64,000 nt of DNA, taken from the NCBI GenBank assembly GCA_963792965.1, contig CAWBYW010000004.1, positions 64,001-128,000 of the forward strand. The letters run 5' to 3'. A program made the position numbers and the translations under genes. Positions 1-64,000 of this stretch are shown piece by piece. Origin of the DNA: an uncultured delta proteobacterium. GTDB lineage: Bacteria > Desulfobacterota > Zymogenia > Zymogenales > Zymogenaceae. The notes under the pieces are model-generated. The model ran no database searches and was not told the DNA's origin. It saw only the letters and a program-made list of their open reading frames with translations. How positions within the stretch are numbered: the stretch's first letter is position 1; each line of letters starts with the position of its first letter.

Positions 1-126
1 TATCTGAAAAACGCCAAAGAGGGGCTTGCCGGCGGGGAAAAGGCCAGTGACGTGGATATCGCATTTCTTGCCGCGGACACGAGGACGACCCCGGATTACG
101 TGCGGGAGGTCCTCGGGACCCGATAG
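1..126 (+). CDS. ortB: 3' end of 2-amino-4-ketopentanoate thiolase beta subunit (partial)
   Basis: Frame 1 reads YLKNAKEG...DIAFLAADTRTTPDYVREVLGTR*, similar to OrtB C-termini; it lies directly upstream of oraS as in the clostridial ornithine operon. Confidence 0.6.
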   Translation, partial: YLKNAKEGLAGGEKASDVDIAFLAADTRTTPDYVREVLGTR

Positions 127-228
127 GTGGACGGCGCGGACTGACGCGGAGAACCTGTCAGTGGGCCGCGGGACACGAAGGGACTGATAACGTCCTTTTC
201 TGACTAATAAATTAGCAGGATTTGCGCC

Positions 229-570
229 ATGGAGAGACCCGATACGTATCAGGAAAGGCGGCGGCACCTGAAGAAGCTCTCCGACGACGAGCTGAAGAGC
301 TATTTCTGGGAGCTGGTCAACAAGATCATCGAGCCCATCAAGAACGAGGCCGAGACCCATACCTCGCCCTCCATCGAGCGCTCGGTGCTGTTGCGGATGG
401 GCTTTTCGAGCATCGAGTCCAAGGCGCTCGTCGCGATGATGACCGAGCGCGGGTTATTGGGTCACGGGGCGGGAAACCTCATCCTGAGGGTCGCGCGTAA
501 ACATAACCTCGACGTCAGGAGCGCGGGGCTTGCCCTGATCAACTCAACCCATTGGGACGACGTGAAATGA
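229..570 (+). CDS. oraS: D-ornithine 4,5-aminomutase S (alpha) subunit
   Basis: 113 aa; MERPDTYQERRRHL...HTSPSIERSVLLRMGFSS...GLLGHGAG motifs; overlaps oraE start (ATGA). Confidence 0.93.
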   Translation: MERPDTYQERRRHLKKLSDDELKSYFWELVNKIIEPIKNEAETHTSPSIERSVLLRMGFSSIESKALVAMMTERGLLGHGAGNLILRVARKHNLDVRSAGLALINSTHWDDVK

Positions 571-2756
571 AGCCGCTTGACCCGAACAAGAAGCTCGATC
601 TGGACGAAATCCTCAAGGACCTCGAACACTACCGGCCGAGGCGCACGGGATGGACGTGGAGGGAACCGGTCAAAGATCAGAAGATCGGCCCCTTCACCTA
701 TAAAGACACCACGAGGCCGCTTGCGCACTCCGTCCCGCTTCCCTCCGCGCACTATTTCGGCAACATCGACCCCCAGTGTGATTTTGTCATCACCACCGAG
801 ATCGCCTCGGGCCGCTTCGAGGACGATATCCGGCGGATGCGGATGGCCGCCTGGCACGGCGCCGATCATATCATGGTGATCCGCACCACCGGCCAGTCGC
901 ACTTCGACGGGCTCATCGAGGGAACTCCGGAGGGGGTGGGCGGCGTGCCCATCACCCGAAAGCAGGTTCGGGCAAGCAGGAAGGCGCTGGACGCCGTCGA
1001 GGACGAGGTGGGACGGCCCATCAACTTTCACTCGTACGTGAGCGGCGTGGCGGGTCCCGAGATCGCGGTCCTCTTCGCCGAGGAGGGGGTCAATGGGGCG
1101 CACCAAGACCCGCAGTATAACGTGCTCTACCGCAACATCAACATGCACCGCTCGTTTGTGGACGCCGCCTGCGCGAAGAAGATCATGGCCGACGCCCGCA
1201 TCCTGCAGATCGACGGCGCCCACAACGCCAACGCCACTGCGCGTGAGGCGTGGAAGGTCATGCCGGAGCTGTTGGTCCAGCACGGGATAAACTGCGCCTT
1301 TTCAGAAGCGGTCGGGATGAAAAGGGAGCTGATCGCGCTTTCCACGGTGCCCCCCACCGCGCCGCCTGCGCCCAAGCTTGCCATCGACCTCCCATATGCC
1401 GTGGCGCTCAGGGATTTCTTCGAGGGCTTCAAGATGCGCGCCCAGCAGAACACGCGATATATGGAGGCCGACATGGCCGAGGCGACCATCACCCACGTGC
1501 TGGATACCCTCATCTCCCGCCTCACCTCGGCCGACATCCAGAGCACCATCACGCCCGACGAGGGACGCAACGTCCCCTGGCACTACAATAACATCCTCGG
1601 CGTTAACACCGCCCGCCAGACACTCATGGGGGTCGACGGACTTTCGGACCTGGTCGAGCTCAAGAAGGACGGCGTCCTTTCGGAGAAGGTCCGAGAGATC
1701 AAGGAGCGCGCGATACTGTTTCTCGAGGAGATCATCGAGATGGGCGGCTATTTTGCCGCGGTCCAGCAGGGCTCCTTCGTGGACTCCGGGCAGTTCCCCG
1801 AGCGGCGGGGCGACGGCATCTCCCGCGACCCCGCAGGTGGTGTGGCGGCGGGCACGATCGTCCGGCGCGAGGCCGACTATATGGCCCCGGTCTGCAGCCA
1901 CTTCGGGTACAATAAGCTTCCCCCCGGTAACACAAAGCCGTGCGACCCGATCGACGGCTGTACCCTCTGCCGGCCGGAGAAGATCGTCTACATCGACGAG
2001 CTGGACCGGGAGGATAACGTCGCGCGCCGCCTGACGGCGCCGAGGAGAGAAGCGGAGGAGGGCCTCATCCGTCCGGAGGTGGAGTGGGCCGGCGACGGCA
2101 TCGTCGTCGTGACGATATTTGTCCCGGAATCGCTCGAGGTGGCGGAGGCGGCGGCACTGGCAATGGCGGGAAAGATGGGAATCAGTGGGCCCGAGGTCAT
2201 CTCGCGGCGAATGATCCACCCGGCGGAGGGGAGCCTCTTTGAGGTCAAGGGAAGGCTGCAATACGCCGTAAGACGGGACGAGCTGGTCATCCCCAAGCGG
2301 GAGGAGCTTTTGTCCGAGGAGGAGATCACGGCGTTTGTCCGCGCGGGAAAGGTCTCGCTGGTGGCGGCCACGGTCGGCGAGGACGAGCACTCGGTGGGGA
2401 TGCGCGAGATCATCGACATCAAGCACGGCGGTGTCGAGAAATACGGTTTTATCTGCCACTACCTCGGCACCTCCGTCCCGATCGGCAAGGTGCTGGACGC
2501 GGCCCAGGAGACGGGATCGGCGATCGTCTTGATCTCCACGATCATCTCGCACAACGACATCCACCGCGCCAACATGAAGCGGCTCAGCGACCTGGCCGTG
2601 GAGCGGGGGATCAGGGACAAGCTGATCCTGATCGCCGGAGGCACCCAGGTCACCAACGACACGGCCCTTTCGTGTGGGCTTGACGCCGGATTCGGCAGGG
2701 GGACGAAGGGGCATCACGTCGCGAGCTTTATCGTGAAGAAGCTGCGAAAGAAATAG
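567..2756 (+). CDS. oraE: D-ornithine 4,5-aminomutase E (beta) subunit, B12/PLP-dependent
   Basis: EIASGRFEDDIRRMRMAAWHGADH, YVSGVAGPE, and C-terminal cobalamin-binding domain GEDEHSVG...IDIKHGG. Confidence 0.96.
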   Translation: MKPLDPNKKLDLDEILKDLEHYRPRRTGWTWREPVKDQKIGPFTYKDTTRPLAHSVPLPSAHYFGNIDPQCDFVITTEIASGRFEDDIRRMRMAAWHGADHIMVIRTTGQSHFDGLIEGTPEGVGGVPITRKQVRASRKALDAVEDEVGRPINFHSYVSGVAGPEIAVLFAEEGVNGAHQDPQYNVLYRNINMHRSFVDAACAKKIMADARILQIDGAHNANATAREAWKVMPELLVQHGINCAFSEAVGMKRELIALSTVPPTAPPAPKLAIDLPYAVALRDFFEGFKMRAQQNTRYMEADMAEATITHVLDTLISRLTSADIQSTITPDEGRNVPWHYNNILGVNTARQTLMGVDGLSDLVELKKDGVLSEKVREIKERAILFLEEIIEMGGYFAAVQQGSFVDSGQFPERRGDGISRDPAGGVAAGTIVRREADYMAPVCSHFGYNKLPPGNTKPCDPIDGCTLCRPEKIVYIDELDREDNVARRLTAPRREAEEGLIRPEVEWAGDGIVVVTIFVPESLEVAEAAALAMAGKMGISGPEVISRRMIHPAEGSLFEVKGRLQYAVRRDELVIPKREELLSEEEITAFVRAGKVSLVAATVGEDEHSVGMREIIDIKHGGVEKYGFICHYLGTSVPIGKVLDAAQETGSAIVLISTIISHNDIHRANMKRLSDLAVERGIRDKLILIAGGTQVTNDTALSCGLDAGFGRGTKGHHVASFIVKKLRKK

Positions 2757-2815
2757 GCGGGGAGGACTCCCTTCACCTTTTCAGGGGGGCAATGGACGGC
2801 ACGTTGAGGGATACC

Positions 2816-3535
2816 ATGTCTGATCTCATCGCCGTTACGCTGGATACCGATTGGGCCCATGACGAAGTCATCGCGTATACGATGGATATACTCAACGAGC
2901 ACGGTGTCCGCGCGACCTATTTTGCCACGAACGAATCACCGGTGCTGAAAAAGGTCGACGGGAGCCGGTTCGAGATCGGGATACACCCTGATTTCAATGG
3001 CACACTGGACCACGAGTCGAAAATAAAGGAGCTGCTCTCAATCTACCCCGACGCCAAGGGGGTGAGATCCCATACGCTTTTCCATTCGTGGAGCATCATG
3101 GATCTCTTCAAGAAGTATGGCTTTGTGTACGACTCAAATATCATCATGCCCTATTTTCCCGGGTTGAGGCCCATCGTCTGGTTCAATAACGTCGTGAGGA
3201 TTCCGTACTTCTGGGAGGACGAGGTCCATCTACTCTTCGGGAAGCAGTGCGAGCCGCGCACGCTGATGATGGGTGAGGCCGGCCTCAAGATATACAATTT
3301 TCATCCGATACATATATTCCTCAACACCGAAGACCTCGGGAGAATTGAAGCGGCACGGGGTTCATTTCAACGCCCGGACAAGCTTGAAAAACATAGAAAC
3401 ACGCGGACGAGGGGCTGTAAAGATATTTTCCTCGACGTTTTGGGCCGCGTGAGGGCCGATCAGGGCAAGACATATCGGATGATCGATATCGCCTCCGATT
3501 TTCGCGCTTCGGCGGCCGAATCCCCCTCGGATTGA
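2816..3535 (+). CDS. WbmS-like polysaccharide deacetylase family protein
   Basis: TLDTDWA, EIGIHPDF, GVRSH, YDSN, PYFWED and NFHPIHIFLN motifs. Confidence 0.75.
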   Translation: MSDLIAVTLDTDWAHDEVIAYTMDILNEHGVRATYFATNESPVLKKVDGSRFEIGIHPDFNGTLDHESKIKELLSIYPDAKGVRSHTLFHSWSIMDLFKKYGFVYDSNIIMPYFPGLRPIVWFNNVVRIPYFWEDEVHLLFGKQCEPRTLMMGEAGLKIYNFHPIHIFLNTEDLGRIEAARGSFQRPDKLEKHRNTRTRGCKDIFLDVLGRVRADQGKTYRMIDIASDFRASAAESPSD

Positions 3536-3589
3536 CAGCCGCGGCAATGCTGACAGAGACGATGCCGCACTAAGGAAAGAGCTCGTCAG

Positions 3590-4946
3590 GTGAAAAGCCC
3601 CGATATCCTTGTCGCCGAGATCGGCAGCACCATAACGAAGCTCTCGGCCTTCGGGGGCATCGACGGCATAAAACCGTCGTTCCTCGGCCAGGGGGTCGCG
3701 CTGACGACCGTCGCCGAGGGGGACGTTACCGTCGGGCTCGTGCGCGCCGGCGATGATTTGAGATCGCGGTGTGGGGTCGACACGGGGAGAGTGGACGCCG
3801 AAGGGGCGGGACGAGAGGTCCTGCTATTGGCCGTCTCCTCGGCGGCGGGGGGACTGCGCATGACCGTGCACGGCCTTACCCGGGATATGACCCTGAGAGC
3901 GGCGCGGGAGGCGTCCCTCGGTGCGGGGGCGGTCGTCGTTTTTTCGACGGCGGGAGAAATTACCGCGGGCGACATCAATGAGGTCAGGCGTCTCTCCCCG
4001 AACCTGATGCTCCTTTCGGGGGGCGTAGACTATGGTGAGCGAGAGATCGTCGTGAAGAACGCCCGGGCGCTGGCCGGCGTCGGCGCTGGCGTCCCGGTCA
4101 TATACGCGGGCAATGTCGGCGCCAGGGGTGAGAGTCTCGGCGATACTGAGGGATGCGGGGGTCGAGCTCTTCGTCACCGAGAACGTCTATCCCGATATCG
4201 ACGAGCTCAACGTCGTGCCGGTACGCCGGATTATCCAGGAGGTCTTCGCCAAGCACATCATCACCGCGCCGGGTATGGACAAGGTAAAGGAAATGGCCGG
4301 CGGCTCCGTGATGCCGACGCCGGGGGCGGTATTGAAGGCCGCGGAGCTCCTCTTTGATGAGATCGGGGACGTTGCTGTGGTGGACGTGGGGGGGGCGACT
4401 ACCGACGTCCACTCGGTTACGGAGGGATCGGAGCAGCTCAGGGCAATGGCCGTCTCTCCCGAGCCCCTCTCCAAGAGGACGGTCGAGGGCGACCTGGGCG
4501 TATTCATCAACGCGCGGCAGATCGTCGAGGAATCGGGGGGAGGCATCGGAGCACTCGACGGCGTCGTGGCGCTGCCCAGAACCGACGCCGAAAGGGAAAA
4601 AACCGCGATCCTCACCAGGTGGGCGGTCGATCTCTCGCTCTGGCGGCACGCCGGCTCCATCAAGGTCTCTTACGGCACCTACGGGAGGAGCGAGATCGTG
4701 GAGGGGAGGGACCTGACGATGGTGAAGTATCTCATTGGAACGGGCGGGGCCCTCACGAGGATTGCCGGCGGAGCCGCGATCCTTCAGGGGATCCGCCGCG
4801 ATCCCCACAAGAGAAAGCTCCTTCCGCCGGCCGAGGCGCGCGTGCTCATCGACTCGGACTACATCATGGCCGCGGCGGGAATCCTCGGGGAGCACCGGAG
4901 ACAGGCCGCAACGGCCCTGCTGCTCAATAGCTTAGGGTTAGGATAA
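3590..4946 (+). CDS. GlmL/MutL-type ornithine aminomutase reactivase (one frameshift near 4125)
   Basis: LVAEIGSTITK, SSAAGGLRM and SGGVDYGE in ORF 3590; MPTPGAV, DVGGATTDVHSV, KRTVEGDLG and IGTGG in ORF 4113. Confidence 0.88.
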
Positions 4947-4949
4947 ACG

Positions 4950-6965
4950 ATGTCGGGACCGTACGTTACTATAGATCTGGCGAAAATCGAAGAGAACGCC
5001 CGTGTCATCACGGGGCTGTGTATGCGGCACGGCATCGAGGTCACGGGGGTCACGAAGGTGACGTGCGGGATACCCCACGTCGCCCGGGCGATGCTGGCGG
5101 GCGGGGTCACGGGGATCGGGGAGTCCCGCATGGAAAACATCCGCCGCCTCAAGGTCAACGGGATCAACGCCCCGATCATGCTGCTCAGGATACCGCCGCT
5201 TTCGGCCGTGGATGAGATCGTGACCGCGGTGGATGTCAGCCTCAACTCCGAGCTTTCGGTCATCAGGGCGCTTTCCGAGGCGGCGGCGCGGCGGGGGCTC
5301 GTGCACGATATCATCCTCATGGTGGACCTCGGCGACTTGAGAGAGGGGATCTGGCCCGACGACCTGATCGGGCTCGTCGAAAAGGCCGTGAAGCTTTCCG
5401 GGGTACGGATCGTGGGGCTGGGGGCCAACCTCTCCTGTTACGGTGGGATTATCCCGAGTTGCGGCAACATGGAGGCGCTGGTGCACTACGCTGAGGAGTT
5501 AGAGCGCCGCTTCGGGCTCTCGTTGAAGTACATCTCCGCCGGCAATTCGAGCTCGCTACTGCTCGTCGAGGCCGGCGGGATGCCCGAACGGGTGAACCAC
5601 CTTCGGATCGGCGAGGGAATCCTCCTCGGGAGAGAGACGGTCGAGCGGCGCCCGTGGCCCGGTACGTCCCAGGACGCCTTTGTGCTGCGCGCGGAGGTCA
5701 TCGAGCTCAAGGAAAAGCCGTCGGTTCCCATCGGGGAGCGGGGGCAGGACGCCTTCGGGGGCGTGCCGGATTTCGGCGAGGGGCACGGGGCGGAGCGGCT
5801 GGAGGGCGCACGGCGAGAGATGGTACGGGCGATCCTCAACGTCGGGCGTGAGGACGTCATCGTGGAGGGAATGACCCCCCTGGACACGCGCCTTACTATT
5901 CTCGGCGCATCGAGCGACCACCTCATCGTCGATGTAACGAAGGCGGTGGGCGATGTGACCCTCGGCGGTGAGCTCGGCTTTCTCATGAACTACGGCGCGC
6001 TCCTTGCCGCCATGACCTCGTCGTATGTGGAAAAGAGGCCCATTCTCAAGGATGAGGACAAGATGAATAGCCGCCCTATCGCGATCATCGGCGTGCCGAG
6101 CTGGATCGGCGCGCTCGAGCCGGGTACGGATGCCGCGCCCCGTGCGCTCCGGGACGCGGGGTTGGTCACCAAACTTGCCGCCCTCGGGCTCTCAGTCGAG
6201 GACAGGATGAATGTATCGGTAAGCGACACGATCCGCGGGGACGACTTCGGGGAAAATGCCGCCGAGGTCGCCCGTATCGCCCTTGGGACGGCGGACGTCG
6301 TCCAACAGGCGATAAAAGACGACTGCATCCCGCTTGTCCTCGGAGGAGATCACAGCACAAGCCTCGGTGTCCTGGTGGGGCTTTTCCGGAGCCTGTCTCC
6401 GTTCGGCCTGATCTGGTTTGACGCCCACGGCGATTTTGTCGTTCCCGATGAGAAGGATGAGAAGAGGATCAGCCGCATGGTGTTGGCCTTGTCCCTCGGC
6501 CACGGCGACGCGAGGCTCAACAGGCTGGGCGGGAGTTCGCCCTTGGTCTCTCCGGAAAACGTCGTCATCGTGGGACTGAGGGACGTGGGGCAAGATGAGG
6601 CAAAGCGCCTGTCCGAATCCGGCGTTACGATCTTCACGATGGAGGACATTGACGCCCTCGGCATGAAGGAAGTTGTCTATCGTGGGCTACGCGCGGCGGG
6701 GACGGGAACAAAGGGGATACACGTGAGCCTCGATATCGACGTCGTGGATACCCAGGCGGCGCCGGGTGTACGGTTGCCGGTAGCGGGGGGGATCACCTAC
6801 CGGGAGACGCATCTGGCCATGGAGCTCCTCTCGCAGTCCGGTTTGATCCGTTCGATGGATCTGGTCGGGGTGGATATGGAGGCCGATCCGGAGGGGAGGA
6901 CCGCCCAAGTCGCCCTTGAGTTTATCCTCTCGGCGTTCGGGAAGAAGATCCTTGGAAGGCTATGA
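4950..6965 (+). CDS. orr: Ornithine racemase fused to a C-terminal arginase-fold domain
   Basis: N-terminal GVTKV (PLP Lys), MVDLGDLREG, GANLSCYGG, NHLRIGE, GASSDHL; from ~6063 ureohydrolase motifs GGDHS, DAHGD, SLDID. Confidence 0.9.
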   Translation: MSGPYVTIDLAKIEENARVITGLCMRHGIEVTGVTKVTCGIPHVARAMLAGGVTGIGESRMENIRRLKVNGINAPIMLLRIPPLSAVDEIVTAVDVSLNSELSVIRALSEAAARRGLVHDIILMVDLGDLREGIWPDDLIGLVEKAVKLSGVRIVGLGANLSCYGGIIPSCGNMEALVHYAEELERRFGLSLKYISAGNSSSLLLVEAGGMPERVNHLRIGEGILLGRETVERRPWPGTSQDAFVLRAEVIELKEKPSVPIGERGQDAFGGVPDFGEGHGAERLEGARREMVRAILNVGREDVIVEGMTPLDTRLTILGASSDHLIVDVTKAVGDVTLGGELGFLMNYGALLAAMTSSYVEKRPILKDEDKMNSRPIAIIGVPSWIGALEPGTDAAPRALRDAGLVTKLAALGLSVEDRMNVSVSDTIRGDDFGENAAEVARIALGTADVVQQAIKDDCIPLVLGGDHSTSLGVLVGLFRSLSPFGLIWFDAHGDFVVPDEKDEKRISRMVLALSLGHGDARLNRLGGSSPLVSPENVVIVGLRDVGQDEAKRLSESGVTIFTMEDIDALGMKEVVYRGLRAAGTGTKGIHVSLDIDVVDTQAAPGVRLPVAGGITYRETHLAMELLSQSGLIRSMDLVGVDMEADPEGRTAQVALEFILSAFGKKILGRL

Positions 6966-7807
6966 GACAACCGATTGACGAGACCATCGTATCTCTCGAG
7001 GATCTGGGGTTGACTCAGTACGAGGCGAAGGTGTATCTTGCGTTGTTGGCCGACCACCCCGCCACCGCCTACACGATTTCGCGCCGCTCGGGGGTACCGC
7101 ACTCGCGGGTTTATGAGGTCGCCCGGAGGCTGATGGCCAAGGGGTTTGTGGTTCGCTCGGAGACGAACCCGGATCGCTTCTCGCCGCTCTCCCCGCGCGA
7201 GCTGGTCGAGCGGCTGGCCGGGGAGCACGAGCGGGTGATAGCGGAACTGAAACAGCGGCTGGAAACGATCCCCTTCCGTTCGGATTTCGACCCGGTATGG
7301 AACATAAACGAACGGACCGACGCCATAAAGAAGGCCGTAGAAATCATCGGGGGCGCGCGGCACAAGATCTATATCGGCGTATGGGACGAGGAGCTGGGCG
7401 AGCTTATCGAAGACCTGAGGACAGCGCACGGACGCGGGGTACAGATCGTCTTCCTCATATACGGACGGACGACGGTGGATTTCGGCCGGGCTTTCTACCA
7501 CAACACCGGCCATATCGAGGACGTGGTGTACCTCGGCAGGAGCATCGATATCGTCGCGGATTCCGAGGCGGCGGTCAGCGGGAGGCTCGGGGCGGAGGTG
7601 AAAAACGGCGCGGGCAAGAACGGCGACCGGACCGAATACCTCCCCTGTCAAGTCATCTGGACGAAGAACCGCGGGCTCATCAACGTCATAGAGGGCTACA
7701 TTATTCACGATTTTTATCTCGCCGAGATATTCGGCGTCTTTCAAAAGGAGATCGAAGAGGTATTCGGGGCCAACATGACGGCGTTGCGGAAAAAATATCG
7801 GGGATAA
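6962..7807 (+). CDS. TrmB-family transcriptional regulator
   Basis: LGLTQYEAKVYLALL...ISRRSGVPHSRVYEV wHTH plus effector domain; overlaps the upstream stop. Confidence 0.9.
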   Translation: MRQPIDETIVSLEDLGLTQYEAKVYLALLADHPATAYTISRRSGVPHSRVYEVARRLMAKGFVVRSETNPDRFSPLSPRELVERLAGEHERVIAELKQRLETIPFRSDFDPVWNINERTDAIKKAVEIIGGARHKIYIGVWDEELGELIEDLRTAHGRGVQIVFLIYGRTTVDFGRAFYHNTGHIEDVVYLGRSIDIVADSEAAVSGRLGAEVKNGAGKNGDRTEYLPCQVIWTKNRGLINVIEGYIIHDFYLAEIFGVFQKEIEEVFGANMTALRKKYRG

Positions 7808-7824
7808 TAAAAGAGGAGTCGAGA

Positions 7825-8988
7825 ATGGAAAAAACGAAAGATCACCTGACCTTTATGGAGGCAGCGTCCACCGTTGCGGGATACGGGATCGGCGCGGGGA
7901 TCATGGCCGTGCCGTACCTTGCCGTTCGGTCGGGCGTGTTGCCGCTGGTCGGCATTATGGTGGTGGCCTATCTGATCAGCATCCTGTTTCACCTGATGAT
8001 CGTCGACATGGTGATGCGCGACGGGGGCAAGACGCAGCTCATGGAGGTGTTGGCAAAATACCTCTTTACGGGATGGGGCGGAAAACTATTCACCTGGTTA
8101 TTCTTTATCCTGATCGTCTTTGCCTTTTTCGGAACCCTCATTACCTACATCGTGGGAGGAGGGGAGGCGCTCAACGGCACGTTTGACGTGCCGCTCGTGC
8201 TGGGCTTCTTTATTACCTATCTTTTGGCCGCGGTGGTCGTCTTCTTCGGCCTGAAAGCGGTCGGCGTCGTGGAAAAATTTTCAGTCATCGGTATCGCCGT
8301 CGTCGTTTCCGCCCTTCTGATCCTTTCCCTGTTCAGACCCTTCCACCTGACGATGCTCGTCAAAGGTGCGGGGGTCAAGGAGGCGCTGGCGCTGTACGGG
8401 ATGATCATGTTTTCCTTTTATTCGATGTTTTCCGTGCCACAGGCCGTCAAGGGACTCGCGTGGAAGCCGAGGCTTGCCCCCTGGGCCGTGGTGACCGGTA
8501 TCGGGATCACCTTCTTCACGGTGCTCCTCATCACGCTCGCCGCGATGGGGGTCTCCAAGGAAGTAACGAAGATCGCCATCCAGGGCTGGTCGGACGCCAT
8601 CGGACCATTGGCGGCATACTTCGGGACGATATTCGTGCTGTTGGCGTTCCTCACGAGCTTCTGGTCCATCTCCCTGGCGCTGGCCGACGTCCTCCACGAG
8701 CGTTTGCGGTGGAACGATAAGCTCTGCTGGCTCTTGGCGACGCTCCCGTGCCTGCTGGTATCTTTTTTCAAGCTGCAGAATTTTCTCGAATATCTCAGGC
8801 TCACCGGAGGGGTGATCGGGATACTCCTGGTCGTCATAATGGTCCCGGCGTATATCTCCGTCAAGAAGAAGGGTGAGGTCAAGAAGCCGGCCTGGAGCCT
8901 CGGCTATTTTGGCGGCGGTGTTTTCTTGTGGATCGTCGTCATCGGCTTTCTGCTCATGGCGGTGGGCTCCGCGGTCCCGATCAAATAA
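7825..8988 (+). CDS. Amino acid permease (Trp/Tyr permease-like, APC superfamily)
   Basis: AGYGIGAGIMAVPY motif, about 11 hydrophobic segments, GAGGAG RBS. Confidence 0.8.
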   Translation: MEKTKDHLTFMEAASTVAGYGIGAGIMAVPYLAVRSGVLPLVGIMVVAYLISILFHLMIVDMVMRDGGKTQLMEVLAKYLFTGWGGKLFTWLFFILIVFAFFGTLITYIVGGGEALNGTFDVPLVLGFFITYLLAAVVVFFGLKAVGVVEKFSVIGIAVVVSALLILSLFRPFHLTMLVKGAGVKEALALYGMIMFSFYSMFSVPQAVKGLAWKPRLAPWAVVTGIGITFFTVLLITLAAMGVSKEVTKIAIQGWSDAIGPLAAYFGTIFVLLAFLTSFWSISLALADVLHERLRWNDKLCWLLATLPCLLVSFFKLQNFLEYLRLTGGVIGILLVVIMVPAYISVKKKGEVKKPAWSLGYFGGGVFLWIVVIGFLLMAVGSAVPIK

Positions 8989-9134
8989 GCCCGTCTCCCG
9001 ATGGGAGGCGCGCGCGGTGATAAAAGTCTTGTGGCCGCGCGGCCAAGCGCGGTAGTTTATGAGCATGGTGCAGGGATGAATTTCGCGTGCACAGGCGGTC
9101 CTATTTTCAGAACGAACGACGTGAAAGGAGCGGT

Positions 9135-10451
9135 ATGAAAAAGAAAATTATCATACTCGGTGCGGCGGGAAGGGATTTCCATAACTTCAACGTCCGGTTC
9201 CGCGACAACGAATCGTATGAGGTCGTGGCGTTTACCGCAACGCAGATCCCCAATATCGAAGGACGGGTCTACCCGACGGAGCTGGCGGGAAAGCTCTATC
9301 CCAGGGGAATCCCCATCCGTCCCGAGGACGAGATGGAGCGGCTGATCGAGAAGTCAGAGATTGACGCCGCGATCTTCTCCTACAGCGACGTCCCGCACAC
9401 CTACGTGATGCACATCGCCTCGCGGGTGATTGCCGCCGGCGCCGATTTCACACTCCTGTCGGCAAAGAGCACCATGCTCAAGTCGACGAAACCGGTCATC
9501 TCGGTGACCGCCGTACGCACAGGGAGCGGCAAGAGCCAGACCACGCGAAAAGTGTGCGAGACGCTCAGGGAGATGGGAAAGCGGGTCGTGGCGGTCCGGC
9601 ACCCGATGCCCTACGGCGACCTGAAGAAGCAGATCGTCCAGCGATTTGCCGAATACAAGGACTTTGACATCCACGACATCACCATAGAGGAGCGCGAGGA
9701 GTACGAGCCGCTTGTCGAGATGGGGATCGTCGTATATGCGGGCGTCGACTATGAGAAGATACTCAGGGCGGCGGAAAAGGAGGCCGACGTGGTGGTATGG
9801 GACGGCGGCAACAACGACACGTCGTTTTTCGCATCGGACCTCTCGGTGGTGGTATTTGACCCGCACCGCGCGGGTCACGAGCTTACCTATCACCCGGGAG
9901 AGGTGAACCTGCGGCTGGCGGATGTGGCGGTGATCAATAAGGTGGACACGGCGGAAAAACAGAACATCGAGATCGTCAGGGCCAACATAGAAAGAATCAA
10001 CCCGAAGGCGCGGATCGTGTCGGCGAATTCGCCCGTGAGCATCGCCGACCCGAATGCGGTAAAGGGAAAGCGCGTGCTTGTCGTGGAAGACGGCCCGACG
10101 CTCACCCACGGCGAGATGAAATTCGGGGCGGGGGTCATCGCGGCCCGGAAATTCGGAGCATCAGAGCTCATGGATCCGAAGCCGCATGCGGTCGGCTCCA
10201 TCAAACAGGCCTTCGTAAAGTATCCCCACATCGAGAACCTCCTTCCCGCCATCGGATACGGAGAACAACAGATGAAGGATCTGGCCGCGACCATCAACGC
10301 CACCGACTGCGACGTCGTCATGCTGGCTACGCCCATAGACCTCACCAAGGTCATCACCATCAAGAGGCCGACGGTGCGCGTGCGCTACGGCTACGGGGAC
10401 GCGGGCTCGCCGACGCTCGGGCAAATCGTGAAAGAGCGATTCGGGAAGTAG
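9135..10451 (+). CDS. arcE: Arginine synthetase ArcE-like P-loop enzyme (cyclic 2,3-diphosphoglycerate synthase-like family)
   Basis: GAAGRDFHNFN, AFTATQIP, AVRTGSGKSQT, RHPMPYG, TIEEREEYE, WDGGNND, VEDGPTLTHG; adjacent to carbamate kinase and ornithine genes. Confidence 0.75.
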   Translation: MKKKIIILGAAGRDFHNFNVRFRDNESYEVVAFTATQIPNIEGRVYPTELAGKLYPRGIPIRPEDEMERLIEKSEIDAAIFSYSDVPHTYVMHIASRVIAAGADFTLLSAKSTMLKSTKPVISVTAVRTGSGKSQTTRKVCETLREMGKRVVAVRHPMPYGDLKKQIVQRFAEYKDFDIHDITIEEREEYEPLVEMGIVVYAGVDYEKILRAAEKEADVVVWDGGNNDTSFFASDLSVVVFDPHRAGHELTYHPGEVNLRLADVAVINKVDTAEKQNIEIVRANIERINPKARIVSANSPVSIADPNAVKGKRVLVVEDGPTLTHGEMKFGAGVIAARKFGASELMDPKPHAVGSIKQAFVKYPHIENLLPAIGYGEQQMKDLAATINATDCDVVMLATPIDLTKVITIKRPTVRVRYGYGDAGSPTLGQIVKERFGK

Positions 10452-10587
10452 GGATTGTCACAGACGAGGGCGCGTGTGTGCGGCCGGGGGCGGCGAGAAC
10501 GTAGACCATAGGGACCGGGGGCGGTGGATTCACTCCCCCGGCAGGTTTTTCCCCGAGCTCTCATTGGATATGCAGGGGGAGGACGGT

Positions 10588-11550
10588 ATGAGCAGGAAAA
10601 AACGTGCCGGGACGGCGGTGGTGGCGCTGGGCGGAAACGCCATCGTCAAGGAGAAGGAAGCGGGGACCATCGCCCAGCAGTTCCGGAACACCCGGACGTC
10701 GCTGGTAGGGGTAATGGGCCTCGTTAGGGAGGGCTGGGAGCTGCTCATCACGCACGGCAACGGCCCCCAGGTGGGAAACCGCCTGATCCTCAACGAGCTT
10801 GCCCACGAGATGGTGCCGGACCTGCCGCTCGGGGTGCTCTGCGGCGACACCGAGGGGGCGATGGGCTACATGATCCAGCAGTCGATGTTCAATAAGCTCA
10901 TTTTCCACTCGATACAGAAACCGGTCGTGACGGTCATCACCCAGACGGTCGTCGATTCCGAGGACCTGTCGATGAGACACCCCACAAAGCCGGTCGGCCC
11001 GTTCTTTTTGCGCGAGGAGGCCGAGCGCCTTACGCAGGAAAAGGGGCTGCTTTTCATGGAAGACGCAGGGAGGGGCTTCAGACAGGTGGTGCCGTCGCCC
11101 TATCCGCTTAAGATCGTCGAGATCGACGTGATCCGGCGGCTCCTGGCATCCGGGGTCATCGTGGTGGCCATCGGCGGCGGGGGGATCCCCGTGGTTCTCC
11201 AGCCCGATCGGACGCTCGAGGGGATAGACTGCATCATCGACAAGGACCTCGCCTCGAGCCTTGCCGCGCGCGAGCTCGGGGCGTCCCTCTTTGTCATGGT
11301 AACCGGCGTAGACCGAGTGGCGCTCAACTACCGAAAACCAAACCAGGTGGACCTTGACAGGATGTCGGTGGACGAGGCCCGGCGCTATCAGGACGAAGGC
11401 CACTTCTTCGCGGGGAGCATGGGGCCCAAGATCAGGGCGGCCCTCGAATACTTAGAGGCGATACCGAAGGGCCGGGTCCTCATCACGTCCCCCGAGCGGC
11501 TCAAAGACGCCGTGGCGGGCGATGGGGGGACGACGATCTACCGGGAGTGA
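10588..11550 (+). CDS. arcC: Carbamate kinase
   Basis: VALGGNA, THGNGPQVG, PTKPVGPF, GGGGIPV, IDKD, GSMGPK. Confidence 0.96.
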   Translation: MSRKKRAGTAVVALGGNAIVKEKEAGTIAQQFRNTRTSLVGVMGLVREGWELLITHGNGPQVGNRLILNELAHEMVPDLPLGVLCGDTEGAMGYMIQQSMFNKLIFHSIQKPVVTVITQTVVDSEDLSMRHPTKPVGPFFLREEAERLTQEKGLLFMEDAGRGFRQVVPSPYPLKIVEIDVIRRLLASGVIVVAIGGGGIPVVLQPDRTLEGIDCIIDKDLASSLAARELGASLFVMVTGVDRVALNYRKPNQVDLDRMSVDEARRYQDEGHFFAGSMGPKIRAALEYLEAIPKGRVLITSPERLKDAVAGDGGTTIYRE

Positions 11551-11778
11551 CTCTCGCCGCTTTCTTTTCTTAGTTTCTTCTTCTTGCACGAAAGGGCGCC
11601 GCGGCTCACGGATCGGACGGCAACAGCGCCTCTCCGATCAAAGACCTGGCTCGCGCCACCACCGTGTCCGTCGCGCCGGATAACGAATAACGTCTCTCCC
11701 GAAGGGACAAACAGGTCAACGCCCTGTTCCCATCCCTCCAAGCTTTCCGCCCAAAGACAGGGATTTCTCATTAGGCCG

Positions 11779-11807
11779 TTGCATTCTGTTTCGCTTTGAT
11801 ATACTAT
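11779..11807 (+). promoter_or_regulatory. Putative sigma70 promoter of the abfD-like operon
   Basis: TTGCAT-N17-TACTAT. Confidence 0.4.
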
Positions 11808-11959
11808 TTAGCCCATCTCCAACGCCCTCCTCGTGCAGAGAATAATGACTTCACGCAACCGGCGCCTCTCACGGGGGGAGACTTCCCGCAAAATTGCCGA
11901 AGAGGTGAACCTTTTTTATCTCTCCCACCGACAAGCTTCCATAAGGAGGAAAGACGAAG

Positions 11960-13453
11960 ATGGCCATCAAGACGAAAGAGCAGTACATCCAGAGCATCAG
12001 GTCGCTCGCACGCAACGCCTTTATCCTCGGCAGCCGCGTGGATAATATCGTCGATCACCCCATGAACCGAGCGGCCGTCAATTCGATAGCCGAGAGCTTC
12101 GATATGGCCGCGGATCCGAAGACGAGGCCCGTTGCGGGGGCGGTCTCTACCCTCACCAATGAGCCGATAAATCGCTACAATGCGCTCAATTTCTCCGTTG
12201 ACGACCTGGTCAAGCGCGGCGAGATGGAGCGAATGATCGGCTACCGGACGGCCCAGGGATGTCCCCGGGCGACCGGGCTTGACGCCATCAACGCCGTCTA
12301 CAGCGTCGCGTACGATGCGGACCAGAAACATCGGACGGACTACCTTGGGCGTTTCAAGAAATGGCTCACCGCCGTCCATGACAACGACCTTGCCGTCAGC
12401 GGGGCGATGACCGATGTCAAGGGTGACCGATCAAAGCGCCCCGCCGCCCAGGACGATCCGGACATGTACCTGCACGTCATTAAGAGGACCAAGGACGGGG
12501 TCGTCGTGCGCGGGGCCAAGGCTCACCAGACCGGCGCCGTCAACTGCCACGAGCACCTGGTCATGCCGACGCGGGGCATGAGAGAGGACGAAAAAGACTA
12601 TGCGATCGCCTTCGCGGTCCCCGTCGACGCGTCCGGACTCTACCATATCTACGGCCGCCAGCCGTCCGACACCAGGAAGCTCGAGGAGGGCGCCTCCATG
12701 GACCTGGGGATGGGGAGGTTCGGTGGGTGCGAAACCCTCATGGTATTCGATGACGTCTTTATCCCGACGGAACGAATCTTCCTCTCGGGCGAGGTAGAGT
12801 TCACGTGGCCGCTCGTCAACAGGTTCGCAATCGGGCACCGCTCTTCCTACGGAGTCGCGGGGGCGGGCGTGGGTGACGTGGCAATCGGCGCAGCGGTGGC
12901 CATCGCCCAGGCAAACGGCGTCATCCACGACAAAATCATCTGGGACAAGATCGCGGACCTGATTATCATGAGCGAGACGCTCTACGGCCTGGGCCTTTCG
13001 TCCATGCTCAAGGGGAGGCCGACCCCCTCGGGGATCTATTTCGCGGACTATGTCCTGGGCGGCGTGGCCAAGTACCAGGCGACGATCATCCCCTTCCAGA
13101 TGTGCCGGATCGCACAGGATATCTGTGGAGGGCTGGTGGCAACGATGCCAAGCGAGTCGGACTTGAAGAACGAAGAGGTCGGCCCCTTCATCGAAAAATA
13201 CCTGAGGGGAGTCTCCGCCATCCCCACCGAGCACAGGATGAGGCTGGTCAGGCTGATCGAATGTATGAGCCTGGGGACCTTCTCCGCCGATCTCCTCACG
13301 ATGGGGCTCCACGGCGCCGGATCGCCTTATCCCCAGAAGATGATGGTCCTTGCGGACTACAAGGACAAGATCCCCAAGCTGGTGGCGCTTGCGATGTATC
13401 ACGCGGGGATCACCGATGAGTTTACGTATTCCGAAACCGAGGGAGGAAAATAG
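11960..13453 (+). CDS. 4-hydroxybutyryl-CoA dehydratase (AbfD)/HpaB-family flavoprotein, divergent
   Basis: GAMTDVKGDRS, VRGAKAHQTG, YGRQPSDTRK, HGAGSP; collinear with AbfD but the Fe-S cysteines are altered. Confidence 0.85.
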   Translation: MAIKTKEQYIQSIRSLARNAFILGSRVDNIVDHPMNRAAVNSIAESFDMAADPKTRPVAGAVSTLTNEPINRYNALNFSVDDLVKRGEMERMIGYRTAQGCPRATGLDAINAVYSVAYDADQKHRTDYLGRFKKWLTAVHDNDLAVSGAMTDVKGDRSKRPAAQDDPDMYLHVIKRTKDGVVVRGAKAHQTGAVNCHEHLVMPTRGMREDEKDYAIAFAVPVDASGLYHIYGRQPSDTRKLEEGASMDLGMGRFGGCETLMVFDDVFIPTERIFLSGEVEFTWPLVNRFAIGHRSSYGVAGAGVGDVAIGAAVAIAQANGVIHDKIIWDKIADLIIMSETLYGLGLSSMLKGRPTPSGIYFADYVLGGVAKYQATIIPFQMCRIAQDICGGLVATMPSESDLKNEEVGPFIEKYLRGVSAIPTEHRMRLVRLIECMSLGTFSADLLTMGLHGAGSPYPQKMMVLADYKDKIPKLVALAMYHAGITDEFTYSETEGGK

Positions 13454-15244
13454 TGAAGGAAAACCTCGCCGCTCTCTTTTTCGATCAAGTCACAAAGAAG
13501 AGAGACAAGACGGCCCTCATGAGAAAAGAGGGGGGGCGCTTTGTCGGGATTTCGTGGAGCGACTACGGCCGTGCCGTCAGAAGAGCCGCCGGCGCGCTCA
13601 AACGAATGGGCGTTCAGAGGGGCGATCGGGTGGCGATCTTCAGCTACAACTCCGCCGAATGGGCCACGATGGACCTCGCCGCCCTTTCGTGCGGCGCTAT
13701 CGTCGTGCCCATATACTTCAAGAGCAGCCCGTCTCAGGTCGCCTATATCCTGAAGGATTCGGGGGCAAAGGTGATCTACGTCGGGGACGCCGCCCAGCTG
13801 GGCGCCGTGCTGCCTCAGGCAAAGGGGCTGCCGGTGCTGTCGGCGGTCATCGCTCCCGACGGGATCGTCGATGGACAGAAGGCGGGGAAGGTGAGGGTCG
13901 TTCCGTTCTCGGAAACCCAGACCGAAGAAGATGAGCGGGTCTTCGAAAAAGACCTGGCGCCGCATCTAAACGATATCGAGGCCGGGGATGTCGCCACGAT
14001 CGTCTATACCTCCGGGACAACGGGCGAGCCCAAGGGCGTGATGCTGACCCATAAGAACCTGATCGCCAACGTCCGCGCGGACATGGCCGTGGTAGAGCTC
14101 ACCGACGCCGATCTGGGCCTCTCGTTCCTCCCGACGAGCCACGTCCTGGACCGGGTGGTCGTCCACTACATGAGCGTCATCGCGGGGGGGACGATCGCGT
14201 ACGCCCAGAGCCTGGAGACGGTGCTGGCCGATGTCGCCGGCACGCATCCGACGGCGATGTGCGGGGTGCCGCGCATGTTCGAGAAGATCTATAACGCCAT
14301 TACCGACCGCGCCGAGGCGGGTCCCCCGACGGCCCGGCGTTTGTTTTTCTGGGCAGAAGACGTGGGGAGAGAGTTCGTATTGATGAGAAAGGAGAAGAAA
14401 GAGACCCGGGTTGGTGTTGAGGCTCAAATATCTGATCGCCGATCTTCTCGTCTTCTCGAAGGTCAGGAAGTTTTTCGGCGGCAGGATGCGGCTCTTCGCC
14501 TCGGGCGGCGCCCACCTCAGGGAAGACATCGACCTCTTCTTCCGCGCGGTCAAAATCCCCATCATGCACGGTTACGGGCTGACGGAGGCGACCTGCACCG
14601 TCACGCTCAACACGAAGGAGGATTTCATGCCCGAGACCCTCGGCAGGCCCCTGCCGGGCGTGGAGGTGAAGATCGCCCCGGACGGCGAGATCCTCCTCCG
14701 GGGAGACATCGTAATGAAGGGCTACTTCAACAGGCCCGAGGAGACCCGGGAGGCCCTCAGGGAGGGCTGGCTCCATACCGGGGACGTCGGACACCTCACC
14801 GGGGACGGGTATCTGGTCATGACCGACCGCAAGAAGGACATCCTCTCGACCTCGGGCGGGAAAAATATCTCCCCGCAGAAGATCGAGACGCTGCTGCTGC
14901 TGTCGCGGTTTATCGAGCAGGCGGTCATCATCGCGGACGGGAGGAGGTTCGTATCGGCGCTCATCGTCCCGAATTTCGCCGAGCTGTCGGTCTTCTGCAC
15001 AGGACGCGGCCTGAAAGTTGCCGGAAAGCGGGAGACCTGCCGGATGGGCGAGATCGAGACGCTCTTCGGCGAGATCATCGACGAAGTCAACAAGGACCTG
15101 GAGGGGTACGAGAGGATCAGGAAATTCGCCCTTTTGCCCGACGAGTTCACCGTCGATTCCGGCGACCTCACCTCCACGCTCAAGGTGAAACGGCGCGTCA
15201 TCAACGAGAAATACAGGGATATCATCGAGGGACTCTATCGGTAG
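13453..15244 (+). CDS. Long-chain acyl-CoA synthetase (AMP-binding; frameshift near 14410)
   Basis: YTSGTTGEPKGV, GYGLTE, WLHTGD, DRKKD, LTSTLKVKR across two ORFs. Confidence 0.92.
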
Positions 15245-15406
15245 TAGAGAGAGGGGGGAGGGGGCGTGTCTGTCCCCCGTATCCGGGGGAACGGCAAAGG
15301 GCCGCCGTCACCACGTCCGGCTCAACCGACCCTTCTCTTGAGTCAGGGGTTGGGGATAATAGTAAAAAGAGAGAAAAGGGGGTCACGTATCCGTTTATCT
15401 CTTATT

Positions 15407-15490
15407 GCCGTTACTCTCGATCAGCGATCTTACCGTGGCAATACCATTTCGCGCGGCACTTGCGCCGTTGCCGGATCTACCTGCCGCCCT
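15407..15490 (+). repeat. Left copy of an ~85-bp degenerate direct repeat flanking the fucosidase
   Basis: Aligns with 17090-17172 (cttaccgtggcaata...gccgttgccggatctacct vs cttacggtgacaata...gccgttaccgaatcgacct); both copies are preceded by GGGGTCACGT. Confidence 0.7.
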
Positions 15491-16964
15491 CGTCTTTCGG
15501 ACAGTAACGCGGTCCCGGAGAAAATCGAAGCGCATACGCGTGGGCGCTCCCGCCTATCTTCGGCAATGATACGGTGACTCTATCACCCCGCTCCCCCTTC
15601 CAGGGAAGATCCTCGTGCCCGCCCAAGAGCGAGATCCGTGTTCCCGGATCAGCCTGAACCGAATTAATGGTAACGTCTTTTGCCGGTGTCTGGTCAAAGA
15701 CTATGGCAAAGACGTCATCCCCCTTTCTTGTGAATCGTACGAGCGAGCCCGCCACGGTAGTGCTTCGATCCGTATGCCAGGGTGACGTTCCGTATATCGC
15801 TTCGCCGTTTACGGATAGCCACTCCCCCACACCCAGAAGACGCTCCCTTTGCGGCCCGGGTATGGAGCCATCTGGTAGGGGACCGACATTCAACAGCAGG
15901 TTCCCGTTCTTGCTGACGACTTCAACGAGCAGCTCGACCAAAGAAGAGACCGACAGATAGTCCCGCTCGTCCTCCATTTGATTGTACCCGAACGAATTGC
16001 CCATGCCCCGGTTCGATTCCCATTTTTCATCGAGGATCGTATCGAGCATAACGTATTCCCTGGTAATAAAATCATGATGAAACCCCGGCGGGTCTTCGGT
16101 CCTTCCCTTTTTGATCTGATTGAGCGCATACAGGTTGGCCAGATGTCGCGCCGGTGTATAGCGAATTATCCACTGCAACGGCTTTGAATACTGCACCCAG
16201 CGGTCATTGACGACACCATCAGGCACCGCATCGTAGTAATAGGTAAAAAGCGTCCGAAGATGCCGCCCCGGTGGATATGCGATGTCACCCCACAATACAT
16301 CAGGTCGGTAACGGTCGATCAGTTCCTTCCAGTGCGAAAATTGATAACGGATATACTTTCTGCTGATCGGGCCTCCTTCGGTATAGAGCCCGGCAATATC
16401 GGTCATCGGCTTTGTGGTGAATGACTGATCGAGGGCGCTTGAATAGTAAAGCCCCATGCGCATCCCCCGCTTCCTGACGGAGTCGGTCAGCTCGCCCACG
16501 TGGTCTCTTTGGGCGTGATAGGCCGGTATGCGGTAGTTGGGGGTTTTGCTTGGCCACATGAGAAATCCATCCATGTGTTTCGTCACGAATACCGCATACC
16601 TGGCGCCGGCGCGATGAAACAGCTCGGCCCAGTCATCAGGGTTCCAGGAACGGCTCTCCTTGATAAAACGAGGTGCAAAATCGAAGTAGGAAAAGCCCTT
16701 TCCATACGTCGCTTCATGGTGACGCTGCACCGGACTCCCCGGTATCCTCATGGAATTGATGTACCACTCGGCATAGGGTATATGCGTGAAAAACGCTCTT
16801 TGTCCCTCGTTTACGAGGATTTCATTCATGTTGCCTTTGCCGGTCGGCGCGTACGCCGGGATAGAATAGAGCCCCCAGTGAATGAAGATGCCGAATTTTG
16901 CGTCATTGTACCATGTGGGGGCCGTATGGGCCTTCACACGATCACTATCCGGTATCTGCTTCAT
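15477..16964 (-). CDS. Alpha-L-fucosidase (GH29)
   Basis: WYNDAKFGIFIHWGLYS, YAEWY, TKHMDGF, LWGD, SFGYN, VSKNGNLLLNVGP; GGAGG RBS. Confidence 0.93.
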   Translation of the reverse strand: MKQIPDSDRVKAHTAPTWYNDAKFGIFIHWGLYSIPAYAPTGKGNMNEILVNEGQRAFFTHIPYAEWYINSMRIPGSPVQRHHEATYGKGFSYFDFAPRFIKESRSWNPDDWAELFHRAGARYAVFVTKHMDGFLMWPSKTPNYRIPAYHAQRDHVGELTDSVRKRGMRMGLYYSSALDQSFTTKPMTDIAGLYTEGGPISRKYIRYQFSHWKELIDRYRPDVLWGDIAYPPGRHLRTLFTYYYDAVPDGVVNDRWVQYSKPLQWIIRYTPARHLANLYALNQIKKGRTEDPPGFHHDFITREYVMLDTILDEKWESNRGMGNSFGYNQMEDERDYLSVSSLVELLVEVVSKNGNLLLNVGPLPDGSIPGPQRERLLGVGEWLSVNGEAIYGTSPWHTDRSTTVAGSLVRFTRKGDDVFAIVFDQTPAKDVTINSVQADPGTRISLLGGHEDLPWKGERGDRVTVSLPKIGGSAHAYALRFSPGPRYCPKDEGGR

Positions 16965-16987
16965 GGCTAACCTCCACCGTGGACTAT

Positions 16988-17038
16988 AGGTCAAGAGGGA
17001 TCATAGATCAAGAGGGGTCACAGGTCAAGAGGGGTCAC
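16988..17038 (+). repeat. Three tandem copies of a 17-bp unit
   Basis: AGGTCAAGAGGGATCAT / AGATCAAGAGGGGTCAC / AGGTCAAGAGGGGTCAC. Confidence 0.85.
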
Positions 17039-17089
17039 GTTTTTTCTTGTCACTTCGGCGGCAGGAATATACATTCCTTTACCCCATGA

Positions 17090-17172
17090 GCCTTTACCCT
17101 CGTTGGGCAACCTTACGGTGACAATATCGTTTTCGAGCGGCGCACGTGCCGTTACCGAATCGACCTCGCGCT
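17090..17172 (+). repeat. Right copy of the ~85-bp degenerate direct repeat
   Basis: Aligns with 15407-15490. Confidence 0.7.
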
Positions 17173-17214
17173 CCTTTATATCGCTCTCTCCCCCCATTAA
17201 CCTTCATTTTCTTC

Positions 17215-17261
17215 TTGACAAGGCGTCCGTCGGGAGGTATCTTATTAGTTAGTTAAACTAA
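17215..17261 (+). promoter_or_regulatory. marR promoter and palindromic operator
   Basis: TTGACA-N17-TATCTT followed by the palindrome TTAGTT-A-AACTAA at 17249-17261. Confidence 0.75.
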
Positions 17262-17276
17262 ATATATGGGCGCAGC

Positions 17277-17708
17277 ATGGAGTTCATCCATCTCCTCATA
17301 CGCATAAACGAGATCTTCCACGGCTACATAACCCGGTACAAGGAAGAGTTCATCGGAAAGAGCGACTATTCCGACGTGACGGTAAACCAGCTGATCTATC
17401 TTGAGGCGATCTTCCAGCTCGGGGATCCCACGGTGAGCCGGCTTGCCGACCATCTCAGGATATCGAAGGCCTCGGCAAGCATCGGCGTGGGAAAGCTCAT
17501 CAGGAGCGGGCTCGTGGAAAAGACTCAGTCGGCAGACGACTCCCGTGTTCACCACGTGAGTCTGTCGGGGGAGGGGAGAAAGCTCATCCAGGCCGAGGTC
17601 AAGGCGCTGGCGGCCTTCGCCGACCGGATACAGGGGTCGCTTTCCGACGACGAGATCAAACAGCTCGTCCACATATTCCAGAAGGTCGTCTCGGACAAGA
17701 GAGACTGA
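17277..17708 (+). CDS. MarR-family transcriptional regulator
   Basis: TVSRLADHLRISKASAS...LVEK...DSRVHHVSLS wHTH, 143 aa. Confidence 0.92.
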   Translation: MEFIHLLIRINEIFHGYITRYKEEFIGKSDYSDVTVNQLIYLEAIFQLGDPTVSRLADHLRISKASASIGVGKLIRSGLVEKTQSADDSRVHHVSLSGEGRKLIQAEVKALAAFADRIQGSLSDDEIKQLVHIFQKVVSDKRD

Positions 17709-17725
17709 TTTTTTTTAAGCTATAA

Positions 17726-17740
17726 GTTAGTTAGACTAAC
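17726..17740 (+). promoter_or_regulatory. Second MarR-type operator
   Basis: GTTAGT-TAG-ACTAAC, matching the site at 17248-17262, just before the RBS of the next gene. Confidence 0.7.
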
Positions 17741-17756
17741 AAAACAGGAGGCTATC

Positions 17757-18186
17757 ATGGACAGGAGAATTCTCTGGCTGCGCATCAGCTACTGGTGGGG
17801 GGCGATCCTCGACGGGCTCTGGGTCATCCCGATGTATTTTCCGCGACTGGGACTGGCGATCTACGGCATCACAGGCCTTACCATCGACGGCGGGCCTCAG
17901 GTTCGCGCTGGCCATCGGCGCGGCCTTGATGCTCGGCTGGACCTTTCTGCTTCTCTGGGCGGACAGAAAACCGGTGGAGCGGCGGGGGGTAATCCTGCTG
18001 ACGGTTTTCCCCGTCTGCGTGGGGCTGGATCTTGCCAATATCTATCTGTTCGTCTACGGCTACGTCACCGTGAGGAGCATGATCCCGTCCTTTATCCTGT
18101 CGTTTCTGACGCTCGCTCTCTTTATCTTCAGCTACGTGAATTCGAGGGGGCTTGGTAAAGCCGGCCCATTGACGGGCAGGCAATAG
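17757..18186 (+). CDS. Small membrane protein, about 4 TM (frameshift near 17900)
   Basis: LWLRISYWWGAILD joined to LMLGWTFLLLWADRKPVERRG; AGGAGG RBS. Confidence 0.7.
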
Positions 18187-18244
18187 GGCAGGGGATGGGT
18201 CCGATGTCACCCCACAAGATGGAACCATGTGTGGGGTGACGCTC

Positions 18245-19338
18245 TCAGCTCTTTCCCGCGTTCTTGGCCGCGACGTGGAAGCGGATGCTGAGGATATCCC
18301 CGTCCTCGACGATGTAGTCCTTCCCCTTCAGGTAGTACTTCCCGGCGTCCTTGACCCTCGCCTCGTCCTTGAGGGCGATGAGGTCGTCGTATTTCATGAC
18401 TTCGGCCCGGATGAAGCCCCGCTCGAGGTCCGAGTGGATGACGCCGGCAGCCTGTGGGGCCGATGCGCCGGTGCTTACCATCCACTGGCGCACCTCGTCG
18501 GTCCCCACGGTGAAAAACGACATGAGGTCAAGCGCCGCAAGGCAGCGCCGGGTCAGCGCGTCGACGGCGGGCTCCGCAATTCCGAGGGCCGCGAGGTACT
18601 CCCCCCGCTCGGCGTCGTCCTCCAGGCGCGCGATCTCGGCCTCGAGCTTTGCCGAGACGATCATGGTATCGATCCCGAGCGGCAGGTAGCGCTCCGTGAT
18701 GCCTCGATGTCCTTATTCTTGATGTCGCCCTCCGACACGTTGACGGCCAGGATCATCTCTTTCATCGTGATGAAGGGATAGCCGGCGAGGAGCTTCGTCT
18801 CCTCCTTGTCGAGCGTGAGGAGGCGGAGCGGCTGCTCGCCTTCCAGCTGCGACTTCAGCTTCAAAAGGACCTCGCGCTCCGCCGCGGCGGCCTTGTCGTT
18901 GGTCCTCTTGATGTTGTGCTCGATCCTCTCCAGCCGCTTTTCCACGAACAACAGGTCGTTGATGATGAGCTCGGCGTTGACCATGTCGATGTCGCGCGTG
19001 GGGTCGACCGAGCCCTCCACGTGGTAGACCGCGTCGTCGGCAAAGGCCCGAACGACGTGGCAGAGCGCGTCGGCATCACTGATGTCGGCAAAGACCTGGC
19101 CCTTTGCCATCGTCTCTTTCTCGAGCTTCGGAAGCACCTCGATGTCTATCCGCGCGCGGGTGGCCTTTTCGGGGTGGTAGAGGGAAACCAGCACGTCGAA
19201 GCGCGGGTCCTTTATCTCGGCAAGGCCCTTGATGGGCTTATTCTGCGCCAGCTCCTTCTCGGAGGGCGCGTGGTGGGTCAACAGCTCGAAGAGGGTCTTC
19301 TTGCCCGACTGGGGAAGCCCGATGATACCTACTTTCAT
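18245..19338 (-). CDS. ychF: Redox-regulated ATPase YchF (frameshifts near 18680-18700)
   Basis: GLPQSGK, DALCHVVRAF, FFTVG..EVRQW, AGVIHSDLERGFIRAEV, GKDYIVEDGD. Confidence 0.92.
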
Positions 19339-19684
19339 GGCGGCGGTGTCTCTCCATTCAAAAAAAAGTCTCGGCGCCCGATTGCGCGCAGAGGGTTATA
19401 TGATTGGTCGGCCTCGTGAGCAGACTGCCGACTTCCGATTTTGGTAGGCCCGAATGGGGACTCCGGGGAAGGTCGCTCCCCCTGACAAAATCGAGACGCG
19501 GAGGGTTGTTTATTATCGCTACTATGATATCAAGGAGAGAGTGAGGACATGCACAAGGAGAGAATGCGGGCAGGGGGCGCGGCGCCCCTTGACAGGCGAC
19601 GATACGGTTACCATTATAATAGAGAGGGATGAGATATTCACGGCACCGGCCGGTGTCCGGCCGGGGCAGGAAAGGAGGAGAGCC

Positions 19685-20149
19685 ATGAAAGATAAAAAGA
19701 TAGAGCAGGTTTACGAGATCTTCATCCGCACCACGCCGGAGACGCTCTGGCGGGCGCTGATCGAGGCCAAGTTCACGGAAAAATATTTCTTCGGCACGTC
19801 GGTAAAGACGACCGCCAAAAAGGGGGATCCCATCTCCTACACGATGGAGGATGGCAGACTCGCCGTGGACGGCGTGGTGTTAGAGGCGGTGCCGCCGAAG
19901 AGGCTCGTGCAGACATGGGTCGGGCATTACGATAAAAAGCTCGAAAAAGAGACATCCATCGTACGTTGGGAGATCGAGAAGCGGGATGACGTCTGCAAGC
20001 TGACCGTCACCCACGACCTGACGGACGCCCCGGTACTGGCGGGGCACGTCGGCATGGAGGGCTGGAGCGTGGTGCTCTCCGGCCTGAAGACGCTCTTGGA
20101 GACGGGCGAGCCGCTGGTCATCAAGATGGCCCATGAGAACGCGGCATAG
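19685..20149 (+). CDS. SRPBCC/AHSA1-domain protein
   Basis: YEIFIRTTPETLWRAL, PPKRLVQTW, CKLTVTH, GWSVVLSGLKTLLETG. Confidence 0.88.
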   Translation: MKDKKIEQVYEIFIRTTPETLWRALIEAKFTEKYFFGTSVKTTAKKGDPISYTMEDGRLAVDGVVLEAVPPKRLVQTWVGHYDKKLEKETSIVRWEIEKRDDVCKLTVTHDLTDAPVLAGHVGMEGWSVVLSGLKTLLETGEPLVIKMAHENAA

Positions 20150-20277
20150 GCTGGCGCGGCGCGGGGCCTGAAATTATCGGGGGTCGGATCTGCGCCCGAC
20201 GTTGATTCCTTCCCGGCGGAAGGAGCCTATCAACAAGTCCGGGCGCACCTTTGACCCCCTTCTTACTTTACGGGTCG

Positions 20278-20910
20278 TCAGCTCGCGGTCGCGGTGTTGT
20301 CGCGTGCGGCCTCGTCCTGCAGCCGCGCGGCCTCGCCTGTCAGCCGCGCCAGGTGGTCCCGGACGTCGCGGGGCCAGCGCGTCGATCAGGTCCTTCAGGC
20401 GGACGTAGTCCCCGGCGTAGAGCGCGCGGGAGGCCTCCTGGAACCCGGGGAGGTTTCCCCCCATGACCCACATGAACTTCCCCGCGGCGTCCCTGGCCAT
20501 CGCGCGCCCGCTCTTTGGGGCCGCCGAGCTTCCGGGCCTCGTCGACCAGCCGCCGTATCGCGGCCGACGCCCCGCCGGATTGCGCGCCGAGCCACTCCCA
20601 GTGGCGCGGCAGAAGCGAGACCTCCTTGCAGACCACGCCCAGGCTGGGGCGGCCCGGCCCGCTCTTCGGCCGGGGGACGGGCTTGTCCTCGGCAAAGAGG
20701 GGGTGGGAGGCGAGCCGAGCCAGGGCCTCTTCCGGCGTGCCCCGGAGGTCGAAATCGACCTGCCGATCCTGTCCGGTCCTCGAAGATAAGGATCGGCGCG
20801 GGCTCTCCGCTGTCGATTTGCTCCATCGTTTTTCGTATCGTCGTGTCAACGTCCCCCGAGGCGATAAGCCGCTCCCCGGCGAACGCCGTAAATGTCCGTT
20901 CGGTCTCCAT
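20278..20910 (-). CDS. DUF2239 family protein (several frameshifts)
   Basis: TAFAGERLIASG, LIFEDRTG, DFDLRG, GRPSLGVVCKEVSLLPRHWEWL, GNLPGFQEASRALY, WPRDVRDH pieced across frames. Confidence 0.85.
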
Positions 20911-20984
20911 CGGTAACTCCTCTCGTGTAGATCACGTTGTCATTCAAATCCAGCGGCGTCTCCGCGCCGCATGCCAATGGAGTA

Positions 20985-21026
20985 ATTATACCAGGGTAAA
21001 ATAGGTTTGTCAATACTACCCGGGTA
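20985..21026 (-). promoter_or_regulatory. Consensus sigma70 promoter of the DUF2239 gene with two palindromic boxes
   Basis: Minus strand TTGACA (21013-21008)-N17-TATAAT (20990-20985); TACCAGGGTA at 20989-20998 and TACCCGGGTA at 21017-21026. Confidence 0.85.
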
Positions 21027-21127
21027 AAAATAAGGGGAAAGGGAAGAATATTTCCGCAAAAGACCTCACGTGTGCAATGAATAGGAATGCGGTGTAGGCA
21101 GGCGCGGTGTGGTTTCTAAATGCGGCA

Positions 21128-21204
21128 GGGTCAAATCTACGCGTGGTGCTGGTCACTCCCTGACGGAAGAACCGTATTAATAAGGCCAGCGTAGGTTTGA
21201 TCCC
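21128..21204. repeat. Long imperfect palindrome, copy 1
   Basis: GGGTCAAATCTACGCgTGGT...GCCAGCGTAGGTTTGATCC; 51/70 identical without gaps to 21669-21740. Confidence 0.8.
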
Positions 21205-21667
21205 GAGACCCAAGGCGTTTTCTAACTAACTTGAAATCTGGCTCGTGGCCGTCTTTAGGTTTTCCGTACCCAATCGCCATGAAAATTATGTATGCCGACC
21301 ACGCCAAGCTTACGGAAACAAAAATACACCAGAAACACACGTAGCAGCTATACGATATAAGTCTAATCCACAACTCACCGATGCACCAAAATATGAAAAG
21401 ATACGGATACCACTGCAAGAGACCTTTGCGAATCTTTCCCTTAGGGCCTTCCTGATATCTCAGTTGCCTAAAGCTTGCCGCGAAATAGACCGTTGATCCC
21501 GAAAGAATAAGCCCGAATAAACTTAGCCATATATCTGGATGTGAGTTTACGTATGTGAAGAATACGCCAATGGCAGTGAGGAATATCGTGGTAGTTGTCC
21601 ACAGAAGGGTATCGTAGTGTCTTGCCCAATCTTCTTTTGTCATTCTATACCGATTTGATAGTCCCAA
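21137..21667 (-). CDS. Hypothetical membrane protein, low GC
   Basis: About 4 hydrophobic segments (WARHYDTLLWTTTTIFL...); lies between the two palindrome copies. Confidence 0.6.
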   Translation of the reverse strand: MGLSNRYRMTKEDWARHYDTLLWTTTTIFLTAIGVFFTYVNSHPDIWLSLFGLILSGSTVYFAASFRQLRYQEGPKGKIRKGLLQWYPYLFIFWCIGELWIRLISYSCYVCFWCIFVSVSLAWSAYIIFMAIGYGKPKDGHEPDFKLVRKRLGSRDQTYAGLINTVLPSGSDQHHA

Positions 21668-21668
21668 A

Positions 21669-21740
21669 GTTAAATCTACGCGTGACGTTAGCCCCCTCCG
21701 GGCGAAAGAAATGTATTAGTAAGTCGAGCCTAGGTTTGGC
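21669..21740. repeat. Long imperfect palindrome, copy 2
   Basis: GTTAAATCTACGCGTGAC...GTCGAGCCTAGGTTTGGC. Confidence 0.8.
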
Positions 21741-21763
21741 CACTTAACCTTACAGCTTATAGG

Positions 21764-22054
21764 TTAGCCCTTAACAGCCTGTAGGGCAATCATAAAGGTC
21801 CCAAATCCCGTTAAAAGTAATATTGGAACCATGGAATAGCTATCCGGCGATTTTCCTGATCCTAGGACTCCAATAAAACCAGAAATCGCTGCACCTAAGA
21901 ACACCACCAAGCACACCGATATATTTTGTCCAGCGTTTTGCCGGCAGGCAGAATTTGTTAACATGATCAACATGAAGTTCTGAGACTTGCTCGAGCCCAT
22001 GTCTCTTTGAAAGCTTATACGATTCAAAATGAAAGGTCCGATATTTATCTTCAA
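21764..22054 (-). CDS. Hypothetical small membrane protein, low GC
   Basis: 96-aa ORF with two hydrophobic segments and a GAGG RBS. Confidence 0.4.
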   Translation of the reverse strand: MKINIGPFILNRISFQRDMGSSKSQNFMLIMLTNSACRQNAGQNISVCLVVFLGAAISGFIGVLGSGKSPDSYSMVPILLLTGFGTFMIALQAVKG

Positions 22055-22152
22055 ATACCTCTTTAAGGCTCTAAATGCCTTTGGGCTAAAGCAGGGTGTT
22101 TTATATTCTTGAGTTGGCCGTCAACCGATTCGAAGTTTCTTTTAGAACCACT

Positions 22153-22419
22153 TCATTTATCTTGTTTGTCATTTCCATCTCCTTCTTTCGTTAACCCCGC
22201 ATCAGTATTCACTACGTTCTGTATACCATTATCTTGTCTTGGTCTGCGTGGATTTATCGGGCTGGAATCCAGAGCTTGTAAAAATGCGGAGCTTATATCT
22301 TCGCTTAATAAATATATAGTAGACTTTCTCCTGCTAAATAAGTGCCTTACCCTAATCCCCACATATTTGACTAAATTTGAGTATTTTTTAACATGTTTAA
22401 CTGTTATAAATCTGTGCAT
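22153..22419 (-). CDS. Hypothetical protein, low GC
   Basis: 88-aa ORF with an AAGGAAAG RBS-like sequence; no recognisable motif. Confidence 0.3.
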   Translation of the reverse strand: MHRFITVKHVKKYSNLVKYVGIRVRHLFSRRKSTIYLLSEDISSAFLQALDSSPINPRRPRQDNGIQNVVNTDAGLTKEGDGNDKQDK

Positions 22420-22696
22420 GCTCTTTCCTTAGAAAAAAGGTTACCATACTATTTATGAATTACCATTTGTATCGTTGCCAATTATCTTATATTCTGTATC
22501 ATATATTAATTATAAAAACAAACAAAAAGCATTTTCGAAAGGTGGAATTTCATACCTTAAGAAGCTGACTATATGCTCGAAATCCGGAGGAGTTAAAATC
22601 CACGCTTGGTGTTAATCGCTTCTTGACGAAAGAAATATACTAAATAAAGTCAAGCGTGGAATCTAACCAGTCAAAAAAGGAGATGTAAGGAAATGG

Positions 22697-24197
22697 CTAA
22701 AAGAGCGGCCGTTGCACGATCGAAGAGGTCCTGGTTATGCCGCTTAAACAGTCTTCTACTGGCCTAATTGTACTCCTTCCCTCCTCTTCCGACAAAACCG
22801 ATGCAACCCAACAACAGCAGAGACCTTCCCAAAGGGTATCGCTACTTATTACGAGCTTTTGGCAACAAGACGAATCCATCCCTTATGGTCACTATAGGTG
22901 GTAGCTCGCTTACACGAATCAGCTACTTCCGTGTGCGTTCTACCAATGCGCTCGGCGACGCCCGACCATTCTTTTTTCTCAAGGCCAGAAAAGACAACTC
23001 TTTCTGGAGCGTCGTCTCCCGGCAACACATTGCAGCCAATCGTGGGTTCTTGGTCCCCGTCTAAGAAAACACAAGAAGGGCGCGGGAAACGATTTTCGTT
23101 AACCATCTGTCCTAAAGAGCATCCTACTTGTGCCGAACCGTACGGTATGAATTTACATCGTAGCACTGAATCTCTGCCATACTTATAGAGTATTTCTTTT
23201 AGAAGTGTTGCTGCTATAGGGTCTTCAACATAGACATCACATTCTGGATGTTTTTCTTCATCCATCATTGTCATCGCAAACTCAGGGCTTACTTCCCGGA
23301 CTATCGTCTTTGATCTATAGTTAACCGTCGAATCATTGATTATGTATAGTCTGCCATTTAACGGTAATTCTTCAAGTATATATGGCAAATGGGTAGTGAG
23401 AATAATTTGTAGGTCGAGCTGCGACATTTTTCCGCCAAATCCCTTATCAGTCGTCTTTGCGCTCTGGGGTGCAAGGAAGATTCCGATTTCATCAATCAAA
23501 ATAAGGCTGTACTTTTCTGGTTCCACCTGTAAGAGCTCCGCAACGGTTATTTCTCCCGCGCCTTGATGGAATCCGGAATAATGTCTTTCCTCCTGTTGTC
23601 CGAGGACAGGAACTCTTCTGTGTGCATCGAGATTAGTTTAAAGCCATATGTGCGGATTCATATTTCCTACCAACTATGTTCGATAATCTGTCCAAAACGG
23701 TCTTTTCAAAATTATTGGTTTCAGTTTCCTTCAATAACGGGTTCGCGAGCCTGCGATAGCCGGTTCTCGCGGAAACCGGCTGAATTCGACTCAAAGTCAA
23801 TGTACTCAACATGCCTTTCCGGTCGCTCCGGATTTCCCCGCCATCGGTCAGTTGGTTGCCCTTGATCGTCCTAATATCCGAATTCTTACCCTGCCAGTAC
23901 GAAAATTTTATGTTAATGTTTTGCAGAGTATCCCACGGAGTATCCGGAAAATAGTCCGAGGCGAATCGATTCACCCCCGGCGACTTATACACAGACGCAG
24001 CGCACTGGAGAATGGTACTTTTCCGGAACCGTTCTCTCCAATAAGGGCGACTATAGGGAATTGAAACTCAATTTTTTCGCCGCACCAGCCCCTAAGCCCG
24101 TCGATCTCAATCCATTCGAGGAATTGCGGCCAACCATTACCACCACCTCGAGTACTCCATTTGTTACTAGTTTTCTTACTTCACTGCTTAACGCCAT
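22697..24197 (-). pseudogene. OLD-like ABC ATPase/TOPRIM nuclease, multiply frameshifted
   Basis: Fragments MALSSEVRKL, FPIVALIGENGSGKSTILQ (Walker A), LILIDEI (Walker B), LTTH, VYVED...FLDGD (TOPRIM-like). Confidence 0.7.
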
Positions 24198-24450
24198 CTC
24201 AGACCTCACTGATGAGCCGGGGCATACCGGATCCAATAGGGTGTTAAAGACACTGCGAAGTGTGTTTAATACTTACAATAATGGTGCTATCATAGCATAA
24301 TACCGGTTCAAAGTCAAGTATAAAGCCACAGCTAAAATTGCGTTCGTACAAGTACGGTGCCCTCTTATGAGTAGGGGAGGGATTAATGCGCCAGGTTTGC
24401 TTACAATAAGGATGGATAAGAGTAAGATCAACCCGTAAAGCTACCCGTGT

Positions 24451-24580
24451 CTACACTTCCGGGTCGGTTTTCGACACCACCTGCCGGTAGTCGATGAACT
24501 CCACGGGCGCCAGGCACTCGGGGTAGAGCACGCCGGCGAACTTCTTGACCTCGGGCGATTCGGGGTGGATTCGATGGGCG
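24451..24580 (-). pseudogene. Orphan coding fragment at the edge of the low-GC islet
   Basis: HPESPEVKKFAGVLYPECLAPVEFIDYRQVV with host-like codons and no start codon. Confidence 0.45.
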
Positions 24581-24600
24581 CGGACCGGCGGGGGCGGGAG

Positions 24601-25215
24601 CTATCTCTTCTCTTTCTTCCTCGCCTTTTCCTCCCTGATCGCGTTGACGCGCATCACGAAGACCGGGTGCCATTTGACGACGTAGCCGCTTATCTCCCGC
24701 GACCCCACGATCAGTATCTCTTCTTCCATCAGGCTCTCGATGGCCTCGCTGACCATCTGGGGCGTCGTGTCGGAGTGGACGCCGCGCATCCCCTTGACGG
24801 CCGTGTGCGAGACGAGCACCTCCTGGCCGAGGTTTTCAAACGAGCGGACGTGGGTGGTCAAGAGGTAGTCGATGACCCGGTCCTGCAGGGTCGTCCCGCC
24901 GGAGACGTAGGCCTCCCGGATGAGAGAGGAGGCGTCGCCCTCCTTCTTGTCTTTGCGGGCCTTGAGCGCGCCGCGCCCGAGGTCGTGCTTGATGAAGCCG
25001 TCCACCTCCACGCGAGACTCGAAGACCTCGTAGCCGCCGGGGTGCGCGACGATGAAGAGGGGGGCCTGCTTGAACTCTTTCCTGACGATGGTGTAGGCTT
25101 TCTTCGCGGATTTTTCGCCCGAGGCGGGGGCGGCGTCGGCCTCGACGAGGACAGAGTCGTTTGTCTGCATGCGCCCGAGCGCTTCGAGCAACGCTTCCAG
25201 GGGGATACGATCCAT
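24601..25215 (-). CDS. Hypothetical protein, 204 aa
   Basis: Host-like codon usage, GGAGG RBS. Confidence 0.7.
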   Translation of the reverse strand: MDRIPLEALLEALGRMQTNDSVLVEADAAPASGEKSAKKAYTIVRKEFKQAPLFIVAHPGGYEVFESRVEVDGFIKHDLGRGALKARKDKKEGDASSLIREAYVSGGTTLQDRVIDYLLTTHVRSFENLGQEVLVSHTAVKGMRGVHSDTTPQMVSEAIESLMEEEILIVGSREISGYVVKWHPVFVMRVNAIREEKARKKEKR

Positions 25216-25370
25216 GGCTTGTGCCTCCGCGTGCGCGTGTTTCGTGGTATTTTACACGAAACGGGGGCGAATACAACCTATTTCATCTCCGCCCGTCACC
25301 GGGCCCCGTGGGGCCGGGAGCCAACGGCGGCCGGGCATACGCCGGGCGGTCGTTATCAGTGCCCCTTCTT

Positions 25371-25438
25371 CTTTTCCCTTGCCTTTTGTTCCGCCGATCC
25401 GCTACACTGCTTCGGAGATGATACCCATGAGGAATAGA
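25371..25438 (+). promoter_or_regulatory. Repeated promoter module, copy 1
   Basis: CTTTTCCC-TTGCCT-N18-TACACT; similarity to 26333-26400 extends into the first codons. Confidence 0.7.
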
Positions 25439-25518
25439 GCCAAGGGGTCACGTCTCCGTCTAATAACTCGTCACGTGTCAACACTCTTAGTGCCGGGGAC
25501 AGCTAAAGGGGAGGATAT

Positions 25519-25758
25519 ATGGGAAAAAACAAAATACACTTTGATTGGAGCATTGGCTTTTGGTCAGGAGTAGCTGTTATAAGCCTAATCAACATTACCT
25601 TATGTCTTTTCCATAAAAACCGGTTGGCTTTTGATTTCTACATATTAGGAGTTTCAATTATCGTACTCATTGTATTTGCGATAATCTTAGTTAGAAGAAA
25701 GAGAAAGGAAGGGGGGATGGACAAGAAGCCCAACAAAGACAACACTCTTATTGACTAA
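25519..25758 (+). CDS. Small 2-TM membrane protein, low GC
   Basis: GGAGG RBS, two hydrophobic helices, basic tail. Confidence 0.6.
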   Translation: MGKNKIHFDWSIGFWSGVAVISLINITLCLFHKNRLAFDFYILGVSIIVLIVFAIILVRRKRKEGGMDKKPNKDNTLID

Positions 25759-25835
25759 CTCGAACTGTGGTAAAGTTCTCGGGGGTAGGTCATAATTAGA
25801 TATTAGATACCATAATCCAAATCGAGGAGGAACTT

Positions 25836-26255
25836 ATGGGAAATCTATTGACCTCAATTATAGTTTTTTCCGGTATCTCTGTCGCCGCATTTCTTCTTTC
25901 CGGCCTTTTTCTATGGATAGGCACAACGCTATTTGGAGTTAAAAAGGAAATCCTCAAGAGAGCGCCTGTTGCTATGCTCGTCTCAAGTTTCTTTGTTTGG
26001 GGCGTGGCGCTGTTCTTTTTCGTTTTCGACAAAGCCCTGGGAACCGGCTTCGGCACCCTTCTCTTCTTCTGGATAGTCGCCATCGCAATTACTTTTCCAT
26101 TTCATAAGATCGCCCTTAGACTTATGTGGAACGAATCTATCGCTGTTTCGTTTTCCATGACCTTATCACATGTGATATTTATGATCCTCCTTGTCGGATA
26201 TTTTACGTTTGGCACAGTCAGTGTGACCTGCCACCCGGAAGCAAGTCCATGCTAA
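25836..26255 (+). CDS. Hypothetical 4-TM membrane protein
   Basis: GAGGAGG RBS, hydrophobic 139-aa ORF. Confidence 0.7.
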   Translation: MGNLLTSIIVFSGISVAAFLLSGLFLWIGTTLFGVKKEILKRAPVAMLVSSFFVWGVALFFFVFDKALGTGFGTLLFFWIVAIAITFPFHKIALRLMWNESIAVSFSMTLSHVIFMILLVGYFTFGTVSVTCHPEASPC

Positions 26256-26332
26256 GCGTTTGGGTTTGAGGAAGAATAGACACTCAGAAGAGAGCGAGTC
26301 TTCGTCAAACTTCTATTACCTTAAGCCGCTTT

Positions 26333-26400
26333 CTTTTCCCTTGCCTTTTGTTCCCCGTATCCGCTACACTGCCTCCGAGATGAAACTCAAGACGAATAGA
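26333..26400 (+). promoter_or_regulatory. Repeated promoter module, copy 2
   Basis: TTGCCT (26341)-N18-TACACT (26365). Confidence 0.7.
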
Positions 26401-26818
26401 AGCGGCAAAAAGAAGGCTATTCCGTCGACCTACTGCGCGGGGCGTGTCGGGATTGTCCTTGCCGTTTACGGCGTCGTCTATGCCGTTACTTCCACATGCC
26501 GGCCTGGACGAGCCGTTCGGGGTCGCCGCCTTAGGGATGGTCCTTGCCGTCGGCGGCTATTACACGCTCCTTGCGTTGTGGGCTATCATCAGGCCATTCA
26601 AAACGTTCAACGTGCTGCTCCTGGCAATCTCGGCGGCCCTCACCGTCTATTTTTCGATCAGGTCGGTCATCATCCCCGTAATCCACCGGGCGCCGGAAAC
26701 GCCGTTTTTTGCCGCATTGTTTTCGGCGCTCATCCATTCACCCGCGGCGATATTCCTGGTCGTGACGATTGCCCTTGCCGCCGCGCTGGTAAAACCCGCC
26801 AAGCCGACCAAGCCGTGA
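26380..26818 (+). CDS. Hypothetical membrane protein (frameshifted)
   Basis: MKLKTNR...VGIVLAVYGVVY joined to GVAALGMVLAVGGYYTLLALW... Confidence 0.5.
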
Positions 26819-26835
26819 CTCACGATATATCGGAA

Positions 26836-26907
26836 TTAAGGCAAGATCTCCTTTTTGGTAACGGAGAGGTATCTCGTCTCATGGCAGAACAGCAGCTTTC
26901 CGATAAG
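26836..26907 (-). pseudogene. Orphan gene 3' end, copy A
   Basis: LIGKLLFCHETRYLSVTKKEILP*; near-duplicate of 27812-27883. Confidence 0.65.
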
Positions 26908-26940
26908 GGGATTAGGGTCTTATCTCCCCTTTTGACGTTC

Positions 26941-26981
26941 AAAAAAGAAGGCCTGAAGGGCCCCGGTCTTTCAGGCCCTCC
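26941..26981 (-). terminator. Intrinsic terminator of the isochorismatase-family gene
   Basis: GGCCTGAA...TTCAGGCC hairpin with an A-run on the plus strand. Confidence 0.6.
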
Positions 26982-26988
26982 GGCTCGA

Positions 26989-27699
26989 TCAAGCTTCCGG
27001 CAATACCTCGAAGGTCTTGACGACGTTTTCCGTGCTAATGGAAATGCCCCACCCCGCGAATTTATCTATAACGGCCTGATAGCTTTCCTGGTAGTAGGTC
27101 GTGGTGGCGTCGGAGACCACGTTGGCGAAGTATCCTAAATCCAAAGCCACCCGGACGGTCGTATCGATGCATTCATCTGTCACGAACCCGGCGATATAGA
27201 GGACCTTAATTCCCATGTGATCCAGAACGCGGTCGAGAATGGTGCCCGTAAAGGCCCCGCTGACCGTCTTGGTAAGCACGATCTCCCCCGGGTTCGGCTT
27301 ACATTCGTCCAGAAAGCGGGACGCCTCGTTTCCCGGCGGAAGGATCCACTGTACAAGCTTATGGGCGAGACCGGCGTCACGGCCGTCCCCCGAGAGGGCC
27401 TCTATCTTGACGTGAATCGGGGGGATTCCATTTGCCCTGGCGGCGGCTAATAGCTTTTCGCAGGCGCCGAGGGCGGCATAAAAGCGGTGCCGGTAATCCG
27501 CGAGCGCCTCGTTCACCTCTCCCTCGGCCAGCCCTTTCGCTATGGCTTTCTTGGCTAGATGTTCGGGCGTTGCCAGACCCTGGATGTCGATCAGCAACAG
27601 GGCGGTGTTTTTCTTTGTCGGTGCGGGAAGGTACTGCAGGCCTTTTTCCGTAATTGTGTACGATGCGGCCATCACATCGGCCATGGTGACTTTACCCAT
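26989..27699 (-). CDS. Isochorismatase/cysteine hydrolase family protein
   Basis: Catalytic triad motifs LLLIDIQ, LTKTVSGAF, TDECIDTT. Confidence 0.9.
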   Translation of the reverse strand: MGKVTMADVMAASYTITEKGLQYLPAPTKKNTALLLIDIQGLATPEHLAKKAIAKGLAEGEVNEALADYRHRFYAALGACEKLLAAARANGIPPIHVKIEALSGDGRDAGLAHKLVQWILPPGNEASRFLDECKPNPGEIVLTKTVSGAFTGTILDRVLDHMGIKVLYIAGFVTDECIDTTVRVALDLGYFANVVSDATTTYYQESYQAVIDKFAGWGISISTENVVKTFEVLPEA

Positions 27700-27726
27700 T
27701 GTCCTCCTCCTTGGATATACAGAATT

Positions 27727-27800
27727 AAGGTGATACCATACCTTTAATTATGATCTTGAAACGTAGAAATGACAATTACAATTACGTATGGTGTCCCCTT
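27727..27800. repeat. MITE/REP-like element with GGGGACACCATAC-type inverted ends
   Basis: AAGGTGATACCATACCTTTAATT ... AATTACGTATGGTGTCCCCTT. Confidence 0.65.
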
Positions 27801-27811
27801 AGTTCCCGCCG

Positions 27812-27883
27812 TTAAGGAAGAATCTCCTTTTTGGTAACGTAGAGGTATCTCGTCTCATAGTAGAGTAGCAACCCTCCGATGGC
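27812..27883 (-). pseudogene. Orphan gene 3' end, copy B
   Basis: AIGGLLLYYETRYLYVTKKEILP*. Confidence 0.65.
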
Positions 27884-27939
27884 CGAAATCATGCCGTCCT
27901 GCTTATCTTCGCGGCCCCCTAAGAGACGGAGCATATCTA

Positions 27940-28599
27940 CTAATCGAGAAGTCCCACAACAAGTCTGCAATGGTCGTTGCCTTTTTGTGCCTGGCAATAT
28001 TCTTCTTTTCCCTTTATCGATGATATCAGTTTTTCGTCGGCGCCCTTATGCTTCAGTATGAGACGAAGAAGGGAAACGAGCCAACCTGCCTGATAGTCAC
28101 AGAAGGTCTGTCTAAAATCTATCTTCAGCGCCGAATTTCTCTCGGCGGCCGATTCCATGATCCTCACGACCGTTGTGGAACAGGGATGGTTCTTTAAAAG
28201 ACATACTATCCTCGGGTTCTCGGTACTGAGGTCTATTTCGGGATGCAGATAGACCCCCCAGCCGGTCGCGAGACCTATCGTCCCGTAGTAATGAATGAGG
28301 CTCTCGTCCCACTTCGCGTAGCCGGCCTCGACCGATTCCATGGCGAATCTCTCCGCGGCATAGTACCCGCCTCTGTACATAAGATTCTTTATGCCGTTCT
28401 GGCCCATCATTTCAAAAATCGCCAGCGTCATTGGGGCGAACATAAGATCGCGGGTCGTAAAGATCACATTGAGGCCCATAGCCTTTAACGTCGCCACGTC
28501 GGCGCCGTCTCTCTCGTGTTTTAGATCCTTTAACACGGTGGTGAGGAGACCGGCGGCGGTCTCAATAATGTTATTGTCAATCAATAGCTTATCGCTCAT
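27940..28599 (-). CDS. Stand-alone V4R (4-vinyl reductase)-like domain protein
   Basis: GWG, FCDYQAGWL, EEYCQAQKGNDHCRL pattern. Confidence 0.65.
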   Translation of the reverse strand: MSDKLLIDNNIIETAAGLLTTVLKDLKHERDGADVATLKAMGLNVIFTTRDLMFAPMTLAIFEMMGQNGIKNLMYRGGYYAAERFAMESVEAGYAKWDESLIHYYGTIGLATGWGVYLHPEIDLSTENPRIVCLLKNHPCSTTVVRIMESAAERNSALKIDFRQTFCDYQAGWLVSLLRLILKHKGADEKLISSIKGKEEYCQAQKGNDHCRLVVGLLD

Positions 28600-28894
28600 C
28601 GGCTGCTCCAAAAATAGGTGATGGGTTAGAATTGAATATTATAATGGATAGTATATTCTGATAGACACCGAGTCAAGACAATAAATTAGTAAAAGTGAAA
28701 GATTTAGGTTACTAATTGCACTATTCTCTGATAATCTTATAGGAATGAATATATAAGAGTGTAGCAAAGGACGATGCTATAATTACCGCCGGAGGGACAG
28801 CGGGTGCAGGCCCGGAGCCGTCAAGGGCACCGGGGAGGGGGCCTTTATCCTTTATAAGGGAAAAGGGGGCACGGCTCCCTTTCACTTCTCCAAC

Positions 28895-29224
28895 TCATAC
28901 CGAAACCAGTATCACCCCCAGCGTGATCACGCCGATGCCGACGGTTTTGAGGAGTGTCATGCTCTCCTTGAATATGAGGATCGAGACGAGGGTCACCAGT
29001 ATGATGCTCCCGGCGGAGAAGATCGGGTACGCGATGTTCAGGCTGATGCCTTTCAGGGACCTCGTATAGAACACGGCGTTTAACGCGCCGAGGAGGAGCC
29101 CGACCCCGATCAGAGCCAGGCTGAGCATCCTCTGCTCGCTGTGCACGCTCGAGTATTTATAGAAGACGTTCGAGCCGCCGTTAAGCAGCACGGCGAAGAT
29201 CAGAAGCGCGACATACTGGTTCAT
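28895..29224 (-). CDS. SMR/DMT family small transporter
   Basis: 109 aa, 4 TM, LNIAYPIFS...LIFKE...GVIL. Confidence 0.85.
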   Translation of the reverse strand: MNQYVALLIFAVLLNGGSNVFYKYSSVHSEQRMLSLALIGVGLLLGALNAVFYTRSLKGISLNIAYPIFSAGSIILVTLVSILIFKESMTLLKTVGIGVITLGVILVSV

Positions 29225-29517
29225 GTTTCGTTATCCTTTCTTGCTTTGTCCAATCAATCAAAACGGACGAGATCGTAAACGGGGCTCGCCCCGCCTTTGA
29301 GCCTCACTCTTCAGGGTCGGTTCCCTTCTTGATATCCCGGTGAATCTTTTCCAGCGACGTTTTTCACGTTCTTATTCAGATCCTGGAACATCTCATACCG
29401 ATGCTCCAAATCCCTCAGCACTTTGTCGTACGATTTCAGCCTCGATTTTAAGAAGTCTATGTCCTTTCCGAGCTGCTCCTCATAGAAGAGCGAAGTGCCC
29501 GAAATCGGTGCTGCTTT

Positions 29518-29766
29518 TCAACGATTTCCAGAGATACGTATCGATCTTCGCTCCCAGAGATGGGGGAATCCGTAAAACTCGATCGCTTCCCGCACGATCA
29601 CGGAAGTACTCACTTGTCTCTTTTTCGATTCCCCTTCAATATATTCTATGAGCTCATGGGGGAGCCGTACCCCGATCTGCTTTTCGGACTTCGCTCTCCG
29701 GTTCTGTGCTGCGTCCGTGCCGTCCCGGCTCGGTGCGTCTCCATTCTGAAGGTCTTTAGTCGCCAT
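29518..29766 (-). CDS. Ribbon-helix-helix protein, possibly extending by frameshift into a coiled coil to ~29300
   Basis: QIGVRLPHELIEYI...STSVIVREAIEFY. Confidence 0.6.
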   Translation of the reverse strand: MATKDLQNGDAPSRDGTDAAQNRRAKSEKQIGVRLPHELIEYIEGESKKRQVSTSVIVREAIEFYGFPHLWERRSIRISGNR

Positions 29767-30008
29767 TTTTTATCACCTGGCTGAATACCATTATCATCAA
29801 TATTGCTAATCAATATACTAAGATATGATTAGCGATATGTCAAGATAAATCTCTATTTTCCACTTCCTCGGGCGCCGGGAAGACCTCTGGATGGCGCGGT
29901 TCGGGGGTAGGTGAGGGCCGCATTATTCTATTGACAGGTATATATTGTGAGTTACCATATATATTATGCATTGACTCTCGTTAAACCAGGAAGATGGAGG
30001 AGATGAAA

Positions 30009-30194
30009 ATGTCAGTGACAACAATAGTAGTGGTCCTGTTTATAGTTGGTGTCGTACTGTGGCTGGTCAATACATATATCCCCATGGACCGCAAGATCAA
30101 GACGATCCTGAACATCGTCGTGGTTATTCTGGTGGTGCTCTGGCTGCTGCGCGCTTTGGGCGTGGTCTCTACGATTGGGGGTGTTCGTCTCTGA
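30009..30194 (+). CDS. Thivi_2564-like small membrane protein
   Basis: VGVVLWLVNTYIPMDRKIKTILNIVVV; upstream TTGACA-N16-TACCAT. Confidence 0.8.
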   Translation: MSVTTIVVVLFIVGVVLWLVNTYIPMDRKIKTILNIVVVILVVLWLLRALGVVSTIGGVRL

Positions 30195-30286
30195 CCATGA
30201 TACGATAACCGCTTTTCGCCTTCCCCTCTTGGGGGGAGGTGAAAGCGGAGGAAAGGCTCGCGCTCCCGCCACGCTCAACCCTCGTT

Positions 30287-30330
30287 CTTTTCCCCTTGCC
30301 ATTCACGTCTGAATTCGCTACACTTTCCGC
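30287..30330 (+). promoter_or_regulatory. Repeated promoter module, copy 3
   Basis: TTGCCA (30296)-N17-TACACT (30319). Confidence 0.65.
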
Positions 30331-30359
30331 AATAGGGCGGACGCCGGGCCGCCCGGACG

Positions 30360-30622
30360 TCAGGCCTCATCTCGTTGGTCACGGTGGGACGGGGCGAGCG
30401 CCGTGCCCGGCCGATAGAGAGCGGGGCCAGGGCCCAGGATGCCGCGGCGGTGATCCACGCCGACCTCGCCCGGAGGTTCATCCGGGCGGAGGGCGTGTCG
30501 TACCACGATTTCGTCTCCGACGGGGGCTTTGCCGAGTGCAAGAAGCGGGGGATCTTTCGGCTCGGGGGAAGGGCTGCGTCGTCAAGGACGGCGACATCCT
30601 CTCGATCAAGGCGGGCTTTTGA
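30360..30622 (+). pseudogene. Degenerate C-terminal fragment of a ychF paralogue
   Basis: TVG..E.RA.PI..GA.A.DAAAVIHADLARRFIRAE...VVKDGDILSIK with no N-terminal half. Confidence 0.75.
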
Positions 30623-31229
30623 GGTTGTTCCGGCCCTCTCTATATGCAGGGTAGTTCTTGAAGAAAATCCTGCGGACATCTTCCGGAACCCGGTTTGCCG
30701 GGCACGAGAGGTTAAAACAGCGACTGCATTGCGTCCGCAACACGACCCATCCCCATGAGAACGCCGCCCAGCTGGTAATGAGCAGTAAAAGCCACTGTCT
30801 TGCGATGACGAAAAACGGGACGTAATAAAGGAAGAGAACGATGATACAACCGACCCAGATGATTCTCTCCACGTGGCTCATCGGTTCTACCGACCGCTTC
30901 GGAATCTTTGGGAGTCCCCAGTTGGCGTGGCATCGGAGGAAGGGGCCGTCCTCGGCGTAATGGGGACAGTGCCGACAAAGCAGCACTTCCTCGACATACA
31001 AAAAGAAAACGGCTGCAAGCATGAGCCACGCGCCCAGGCCGATCCAGAACCTGCCGATGATCATCCCCGCCATAAAGGGGATCAGCCACCCCATGAAAGG
31101 AATCGCGAAGTCAAGGAGATCCAATCGAGTGTGGACGCACAGGAGCTTGCCCTCGATCTCACACCCGTCGCACTCGATCCTGACGCATGCCTTGGCGGTC
31201 TCTTTTTTGCCTCTTTTCATGTCCGGCAT
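30606..31229 (-). CDS. Cys-rich membrane protein of unknown function
   Basis: 4 TM with CDGC, CRHCPHY...C and CSRCFNLSCPANRVP clusters. Confidence 0.75.
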   Translation of the reverse strand: MPDMKRGKKETAKACVRIECDGCEIEGKLLCVHTRLDLLDFAIPFMGWLIPFMAGMIIGRFWIGLGAWLMLAAVFFLYVEEVLLCRHCPHYAEDGPFLRCHANWGLPKIPKRSVEPMSHVERIIWVGCIIVLFLYYVPFFVIARQWLLLLITSWAAFSWGWVVLRTQCSRCFNLSCPANRVPEDVRRIFFKNYPAYREGRNNLKSPP

Positions 31230-31461
31230 AGGAATTATCCTGCTTGTTTCCGACGACGAGCACCGCACTTTCTGAGAAAGCCAAAGGGGAGGGTACGGGA
31301 TTACACATTAAGGGTAATCCATTAGAGGGCACTGCGTCAAGGGGAAAAAACGCCGGCCGAAAGAAGTCTTTTTCTCACGACGGTTGTTGGTCCGACCGGG
31401 GGTTCTCGTCCTTGTTTCGTGCGACCGATCTTTGACTTATCGCCTGCCTTCCTGCCTCCCT

Positions 31462-31505
31462 CTTTTCTCCTTGCCTTTCGTGCCCCGATTCGCTACACTT
31501 TCCGG
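31462..31505 (+). promoter_or_regulatory. Repeated promoter module, copy 4
   Basis: TTGCCT (31471)-N17-TACACT (31494). Confidence 0.7.
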
Positions 31506-31524
31506 GATATTCGTGAGGACGGGG

Positions 31525-31977
31525 ATGAAGCGACTCTTATTCATACTGGGCCTTTCGTCTGTGCTGATGGGCGCACAGCTCCCGGACATGGGCGCCGTCT
31601 TTTACTGGCGGGCGCAGTCCTATGACAGCGACATCGGCGATTCGGGTACGCGGCAGGCGATCGTCGAATATACGTCATACCTCCTGGTATACCCGCACGA
31701 CGATTTTGTGTTGAGGATGCGGTCGATGGATTACGAGATGATCGGGGAGTACCGGCTGGCAACCCACGACGCGGAAACGGCGCTGATCTACAAAGGCGAC
31801 CCGATCTATTACTATTACATGGTGGGCGAATCGACGGGGAGCATCGCGTACCTGCGCAAGGCATGGAGCATGGCCTGCTCCCGGCACGACCGGGAGTTCA
31901 TGGAGCTTGTGGGAAGGCTGCTCTTGCTCTGCGAGCCGAGGTACCCCTACACGGCAAAGGACGTGGTTTTCCCCTGA
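31525..31977 (+). CDS. Secreted TPR-like protein
   Basis: Signal peptide MKRLLFILGL..., helical repeat-like AIVEYTSYLLVYPHD; ends LVGRLLLLCEPRYPYTAKDVVFP. Confidence 0.6.
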   Translation: MKRLLFILGLSSVLMGAQLPDMGAVFYWRAQSYDSDIGDSGTRQAIVEYTSYLLVYPHDDFVLRMRSMDYEMIGEYRLATHDAETALIYKGDPIYYYYMVGESTGSIAYLRKAWSMACSRHDREFMELVGRLLLLCEPRYPYTAKDVVFP

Positions 31978-32049
31978 GCGCGCGGAGGGCCGGCCGCATC
32001 GCATCGAGCTTTCATGCCGATAGATAATTTCCGAGGGGAGGAGGGAGCT

Positions 32050-32832
32050 ATGGACTACGACCATAAAGTCGTTCTGATAACCGGGGCGTCGTCGGGCATC
32101 GGGAGGGCCGTCGCCGTGGCGCTGGGCCGTTATAACAACGATATCTTTGTCACGGCGCGGCGCAAGAAGCAGCTTGACGAGACGGCGGAGCTGGTGAAGA
32201 AGAACGGCAGCCGGTGCTACCCCATCGTGGGCGACGCGCTGGACGAGGGCCACTGCGGGTCTGTCGTGGGCGAGATAGTCAAGAAGTTCAAACGCATCGA
32301 CATCGCGCTCTTGAACATCGGGGAGGGGCCGCCCTCAAACACGCTGACCGCCTCCCCTTCGGTGATCAAGCGGTGCATGAGGGTCAACTACGACACGATG
32401 ATAAACTTCTTCTGCCCCATCCTCGCCCAGATGAAAAAGCAGACGACAAAATCGCTCATCGCCCAGACGAACTCGCTGGCGACCTATTTCGGGATACCGA
32501 TGCAGGGAGACTACACCGCCGCCAAGGCCGCCGGGAGGATCTTCCTTGATACCGCCCGGCTGGAGCTGAAGCACTTCGGCTACACGCACATCCTGATCCA
32601 GACGATCCACCCTGGCTTCGTCGACACGGAGAGGAGCCGGAACGACGGAATCCCCGAGCCCAACGTCATCAGCGAGGAAGCATCGGCCGCATACATCCTG
32701 AAGGGCTTCAAGAAGGAGTGCCGCGAGAACCGGTTCCCGCTCAGCATGAGCGCGGCGGTGCGGTTCGGGAGGGTCTCTCCCAATTGGCTCAGGACCAGGG
32801 TGCTCTTGGGCGAGACCCCGAAACAATACTGA
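32050..32832 (+). CDS. SDR family oxidoreductase
   Basis: ITGASSGIG, YTAAK, IHPGFVDT. Confidence 0.92.
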   Translation: MDYDHKVVLITGASSGIGRAVAVALGRYNNDIFVTARRKKQLDETAELVKKNGSRCYPIVGDALDEGHCGSVVGEIVKKFKRIDIALLNIGEGPPSNTLTASPSVIKRCMRVNYDTMINFFCPILAQMKKQTTKSLIAQTNSLATYFGIPMQGDYTAAKAAGRIFLDTARLELKHFGYTHILIQTIHPGFVDTERSRNDGIPEPNVISEEASAAYILKGFKKECRENRFPLSMSAAVRFGRVSPNWLRTRVLLGETPKQY

Positions 32833-32956
32833 CCACGGCCGGAAGAGGCGGCGCCGCGTCTCCGTCTATCTCCTTTTCGACGCGGGAAACGGAGTCCCGT
32901 GCAGCAGGCGCGCGCCGGCGACCCGGCCCCCCGCGTTCTCCCCGGTCAGACCGTCG

Positions 32957-33346
32957 TCACTTCTTGAGGAGGTCGCGGATCTCCGTCAAGAGCTTCACCT
33001 CTTCGGGGGGCTTGGCCGGGGCCGCCTCCTTTTTCTTCTGCAGCCTGCTCATCATGCGGATTACCAGGAAGATCGTGAACGCGATGATGATGAAGTCGAT
33101 CACCGTGTTGATGAAGACGCCGTAGTTGAGCGTGACCGCGGGAACTTTGCCGGCCGCCGCCTTGAGGGTCACCGCAAGCTTTGAAAAATCGACGCCGCCC
33201 AACATCAGGCCGATCGGCGGCATGAGCACGTCGCCCACAAAGGAGCTGACGATCTTTCCGAACGCGGTTCCGATAATGATGCCGACCGCCATGTCGATCA
33301 CGTTTCCGCGCATGGCGAAATCCTTGAAATCTTTCAACATGGACAT
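32957..33346 (-). CDS. mscL: Large-conductance mechanosensitive channel
   Basis: [23 protein letters not shown]...[11 protein letters not shown]. Confidence 0.97.
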
Positions 33347-33511
33347 ATTAGATCTCCTCCGTTAATAGTTCGTGCCGCCCCGTACTCGTGTGCGAGACGG
33401 CCCCATAACCGTATCGCGGGCCACGGGCCGTGTCAATTGAATTGTGGGCCGGTCGCGCCCGACGGACGAGCACGCGGTCGCCGCAGCCCGTCCTTTTGGG
33501 GCGCGCCCCCT

Positions 33512-33550
33512 CTTTTCCGCTTGCCATAATCTCCCAAATCCGCTACACTA
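33512..33550 (+). promoter_or_regulatory. Repeated promoter module, copy 5
   Basis: TTGCCA (33521)-N17-TACACT (33544). Confidence 0.6.
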
Positions 33551-33695
33551 ACACCCGCATATCAAAACCCCCCGGTTGTCCTTTTGCATCGGACGACGGG
33601 GGAGGGGGCCGCCCGGCCGGTTGACTGCTCTCCTTTCCTCGATTCCCGTCGGGGCGTCCACCTGTTTCCTCTTACCCTCTCTATGGAGTATCCCT

Positions 33696-35159
33696 ATGGT
33701 AGACCTCGACGTGAAGCTTCCCGTTGGCAGGATGGTCATGGGCTACGTGATCATCATCGCCCTTCTGGTGGTCGTGGCGGTGGCGACCCATTATGTCCCG
33801 GCGGGTACGTACGACCGGGTCAACAAGGCCAACCCCGAGACCGGCTCGACCATGAGCGTGATTGTGCCCGACTCCTTCCGCTACGTTACCCCCAGCCCCC
33901 AGGGCGTCGTTGACCTGATCGTCTCGCCGGTCAAGTCCCTCTACTACAAGGGGCCCATCGCGGCGATCATCGTCATCTTCATCATCCTTATCGGCGGCTC
34001 GTTTATGGCCATGCGGCGGACCGGGGCGCTGGACGCCGGGGTCCTCAGGTTCATCAGGGCGTTCGAGGGGAAGGAGAAATATGTGATACCTGCCCTGATG
34101 ATCTTCTTTTCGCTCTTCGGGGCCCTCTTCGGGATCCTCGAGGAGCTGACGCCCTTCATCATCATCATCGTGCCGATGACCATCGCCATGGGGTATGACT
34201 CGATCGTGGGGCTCATGCTCATCTTCGGGGCGTGCGGGGTGGGCTTCACGGCGGCCATCACCAACCCCTTCACCATCGGGGTGGCCCAGCGGATTGCGGA
34301 GATCCCCCTCTTTTCCGGGGCGACCTACCGGATCTTCGTCTGGTTTGTGATGATGGCCATCGCCGTGGGCTACACGATGTGGTACGCCGCCAGGGTTAAA
34401 AAAGACCCCACAAAGAGCCTCGTGAAGGACTTTGACGCGTCGGTCCGCAAGGAGTTTGTCGAGATCGAGCGGGAGTTTTCCGACTTCACGGCGGCCCACA
34501 AGCGAGTCGTGTCGGTTATCGCGGCGCTCGTGGTGCTGCTCTTCGTCTGCCTCATCGTGGGGCAGCTGACCATCCCGAAGGTGATGGCCGACGCGAGCCT
34601 TCCGTTTGTCGTCCTCGTCTTCGTCGTCATGGGGGTCGCCGCGGGGCTCCTCGGCGGGCTGGGCGCATGGGGGACGCTGAAGGCCTTCGTGAAGGGGTTC
34701 ATCACGTTCATCCCGGCGGCCATCTTCATCATGCTTGCGCGCGCCGTCATCGTCATCGCGGACGAGGGGCAGATCATCGACACGATCCTCCATTCGCTGT
34801 CTGGCTTCATCGCTCAGTTCCACGTGATCATCGCCTCGTGGGCGATGCTGGTGGTGCAGACGATCATCAACTTCTTCCTCTCGTCGGGCTCGGCCCAGGC
34901 GATGGTGACGATTCCCGTCATGGTGCCGCTCGGGGAGCTCGTGGGCATCACGCGCCAGGTGACGGTGCTCGCCTTCCAGATGGGCGACGGATTCTCCAAC
35001 ATCTTCTGGCCGACCAACCCGCTCCTCATCGTCGCAGTGTCGCTTGCCGGGATCACTTGGACCAAGTGGGCGCGTTTCATGCTGCCGCTGCAGATCCTGC
35101 TGCTGATTGCCGGGTTTGGGGTGCTGACGATTGCGGTGGCGATCGGGTGGGGGCCGTAG
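33696..35159 (+). CDS. YfcC-family (ArcD-like/DcuC) transporter
   Basis: VPAGTYDR, NPFTIGVAQRIAEIPLFSG, SGSAQA, AFQMGDGFSN. Confidence 0.9.
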   Translation: MVDLDVKLPVGRMVMGYVIIIALLVVVAVATHYVPAGTYDRVNKANPETGSTMSVIVPDSFRYVTPSPQGVVDLIVSPVKSLYYKGPIAAIIVIFIILIGGSFMAMRRTGALDAGVLRFIRAFEGKEKYVIPALMIFFSLFGALFGILEELTPFIIIIVPMTIAMGYDSIVGLMLIFGACGVGFTAAITNPFTIGVAQRIAEIPLFSGATYRIFVWFVMMAIAVGYTMWYAARVKKDPTKSLVKDFDASVRKEFVEIEREFSDFTAAHKRVVSVIAALVVLLFVCLIVGQLTIPKVMADASLPFVVLVFVVMGVAAGLLGGLGAWGTLKAFVKGFITFIPAAIFIMLARAVIVIADEGQIIDTILHSLSGFIAQFHVIIASWAMLVVQTIINFFLSSGSAQAMVTIPVMVPLGELVGITRQVTVLAFQMGDGFSNIFWPTNPLLIVAVSLAGITWTKWARFMLPLQILLLIAGFGVLTIAVAIGWGP

Positions 35160-35164
35160 GAACT

Positions 35165-35198
35165 TTCGGGGAAACCTTTTATAAGAGGTTTCCCCGAA
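35165..35198. terminator. Palindrome/terminator after yfcC
   Basis: TTCGGGGAAACCT...AGGTTTCCCCGAA. Confidence 0.6.
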
Positions 35199-35283
35199 TA
35201 ACCCCGTCGAAAACATCTGATTGAAGGCGGTAGGCTATAGTTTTTGGCGGGAATGGGTATCCTGCTAATTCCTTGACGGGCCC

Positions 35284-35384
35284 CACGCGAACGAAGTTCG
35301 CGTGGGTGGGCAGACGGCCCCGACAGGAGAGAAAAGGAAGGAAGAACGAAGTCTTGGTTTGTAGGGGCGGCATATATGCCGCCC
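35284..35384. repeat. Cluster of REP-like palindromes
   Basis: CACGCGAAC-GAA-GTTCGCGTG and GTAGGGGCGGCATATATGCCGCCC. Confidence 0.5.
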
Positions 35385-35475
35385 GAAAGCTTCCCAGAAT
35401 AATCATCGAAGGAGGTGATGGAGCCGTCATTTTACTAAAGGAATAACATCACATAACGTCGTCAGTTGACCAGGC

Positions 35476-37618
35476 ATGGAGGTCTCTATGCGAAGCGTAC
35501 AGATTCTGGGTATCGACGCGGGCGGGACGATGACCGACACGATCCTCATCGATAAGAGTGGCCAGATGGTGATCGGGAAGGCCGCGACGACGCCGCGGGA
35601 CGAGTCGGTCGGCTTCATCGCGTCGCTCAAGGACGCGCTGGGCTGGTGGGAGATGGGGTTGGGGGAGTCGGTCCGTAGTGCTTGACGCCGCCATCTACTC
35701 CGGCACCGCGATGATCAACGCGCTCCTCATGCGGCGTGGCAAGAAGGTGGGGCTTCTCATCACCAAGGGGCTGGAAGATTATCTCCTCATGGAGCGGGGG
35801 GTTCAGACGTATCTCGGCTATCATTATCCGGATCGGCTTCATACGGTAACCCATGTTCACAATCCCCCCCTGATCCCGAGGCGCTGGGTCAAAGGTGTCG
35901 GCGAGCGGGTCGACATGTTCGGCGTGGAGGTCATCCCCCTCTACGAAAACGAGGTGAGGGTGGGGGCGGCCGAGCTGATCGACGAGGGGGTGGAGGCGAT
36001 CTGTATCTCCTTCACCTTTTCCTACGTTAATCCCGCCCACGAGCGGCGGGCCGAGGAGATCGTCCGGGAGGTAATGAAAGAAAAGGGGGCCACTCTCCCG
36101 GTCTACATCGGCAGCCGCGTCCAGCCGGTAATGCGGGAGTATTCGCGGCTCAACTGCGTCGTCATCGAGGCCTACGCAGCCGACCCTTCCCGAAAACACC
36201 TCATCAAGATCGAAGACGAAATCAAAAAGCACGGTTTTGAGCGCCAGCTCCAGATCATGACGGCCCACGGCGGGATCGTCAATGTGCGGACCGCCAAGGC
36301 CTTCCAGAGCCTTATATCGGGGCCGATCGGCGGTGTCATCGGCTCCAAATACGTCGCGGACCGGCTCGGCATCAAGAACGTCATCTGCACCGACATGGGT
36401 GGGACGAGCTTTGACGTGGGCCTCATCACCGAGGGCGTCTTTTCCATAAACCCCGAGCCGGACATCGCTCGCTTCAAGTTGAACCTCCCCATGGTGGCGG
36501 TCGATTCCATCGGCGCCGGCACCGGCACCTACATCAAGGTCGACCCCGTCTCCTACCGCATAGAGCTGGGGCCGGAAAGCGCCGGCGCGGACCCCGGGCC
36601 CTGCTGCTACGGCATCCAGAAGGAAAACCCCACGATCTGCGACTGCGATGTAATCTGCGGGATCATCAACCCGGACTATTACCTCGGCGGGGCGATAAAG
36701 ATCTACCCGGAGATCGCCAAGGAGGTCTTCAAAGATAAGGTTGCCGATAAGCTGGGGCTTGACGTCTATGAGGCGGCCTCCGGTATGGTGGACCTGGTTG
36801 AGACCCAGATGCGCGACCACCTCCACGCGATGGTGCTGGGCCGGGGATTCGAGACGTTTGACTACTACCTCTCGTCCTACGGCGGCGCGGGTCCGATGCA
36901 CTGCGCGAACTACTCCGAGGGGCTTAACTTCAAGGGGATCATGATACCCTCCTGGGCGCCGGCCTTCTCTGCCTTCGGATGCACCTGCGCCGACTACCAG
37001 CACCGGGCCGATAAGTCGACCCTCGTGATGTTTCCGCCCGGGGCCGACGAGAACACCAAGGTCGCGCTTGGCGGGATGCTCAACGCCATCTGGGCCGAGC
37101 TTAAGCAGATGCTGTTAGCAGAATTTTCAGGAGAGGGCTACACGGAGGCGCAGATACGCTTTTCCCCGCTCGTCCGCATGAGCTATACGGGACAGCTGGA
37201 CGCGCTGGAGGTGAAGTGCCCGACGCTATCCATCGCGAAGGTGGCAGAGGTAGACGCTATCATCAATAACTTCGAAGCGCTCTACGAAAAGGTCTTCGCC
37301 CGGGCCGCCAAGTTCCCGGAGGCGGGGTACCTCGTGACCGAGGCGGTCCTCACCGCAACGGTCGACACGGTAAAGCCGAAGATGCCCAAATCGAAGCTCT
37401 CCGAAAAGAAGCCGGATAAGGGGGCGGTCAAGGGAAAACGGGACGTCTACTGGAAGGGGGACTGGAAGAAATTTACCCTCTACGAGATGGACCTCCTCAA
37501 GCCGGGCAACGTCGCTGGTGGGCCGTGCATTGTCGAGCACCCCGCGACGACCCTCGTGGTGCCGCCTCGGTACCGCGTCACCATGGACGAATACCGCATC
37601 TTCTGGATGGAACGTTAG
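35476..37618 (+). CDS. acxA: Acetone carboxylase beta subunit-like (hydantoinase A family; frameshift near 35680)
   Basis: GIDAGGTMTD, YSGTAMIN, SGPIGGVIG, DMGGTSFD, YGGAGPMH. Confidence 0.85.
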
Positions 37619-37630
37619 GAGGAGACGACC

Positions 37631-39843
37631 ATGCCAAAAGCAGTCGAAAAGATAAAGAAACCCGTTGGATGGGACGGCAAGACCCTGAAGGAAATGCTGG
37701 ATACGCTCCCGCGAAGAGTTCGAGAAAACCGGGAGCTACTGGGGCGTGAAAAAGCTCACGCTCAAGGAAAAGGACCCGCTCAAATACGAGCGGCTTTATT
37801 CGCGCCTGCGCGGGATGATGGTGGCGTCCCGCGAGGCGGCCGTCAGGGTGAGCGCTTCGCCGATCGTCAAGGAGCTGGGCGAGCTCTGCTTTGCGCTCTA
37901 CACTCCGGAGGGAGACTCGGTGGTGCTTTCCACCGGGATCATCGTCCATGTGCACACCATGAGCATGGCCATCAAGTGGATGATCGACAACGACTACGAG
38001 GCGGACCCGGGGATTGACCCCGGCGACGTCTTCGGCAACAACGACCCCCTCATCGGCGACGCCCACACCGCCGACGTGCAGAGCCTCACCCCGATATTCT
38101 ACAAAGACGAGGTGATCGGCTGGGTCGGCGCGGTCACCCACGTCATGGACTGCGGCGGCGTCGATGCCGGGGGGCTGCCGATTATGACGATCAACCGTTT
38201 CGGCGACGGGCTCTACCTCTCGTGCGAAAAGGTGGGGACAAACTGGAAGCTCAGGCGAGACTACGAGATACGCTGCGACCGCAACCTCAGATATCCGCTC
38301 TTCTGGCACCTGGACGAAAAGGCGCGGCTTGCCGGCTCGCAGATCGTCCACTCAACGATCGCAGGGATCATCGACGAGTTCGGAGTAGACTACTACAAGA
38401 GATTCATGCACGAGGTGATCGAGGAAGGGCGGCAGATCTTTACGCGGAGGGCCACCGAGCGGCTCTTCCCGGGCGTCTTTCGATCGGTCTCGTTTTACGA
38501 TGTCGACCAGAAGGACGCGCCGCTGCCCCTCATCGCGGCAAAGGACATGATCATGCATGCGCCGGTCAAGGTCGAGATCAAGCCGGACGGGCAGCTGATC
38601 TTCGACATGGCGGGCACCAACCGCTGGAACTACCACCCGGCCAACTGTTCCATCTCGGCGATGCAGGGGGGCTTCTGGGTCTCCATCACCCAGATGCTTG
38701 CCTACGACGGCAAGGTCAACGACGGGGCATATCTTGCCACCGTCCAGCACTACCCGTACGGCTCATGGGCCAATCCCGATAACCCCCACGTCTCCAACTC
38801 GGCGACATGGGGGCCCCTCATGAGCACCTATAACAACCTGTACCGTTGCCTCTCGCGGAGCTTCTTCGGCAGGGGGTTTCGGGAGGAGATGCTGGCGGGC
38901 TACGGGAACAACTCGATGTGCCAGCTCGGCGGGACCGACCAATACGGGCGGCCGCTGGGGATCATCAACTTCGAGCTCTCGGCGGCCGGGTGCGGGGCGC
39001 GCTCGGTCATGGACGGCCTGGATACCGGCTACGCCGTCTGGAACACGGAGGCCGACCAGGGCAATGTGGAGATCTGGGAGTTGTTCATCCCGAAGGTTTA
39101 TCTGGGCAGAAGCCTGACGCCGGATTCGGCCGGTATGGGCAAGTACCGGGGCGGCTCGGGGTTCCATAGCGTTTACCTCTTCTGGAACTCGAACAACGTC
39201 GAGGTTGTCAGCGCGGGTCCCGGAAAGGTTTTCGATAACTGCGGCCTCTTCGGTGCCTATCCAGGCGCCCGGGTCATGCGGCATAAGGAGATGGTGCTCA
39301 ATTCCAACATCAAAGAGCTTGTCGGCAAATTCCTCCCTTATCCCACCCGGGAGGGCGACCCTAATAACCCCGACATCATGACGATGCTCGAGGGCGACAA
39401 GAAAATCCTCGACTGTTCCATGATGCACCCGATCCCGATGAAGACTGGCGATGTCTTCATCCAGCACTATCAGGGTGGGCCGGGCTACGGCGATCCCATC
39501 GAGCGCGATCCCGAGGCGGTCGTGCACGACCTTAATAACAACACGGCGCTCCCCTCAAAGGCCCGCGACGTCTACGGGGTGGCGGCCCGATACGATGAGA
39601 GGGAGAAGACGTGGAAGTGCGATCCCGAAGAGACGAAGAAGATCAGGGAGGCGATCCGAGCCGCGCGTCGGGAAAGGGGCATCCCAACGAAGGAATGGGT
39701 TGAGAAGACACGGGAAAGAGATCGCCAAAAAGGAGATCTCCGAGGTCGTGGCGATGATGTATAAGGAGAGCATGGAGCTATCGCCCGAGTTCGCCAAGGA
39801 GTTTAAAGAGTTCTGGGGACTCCCCGCAGATTTCACGTTCTAA
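37631..39843 (+). CDS. acxB: Acetone carboxylase alpha subunit-like (frameshifts near 37710 and 39715)
   Basis: GWDGKTLKEM, GELCF, GIIVHVHTM, HTAD, THVMD, GKYRGG, GPGYGDP, FKEFWGLP. Confidence 0.88.
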
Positions 39844-39863
39844 CGCGAGTACAGGAGGTCGTG

Positions 39864-40364
39864 ATGCCTACCTATACCAAGGAGATAATAGCCGACCTGA
39901 TCGACGGGAGGCTTCCCTGGGCCACGCTGAAAAATATCATGAGCGGTACCAAGGACCCCGATCGGTTCGAAAAATATCTTGAGATCCTCCAGGAGCGGGT
40001 GTCCTGGAAGGAAAAAATCCTCGTCCCCGTCGCCGAGCACCTCTATGTCGTCCAGAAGGGGGATAGACGCGTCGTCAAGTGTGACTGCGGCCATGAGTTC
40101 GGCGACTATCGCGTCAACTGGAAATTGTCCGCCCTCATCCACGTCAGAGATACCGACGAAAAGATGGGCGAGATATTCGAGGGACTGCATAAGCCCGACA
40201 TACAATGGTCCGAGATCCGGGAGTATTACTGCCCGGGGTGCGCCGCCCAGCTCGAGGTGGAGGCCGTCACCCCCGGTTATCCGATCCTTTTCGACTTCCT
40301 GCCGGATATCGACGGGTTTTACGAATTGCGTCCTGACCTCAAGAAGAAGGTCATGGGAAAGTAG
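39864..40364 (+). CDS. acxC: Acetone carboxylase gamma subunit
   Basis: KDPDRF, VKCDCGHEFGDYRVNWKL, REYYCPGC, FDFLPDID. Confidence 0.92.
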   Translation: MPTYTKEIIADLIDGRLPWATLKNIMSGTKDPDRFEKYLEILQERVSWKEKILVPVAEHLYVVQKGDRRVVKCDCGHEFGDYRVNWKLSALIHVRDTDEKMGEIFEGLHKPDIQWSEIREYYCPGCAAQLEVEAVTPGYPILFDFLPDIDGFYELRPDLKKKVMGK

Positions 40365-40512
40365 AGAGGTCGGCGTCGCCGGGATACCGGCCTGCGGGCG
40401 GTGTGGGTGCCGTCCGCCCGGCTCATTTCGCGCGATGGATAAAGGAAACGGTTGCCGTCGCCGGCCTTCCTATGGTATAGTTCACATACGGTAACGGAGA
40501 AAGGGAAGTCCC

Positions 40513-41268
40513 ATGGAAGTACGCCTCGATAACAAGATCATGCTCGTGACCGGCGCCGCCATCGGAATCGGCAGGGAGATCGCACGGGAGGCCGCCCGGG
40601 CCGGCGCGTTGGTGGCCGTCAACTACCGTACGAGCGAAAGGGAGGCCCAGACGCTTAGTGAGGAGATCGAGGGAGAGGGGGGGTGCTGCTGCCTGGTGCG
40701 GGCCGACGTCTCCGAAGAAGATCAGGTCATACGGATGTTCAGAGAGGTGACCGAGAAGCTCGGGGGGCCCCCCGAATGTCTGGTCAACAACGCCGGCTCG
40801 ATGGTCGAGCGCAAACCGATCGCGGAGATGGACGTCGCCGTCTGGGACAAGGTGACGGCGGTCAATCTACGCTCGGTCTTCCTCTGCTCCCGGGAGGCCC
40901 TCAAGTCGATGATCCCGAAGAAGAGCGGCGTCATCGTCAATATCTCGTCGATCGCCGCCTATACGGGTGGGGGACCTGGGGCCAGCGCCTATGCGTCAAC
41001 TAAGGGGGCGATAAACACTTTCACGGTAGGGCTTGCGCGCGAGGTGGCAAAACACAACATCCGGGTGGTGGCGGTGGCGCCCGGCGTCATCGACACGCCG
41101 TTTCACGATAAGTTCACCAGCCCCGAGCGGAAACGTCAGTTTGAGAAGATGATCCCGATCGGTCGGGTAGGGCACGCCTCGGATATCGCGCCTCTGGTGA
41201 TCTTTTTGGCCTCCGACCTTGCGTCATTTGCCACGGGCCACCATTTCGATATTACCGGGGGTATGTGA
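40513..41268 (+). CDS. SDR family oxidoreductase
   Basis: TGAAIGIG, LVNNAG, YASTK, APGVIDT. Confidence 0.92.
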   Translation: MEVRLDNKIMLVTGAAIGIGREIAREAARAGALVAVNYRTSEREAQTLSEEIEGEGGCCCLVRADVSEEDQVIRMFREVTEKLGGPPECLVNNAGSMVERKPIAEMDVAVWDKVTAVNLRSVFLCSREALKSMIPKKSGVIVNISSIAAYTGGGPGASAYASTKGAINTFTVGLAREVAKHNIRVVAVAPGVIDTPFHDKFTSPERKRQFEKMIPIGRVGHASDIAPLVIFLASDLASFATGHHFDITGGM

Positions 41269-41274
41269 GAAGCC

Positions 41275-42342
41275 ATGAAAAAGGTATTCGTCGAGGAGCT
41301 GAGAGAACGGCAGGGTCAGACGGTCGATACGACGTTTCTGGTGCGGGATAAGATGCTTTCAGCCACGAAGGACGGCCGTCCCTACATCAGGCTTGCTCTC
41401 TTAGACCGTACGGGGAAGGTGGAGGCCAGGATCTGGGAGCGTACCGACCAGGAGAATCATATCGGCCGGACGTTCGAGGCCTTCAAGCGCAACGACATCG
41501 TCAGGATCAGGGGACGCGTGGAGAGCTTCAAAGACGCGCTCCAGATCAATGTCGAGAGCGTCGAGCAGGCAACCGAAAGTATCGACATCGCCGATTACCT
41601 GCTCAAGGGCACCAAGAACGTTGACGAGCTGACGAAAGACTTCACCAAGATCGTCGCCGGCATGAAAAACCCTCACCTCAAACACCTCCTGTTCGCTTTT
41701 CTGAAGGACACTGACTTCATGGCGCACTTTACCGTCGCCCCCGCCGCCAAGAAGCTCCACCAGGCCTACCTCGGCGGGCTGATCGAGCACACGCACAACC
41801 TCGTGCGGATGGCGCTGGATATCTCTAAGTACTACGGCCAGGTCAACGGCGAGCTCCTCGTCACCGGCGCGTTCCTGCACGACATCGGCAAGATCCACGA
41901 GCTCGAGTATGGGCGGGGATTTGACTACTCCGACAAGGGGCGATTCCTCGGGCACCTCTTCATCGGGGCCCGAATGGTCGACGAAAAGATCGCCGCGATC
42001 GTGGACTTCCCCGAGGCGCTCAAGAACATGGTGCTCCACCTCATCCTCTCCCACCACGGGGTCCATGAGTACGGCGCGCCGGTCCTCCCGGCGACGCTTG
42101 AGGCGATCATCCTGTTTCAGATCGACGACCTGGACGCCAAGGTATGGGGGTTCACCGCCGAACAGGCAAGATCGGAAAACATCGAGGGGAACTGGACAAG
42201 CTTCTCAAACGTCTACGGCCGCTTCATCTACAAGGGAGACACCTTCCTCGGGGTGGGCGAGGACGAGGCGGAGCGAAGGGAGAGAAAGAAGCGGGAGCTG
42301 TCGGGCAAAAAGCTGATGCTGGGCCTCTTCGACGAGGAATGA
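41275..42342 (+). CDS. YhaM/Cbf1-like 3'-5' exoribonuclease (OB fold + HD)
   Basis: DRTGKVEARIW, APAAKKLH, GGLIEHT, LHDIGK, SHHG, DDLDAK. Confidence 0.88.
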   Translation: MKKVFVEELRERQGQTVDTTFLVRDKMLSATKDGRPYIRLALLDRTGKVEARIWERTDQENHIGRTFEAFKRNDIVRIRGRVESFKDALQINVESVEQATESIDIADYLLKGTKNVDELTKDFTKIVAGMKNPHLKHLLFAFLKDTDFMAHFTVAPAAKKLHQAYLGGLIEHTHNLVRMALDISKYYGQVNGELLVTGAFLHDIGKIHELEYGRGFDYSDKGRFLGHLFIGARMVDEKIAAIVDFPEALKNMVLHLILSHHGVHEYGAPVLPATLEAIILFQIDDLDAKVWGFTAEQARSENIEGNWTSFSNVYGRFIYKGDTFLGVGEDEAERRERKKRELSGKKLMLGLFDEE

Positions 42343-42406
42343 GAGTGGCGGGGCCGCCCCGGCCCGCCCGGATACCGCCTTTATTCGGCACATCGCCGGA
42401 AAACCA

Positions 42407-43843
42407 CTACGATAGAAGATCGAGGGCGCGAGCTATCCGCCTTTTCACGAGATCGGGGCCGATCGTCTCGGCGATCCGGTCCAGGGCCGGTCCGTGCTCC
42501 ATTCCGGTGAGCGCTGCCCGAATCGGCATGAGGAGGTCCCTGCCGACGCGTCCGGTAAGCTCGGAGACGTCCGAGAACGCGGCACGGTAGGCCTCGGCGG
42601 AGAGTTCCTTCATCTCGCCTATTCGTTTTAGCAGAATGCTGAGGACTGTTTTGGAATCATCACCGGACAAGACGTCACGGGCCGATTCGTCTATGGGCGG
42701 AAGCTCGTCGAAGAAGACGGGCATAAGCGCGGCGGCCTCATTGAGGGTCGAGATGTTGTCCCTGATGCAATCGGCAAAGCGGACGACGGAAATGCCGCGG
42801 GGCCCGTCGGCAGTATAGCCGTGGGTGCTCACGATCGGCGCGAGGCGCGCCGCAAGGTCCTCGGGCGAGAGGCCGCGGATCGCCGCGGCGTTTATCCGCC
42901 TTATTTTATCGACGTCCACCTTCACGCCCCCCCTTCCGAGCCGCTCGATATCAAAATCACGGGCGATCGCCTCGGTGGAGAGGACCCGCTTACCGGTATG
43001 CGCCGGGTTGCCGATAGAGGCAAGGTAGTTCAATATCGCCTCGGGGATGAACCCCTCCGCGATCAGACTCTCGATGTCAAAACCACCTTCCCGTTTCTTG
43101 ATCTTCTCGCCCGATTCGCTCAAGAGGAGCGGCAGATGCGCAAACGTCGGCACGCTATGCCCGAGGGCGTGGTAGATGAGAATCTGGCGCGGCGTGTTGG
43201 GGAGATGATCCTCCCCGCGGATGACATGGCTGATTCCCATGAGGGCATCGTCCACGGCCGAGGAAAAATTGTAGACGGCCGCGCCGTCGGCCCTGACGAT
43301 GACAAAGTCGCCGAAGGCGTCGGGGGAAAAGGCAACCTGCCCGTGGACGAGGTCATCGATGCGGATCTCTCCGAAATCAGCTTTGAACCGGACGGCGAAG
43401 GGCTCGCCGGTCCGGGCGGCGATATCCGGCTCAGTAAGACGGCGGCATCGGCCGGAATAGCGCGGCGGCCGCCCTTTGGCCGCCGCCTCCCTCCGCTCCT
43501 CGGCCAGCATCTCATCGGTGCAAAAACAGCGATAGGCGCGGCCCTCACTGAGCAGACGATCGGCGATTTCGGTATATCGCGAGCGGCGCTCGCTCTGGCG
43601 GTAGGGGCCCAGCACCCCCCCGAAAGTAGGCCCTTCATCCGGCTTGATGCCGAGCCAGAGGAGCTCATCGATGATTATTTGCTCCGCCGCTGGGTCGAAT
43701 CGTTTTTCGTCGGTGTCCTCGATTCGGAGAACGAAAACGCCCCCGCTCTTCTTGGCGAAGAGCCAGTTTGTGACGGCGATGCGGGCGTTGCCGAGGTGCA
43801 GGGGGCCGGTGGGACTGGGGGCGAACCGGACTCTGACAGTCAT
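42407..43843 (-). CDS. gltX: Glutamate--tRNA ligase
   Basis: RVRFAPSPTG.LHLGN, RIEDTD, PYRQSER, VIRGEDH; the KMSKS-equivalent motif reads KIKKR. Confidence 0.92.
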   Translation of the reverse strand: MTVRVRFAPSPTGPLHLGNARIAVTNWLFAKKSGGVFVLRIEDTDEKRFDPAAEQIIIDELLWLGIKPDEGPTFGGVLGPYRQSERRSRYTEIADRLLSEGRAYRCFCTDEMLAEERREAAAKGRPPRYSGRCRRLTEPDIAARTGEPFAVRFKADFGEIRIDDLVHGQVAFSPDAFGDFVIVRADGAAVYNFSSAVDDALMGISHVIRGEDHLPNTPRQILIYHALGHSVPTFAHLPLLLSESGEKIKKREGGFDIESLIAEGFIPEAILNYLASIGNPAHTGKRVLSTEAIARDFDIERLGRGGVKVDVDKIRRINAAAIRGLSPEDLAARLAPIVSTHGYTADGPRGISVVRFADCIRDNISTLNEAAALMPVFFDELPPIDESARDVLSGDDSKTVLSILLKRIGEMKELSAEAYRAAFSDVSELTGRVGRDLLMPIRAALTGMEHGPALDRIAETIGPDLVKRRIARALDLLS

Positions 43844-44319
43844 AGCTTTTCTTCGACCAGGGTTACCGCGACCCACGCGGCGATTCCCTCGCCCTTTCCG
43901 AGGAATCCGAGTCCCTCGTTGGTCTTCGCCTTCACGCTGACGCGTACCGGGTCGGTCTTGAGCGTGCCGGCGATTTTTTCTTCGATAGGGGTGATATAGT
44001 CTTTCAGCCGGGGACGCTCGGCGATGATCACGGCATCGACGTTATGTATCGACAGTCCCTTTGCGGTAGCGTTGCCGTAGGCGGCTTTGAGGAGCTCTAT
44101 GCTGTCGGCATCTTTATAGCGCACATCTGTGTCGGGAAAGAGGCGGCCGATATCTCCCAAGTGCGCCGCGCCGAGGATCGCGTCGATCAGGGCGTGGATA
44201 AGAACGTCCGCGTCGGAGTGTCCCGACAGGCCCTTCTCGTGGGGTATCGTGACTCCTCCGATGATCAGTCTCCTGCCCGGGACGAGCCGGTGCACGTCAT
44301 AGCCGATGCCGATTCTCAT
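43840..44319 (-). CDS. ispF: 2-C-methyl-D-erythritol 2,4-cyclodiphosphate synthase
   Basis: MRIGIGYDVH, GHSDADV, GDIG, KAKTNEGLG. Confidence 0.97.
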   Translation of the reverse strand: MRIGIGYDVHRLVPGRRLIIGGVTIPHEKGLSGHSDADVLIHALIDAILGAAHLGDIGRLFPDTDVRYKDADSIELLKAAYGNATAKGLSIHNVDAVIIAERPRLKDYITPIEEKIAGTLKTDPVRVSVKAKTNEGLGFLGKGEGIAAWVAVTLVEEKL

Positions 44320-44332
44320 ATGATACCGATAT

Positions 44333-44360
44333 AAAAAGGCCCGGAAGAGCTCCGGGCCGC
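44333..44360 (-). terminator. Intrinsic terminator between the PIN/TRAM gene and ispF
   Basis: Minus strand GGCCCGGA-GCTCT-TCCGGGCC-TTTTT. Confidence 0.6.
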
Positions 44361-44376
44361 GTGAGTCCGCGCGCGA

Positions 44377-45402
44377 TTAGCCGTTTTCCACAAATCTATC
44401 CCCGCCCTCTCCCTTGAGAACCGTGAATATCATCCTACCCGCTGTGGTCTGGAGGACCGATGTCACCGCGACGTCTATGTTTCTGCCGAGATACTGTTTC
44501 GCGTTATCCACCACGACCATCGTCCCGTCGTCGAGGTAGGCGACACCCTGGCCTTCTTCCTTACCCTCTTTGAGGATACGCACGTTCATCACTTCGCCGG
44601 GCAACACCACGGGCTTCAGCGCATTTGCCAGCTGGTTGATGTTGAGGACCTCTATCCCCTGGAGCTCGGCCACCTTATTCAGATTGAAATCGTTGGTGAT
44701 GATCTTTCCCTTGTTCTTCTGGGCAAGCGCGATGAGCTTGTCGTCCACTTCCCTGATCTTGGGGAAATCGACATCGATGATCTTGACTTCCAGCCCGATC
44801 TGCTTCTGGAGTTTATTGAGGATATCCAGCCCGCGTCTGCCTCTCGTCCTCTTGATGGGGTCGGAGGAATCTGCGATGTGCTGGAGTTCCCGCAGCACGA
44901 ACTGAGGAATGACGATCGTGCCTTCGACAAATCCCGTCTCGCAAAGGTCCGATATTCGCCCGTCGATGATAACCGACGTATCGAGTATCTTATAGCTCTC
45001 TTCCTTCTCCTTTTCGGCCGGCGCTCTCTTAAAGAGGGTGAAGGTGATGTCTTCGCCCTTCTTGATTCCGATACCCGCGCCCAGATACCCAAACAGGATA
45101 TTGGTCAGGATGTAAAAGGCGATTGTGCTCGGATCGGGTTTAAGCAGCTGGAAGACAAGGGTGTACGAAACGATATTGGCGGCGATGATACCGACGACCA
45201 TACCAACAACGCCCGAGACAATCACCTTCAATTCGGTCTTTTTCGCCCAGGTTATCGCGATGATGACCAGGATCGCCAACAGAGCTCCGAAGAGGGCGCC
45301 CATTATCGAGGGATAGGGGAAAAACGGAAATATCGGACCCGCGAGGTACCCGAAAAGCGCGCTAAAAATGATCAGAAGCCCACGCAAAATGTAGGTATAC
45401 AA
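44377..45402 (-). CDS. Membrane PIN/TRAM-domain protein (YacL family)
   Basis: [42 protein letters not shown]. Confidence 0.94.
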
Positions 45403-45589
45403 AATATACTCACCTCCCATAAGTACTCTGGTAATATACCATCTCACCTGCACAGTGCAATCATCGCAGATGTCATATCACCATCTGATACAATTATACT
45501 ATAAATTGGGTAATAAGTGAACACGTTTCAAAAAAAAGATTTCTTTGTGGAAGGTGGCAGGAACGGCGATGAGGGAAGGTTTCTCGGAT

Positions 45590-46090
45590 TCAGATTGTCT
45601 CTTTATCCTTTACGAAGATATTTACCAAATCAGACCGTATCTTAGTTTCATCAGTCCCTTGGGCGATGGCAAGTTCCTTCACGAGAAGGGTCGTCGCCAT
45701 ATCCAACAGCTTGCGCTCTCCGAAGGAGAGCTCTTTTTCCTGCTTTAATATATATAAGTCCCGCAAGACGGCGGCGATCTCAAAAACAGAACCGGTCTTT
45801 ATCTTTTCCATGTATTCGCGATATCTTCTGTTCCATGTTTGATTATCGATCTCAATCCCTTTTTCGCACAGTATGTCGTAGACCTCCTTAACCCTTTTTC
45901 TTGATATGATCTGCCTCAACCCAACGTTCTTGATGTTACACGACGGGATCATGATGGTCATTCCATTATCCATGATACGCATGGTATAAAAGAGCTGACA
46001 CGTCCCCGAAATTATTTTTTCTTCGATGGATTCAATGACTCCAACACCGTGTGCCGGATATACTGCAAGATCCCCGACTTTAAACATCAT
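45590..46090 (-). CDS. carD: CarD-family transcription regulator
   Basis: FKVGDLAVYPAHGVG, WNRRYREYMEKIKTG, LSFGERK. Confidence 0.95.
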   Translation of the reverse strand: MMFKVGDLAVYPAHGVGVIESIEEKIISGTCQLFYTMRIMDNGMTIMIPSCNIKNVGLRQIISRKRVKEVYDILCEKGIEIDNQTWNRRYREYMEKIKTGSVFEIAAVLRDLYILKQEKELSFGERKLLDMATTLLVKELAIAQGTDETKIRSDLVNIFVKDKETI

Positions 46091-46172
46091 GGCTCACCCT
46101 CCTCGGGCGAATGGTTGTCCCTCCTCTCAGCATGGGAAACTGAACATGAGCACATAGCGATTTCGTTCTTTA

Positions 46173-46901
46173 TCATTGTTCCTTGGATCGATACAACGGC
46201 TTCAATATGATTTCGATTCGTCGGTTGCGGGCCTTGCCCTCTTCGTTTCCGTTATCGGCAACCGGATGGTACTCGGAATAACCCGATGCGGCGATGACGG
46301 TGGGGTCGATCCCCACGGTTTCCTGAAGGTATCTCACAACCACGACTGCCCGCGCGGTGGAGAGCTCCCAGTTGGTGGGAAACCTTCCTTTGAGGGCCGG
46401 GCTGATGGGGACGTTATCGGTGTGCCCCTCCACCACGATCATCTTATCCTTAACGTCTTTGAGGATGTCTCCGACCCTCTTAAGGACCTGGAGGCCTTCC
46501 GGCTTGATCACGGTTTTGCCTGAATCGAACAGGATCTTATCCAGAACGTTGACCGAAAGCTCGCCCCTCAGGTTGGTAATCTCGATATTACCGTCGTCAA
46601 TCTCCTTCTTCAGCTCGTCTATCAGGTCATTGTAAGTCTCGTCCGATTTTTCGATCTCATCTCTTTTTTGCTTGTCCGTTCTGGATAGTTCTTCGACTTT
46701 CGCCTGAGCCTGGTCGAGCTCGGCGTCCTTCACCTCGAGATCTGCCTGTGATTTATCGAGGAGGTTTTTTAGCTTAAAGGTTTCGTCGTCCTTCGCCTGT
46801 AACTCGACAGCGGCGGGCCGGTATTTGTATACGTAAAACCAGCCGGATAGGGCGGTTACTGCTATCAGAAGGGCGATGAGTGAGCCGGTAACATACTTCA
46901 T
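46173..46901 (-). CDS. OmpA/MotB-family membrane-anchored protein
   Basis: TM + coiled coil + ILFDSG, VEGHTDN, NWELSTARA, RNRRIEI. Confidence 0.9.
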   Translation of the reverse strand: MKYVTGSLIALLIAVTALSGWFYVYKYRPAAVELQAKDDETFKLKNLLDKSQADLEVKDAELDQAQAKVEELSRTDKQKRDEIEKSDETYNDLIDELKKEIDDGNIEITNLRGELSVNVLDKILFDSGKTVIKPEGLQVLKRVGDILKDVKDKMIVVEGHTDNVPISPALKGRFPTNWELSTARAVVVVRYLQETVGIDPTVIAASGYSEYHPVADNGNEEGKARNRRIEIILKPLYRSKEQ

Positions 46902-47066
46902 AATACAAAATACCAATGAGGCTATTTTATCATTAGAAACGCGCTGTGTCAAACATATTTGTCCCACTTTTTTCGCGGACGTTTTGAGCAGCGTGGGACG
47001 TCCCCCCCTCTCTCCTTGCCGGTCATGCCTGCGGCCGCAGGTACGGTTCTTTCTTTTTCCTATGCC

Positions 47067-48365
47067 TTAAGGCCCGCGGCGCCTCGAATTTCCCGGTCCA
47101 CGCGATTCCGCCATCCGTATGCCGCGCTTTTGTCTTACCTGCGTCAGGATAATTCCCCCCGCGATAAAGAAGAAGACAATGGAGACGATGGAAATCCTGC
47201 TGGATCCAGTGAGCTGAGCCACCAGGCCGAAGATAAAGGGTCCGAGGATTCCCGACACCTTTGAACTGACGTCATAGAAGCCGTAAAACTCAGCGGTCTT
47301 GCTCTTGGGGATCATGGATCCGTAAAGGGAGCGGGAAAGGGCCTGGGACCCTCCCTGGACCATGGCGACAAAGACGGCGAGGATCCAGAAATGGAGGGCA
47401 TTCTGAATGAAATATCCGCCGACGGCGATCCCGGTATATATTACCAGCGATACGAGAATCGCGCTCTTGGCCGAGAAGCGCCGGGCGATTCGGCCGAAGA
47501 GGAGGGTAAACGGGATTCCCAGAAACTGTACCATGAGGATTGCCCCGATAAGGTCGGTCTGGGCAATACCGATCTCCGACCCGAAGATAGTCGCCATGAC
47601 GATTATCGTGCCGATGCCATCGTTGTAGAGCCAATAGGCGATCAACATTTTGAACGTTTCCTCGAATTTCCTGATCTCCGAAAAGGTTTTGGCCAGCCGC
47701 TGAAAACCGGCGGCAACGGGGTTTCTGAATTCACCTTTCATGACGGTGGCGGGCGGCTCCGGGACGTTGAGCATGACCGGTATCGTGAAGAGGGCCCACC
47801 ATATCCCCACCGTCAGGAAAGAAATACGGGACCCCCATTCCGCGTTTGGTATGCCGAATAACTCCGGCTTCATGATCATGGCAAGATTGACGGCAAGCAG
47901 GATGCCTCCTCCGAGATACCCGAGTGCGTATCCCTGGCTGGACACCGTATCGATCCGATCGCCGGCGATATGCGGCAACAGCGAGTCGTTGAAGATGATA
48001 GAGCTGGTAAAGGAGATGTTGCCGAGGATGTAGAAGAGCGAGGCCAGCAGCCAGTCGCCGGTGGATACCATGATCAGCAAAGCCGAAGCGATGGAGCCGG
48101 TCAGAGCGAAAAATCCCATGAATTTTTTTCGGGCGCCGCTGTGATCCGCGATCGCGCCAAGGATGGGTGACAGAAACGCGCCGACGATCATCGCGGCGGT
48201 GACGGTGTATCCCCAGTAGGCGGAGGCGATGTTCGGCTTCAAGCTCGCCCCGGCGACCTTCGAAAAAAAGGTCGGCAGAACCGCCGCCATAATCGTTGTG
48301 GCGAAGGCGGAGTTGGCCCAATCGTACATACACCAACTGAAGATGACCTTTCGATTCGATGTCAT
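47067..48365 (-). CDS. MFS transporter (UMF1/Atg22-like)
   Basis: WCMYDWANSAF, GYALGYLGG, YNDG, GGSQALSRS. Confidence 0.9.
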   Translation of the reverse strand: MTSNRKVIFSWCMYDWANSAFATTIMAAVLPTFFSKVAGASLKPNIASAYWGYTVTAAMIVGAFLSPILGAIADHSGARKKFMGFFALTGSIASALLIMVSTGDWLLASLFYILGNISFTSSIIFNDSLLPHIAGDRIDTVSSQGYALGYLGGGILLAVNLAMIMKPELFGIPNAEWGSRISFLTVGIWWALFTIPVMLNVPEPPATVMKGEFRNPVAAGFQRLAKTFSEIRKFEETFKMLIAYWLYNDGIGTIIVMATIFGSEIGIAQTDLIGAILMVQFLGIPFTLLFGRIARRFSAKSAILVSLVIYTGIAVGGYFIQNALHFWILAVFVAMVQGGSQALSRSLYGSMIPKSKTAEFYGFYDVSSKVSGILGPFIFGLVAQLTGSSRISIVSIVFFFIAGGIILTQVRQKRGIRMAESRGPGNSRRRGP

Positions 48366-48480
48366 AAAGGCTCCTCCACAAGAAATATCTCTTATTATAA
48401 TAGAGAATTGCCGCACGCTCAAATCAAAAAAGGCGCTCGGATACTCGTCCCTTGACAGAAGCGACGATGCGGAATAAGAT

Positions 48481-49336
48481 ATGAACACCATGGAGACGGT
48501 TTGGAAATTCACCTTTCGACCCAGGGGGTACGTCGACCTTGCCCCGCTGGCAGCCGGTGAGAAGCTTTATCTCCTATCCAACTATTCCCTCTGGTGCCAC
48601 GACCTCCGCTGGGGGTACTATTACTTCAGGGAGCCGATACTCGGAGACCTAAAGAAGCTCCTCTTCCCCGAACGTGGATGGGTCAAGAGATTCGTCTGGT
48701 CCCGGGGGCTCCTTTTCCTGATGCTCGTCGACCGTTTCGACTCAACCTCAGAGATCGTCTTTGACCCCGTGAAACAAAAGATCGTCAAGGTTGATACCGC
48801 CCCCCTCTACGGCGCGGTAAAATATATCTTTAAGTCAGGCGTCAAGGTCGAGCGCTGCTTTGTGGATGGAAAGTATCCGGGAAGGAGTGACCGCGCACCT
48901 CCATCACGAAAAGACCCTCCTCTGGACGAGCGCAGACAAGCTGCGCCCCGCCATCAAATACACCGAGGTGGTGGGAGATATCCTGTTGGTGGGCGACACA
49001 ATCGTCGTCTGCCAGAACTACTTCGCGCGGAAACGCCATATGCCGGCCGGATTTTCGATCACCGCGTTCAACTACCGTACCGGGGAGGTCTGCTGGAACA
49101 TAGAATCGTATACCTATTCCCACCGATTGTTTCCCTCGGTCGTCGTAGACGATAACCTCTACATAACCGGGGGAGGGCACAACGACGGCTTCTTCAGGAA
49201 GATCGACCTCGTCTCGGGCAAGATTTTGACCCACGAGATGCTTCCCGCGGTCGATTCAGGGCTTGCCTATCATAAGGGTGTCTTTTTCTTCGGGGCGGGC
49301 GGAGAGGTTGTCGCCATGAGGGAAGATCACAGATGA
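48481..49336 (+). CDS. PQQ-like beta-propeller protein (frameshift near 48870)
   Basis: WKF, AFNYRTGEVCW, IDLVSGKI repeats. Confidence 0.55.
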
Positions 49337-49392
49337 GGAAGGCGGGCGCGATGGGATGAGACACATCATCAAGGCATCTAAACGGAAAAGCG

Positions 49393-49424
49393 ACCGGACA
49401 CGGGGAAAAGCCCGTGTCCGGTTT
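49393..49424. terminator. Hairpin between convergent genes
   Basis: ACCGGACACGGG-GAAAAG-CCCGTGTCCGGT. Confidence 0.65.
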
Positions 49425-49448
49425 CCTTTGTCCGTCACGCGCCTTCGG

Positions 49449-50165
49449 TTATATCCACTTGAGGATACCCATGAAGAGGATGAGACAGACGATATCGACG
49501 GCGTACATCGACGATACGACCGTGATCTTCTTCTTCATGGACGGCATGTCGTAGACCCAGAAGGAGAAGAACATGTAGAGGGAATAGCCGATGATGATGA
49601 TCAGAATCGGGTTATACCAGTTCCACCACCAGTATTGCCAGATCAAGGCGTTCCAGCGGTTAAGGATGATCTCGACGATGACACAGAGGATCGCGTTTGA
49701 GAAGGCGAAAAAGACGCGGTTGGGGATGCCCATGATCTTCATCTTCTTGTCTTTTGGGAGCACCTTGGCAAAGACGATCCCCATGAAGGCAAACATCAGA
49801 CAGATCTCGATGTTGAGGCCGACCGTGATGACGAAGGCGCTATTGCGTCGCACCCGTAGCAGCATTTACGCCGGTGACCGTCCAAACAGCCGATGTCCCG
49901 TGGACATAGAGGAAGATCGCGTTGAGGATTTCGAGGAACCACTCAAGACCCCAGAAGGCGAGCCCGCCATGATAACGTTCCAGTTCTTCCTCTCGACCTC
50001 GTTGAAGTAGACGTAGAAGACGAGGACGAAAATGGGGACGAGGTACCACTGGAAAAAGTCGGGGCTCCTCAGGTTCAGGATCGCCTGGTTGGTCGCCTCG
50101 GTGTAGCCCGGGTCCGGCATAAGGCCGATGGCCCGGTTTGACAGCTCAAGAAAGATCGCGTTCAT
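49449..50165 (-). CDS. Conserved hypothetical membrane protein (frameshifted)
   Basis: FQWYLVP...NWN + GLAFWGLEW + GLNIEICLMFAFMG fragments. Confidence 0.7.
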
Positions 50166-50438
50166 GCCATACCTCCCTATAGTTTACACAACTTTTCAAT
50201 CAGTGACGACGGCGCGCGGCCTCGTGCACGGTACGGTTTGGCTCACGTTGCCCCGGTCTTTCTCGACCGGGACGGCTGGGGCGGGTCCCTGGGGCCGGCC
50301 TGTTACCTCTCCTGCGACGGGAGTCTGCTTTTAACGTGAAGAGATTGTAACAGATGTGATAGGATGAGGACAAGATAAAAAGCAATGACGGTCCGGTATC
50401 GGCAGGTGTCTGAGGTATCATTTCGGATAGGATGTGCG

Positions 50439-50870
50439 ATGGACGGAAACTCAATTCTCATCGGGGTAGGTGCGCTGGTGGAGGACCAGGAGGAAAGAAT
50501 CCTCCTGGTCAGGCACAAGAAGGAGAGGGGCGGGTACTGGCAGGGGAAGTGGATCCTTCCGGGGGGAATGCTCGAGGTCGGGGAGACGATCGACGAGGGA
50601 ATCGTGCGGGAGGTGAGGGAGGAGACGGGCCTTGCCGTCGAGATCGTCCCAACGGACGTGGAGCCGATGGAAAGGATCGTGCGGGACAACGGGAGAGTCG
50701 TCCTCCATGTCGTCTATATCGTCAAGCGCGCGCGGGTTGCCGGGGGTGTGCTTTCCCCGGCAAGTGACGTGGGCGAGGCGATGTGGGTGAAACGGGAGGA
50801 GCTTGCCGCTCTGAGAGATGAGCTCCATCCGGACACGACCAGGATATTGGAGCAGTTCGGGATCACGTAG
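50439..50870 (+). CDS. NUDIX hydrolase
   Basis: Nudix box PGGMLEVGET...REVREETGL. Confidence 0.93.
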   Translation: MDGNSILIGVGALVEDQEERILLVRHKKERGGYWQGKWILPGGMLEVGETIDEGIVREVREETGLAVEIVPTDVEPMERIVRDNGRVVLHVVYIVKRARVAGGVLSPASDVGEAMWVKREELAALRDELHPDTTRILEQFGIT

Positions 50871-51056
50871 GTAGCGACCGGCCGAAAATTACGGGCGCGG
50901 CTCAAGACATCAAGCCACTTGTCTCATATTTTCACTAGTTCTTCATCTGTACTACGATATCGTACATCTCTTCCAGAGAATCTAAGAAAACGCTTGACAT
51001 ATCAGTACAATTAACTAAAATTACTCCATTAGAAAAATCTAATGGAGGTAATCTCT

Positions 51057-52839
51057 ATGATAAGAAAGACGCTCTTAGTATCCGTATTTTCGGTGCTCCT
51101 GATTGCCGCGTTTGCGGCCGTGGCGGGGGCACAGGACTCGATCTACATCTCGGAGCCGACCGTGGTGGATATGCCCAAGATCCTCCCGCGGTATGATGCC
51201 TCGCTCTGGAACATGGATTTCAGGGACAACCCGGCGCTGCTTTAAGCTTGACTGCCCGTACGAGCTCATCTCCGATTTCTATTATCTCGGCGGCTACCGG
51301 CACATCTCGACGGACGCACTGGGCCAGATTCGCTCCATTTCGTCTCCCAGCCGGCCTTCAGCTCTACGGGCCACCGAGATGACCTACTACGCCCACGGGC
51401 TGGGGGCCGACGTCGGGTTCGCGCTCAAGCTCAATGACCGGGCGAACGTCGCCGCCGTATTCGGCTACCGGTGGAACCACGTGAGCGGCGACGGAGACGT
51501 CTCCGACGTCTGGCGGCGGTTTGCGCCGTTTACCGCGTGGCGGGGATTTTAACGGATCGGTCGACGAGAATTTCAACGGCCATACCTTCGGCGCGTCGCT
51601 GCTCTTTTCCAGCGTCCTTACCGATAAGGTCACCTTCGGCGCCGGGTTCAAGCTTGCATACATACAAGATAAGTACGACAGCGACATGACCGGGTTCGGC
51701 GCGAGCAACGGGATCCTCTCCACCGGAACGGAGAGCGCAGTCACCGATCGCGACCTGACTCTGAACTACCGGCGGTTCGGCCCCGTCCTCGGGATTTCCG
51801 TGAAGCCGTCGTCGATGCTGACGATAGACGCCTCGCTTGAAGCCGGGTTCTACGTCGGCGACGTCGAGAAGGAATCGACGCTTGCGCAGGACTTCACTAT
51901 GATAATCAGGCCGGCTTCAGACCTTTACACCGAGGACCTCGGCTCGAGCGACCTCAACGGGTGGGACCTGGCGGCGAAGGTGAAGCCGGAGATCATTCTT
52001 TCCGACGCGATTTCGGTGCCCCTCATCGTCGCGTTCAACTACCGGGACTTCCGCTGGAACGTCGACGGGACCTCTATCGGCTTCATTCGAGCCCTTCAAT
52101 CTGCTGGACGTGGCGCTTGGGGAGGGAACCGTCGCCTATGACAGACAGACGACCACGCTGGGACATCTCAGGCGGGGCCGGGCTGAAATACCGCGCGGGG
52201 TGGGGCACGCTGACGGGGCTCCTCGCCTATACGCACCGGGACTACCGGGACAGCTACGGCATCGACGATCAATAAGGACGTCACCCCTTCCACTTGGTGG
52301 CCTTTACGCAGCGGGATAAGGAGACCAAGGACATCCTCTCCCTCGGCGTGGTCTTCGAGAAGGAATTTTCCTCCACGCTTTCGGCTGACCTCGGGATGTG
52401 CTACGACATCGGCTGGGGTACCCGGAATATCTACACGACCCTCGCGTCGGTCTTCGAAACATTTCCGATCCCGTCGCCGCAGCTCCTCATCAAGAACGAC
52501 GGGAGCGGCAAATTCCAGGACCTGACCCTCACTACCCACCTCACGGTCAAGCCGACAGATCGGCTCTCGCTTGCTTTCGGCGGCATGGTGAAGATTCCGC
52601 TGGAAACCCTCGACTACGATACGAACGGAAACGCGGCCGGTCTGGAAGCCTTTCCGCTTGCAGATCGGCCCGGGTACTTCTTCGGCGGCCCGTTCTTCAT
52701 GGGATACGAGTCCAGGGGCTGGGACTGGGGCGGCCTCTTTTCGGTCACCTACGAGTTCGGTTGCCCGAAACCGGTGCCCCCGGTCGTTCCTGCCCCGCCC
52801 GCTCCTGCTCCTCAGCTGACGCCAATGAGCCAGCGGTAA
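51057..52839 (+). CDS. Putative outer-membrane beta-barrel protein (several frameshifts)
   Basis: Signal peptide, alternating aromatic/Gly strands, FSVTYEFG followed by a Pro-rich tail; upstream TTGACA-N16-TAAAAT. Confidence 0.6.
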
Positions 52840-52874
52840 CCGTCAGCGGAATGAACGCATAAGCCACTAACATC

Positions 52875-52908
52875 AAGGGGTGATCCGTTGGATCACCCCT
52901 TCTCTTTT
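52875..52908 (+). terminator. Intrinsic terminator
   Basis: AAGGGGTGATCC-GTT-GGATCACCCCTT-CTCTTTT. Confidence 0.75.
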
Positions 52909-53225
52909 ACATGATATGGGGATATGTTCAACAAACGCGGTATTACGCCGGAGGCCGCAGTGAGTCGGATATGCCGGTCAGGAATCAGCTTGCCGTCGCC
53001 TTCGAGGAGAATGAAGCACTTAAAGAGGTGGCCAAAGAGCTCTCAAAAGAGCAATGGAAGCAGTTTCTCCGGGGTGTGGGGGGTTAGTGCGGGAGTCCTG
53101 ACGATCCCTATTCTGAGCCTTCTTCTGTCCGGACGGAACGATACAATCACGGCGGGTTAGTTATCGTTTCGGTTATCACGCAGTGGATAGCGTTTCCCTC
53201 AAGCGATCCAACCCATTGATATTAT

Positions 53226-53299
53226 TGGCTGGGGGACGAGGATTCGAACCTCGGTTCATGGATCCAGAGTCCACTGTCCTGCCGCTAGACGATCCCCCA
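53226..53299 (-). tRNA. tRNA-Gln (CTG)
   Basis: TGGGGGATCGTCTAGCGGCAGGAC...CTCTGGA...GGTTCGAATCCTCGTCCCCCAGCCA; cloverleaf with encoded CCA. Confidence 0.96.
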
Positions 53300-53358
53300 G
53301 TAGTACTCGATCGTGACCAATCTTTTATAGATAAGCTAAAAGCCGTGCGATGTCAATA

Positions 53359-54381
53359 CTATTTCAGATATTTTTTCAGATCGGAAGCGATTTTTTCGGG
53401 AAACTCGTCGGTGGCCGCCTCGCCTAAAATTACCTCGAAATAGGACTGGTCGTTCCGGGCAAAGGGGGCGAACTTTGTGCGCACCATCATCCTCATGAGC
53501 AGCCGATAGCTCGATTCGGCCCCGGCGACCGAATAGATCCCAAGGTTGAAAGCGTTATTGCCGGTGTGTCGGTAGTAGGCCTGCACCGCAACGATCCCTT
53601 CCGAGAGGTCGGCAAGCTCCCAGTCCGATACATCCCTGAAGTCCGACCGGTTCTCAAAAATCGCCCAGACCTCTTTCTGTCCGCGCGGGGCAAACGGGGT
53701 GAGCCACGCGACGTCGCCGTGCCGGGAGATGATGCGCTCTTTTGTATGCTCTTCCCTCTCGATGAGGTGCTCCCAGAAACAGCGCCCCCTGTCTATGAGA
53801 TAGTCCCTGGAGCCGACCGAGAGCGCCCGAAGAAAATTGGTCGGGATCGCGACGATGTTGATCTGAAAATGGGGATGAATGAGGGTGCCGCCGGAAGAGG
53901 GGAGGTAGTTCTGTGTGACGGCGGCGTAGCGTACCCCGGGGTCGGCCTCAAATACGCGGCTGATATACGCACGCGCGTTGATGAGGTTATCCGTATACTC
54001 CGCGGGAGTAAAGTCACCGATCTCTATGAAGTGCTCCGGAGAAAAAGTCGAAACCGCGCTGTGGCGTCCGTAGGGAAAGAGGTTGGGGAAGAGGATCGAC
54101 TTGTTGCGGATAAACATACCCTCCGCGACGAGGTCCGGGGGGAAGCTCGGCGTCGCTTTTTCGATTCGCCCGGGGCAGAAAGGGCACCCCTTTTTGCTCT
54201 CGCGGACCCTCTCGCGGTAGGGAGGATTATCAAAATCGACGGGCGGATCATCAACGCGGTGAAGCGTTATGCGGGCGGTGTCGCCGGTGAGAGGATCCAC
54301 GCGGATCTCCGTCTTGATTCCGACGGGCGCCTTCTCGCCCGGCCTGATGATGAATGCCTCTTCCTCGAATTTCTTGAACAC
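53359..54381 (-). CDS. galT: Galactose-1-phosphate uridylyltransferase family protein
   Basis: RVDPLTG, CPFC, FPNLFP, HPHFQ nucleophile motif. Confidence 0.85.
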   Translation of the reverse strand: MFKKFEEEAFIIRPGEKAPVGIKTEIRVDPLTGDTARITLHRVDDPPVDFDNPPYRERVRESKKGCPFCPGRIEKATPSFPPDLVAEGMFIRNKSILFPNLFPYGRHSAVSTFSPEHFIEIGDFTPAEYTDNLINARAYISRVFEADPGVRYAAVTQNYLPSSGGTLIHPHFQINIVAIPTNFLRALSVGSRDYLIDRGRCFWEHLIEREEHTKERIISRHGDVAWLTPFAPRGQKEVWAIFENRSDFRDVSDWELADLSEGIVAVQAYYRHTGNNAFNLGIYSVAGAESSYRLLMRMMVRTKFAPFARNDQSYFEVILGEAATDEFPEKIASDLKKYLK

Positions 54382-54447
54382 GTTACGCTCGCCTCTTTCA
54401 AGCCGGCAGCCGGCGCCGCTCCTTAAAGAGAGCGGGCGCGAGACCGT

Positions 54448-54621
54448 TCAGATGTCCCATCTCCTGAAGACAAGATAGATGATCAAAAGGGTGATGATCG
54501 GGAGGTTTGCGGAAAGAAGGTCGAGCCGGTTTCTCCCGATCTCGACGTAGAGGTTCATCCCGATGAAGACGAGCATCACGAAAAACGGTGTCTCCGCGAT
54601 AATCCACTTGGCGATGTTCAC
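54448..54621 (-). CDS. Small membrane protein
   Basis: GTG start, two hydrophobic segments. Confidence 0.5.
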   Translation of the reverse strand: MNIAKWIIAETPFFVMLVFIGMNLYVEIGRNRLDLLSANLPIITLLIIYLVFRRWDI

Positions 54622-54658
54622 GGCGTCTTGCTCCCGTACCTGATTTAGGGTTGACGAC

Positions 54659-54945
54659 CTATACGGCCTTTCGGGTATTTTCCTCGATGGCAATAACGAG
54701 CAGGATGATTTCTGCGCCCGCATAGAATAAGAGGAAGTGCAACAGGCCCAACAGCACCACAAAAAGCCCCATCACGGCTCCCCCCATCACGCCGAGGAAC
54801 GGCCCGTAGGGTCCCAACTGGAGAGGGGTCATTGTGCCGGCGACGGTGACGATGAGGGCGCCGACGACGGCGCCGATGAGGACGATCCAGGCGATCACTT
54901 TCAGCTCACGGAAAAAAATCTTAAGAACCGGAATCTCTTTTCCAT
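54659..54945 (-). CDS. Small membrane protein (frameshift near the start)
   Basis: AGGAGG RBS; LKVIAWIV...AEIILLVIAIEENTR. Confidence 0.6.
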
Positions 54946-54995
54946 GCGCCTTCCTCCTTTTGCCGGGGTTCACCTGAAAGGCGACCCCATCCCGT

Positions 54996-57900
54996 TTATG
55001 GGCGGACCCTCGGGATTTTATGGAACTCCTGGAGCGCTCTGACCTCGAGCTTGCCCGTGTGGACGGCCTCAAGCCCTTCGACGGCGGCCCGTGCCCCGGA
55101 GATAGTGGTAAAGGTCGGGATATTATGGAGGAGCGTATTCTTGCGTATGTAGTAGGAGTCCCTGATGGATTGCTTTCCGATGGCGGTGTTGATGACTATC
55201 TGGACCCCTCCGCTCTTGATCTTGTCCACGACGTTCGGGCGCTGCTTTTCCTTGAGCTTGAAGACGAACTGGGCGGGCACGCCGTTTTCGGTGAGAAACC
55301 GATGGGTCCCCGTGGTGGCGAGGATAAGAAAGCCCATTTCGGACGAGCTTCCGTGCCACGGGCAGGAGCGGCTCCTTGTCGCTGTCTCTGACGCTGACGA
55401 ATACCGTCCCGTTGTGCGGGAGGTGCAGCCCGGAGGCTACCTGCGCCTTATAGAAGGCGCGCCCGAAGTTGTTGTCGATCCCCATGACCTCACCGGTTGA
55501 GCGCATCTCCGGGCCGAGCAGGATATCGGTGCCCGGGAACTTGGCAAAGGGGAAGACCGACTCCTTTACGGAGATATGCTTGGGGATGATCTCTTTGGGG
55601 AGGCCCATGTCTTTCAGCTTTTCGCCGGTCATGACCCGGGCCGCAATCTTGGCCAGCGGCACGCCGATGGCCTTGCTCACGAAGGGTACGGTACGGCTGG
55701 CGCGGGGGTTGACCTCGAGGATGTAAACCTCGCCGTTTTTCAGGGCGAACTGGACGTTCATGAGCCCCACCACGCCCAGCTCGAGGGCAAGCTGCCGAGA
55801 CTGTTCCTTGATCTTTTTGACGATCTTGTCGGCGATCGAGAAGGTCGGCAGGCTCATGGCGCTGTCGCCGGAGTGGATGCCGGCCTCTTCGATATGCTCC
55901 ATTACACCGCCGATGAAGACGTCCGTGCCGTCGGCAACGACGTCCACGTCGATCTCGATGGCGTCCGACAGGAACTTATCGATAAGCACCGGGTGCTCGG
56001 GACTGGCAAGCACCGCCAGCCTCATATAGTTTCTCAGGTCTTCCTCGTCGTAGACGATCTCCATCGCCCTCCCTCCCAGCACATAGGAGGGCCGTACCAG
56101 CACCGGGTAGCCGATGTCGCGGGCAATCGTTACCGCCTCGTCGGCGGAGCGGGCAATCCCGTTTTCGGGCTGTTTGAGGCCGAGTTTGTTGAGGAGCTCC
56201 AGGAAACGCTCGCGGTCCTCGGCCCGGTCGATGGAGTCGGGGCTGGTCCCGATGATCGGGACCCCGCGCGCTCAAGCGCAACCGAAAGGCGCAGCGGGGT
56301 CTGGCCGCCGAACTGGACGATGACTCCGTGGGGCCTCTCTTTTTTCACGATGTTGAGGACGTCCTCGAAGGTGAGGGGCTCAAAGTAGAGGCGGTCGGAG
56401 GTATCATAGTCGGTGCTGACCGTCTCGGGGTTGCAGTTGACCATGATCGTCTCGTAGCCCGCCTCGGACAGGGCGAAGGCGCCATGGACGCAGCAGTAGT
56501 CGAACTCGATCCCCTGTCCGATTCGGTTGGGCCCGCCGCCGAGGATCATGATCTTCTTCTGATCGGTGGGGGCCGCCTCGCACTCGGTCTCGTAGGTGGA
56601 GTAGAGATACGGGGTGTGCGCCTCGAATTCCGCGGCGCAGGTATCCACGCGCTTGAAGACCGGCTCGACGCCGTGGTCTTCCCGCAGTTTTCTGAACTCG
56701 ATCTCGGCGAATCCCCATCAATTCGGCCATGCGGGAATCTGAAAAGCCGTACTCCTTGGCCTCACGGAAGTAGTACTTGAACTGCTCGTTTCCGAGCTCG
56801 CCTTTATGGTCGGCAGAGGATCTTGATTTCCTGTTCCATCTCCACGATCTGGGAAATATTGGCGAGGAACCAGCGGTCGATCTTCGTGATCTCGTGGACC
56901 TTCTCCACGGAGACGCCGTTACGGAACGCCTCGGCTACCAGGAGGATCCGCTCCGGGATCGGCGTACCGAGCCTTCCGACGATCAGCTCCTGGCGCTTCT
57001 TCGCAGGCAGCGCGCGCTCATCGTCCGAAAGCGGGTCCGAGAAACCGTTGTAACCGTATTCGAGGGAAACGCAGGGCTTTCTGGATCGACTCCTTGAAGG
57101 TCCTCCCGATGGCCATGGCCTCGCCCACCGACTTCATCTGGGTGGTAAGCGACGGATCGGTCTGGGGGAACTTCTCGAAGGTAAATCGCGGGATCTTGGT
57201 GACGACGTAGTCGATCGTCGGCTCAAAGGACGCCGGCGTCTCGCGGGTGATGTCGTTGGTGATCTCATCGAGCCGGTACCCGACGGCGAGCTTGGCCGCG
57301 ATCTTGGCGATGGGGAAACCCGTCGCTTTGCTGGCAAGGGCGGAGCTGCGCGACACGCGGGGATTCATCTCGATGACCACGATCTTTCCGTCCTCGGGAT
57401 TTACGGCAAACTGGATATTGCTCCCGCCGGTATCAACGCCGATCTCCCGAATGATGGCGATCGAGGCGTCCCGCATGATCTGGTATTCCTTGTCCGAGAG
57501 GGTCTGGGCGGGCGCGACGGTGATGGAATCTCCGGTATGAATCCCCATCGGGTCGAGGTTCTCGATCGAACAGATGATGACGACGTTGTCGGCGCCATCT
57601 CGCATCACCTCGAGCTCGAACTCCTTCCAGCCGAGCACGGACTGCTCGATGAGCACCCTACCCACCGGGCTCTGGGCGATCCCCCACCGGACATACTCGA
57701 CGAACTCCTCGCGGTTAAACGCGATGTTGCCGCCGGTTCCCCCGAGGGTGAATGAGGGCCGAATGATCGCGGGAAAGCCGACCATGGAGAGAACCTCGTC
57801 GGCTTCCTGAAACGACGAGGCATAGCCGCTGTCGGGCAGCTTGAGGCCGATCTTCGTTATCGCCGCCTTGAAGAGGTTTCTATCCTCGGCCTTTTCTATG

Positions 57901-58265
57901 GCCTCGTAGCGGGCCCCGATCAGCTCTACGTGGTATTTATCAAGGACGCCGTTCCTGACGAGCTCGACCGCGATGTTGAGGCCGGTCTGGCCCCCGAGGG
58001 TGGGGAGCAGACAGTCGGGCCGCTCTTTTTTGATGATCTTTTCCACGACCTCGGGGATGATCGGCTCGACGTAGGTGGCGTGGGCGAATTCGGGGTCGGT
58101 CATGATGGTGGCGGGATTGGAGTTGATGAGGACGACCTCGTACCCCTCCTCTTTGAGGGCCTTGACGGCCTGAGTGCCGGAGTAGTCGAATTCGCAGGCC
58201 TGCCCGATGATGATCGGGCCCGAGCCGATAATGAGGATCTTCTTGATATCGGTCCGCTTCGGCAT
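54996..58265 (-). CDS. carB: Carbamoyl-phosphate synthase large subunit (several frameshifts)
   Basis: [63 protein letters not shown] domain. Confidence 0.96.
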
Positions 58266-58267
58266 CG

Positions 58268-59398
58268 CTATTTGCAGTCCTTCATGAGCTTTGCGAAATC
58301 TTCGAAGAGATACCCGGCGTCGTGGGGGCCGGGAGATGCCTCCGGGTGGTACTGGACGCAGAAGAGCGGCAGTCCCGTGTGCCTCAGGCCCTCGACGGTG
58401 TTGTCATTGAGGTTGACGTGAGTGACCTCGACATCAGCCGGCAGCGAGTCGGTATCAACGGCGAAGCCGTGGTTCTGGGCGGTGATCTCGACCTTCCCCG
58501 TCGCCAGGTTCTTGACGGGCTGATTTGCTCCCCGGTGACCGAACTTCAATTTATAGGTCTTGCCGCCGATTGCCAGCGCGACCAGCTGGTGGCCGAGGCA
58601 AATGCCGAAGATCGGCTTCTTGCCGAGAAGCTTCTTGATCTCGTTGATCGCGTAGGGCACCCCTTCGGGGTCCCCGGGGCCGTTGGAGAGAACGATGCCG
58701 TCGGGTTTCAGGGACAGCACGACGTCGGCCGGGGTTGAGGCCGGAACGACCTTTACCCTGATCCCGAGGGCGACCAGCGAGATGAGGATATTTTCTTTGA
58801 TCCCGTAGTCGTACGCGACGACCATAAGCCCCGTATCCCTATGGCGTCGATGCGGGTTGCCGGTGATAGAGGAGAGATCGGCGGGCTCCTTCTTGAACTC
58901 GTAGATGGTGTCCGTCGTGACCTCCTTGACGAGGTCGCGGCCGACCAATCCCGGCGAGCCCTTTGCCTTTCGGACGAGGATATCGGGTGTCATGTCTACG
59001 GTGGAGATGACGGCCTTCATGGCGCCCGCCGTTCTGATATGGCGGGTGAGCGAGCGGGTATCGACTCCCTGGATGCCGATGATATTGTGGCGCTTGAGAA
59101 AGGCGCCGAGCTCCTCGTGAGACCGGAAGTTGCTCGCGATGGGGGAGACCTCCTTGACGACGAAGCCCTCCACCTGCGGCATCCACGATTCCTGGTCCAC
59201 GGGATTGATGCCGTAGTTTCCTATCTGGGGGTAGGTCATCGTGACGATCTGACCCTTGTAGGAGGGGTCGCTGAGGACTTCCTGGTAGCCGGTCATGGCG
59301 GTATTGAAGACGACCTCGCCGTCCCGGATCCCGTCGGCGCCGAACGCGCGTCCGTAGTAGATCGTTCCGTCTTCCAGCGCGATGGCGGCGTTTTTCAT
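58268..59398 (-). CDS. carA: Carbamoyl-phosphate synthase small subunit
   Basis: [38 protein letters not shown]. Confidence 0.97.
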
Positions 59399-59521
59399 AG
59401 GGGCATGACCTCCAGACTTCAATAAAAAACTATATCGAAATTGTGCCGGAATTTCAAGACAATTGTGGACTCGCGCCGATTTATGGGGTATACTTAAGCG
59501 CTTTTATGCAAAGGATTCCGC

Positions 59522-60088
59522 GTGATCCCGACAAGAGACCGATGTCTCATCATCCTCAAAGAATATAACGTTCCGGAAAACATCGTCGGACACAGCATCG
59601 TTGTCGAGCGGGTGGCTCTTTTTTTGGCGGCGCGGCTTATTGATGCCGGAAACGAGATGGACGTGGGGCTCCTCTCGGCGGGGGCGCTGTTGCACGACAT
59701 CGCGAAGATGCAGGGGATCAGGGAGGGCCGTCCCCACGGTGACCTCGGGGCCGCCGTATCCGACGATCTCGGCTTTCATGAGGTCTCGCCGATCATTCGC
59801 CAGCACGTCAGGCTTGACGACTGGACCGACAACGGCCGCATCGATGAGGCAAAGCTCGTCAACTACGCCGATAAACGGGTGAACCACGAACAGATCGTGA
59901 GCCTTGACGAGAGATTCGAATACCTGTTTGAGCGATACGGCGCGGTTTCAGATGCGGCGATGGAGCGAATGAAGGAGATGAAACGGCACATGGAGACGAT
60001 CGAGACGCAGATTTTCAGAAGGCTTTCCATTAAGCCCGGTGACATCGAGCGGCTGATAGAGGAGGAAGGGCGTGGATTTCATTCTTGA
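59522..60088 (+). CDS. HD-domain (HDIG) protein
   Basis: GHS, LLHDIAK, H, QH, YADKRV. Confidence 0.85.
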   Translation: MIPTRDRCLIILKEYNVPENIVGHSIVVERVALFLAARLIDAGNEMDVGLLSAGALLHDIAKMQGIREGRPHGDLGAAVSDDLGFHEVSPIIRQHVRLDDWTDNGRIDEAKLVNYADKRVNHEQIVSLDERFEYLFERYGAVSDAAMERMKEMKRHMETIETQIFRRLSIKPGDIERLIEEEGRGFHS

Positions 60089-60530
60089 TAGGCTTGCCAT
60101 CGGAGACCTCTCCGACGCGAAGAACACCACCATGCTGCGTGAGTGCGGCATCACGGCGATCATCAATGTCGCCAAGGAAGCCCAGTATGAGCCGGAGATG
60201 AAGTTCTTCGATTACTACAAGGTGAGCATCGACGACGGCCAGGCGATGGATTTCTCTCATCTCTCGGAGGCGGTCGAATTTATCCACAGCAGGATCCGTC
60301 ACGGGAGGGTGCTCGTGCACTGTCTGATGGGCGTGAGCAGATCGTCGACGATCGTGCTGTGCTATCTCCATGAATGCGGCTTTTCGCTGAGGGAGGCGAT
60401 GAACCTCATCAAGAAGAAGCGGCCCGAGGCCCAGCCGCATATCGCCCTCTATAATTCGGTCAGGGAATATTATCAGGAGAAAGAGGGGGAGCACAGGAGA
60501 AGGCTCCTCAGCCAAAAGGAGGAAGCCTGA
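60072..60530 (+). CDS. Dual-specificity protein phosphatase
   Basis: VLVHCLMGVSRS (CX5R) with an upstream DD loop. Confidence 0.92.
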   Translation: MDFILDRLAIGDLSDAKNTTMLRECGITAIINVAKEAQYEPEMKFFDYYKVSIDDGQAMDFSHLSEAVEFIHSRIRHGRVLVHCLMGVSRSSTIVLCYLHECGFSLREAMNLIKKKRPEAQPHIALYNSVREYYQEKEGEHRRRLLSQKEEA

Positions 60531-60601
60531 TGGTCGACGGCGCCGGACGAGCCGGCGCGCAATCATACGTGCGGAAACATACAATGAGCATGAGGTGCGG
60601 C

Positions 60602-61530
60602 ATGAAAAAAATCCTCAAGGTATCCCTTATCGTCGTCGGATGTCTGATCGTGGTCGGCCTGGTGGCGGGCTATCTGCTCCTTTACCATGCCCCGATCCCG
60701 AAAACCGCGACCTTTACCTCGATTTGGCGCAAGTACGGAACCTTGCCAAGTCGGGCGGTGGCGACCTCCCTGTTGAGGTCAGGTCACTCGTCGTGGCCGA
60801 GGGGGCATTCCCCCGGTGGATGGTCGTCGCCGGTGGGGGGAGCGGAGAGATCCCGATAGCCTTCGTTGCCTATCAGATCGTCTATCCCGACAGGACCGTC
60901 GTCATCGACGCCGCGGCAGATTCGAAGGGTTTCGAGCAGCAGATGCCGTCTCCGCTGAGATCGTTCGATGAAAAGAATTATACTATCCTCCAGGACGCCC
61001 TCACGAGCGCATCACTGGTCATGATCACCCATGAGCATTTCGATCACGTCGGCGGCATTGCCACCTCGCCTTCTCTTAACGCGATCCTGCCGCACCTGCT
61101 CCTCACAAAAGAACAGGTCGAAAGCCCGGTAATGAAAGACGTGGGATTTCCCGCGGGCGCGCTTAACGGCTTTAAGGCGCTCACCTATGACCGGTACTAT
61201 CGGGCCGCCCCGGGTATCGTCCTCATCAAGGCCCCGGGACATACGCCGGGCCAGCAGATGATCTTTGTAGCGACCAAGGGCGGGACGGAGTATCTGTTTG
61301 TCAGCGATATCGTCTGGAATCGCGAAAACCTGAAGCGGCAACTCGACCGGCCGCTCTTGGTGAACCTCGTGTTGCACGAGAACCTGAAGCCGGCCCGGGG
61401 CGAGATCCGATGGATCATCGACAACCTCTACAACAACCCGAATAACAAGATCGTCTACGTCGTTTCTCATGACGGAGGCCAGCTTCGGGAATACGTCAAG
61501 GCGGGCGTGATCAAGGACGGGTTCAAATAA
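60602..61530 (+). CDS. Membrane-anchored metallo-beta-lactamase-fold hydrolase (frameshift near 60710)
   Basis: N-terminal TM; THEHFDH, PGHTPG, SHD. Confidence 0.85.
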
Positions 61531-61690
61531 GGTCAGAAAATTACAGGACACGGGCCGGAAGAACTCGGATGGCCGCATTGGCTGAGGTGAGAAGTCGCTT
61601 CGTGTCGCGCTCCGGAGATCTCTGATTTGCGGATAGGAAAGACGTCGGAGGCTTCTGGAAACTTGATCTGGGCGCCGTAACTATCGACGT

Positions 61691-62710
61691 CTATGCTTTT
61701 CCCCGTCTCTCATAAAGGCTTTTCTGGTGAGCCGCCCACTCCTCGAAGTTCGCCTTGATGGCGTTGAACTCCTGGTTGCTGTCGATGTCGAGCGCCGCCC
61801 CGCCGTACGTTGTCTCCACCGTCCTGAGGCGCGTGCCGAGGACCGCCCCTACGGCCGGCTCCACCTGGTCGTGGAGGCTGATGATCATGCGCAGCCGCTC
61901 TGAAACGGACGTGAGCCCCATCGAGGTGAGCATCAGGGCGGCCTGGAGAATCGCGAAGTAGAAGAGGGATTTCAGGCTCTTCTTCTCCGTCCATACGAGC
62001 TCCCAGGCCAGCTTCGCGATATCCCGCCACTCCCGCTGGTGGCGGTACTCGTACATCTTCTCGATGTATATCTTATTCGCGATGGCAAACGGGCGGCCGA
62101 TGTGCAGGTTGTTCTGACGAAAGAGCCCTTCCCTGAAGTGAAAGTAGGCGTGCTTGATTCCCTTTTTCTTCTTCCTCTTCCCCTTTCGACGCTGGGGATA
62201 GTAGTCGGCAAGATTCGTGTTCCTCGAGACTCCGGGCTGGTAATCGTAGTTCGCGAGATCGGCGTTAGCCAACAGCTCGTCTACTTCATAGGGAGTGAGC
62301 AACGGGATGTCGCCGGGCAGGAACATGATAACCTTGTTCCAATAACGGGTGCCCCGGTATGACTCGGGGTCGACTGATGCGGTATGCCCGGGTATGGTAA
62401 AGAGGAAGCCGTTCCAGGCGTTGGCATAGAGGCTGTCCCACTGATTGAGGACCGTGACCTTCTTTCCGTGCGCGTCGGTCCGCCCCGCGGCCAGCGCGTC
62501 CTCAATTCTTTTTTTCGGACCAACGATGTATATATCGTTGACGTACCGCGCTGCGGACAGAGCCTCCACGATATAGCAGATGACCGCCCTATCGTTGATG
62601 ACGAGCAGCGACTTGTTCTTCCCTTTGACCTTTCGGCTGGCCTTACGGTCCCCCGCCACGATAACGGCGTCGTAGCGCTCGGTTGTGCCTTCCGTTTTTC
62701 CTGTTTTCAT
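61691..62710 (-). CDS. Nucleotidyltransferase (MobA-like NTP_transf) family protein
   Basis: AVIVAG...NKSLL, PGDIPLL. Confidence 0.75.
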   Translation of the reverse strand: MKTGKTEGTTERYDAVIVAGDRKASRKVKGKNKSLLVINDRAVICYIVEALSAARYVNDIYIVGPKKRIEDALAAGRTDAHGKKVTVLNQWDSLYANAWNGFLFTIPGHTASVDPESYRGTRYWNKVIMFLPGDIPLLTPYEVDELLANADLANYDYQPGVSRNTNLADYYPQRRKGKRKKKKGIKHAYFHFREGLFRQNNLHIGRPFAIANKIYIEKMYEYRHQREWRDIAKLAWELVWTEKKSLKSLFYFAILQAALMLTSMGLTSVSERLRMIISLHDQVEPAVGAVLGTRLRTVETTYGGAALDIDSNQEFNAIKANFEEWAAHQKSLYERRGKA

Positions 62711-62870
62711 AGGCCACAAAAATATAGCAATCACGCCCTGTTAAGTCAAGCAGTATATGACCTTTTTGTTGACATGCGGGCGTTTTATGATACGGTATGG
62801 AGAAGGCCGCGTTTCGGAGACGGGGCGGCCGGGTTTTCCCTTCATCGGCGAGTATCGACAGGTGTCATGG

Positions 62871-63927
62871 ATGGCGACCATTCGCGTCGGATTGATCGGG
62901 GCGGGCCTCTTGGGCCTGACCCATTCGGTGTCGTTACTGCTATTGAAAAACGCCGGCCTCTTTGACCTCGAGCTCGTCTCGGTCTACGATCCCGAGAGGG
63001 CGGCCGCCGAGTCACTGGCCAAAAACATCGGCTTTGGGCACGTCGCTCAGTCGGCCCGCGAGATCGTTGGGGACGATACCGTCGATACCGTCTACATCGC
63101 CACCCCGACCCTTTTTCACCACGACTATGTGATCGATGCCGCCCGCGCCGGCAAGAACATCTTTTGCGAAAAGCCCCTCTTTATCGACCTTCCCGGCGCG
63201 GGAAATGGGTAACGCCGTGGCCGAGGCCGGGGTTGTGGGAGGGGTGGGGTTGGTGCTGCGGTTCTCGCCGACCTATCGTTTCATCCGTGACGAGATCGGC
63301 CGGGCCGACTGGGGCACGCCGATCATCGTCACCCTTCGCAACGACCAGTGTCTCCCGATCCGCGGACTCCACCACACCGCCTGGCGCGCCGACCGGTCGA
63401 TCTCGGGCGGCGGGGCGTTGATCGAGCACAGCATCCACGATATCGATCTCTTTTCGTGGTTCTTCGGCAGACCTAAGATCACGGACGTCTCGATCAGGTA
63501 TCTGACGGGACGCCAAGGAATCGAGGACTACGCCCGCGTCACGATGGTGTTTGAAAGCGGCATGGAGGGTGTCCTTTCCTCCATCTGGCACGACATGGTC
63601 ACCAGGGTCAGCAACCGGCGGCTGGAGATTATCTTTGATCGGCTCTATATCGCCACCGATCACGACGTTATCGGCCCCGTCGAGTATACCGAGGGAGACG
63701 GGGAGCTTGTCATCGTCGAAAAGGAGCGCGTCCTCTCGCATTTTCTTGACGTGATGGGACTTTCAGATCCGTTTTTTTCCACGCTTGACTATACGACCTT
63801 CGGGTCGTATACCGTTGAGGACTACTTTTTCATCAAGGCGGTCGTCGAGAGAAAGGCCTTCTCGCCGGGATTTTCGGAGGCCGTGGCGGCCCACGAGATC
63901 GTCGACGAGATATACCGGAGTGCCTGA
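62871..63927 (+). CDS. Gfo/Idh/MocA family oxidoreductase (frameshift near 63200)
   Basis: GLIGAG, IATPT..H, FCEKP, GGGALIEHSIHDID. Confidence 0.9.
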
Positions 63928-64000
63928 CGGCATCCGAGGCCACGTGGCAATCACACGATGGGCCGCAACGAGAGCAGGAGTTCATGAGCGGCAACACGTT

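Follow-up and report, generated by a model that had tools for sequence, protein, structure and literature searches.

Four clustered hairpins in a Zymogenaceae genome as probable decayed terminal-repeat dimers of a TIRYT-type Y1 transposase

Four imperfect hairpins of ~80 nt, here called c0 to c3, lie within 2.5 kb of an uncultured Zymogenaceae genome, and they are probably decayed dimers of the terminal inverted repeats (TIRs) of a TIRYT-type Y1 HUH transposase (RAYT group 1, or TnpA_Y1 subclass 2.1). Each hairpin would consist of two ~30-nt TIRs placed head to head with almost no spacer, and such a dimer would fold into one long hairpin, a REPIN- or MITE-like non-autonomous element. Y1 HUH transposases are a class of enzymes that work on hairpins in single-stranded DNA (ssDNA). 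The copies were presumably made on ssDNA by a TIRYT-type enzyme, in the manner of IS200/IS605 and REP-type Y1 enzymes. That enzyme may since have been lost, or may be missing from the assembly, and the copies would therefore be immobile, drifting relics.

The window is a stretch of 64,000 nt (contig CAWBYW010000004.1, positions 64,001 to 128,000) from assembly GCA_963792965.1 (G000; 3.36 Mb in 42 contigs, 88.85% complete), and coordinates refer to the window. All four hairpins are in direct orientation on the plus strand: c0 at 20178..20262, c1 at 21125..21209, c2 at 21664..21748, and c3 at 22588..22672, with spacings of 947, 539, and 924 bp from start to start. Pairwise identity among them is 52-72%, and their GC contents (0.65, 0.54, 0.48, and 0.38, respectively) track that of the flanking DNA. 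The original prediction had described c1 and c2 as two copies 539 bp apart with 51 of 70 positions identical; we count 52 of 70 between 21130-21199 and 21669-21738, ungapped. It had also proposed a genome search with a covariance model for further copies. Two more, c0 and c3, are present in the same orientation, for a total of four. A model built solely from c0 to c3 (R1) scores them at 85.9, 82.4, 78.5, and 76.8 bits. No fifth copy was found in the whole 3.36-Mb assembly using nhmmer or the covariance model, and an unfiltered search of the window gave none either.

We also looked beyond this genome. A blastn search at distant sensitivity with 21100-24450 as the query gave no match in plasmid and phage collections. 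Scanning genome contigs with an 18-nt degenerate pattern of c1 and c2 returned 44 loci in many phyla, which we rejected as chance matches: their count is below the prediction of a uniform model, and 0 of 44 has an R1 hairpin. A phylum-wide pattern scan gave six genomes with a single match each, and none of the six loci scores with R1. In metagenome contigs, a 37-nt degenerate pattern fitting c0 to c3 matched five loci with two distinct sequences, none of which scores at the match. One of these five loci may bear a weak resemblance to the hairpins.

The hairpins sit between open reading frames, each just downstream of a minus-strand gene, and only c1 is overlapped. The stem of c0 is near perfect and lies between two convergent genes. 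To its left is an AHSA1/SRPBCC-like gene (19454..20149, plus strand; Pfam PF08327, 3.7e-19), which ends 29 nt before c0 and has a homolog of 68% identity in G009, a genome of the same family. To its right, between c0 and c1, is a DUF2239 gene (20340..20910, minus strand) with PF09998 matches in both of two frames; this split reading is a frameshift or an assembly error. The DUF2239 gene has 75-89% amino-acid identity to G009 (tblastx), both genomes have an operator-like direct repeat upstream of it, and, as judged from these likenesses, it is native to the family. Its predicted sigma-70-type promoter (20985..21013, minus strand) reads TTGACA-17-TATAAT, a 12/12 consensus with a TG. Hairpin c1 marks the joint between this family-native, GC-rich DNA and an AT-rich block.

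Between c1 and c2 lies a gene for a small membrane protein of 168 aa (21137..21643, minus strand), the final 24 codons of which extend into c1. This gene had been called an orphan, which was not borne out, as an exhaustive search of a representative library gave 91 distant relatives at E<=1e-3. Their alignments span roughly residues 1-127; the best relative, of 128 aa, is 52% identical and covers query residues 1-127. A word-indexed protein search found the protein itself alone, and none of 12 relatives scanned had a Pfam family over the cut-off. Between c2 and c3 (block 21764..22419, minus strand), the ORF list contains two short candidate ORFs (21764-22054 and 22153-22419) with no match in Pfam or NCBIfam. 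Right of c3 is an ATPase-like gene (22849..24180, minus strand) read in three frames (23971-24180, 23633-24067, and 22849-23637), which is a broken gene or the product of assembly errors. Its translations contain GENGSGK and LILIDE, which we take to be Walker-A-like and Walker-B-like motifs, and it has no Pfam match at E<=0.01.

Next, we folded the hairpins. As ssDNA, c0 folds at -26.4 kcal/mol (z -6.08), with Watson-Crick pairs at 27 of 31 model pairs. The long stem predicted for c1 was confirmed on the plus strand at -15.2 kcal/mol (z -3.26), which 1 of 200 shuffles equals. The prediction for c2 held in part: the change from TGGT/GCCA to TGAC/GTCG is truly compensatory, but the stem is the most decayed of the four and weaker than claimed, and with DNA parameters it forms on neither strand (-6.7 and -7.1 kcal/mol, z 0.00 and 0.15). 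c3 folds as ssDNA at -12.3 kcal/mol on the plus strand (z -3.86) and -11.3 kcal/mol on the minus strand (z -3.72). In the four-copy alignment, 82.3% of cells are paired, compared to 28-43% when the partner is shifted by 1-3 columns. Covariation, which had been suggested as a check, is present in this alignment, with both-sided changes at 6 of 31 pairs (a count that 15 of 500 shuffles reach) and a score of 0.344 (as high in 4 of 500). The stems carry one unpaired base on the 5' arm at alignment column 19 and, on the 3' arm, bulges of 2 and 4 nt. Because ychF, the DUF2239 gene, and the ATPase gene all read frameshifted within about 6 kb, the single-base bulges could partly be assembly indel errors.

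All eight arms of c0 to c3 align in register with ~30-nt terminal inverted repeats that start with GGGGTCAARTCT. Repeats of this type flank RAYT-like Y1 (HUH) genes in the same family (G005, G007, and G009) and in a distant genus (G048 and its sister genome G365). In G005 (contig C5) and G007 (C6), Y1 genes of 325 and 326 aa lie between inverted repeats with this start. In G009 (L124), one side was seen, where such a repeat sits just upstream of the start of a Y1-type gene. In G048 (C33), the ~30-mer stands in inverted orientation around a 336-aa ORF with two motifs, NHYHLL of the HUH type and YIHRNP. This ORF, the sole Y1 gene scanned for families, has a DnaA-C-like tail and matches NF047646, "REP-associated tyrosine transposase", at E 2.3e-18 and 66.5 bits, under the 80-bit cut-off. 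According to the available sections of Quentin et al. 2018 (PMC6006769), subclass 2.1 enzymes have a Y---NP motif and a Bac_DnaA_C-like tail and correspond to TIRYT.

The 12-nt block GGGGTCAARTCT is common to units from two or more taxonomic families within a single phylum. TIRYT genes are described as flanked by TIRs with a common GGGGWSAS in the sections of Di Nocera, De Gregorio & Rocco 2013 available to us (PMC3733652), where TIRs form families and occur singly, in dimers, or in groups. The repeats of the relatives begin with GGGGTCAA in seven of eight cases, c0 with GGGGTCGG, and c1 with AGGGTCAA, and the starts of c2 and c3 are degenerate; c0 thus keeps the GGGGWSAS start intact, c1 retains part of it, and c2 and c3 have lost it. 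When R1 was run on G000 and 60 relatives, the only other matches were in G048 (n=13, E 4.5e-9 to 1.2e-7), with part of the weight of such strong R1 scores being what any long hairpin would receive. Searches by sequence alone give weak results: with a profile from nine G048 palindromes, c2 and c1 come first in this genome, but at E 2.1-5.2, and a profile from seven gene-flanking TIRs reaches a c1 arm only at E 4.7. The G048 matches are near-perfect palindromes of 71-74 nt with arms beginning GGGGTCAARTCTACG. The 14-nt terminal block of this arm is identical in the c1 5' arm at the same terminal position, and is followed in G048 by TGACGTT, as in c0 and c2. The sub-terminal part of the hairpins is nearer to this distant genus than to the variants of their own family.

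In G048, a 20-mer of the repeat occurs in 84 copies (52 forward and 32 reverse; reversed control, 0), and the repeat is found both as singles and as doublets or palindromes. At least six of seven copies in the one cluster examined lie between housekeeping ORFs. Ten perfect doublets form no gene-sized arrays: they are separated by 4.5 kb or more, or lie on separate contigs. Two of two G048 palindromes tested are missing from the orthologous sites of G365. The original prediction had named a match to a known IS end as evidence against it, and the likeness of the arms to Y1 transposase end-repeats is in effect such a match. Pfam Y1_Tnp had no match in the 88.85% complete G000 assembly. Using the G048 transposase as a tblastn query, the one match in G000, on contig C16, was rejected as DnaA itself, aligned via its C-terminal domain.

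If the hairpins are decayed TIR dimers, their place directly beyond the 3' ends of minus-strand genes would reflect tolerance of such repeats there, and c0 may have been retained as a 3'-end hairpin between its two convergent genes. G009 carries a hairpin weakly similar to c0 (18.8 bits, E 0.0037) in the corresponding position behind its AHSA1 gene, and c0 appears to be an old copy that was inherited vertically and stayed in one intergenic site across genera. Against the relic reading, four copies sit in 2.5 kb with none elsewhere, whereas the G048 pattern is dispersed. Furthermore, identities of 52-72% together with the GC tracking are not accounted for by a single element family simply decaying in one genome. 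The relic reading also leaves aside the tightness of the cluster and its position at joints between DNA blocks of 65% to 37% GC.

An improbable alternative holds that single-gene modules of different origin were stacked at the hairpins, which serve or once served as recombination joints. Joining would proceed by a Y1 enzyme acting on the outer ends of neighbouring dimers, or by hairpin-hairpin recombination, as an ssDNA-transposase counterpart of an integron array. The common orientation and gene-sized spacings are consistent with this, as are segment GC contents of 0.647, 0.434, 0.373, and 0.457, which the hairpins follow, and the position of c1 exactly at a native/foreign joint. For the AT-rich block (21210-24430), tblastx gave no match in the related regions of G009, G005, and G002, the locus is rearranged relative to G009, and of 400 other genomes in the phylum just one (G071) has the membrane-protein gene. 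Two further repeat families lie at other module boundaries of the same island and nowhere else in the genome. However, this is a single locus of four copies with no enzyme found in the assembly, c0 is apparently old and vertically inherited, the perfect doublets of G048 are widely separated, and the G071 locus of the membrane-protein homolog is without such a hairpin. The DUF2239 "cassette" is family-native and without such hairpins in G009; a consensus promoter precedes its gene, and the "cassette" therefore has its own promoter. We regard as decidedly unlikely the specific claim that modules of 65%, 43%, 37%, and 46% GC were captured successively at TIR-dimer hairpins, through Y1 HUH ssDNA intermediates or hairpin-to-hairpin recombination. 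If each hairpin had travelled with its module, the tracking of neighbouring GC would be explained, and the locus would amount to a cassette system resembling an integron, with a transposase family of putative activity as its basis.

It is likewise unlikely that the hairpins are functional 3'-end elements under selection (terminators, mRNA stabilisers, or protein-binding sites) with a likeness to end-repeats that is incidental or long exapted. Their placement downstream of minus-strand genes would suit such a role, the stems are maintained via both-sided changes, and in G009 the AHSA1 gene is followed at the same place by a strong hairpin with a T-run behind it (-26.9 kcal/mol, z -4.05). REPs, too, lie mostly downstream of coding regions, and transcription is plausible for many of them, as stated in the available sections of PMC3733652. 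However, no T-run follows any of the four hairpins, and none of them is among the four terminator-like sites found in 19300-24600. In addition, c2 barely folds, a general signal would be genome-wide rather than confined to one locus, and the arms are in register with end-repeats.

The original prediction had proposed, as one of two readings, ssDNA recombination sites analogous to attC. The idea of ssDNA hairpins comes near the truth if these are Y1 HUH end-repeats, but attC itself fails, and we give very little credence to c0 to c3 as true integron attC sites in a CALIN (an attC cluster without integrase). The available sections of PMC5027507 give 5'-AAC-3' in the R box, paired with GTT, as the sole sequence conserved in all attC sites. 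AAC is in none of the four plus-strand 5' arms; on the minus strand it occurs in two of four copies (c1 and c2), where the other arm offers no GTT to pair with it. None of the four has the AAC/GTT box pair, in agreement with the earlier remark that the hairpins are without RYYYAAC/GTTRRRY ends. An attC site also has extrahelical bases near L'', an unpaired central spacer, and a variable terminal structure, arranged asymmetrically with respect to the AAC; the bulges of the present stems have no such triplet as a reference point. The integron integrase model TIGR02249 (cut-off 265 bits) has its best G000 match at 83.7 bits, the proteins matched being Xer-like recombinases of the ordinary kind encoded on other contigs, and G048 and G365 have no match over the cut-off. 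The homology of the arms to Y1-transposase end-repeats also argues against attC. What resembles attC is the set of co-oriented imperfect hairpins of ~75-80 nt with one or two ORFs between them, mostly antisense to the better-folding strand, and a purine-rich GRAAGRA stretch in the plus-strand interior.

A structured RNA from the plus strand, antisense to the genes, was the other original suggestion, and we find it highly improbable. It goes with the claim of strand-specific folding, which holds for the outer helix, where non-Watson-Crick cells comprise 17 G-T, 5 A-C, and 7 other. The inner helix is opposite (1 G-T, 8 A-C), leaving 18 G-T vs 13 A-C for both helices together. With RNA parameters, the plus strand of c2 does form the long stem and folds far better than the minus strand (-22.5 vs -14.1 kcal/mol), but in the same strand comparison c3 is better folded on the minus strand and c0 equally on both. 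Rfam, searched over the whole window at the gathering threshold and over 20000-22900 at E<=1, matched only a tRNA located elsewhere, and a matching plus-strand promoter was not found before each copy. The copies show no strand asymmetry in common, and the antisense RNA is unsupported.

Three further candidates were rejected: a CRISPR or tandem array because the spacings are gene-sized and irregular, inverted repeats of the IS or Tn3 type bounding a large element, given that G048 singles fall between housekeeping genes, and a classical, high-copy REP or REPIN, as there are four copies and none of c0 to c3 has a terminal GTAG or CGTC tag (CGTAG occurs inside the arm).

Reading the hairpins as decayed TIR dimers removes a candidate "new attC-like site" and refiles it under the published, barely studied end-repeats of TIRYT, or RAYT group 1. 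It suggests that end-repeats can persist as hairpin dimers in an assembly without the enzyme gene, one copy (c0) seemingly having been retained at the same intergenic site across genera. The available sections of Quentin et al. 2018 (PMC6006769) report no REP-like sequences beside subclass 2.1 genes, whereas the loci here show subclass 2.1 end-repeats spreading as hairpins. We found no biochemical work on TIRYT enzymes in the available portions of the TIRYT literature, and these loci are concrete substrates for a first test. The clustering at composition joints is a small lead toward the question of whether hairpins help assemble variable loci.

Compared with attC sites and CALINs, the hairpins have in common their imperfect form (~60-140 nt), direct orientation between single genes, a relevant ssDNA fold, and some G-T excess on the strand antisense to the genes. 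They differ in having transposase-type arms, no AAC/GTT R box, no integrase, and one gene with its own consensus promoter. With IS200/IS605 and its miniature derivatives they would share Y1 HUH chemistry on single-stranded hairpins (TIRYT activity being putative), a one-strand bias, and no need for a classical cut-and-paste terminal structure. The ends of IS200/IS605 are two different sub-terminal hairpins, whereas each hairpin here is one long inverted pair. The Y1 enzyme uses sub-terminal hairpins and ssDNA circles, as described in the available part of PMC6006769.

Like the REPINs of the REPIN-RAYT system, as described in the sections available to us (PMC3337134), the hairpins are extragenic and non-autonomous, with two inverted units in one long hairpin; the REPIN is tied to a usually single-copy Y1 transposase. 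The unit here, a ~30-nt end-repeat, differs from the REPIN unit, a palindrome of 20-40 nt tagged with GTAG or CGTC, and there are four copies without a cognate enzyme rather than tens to hundreds. Compared with TIRtrons and TIRYT (RAYT Group 1 of Bertels et al. 2017, PMC5581495), this assembly differs in having no enzyme gene and in holding four copies at one locus, with 52-72% identity and GC from 0.38 to 0.65. A GGGGWSAS-like arm start is seen in relatives (GGGGTCAA) and in c0 (GGGGTCGG), whereas c1 keeps it in part and c2 and c3 are degenerate. The two are alike in moderate copy numbers and in repeats that, in the relatives, flank Y1 genes of ~325-336 aa with HUH and Y---NP motifs; a TIRYT-type gene combines these motifs with an extra C-terminal HTH. 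They are also alike in the single, dimeric, or grouped arrangement of the repeats, here as four grouped dimers and in G048 as singles and dimers. In descriptions of TIRYT, or RAYT group 1, these enzymes are more IS-like than the other groups and also the likeliest to be transferred horizontally.

The original prediction described a pair of hairpins at 21128–21740, and both were recovered: each is ~75–80 nt, they lie 539 bp apart, and they are identical at 52 of 70 ungapped positions (predicted, 51 of 70). Repeat finding over 15–30 kb added two members. The four plus-strand copies, c0 (20178–20262), c1 (21125–21209), c2 (21664–21748), and c3 (22588–22672), are co-oriented, spaced by 947, 539, and 924 bp, and share 52–72% pairwise identity; c1 and c2 are the predicted pair. 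From the four copies we derived a covariance model (R1; 84 positions, 31 pairs) and a profile HMM. Neither detected further members in the assembly (3.36 Mb, 42 contigs), or within the window even with filters off. The genome search by covariance model proposed with the original prediction yields no copies beyond these four, all at one locus. As single-stranded DNA (ssDNA), c0 folds at −26.4 kcal/mol (z −6.08), c1 at −15.2 kcal/mol (z −3.26), and c3 at −12.3 kcal/mol (z −3.86). The stem predicted for both members of the pair holds for c1 and fails for c2, which folds at −6.7 kcal/mol (z 0.00) without a long stem. In the four-copy alignment, standard pairs fill 82.3% of pair cells, versus 28–43% with the 3′ partner slid by 1–3 columns. 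Both-sided changes in 6 of 31 pairs, equalled by 15 of 500 shuffles, are modest evidence, coming from only four related sequences. The hairpin is clearly a property of the whole c0–c3 family.

Strand-specific folding, as originally proposed, proved half right. The outer helix has an excess of G-T over A-C cells (17 versus 5 in all four copies; 13 versus 3 in c1 and c2 alone), and the RNA fold of c2 favors the plus strand (−22.5 versus −14.1 kcal/mol). The inner helix is reversed (1 versus 8; both helices together, 18 versus 13), the RNA fold of c3 favors the minus strand (−24.9 versus −20.7 kcal/mol for plus), and that of c0 is equal on both. GC skew is mostly positive across the window (cumulative +1.74), as expected where the plus strand is the lagging-strand template. 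This would fit, weakly, an ssDNA-dependent element.

R1 was searched against the window's genome and 60 relatives. Besides the window's genome, matches were found in G048 only, a 6.5-Mb genome from the same phylum and a different family (n = 13, E values 4.5e-9 to 1.2e-7). Nine matches were cut out, and all are near-perfect palindromes of 71–74 nt with variable loops, whose arms start with GGGGTCAARTCTACG followed by TTTGACGTT. A 14-nt block of c1 is identical to the G048 arm at the matching terminal position, and the TGACGTT next to the arm's terminal block is also present in c0 and c2. A 20-mer count in G048 gave 52 forward and 32 reverse occurrences and none for the reversed control; single arms make up many of the copies. 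Within one cluster, at least six of seven copies sit between ordinary genes (Sua5/YrdC, PurD-PurE, a hydrolase, a VWA protein, an M48 peptidase, and a histidine kinase), ruling out the ends of a large transposon. The arms of the palindromes are identical, yet the ~13–17-nt loop differs in every one (loci L011–L023), an unexpected pattern if all were copied from one master element. Three end-repeats also occur in tandem at G048:C40:475954–476074 (5955–6075 in L036), with periods of 31 and 70 nt. When the flanks of two palindromes were searched in the sister genome G365, they were adjacent and the palindrome was missing at both sites, where the joints carry 17 and 36 nt unrelated to it. The G048 palindrome is therefore gained or lost as one unit.

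Pfam Y1_Tnp has 22 matches in G048 and eight in G365; there are none in the window's genome, where absence means not found in an 88.85% complete assembly. On G048 contig C33, a 336-aa ORF that carries NHYHLL and YIHRNP motifs is flanked by a ~30-mer in inverted orientation, the same repeat as in the palindromes. The ORF matches the NCBIfam “REP-associated tyrosine transposase” model (E 2.3e-18; 66.5 bits, under the 80-bit equivalog cut-off), and its tail is similar to the DnaA C-terminal domain. Five of nine other genomes of the window's family have a Y1_Tnp match, four of them above cut-off. The Y1 genes of G005 and G007 (325 and 326 aa) have inverted flanking repeats starting GGGGTCAARTCT, and in G009 a repeat beginning the same way immediately precedes the start of a Y1-type gene (L124; upstream side covered). 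The eight arms of c0–c3 and seven gene-flanking repeats align in a single register, running from a terminal block through an nnCGTTTGAC-like segment to a pyrimidine-rich inner end. Judged from this alignment, each hairpin appears to be two complete end-repeats placed head to head, and the apparently conserved hairpin interior would be their inner parts. The link rests on the register, the 14-nt block, and the model scores, with sequence-only profiles giving E values of 2–5. A solo end-repeat start (GGGGTCAARTCT) also precedes the glmS start codon by ~40–55 nt in G009 (L123; C2:31876) and G002 (L132; C10:133589), a position conserved in these two family genomes.

Reading along the minus strand, the order is a broken ATPase-like gene, c3, two short ORFs, c2, a small membrane-protein gene, c1, a promoter, a DUF2239 gene, and c0, which the end of a plus-strand AHSA1-like gene faces. 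The DUF2239 gene, between c0 and c1, has its own promoter (12/12 consensus match). This perfect consensus promoter lies within 20930–21060 with two copies of a direct repeat, TACC(A/C)GGGTAAAA, probably an operator for a regulator; an almost identical repeat occurs in G009 (L108 7680–7745). For the membrane-protein gene, originally called an orphan, 91 relatives were recovered at E ≤ 1e-3 (best 52% identical, 128 aa). Their coverage ends at about residue 127 of its 168, and the final 24 codons extend into c1. No Pfam family fits the 12 relatives scanned, and among 400 other genomes sampled across the phylum only one carries a homolog. Four apparent frameshifts fall in ~6 kb: the DUF2239 gene is in two frames (20340–20910), the ATPase-like gene in three (22849–24180), and ychF (18245–19338) in two ORFs overlapping at 18661–18664. 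With several neighboring genes affected, indel errors in the assembly are as much indicated as pseudogenes. At its far edge, the low-GC island holds a divergent 3′ piece of a ychF gene, also frameshifted (30342–30610; 42% identity over 76 aa, E 1e-13), which is 11 kb away from the first ychF and encoded on the other strand.

G009 also has the AHSA1 gene (68% identity), the DUF2239 gene (75–89% by tblastx, with the operator-like upstream repeat), and two more island genes, in a different order. Nothing in G009 matches the AT-rich block at 21210–24430, and no c-type hairpins occur at its DUF2239 gene. Its AHSA1 gene is immediately followed by a strong hairpin (−26.9 kcal/mol, z −4.05), to which R1 gives 18.8 bits (E 0.0037 in 28 kb) and which has short identical blocks aligning with c0. 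This counterpart suggests that c0 is probably old and retained at its site, where it may be a 3′-end hairpin.

The hairpins could also be read as junctions of stacked gene cassettes. All four lie inside 2.5 kb with none in the rest of the assembly, they are divergent, and their GC (0.65, 0.54, 0.48, and 0.38 for c0–c3) parallels that of flanking segments (0.647, 0.434, 0.373, and 0.457), with c1 exactly at the joint of family-native and foreign DNA. The island, up to ~30.3 kb, is a mosaic, and its other boundaries carry two repeat families unique to it in the genome, a lone hairpin belonging to a second Y1-associated family, and one solo end-repeat. These features form the basis of the cassette-junction reading, which we nevertheless consider quite improbable; simple decay of a single element family does not account for the divergence and the GC trend. 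Counting c0–c3, a local repeat occurs at most island module boundaries. One island-only direct-repeat family (25369–25438 and 26331–26400; spacing 962 bp; a third, weaker copy near 30288) resembles a duplicated promoter together with the beginning of a gene. The other (26836–26904 and 27812–27880; spacing 976 bp) brackets an isochorismatase-family gene (26989–27699, minus strand). The second-family hairpin (27722–27805) has arms starting GAATTAAGG(G/T)GA. Doublets of this family flank ~230-aa Y1 transposase genes in G002 and G009 (L113, L114, L117), three of them stand in tandem in G009 (L108 10989–11341), and the window's genome, which has no Y1 gene, carries about four additional ones on other contigs (C11:5341, C16:120813, C9:43923). 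Solo end-repeat-like sequences lie on the plus strand at 15379–15403, 17031–17055, and 25444–25468, and another at C37:1552–1579, the genome's top match to the gene-flanking-repeat profile (E 0.0045). They start GGGGTCACGT or GGGGTCAAGTCT and resemble the TIRYT end-repeats of G007 and G005.

Identity with attC, the integron recombination site to which the hairpins were originally compared, found no support. Nivina et al. 2016 (PMC5027507) describe the R-box AAC (RYYYAAC), which pairs with GTTRRRY, as the only sequence that every attC site shares. The plus strand, antisense to the genes, would be the attC bottom strand, and AAC is present in the 5′ arm of none of the four copies; on the minus strand, c1 and c2 have AAC with no GTT in the opposite arm. 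The missing AAC/GTT pair, the failure to find an integron integrase in the window's genome, and the own promoter of the c0–c1 gene argue against attC identity, and the arms align with Y1 end-repeats instead. An antisense structured RNA is likewise unsupported, given the reversed inner-helix bias, the minus-strand preference of c3, and the equal folds of c0.

We consider it likely, from sequence comparison, that c0–c3 are decayed dimers of TIRYT end-repeats, a new instance without the enzyme of a class already known. Scans of genome and metagenome contig collections confirmed no closer relatives of this hairpin sub-type. In the sections consulted of Di Nocera et al. 2013 (PMC3733652), RAYT-like genes with long flanking terminal inverted repeats are named “TIRtrons” and their enzyme “TIRYT”; GGGGWSAS is common to many of the repeats, which form moderately abundant families occurring singly, as dimers, or grouped. 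The corresponding sections of Quentin et al. 2018 (PMC6006769) place TIRYT in TnpA_Y1 subclass 2.1, with a Y---NP motif and long proteins, a Bac_DnaA_C- or HTH-like tail in group 2.1.2, and no REP-like sequences found near subclass 2.1 genes. By analogy with IS200/IS605 and E. coli TnpA-REP, as partly covered in PMC3333891 and PMC3479197, TIRYT would act on ssDNA. Bertels et al. 2017 (PMC5581495), in the part consulted, assign TIRYT enzymes to RAYT Group 1, the widest-spread and most IS-like group, whose flanking 16-mers are modestly abundant.
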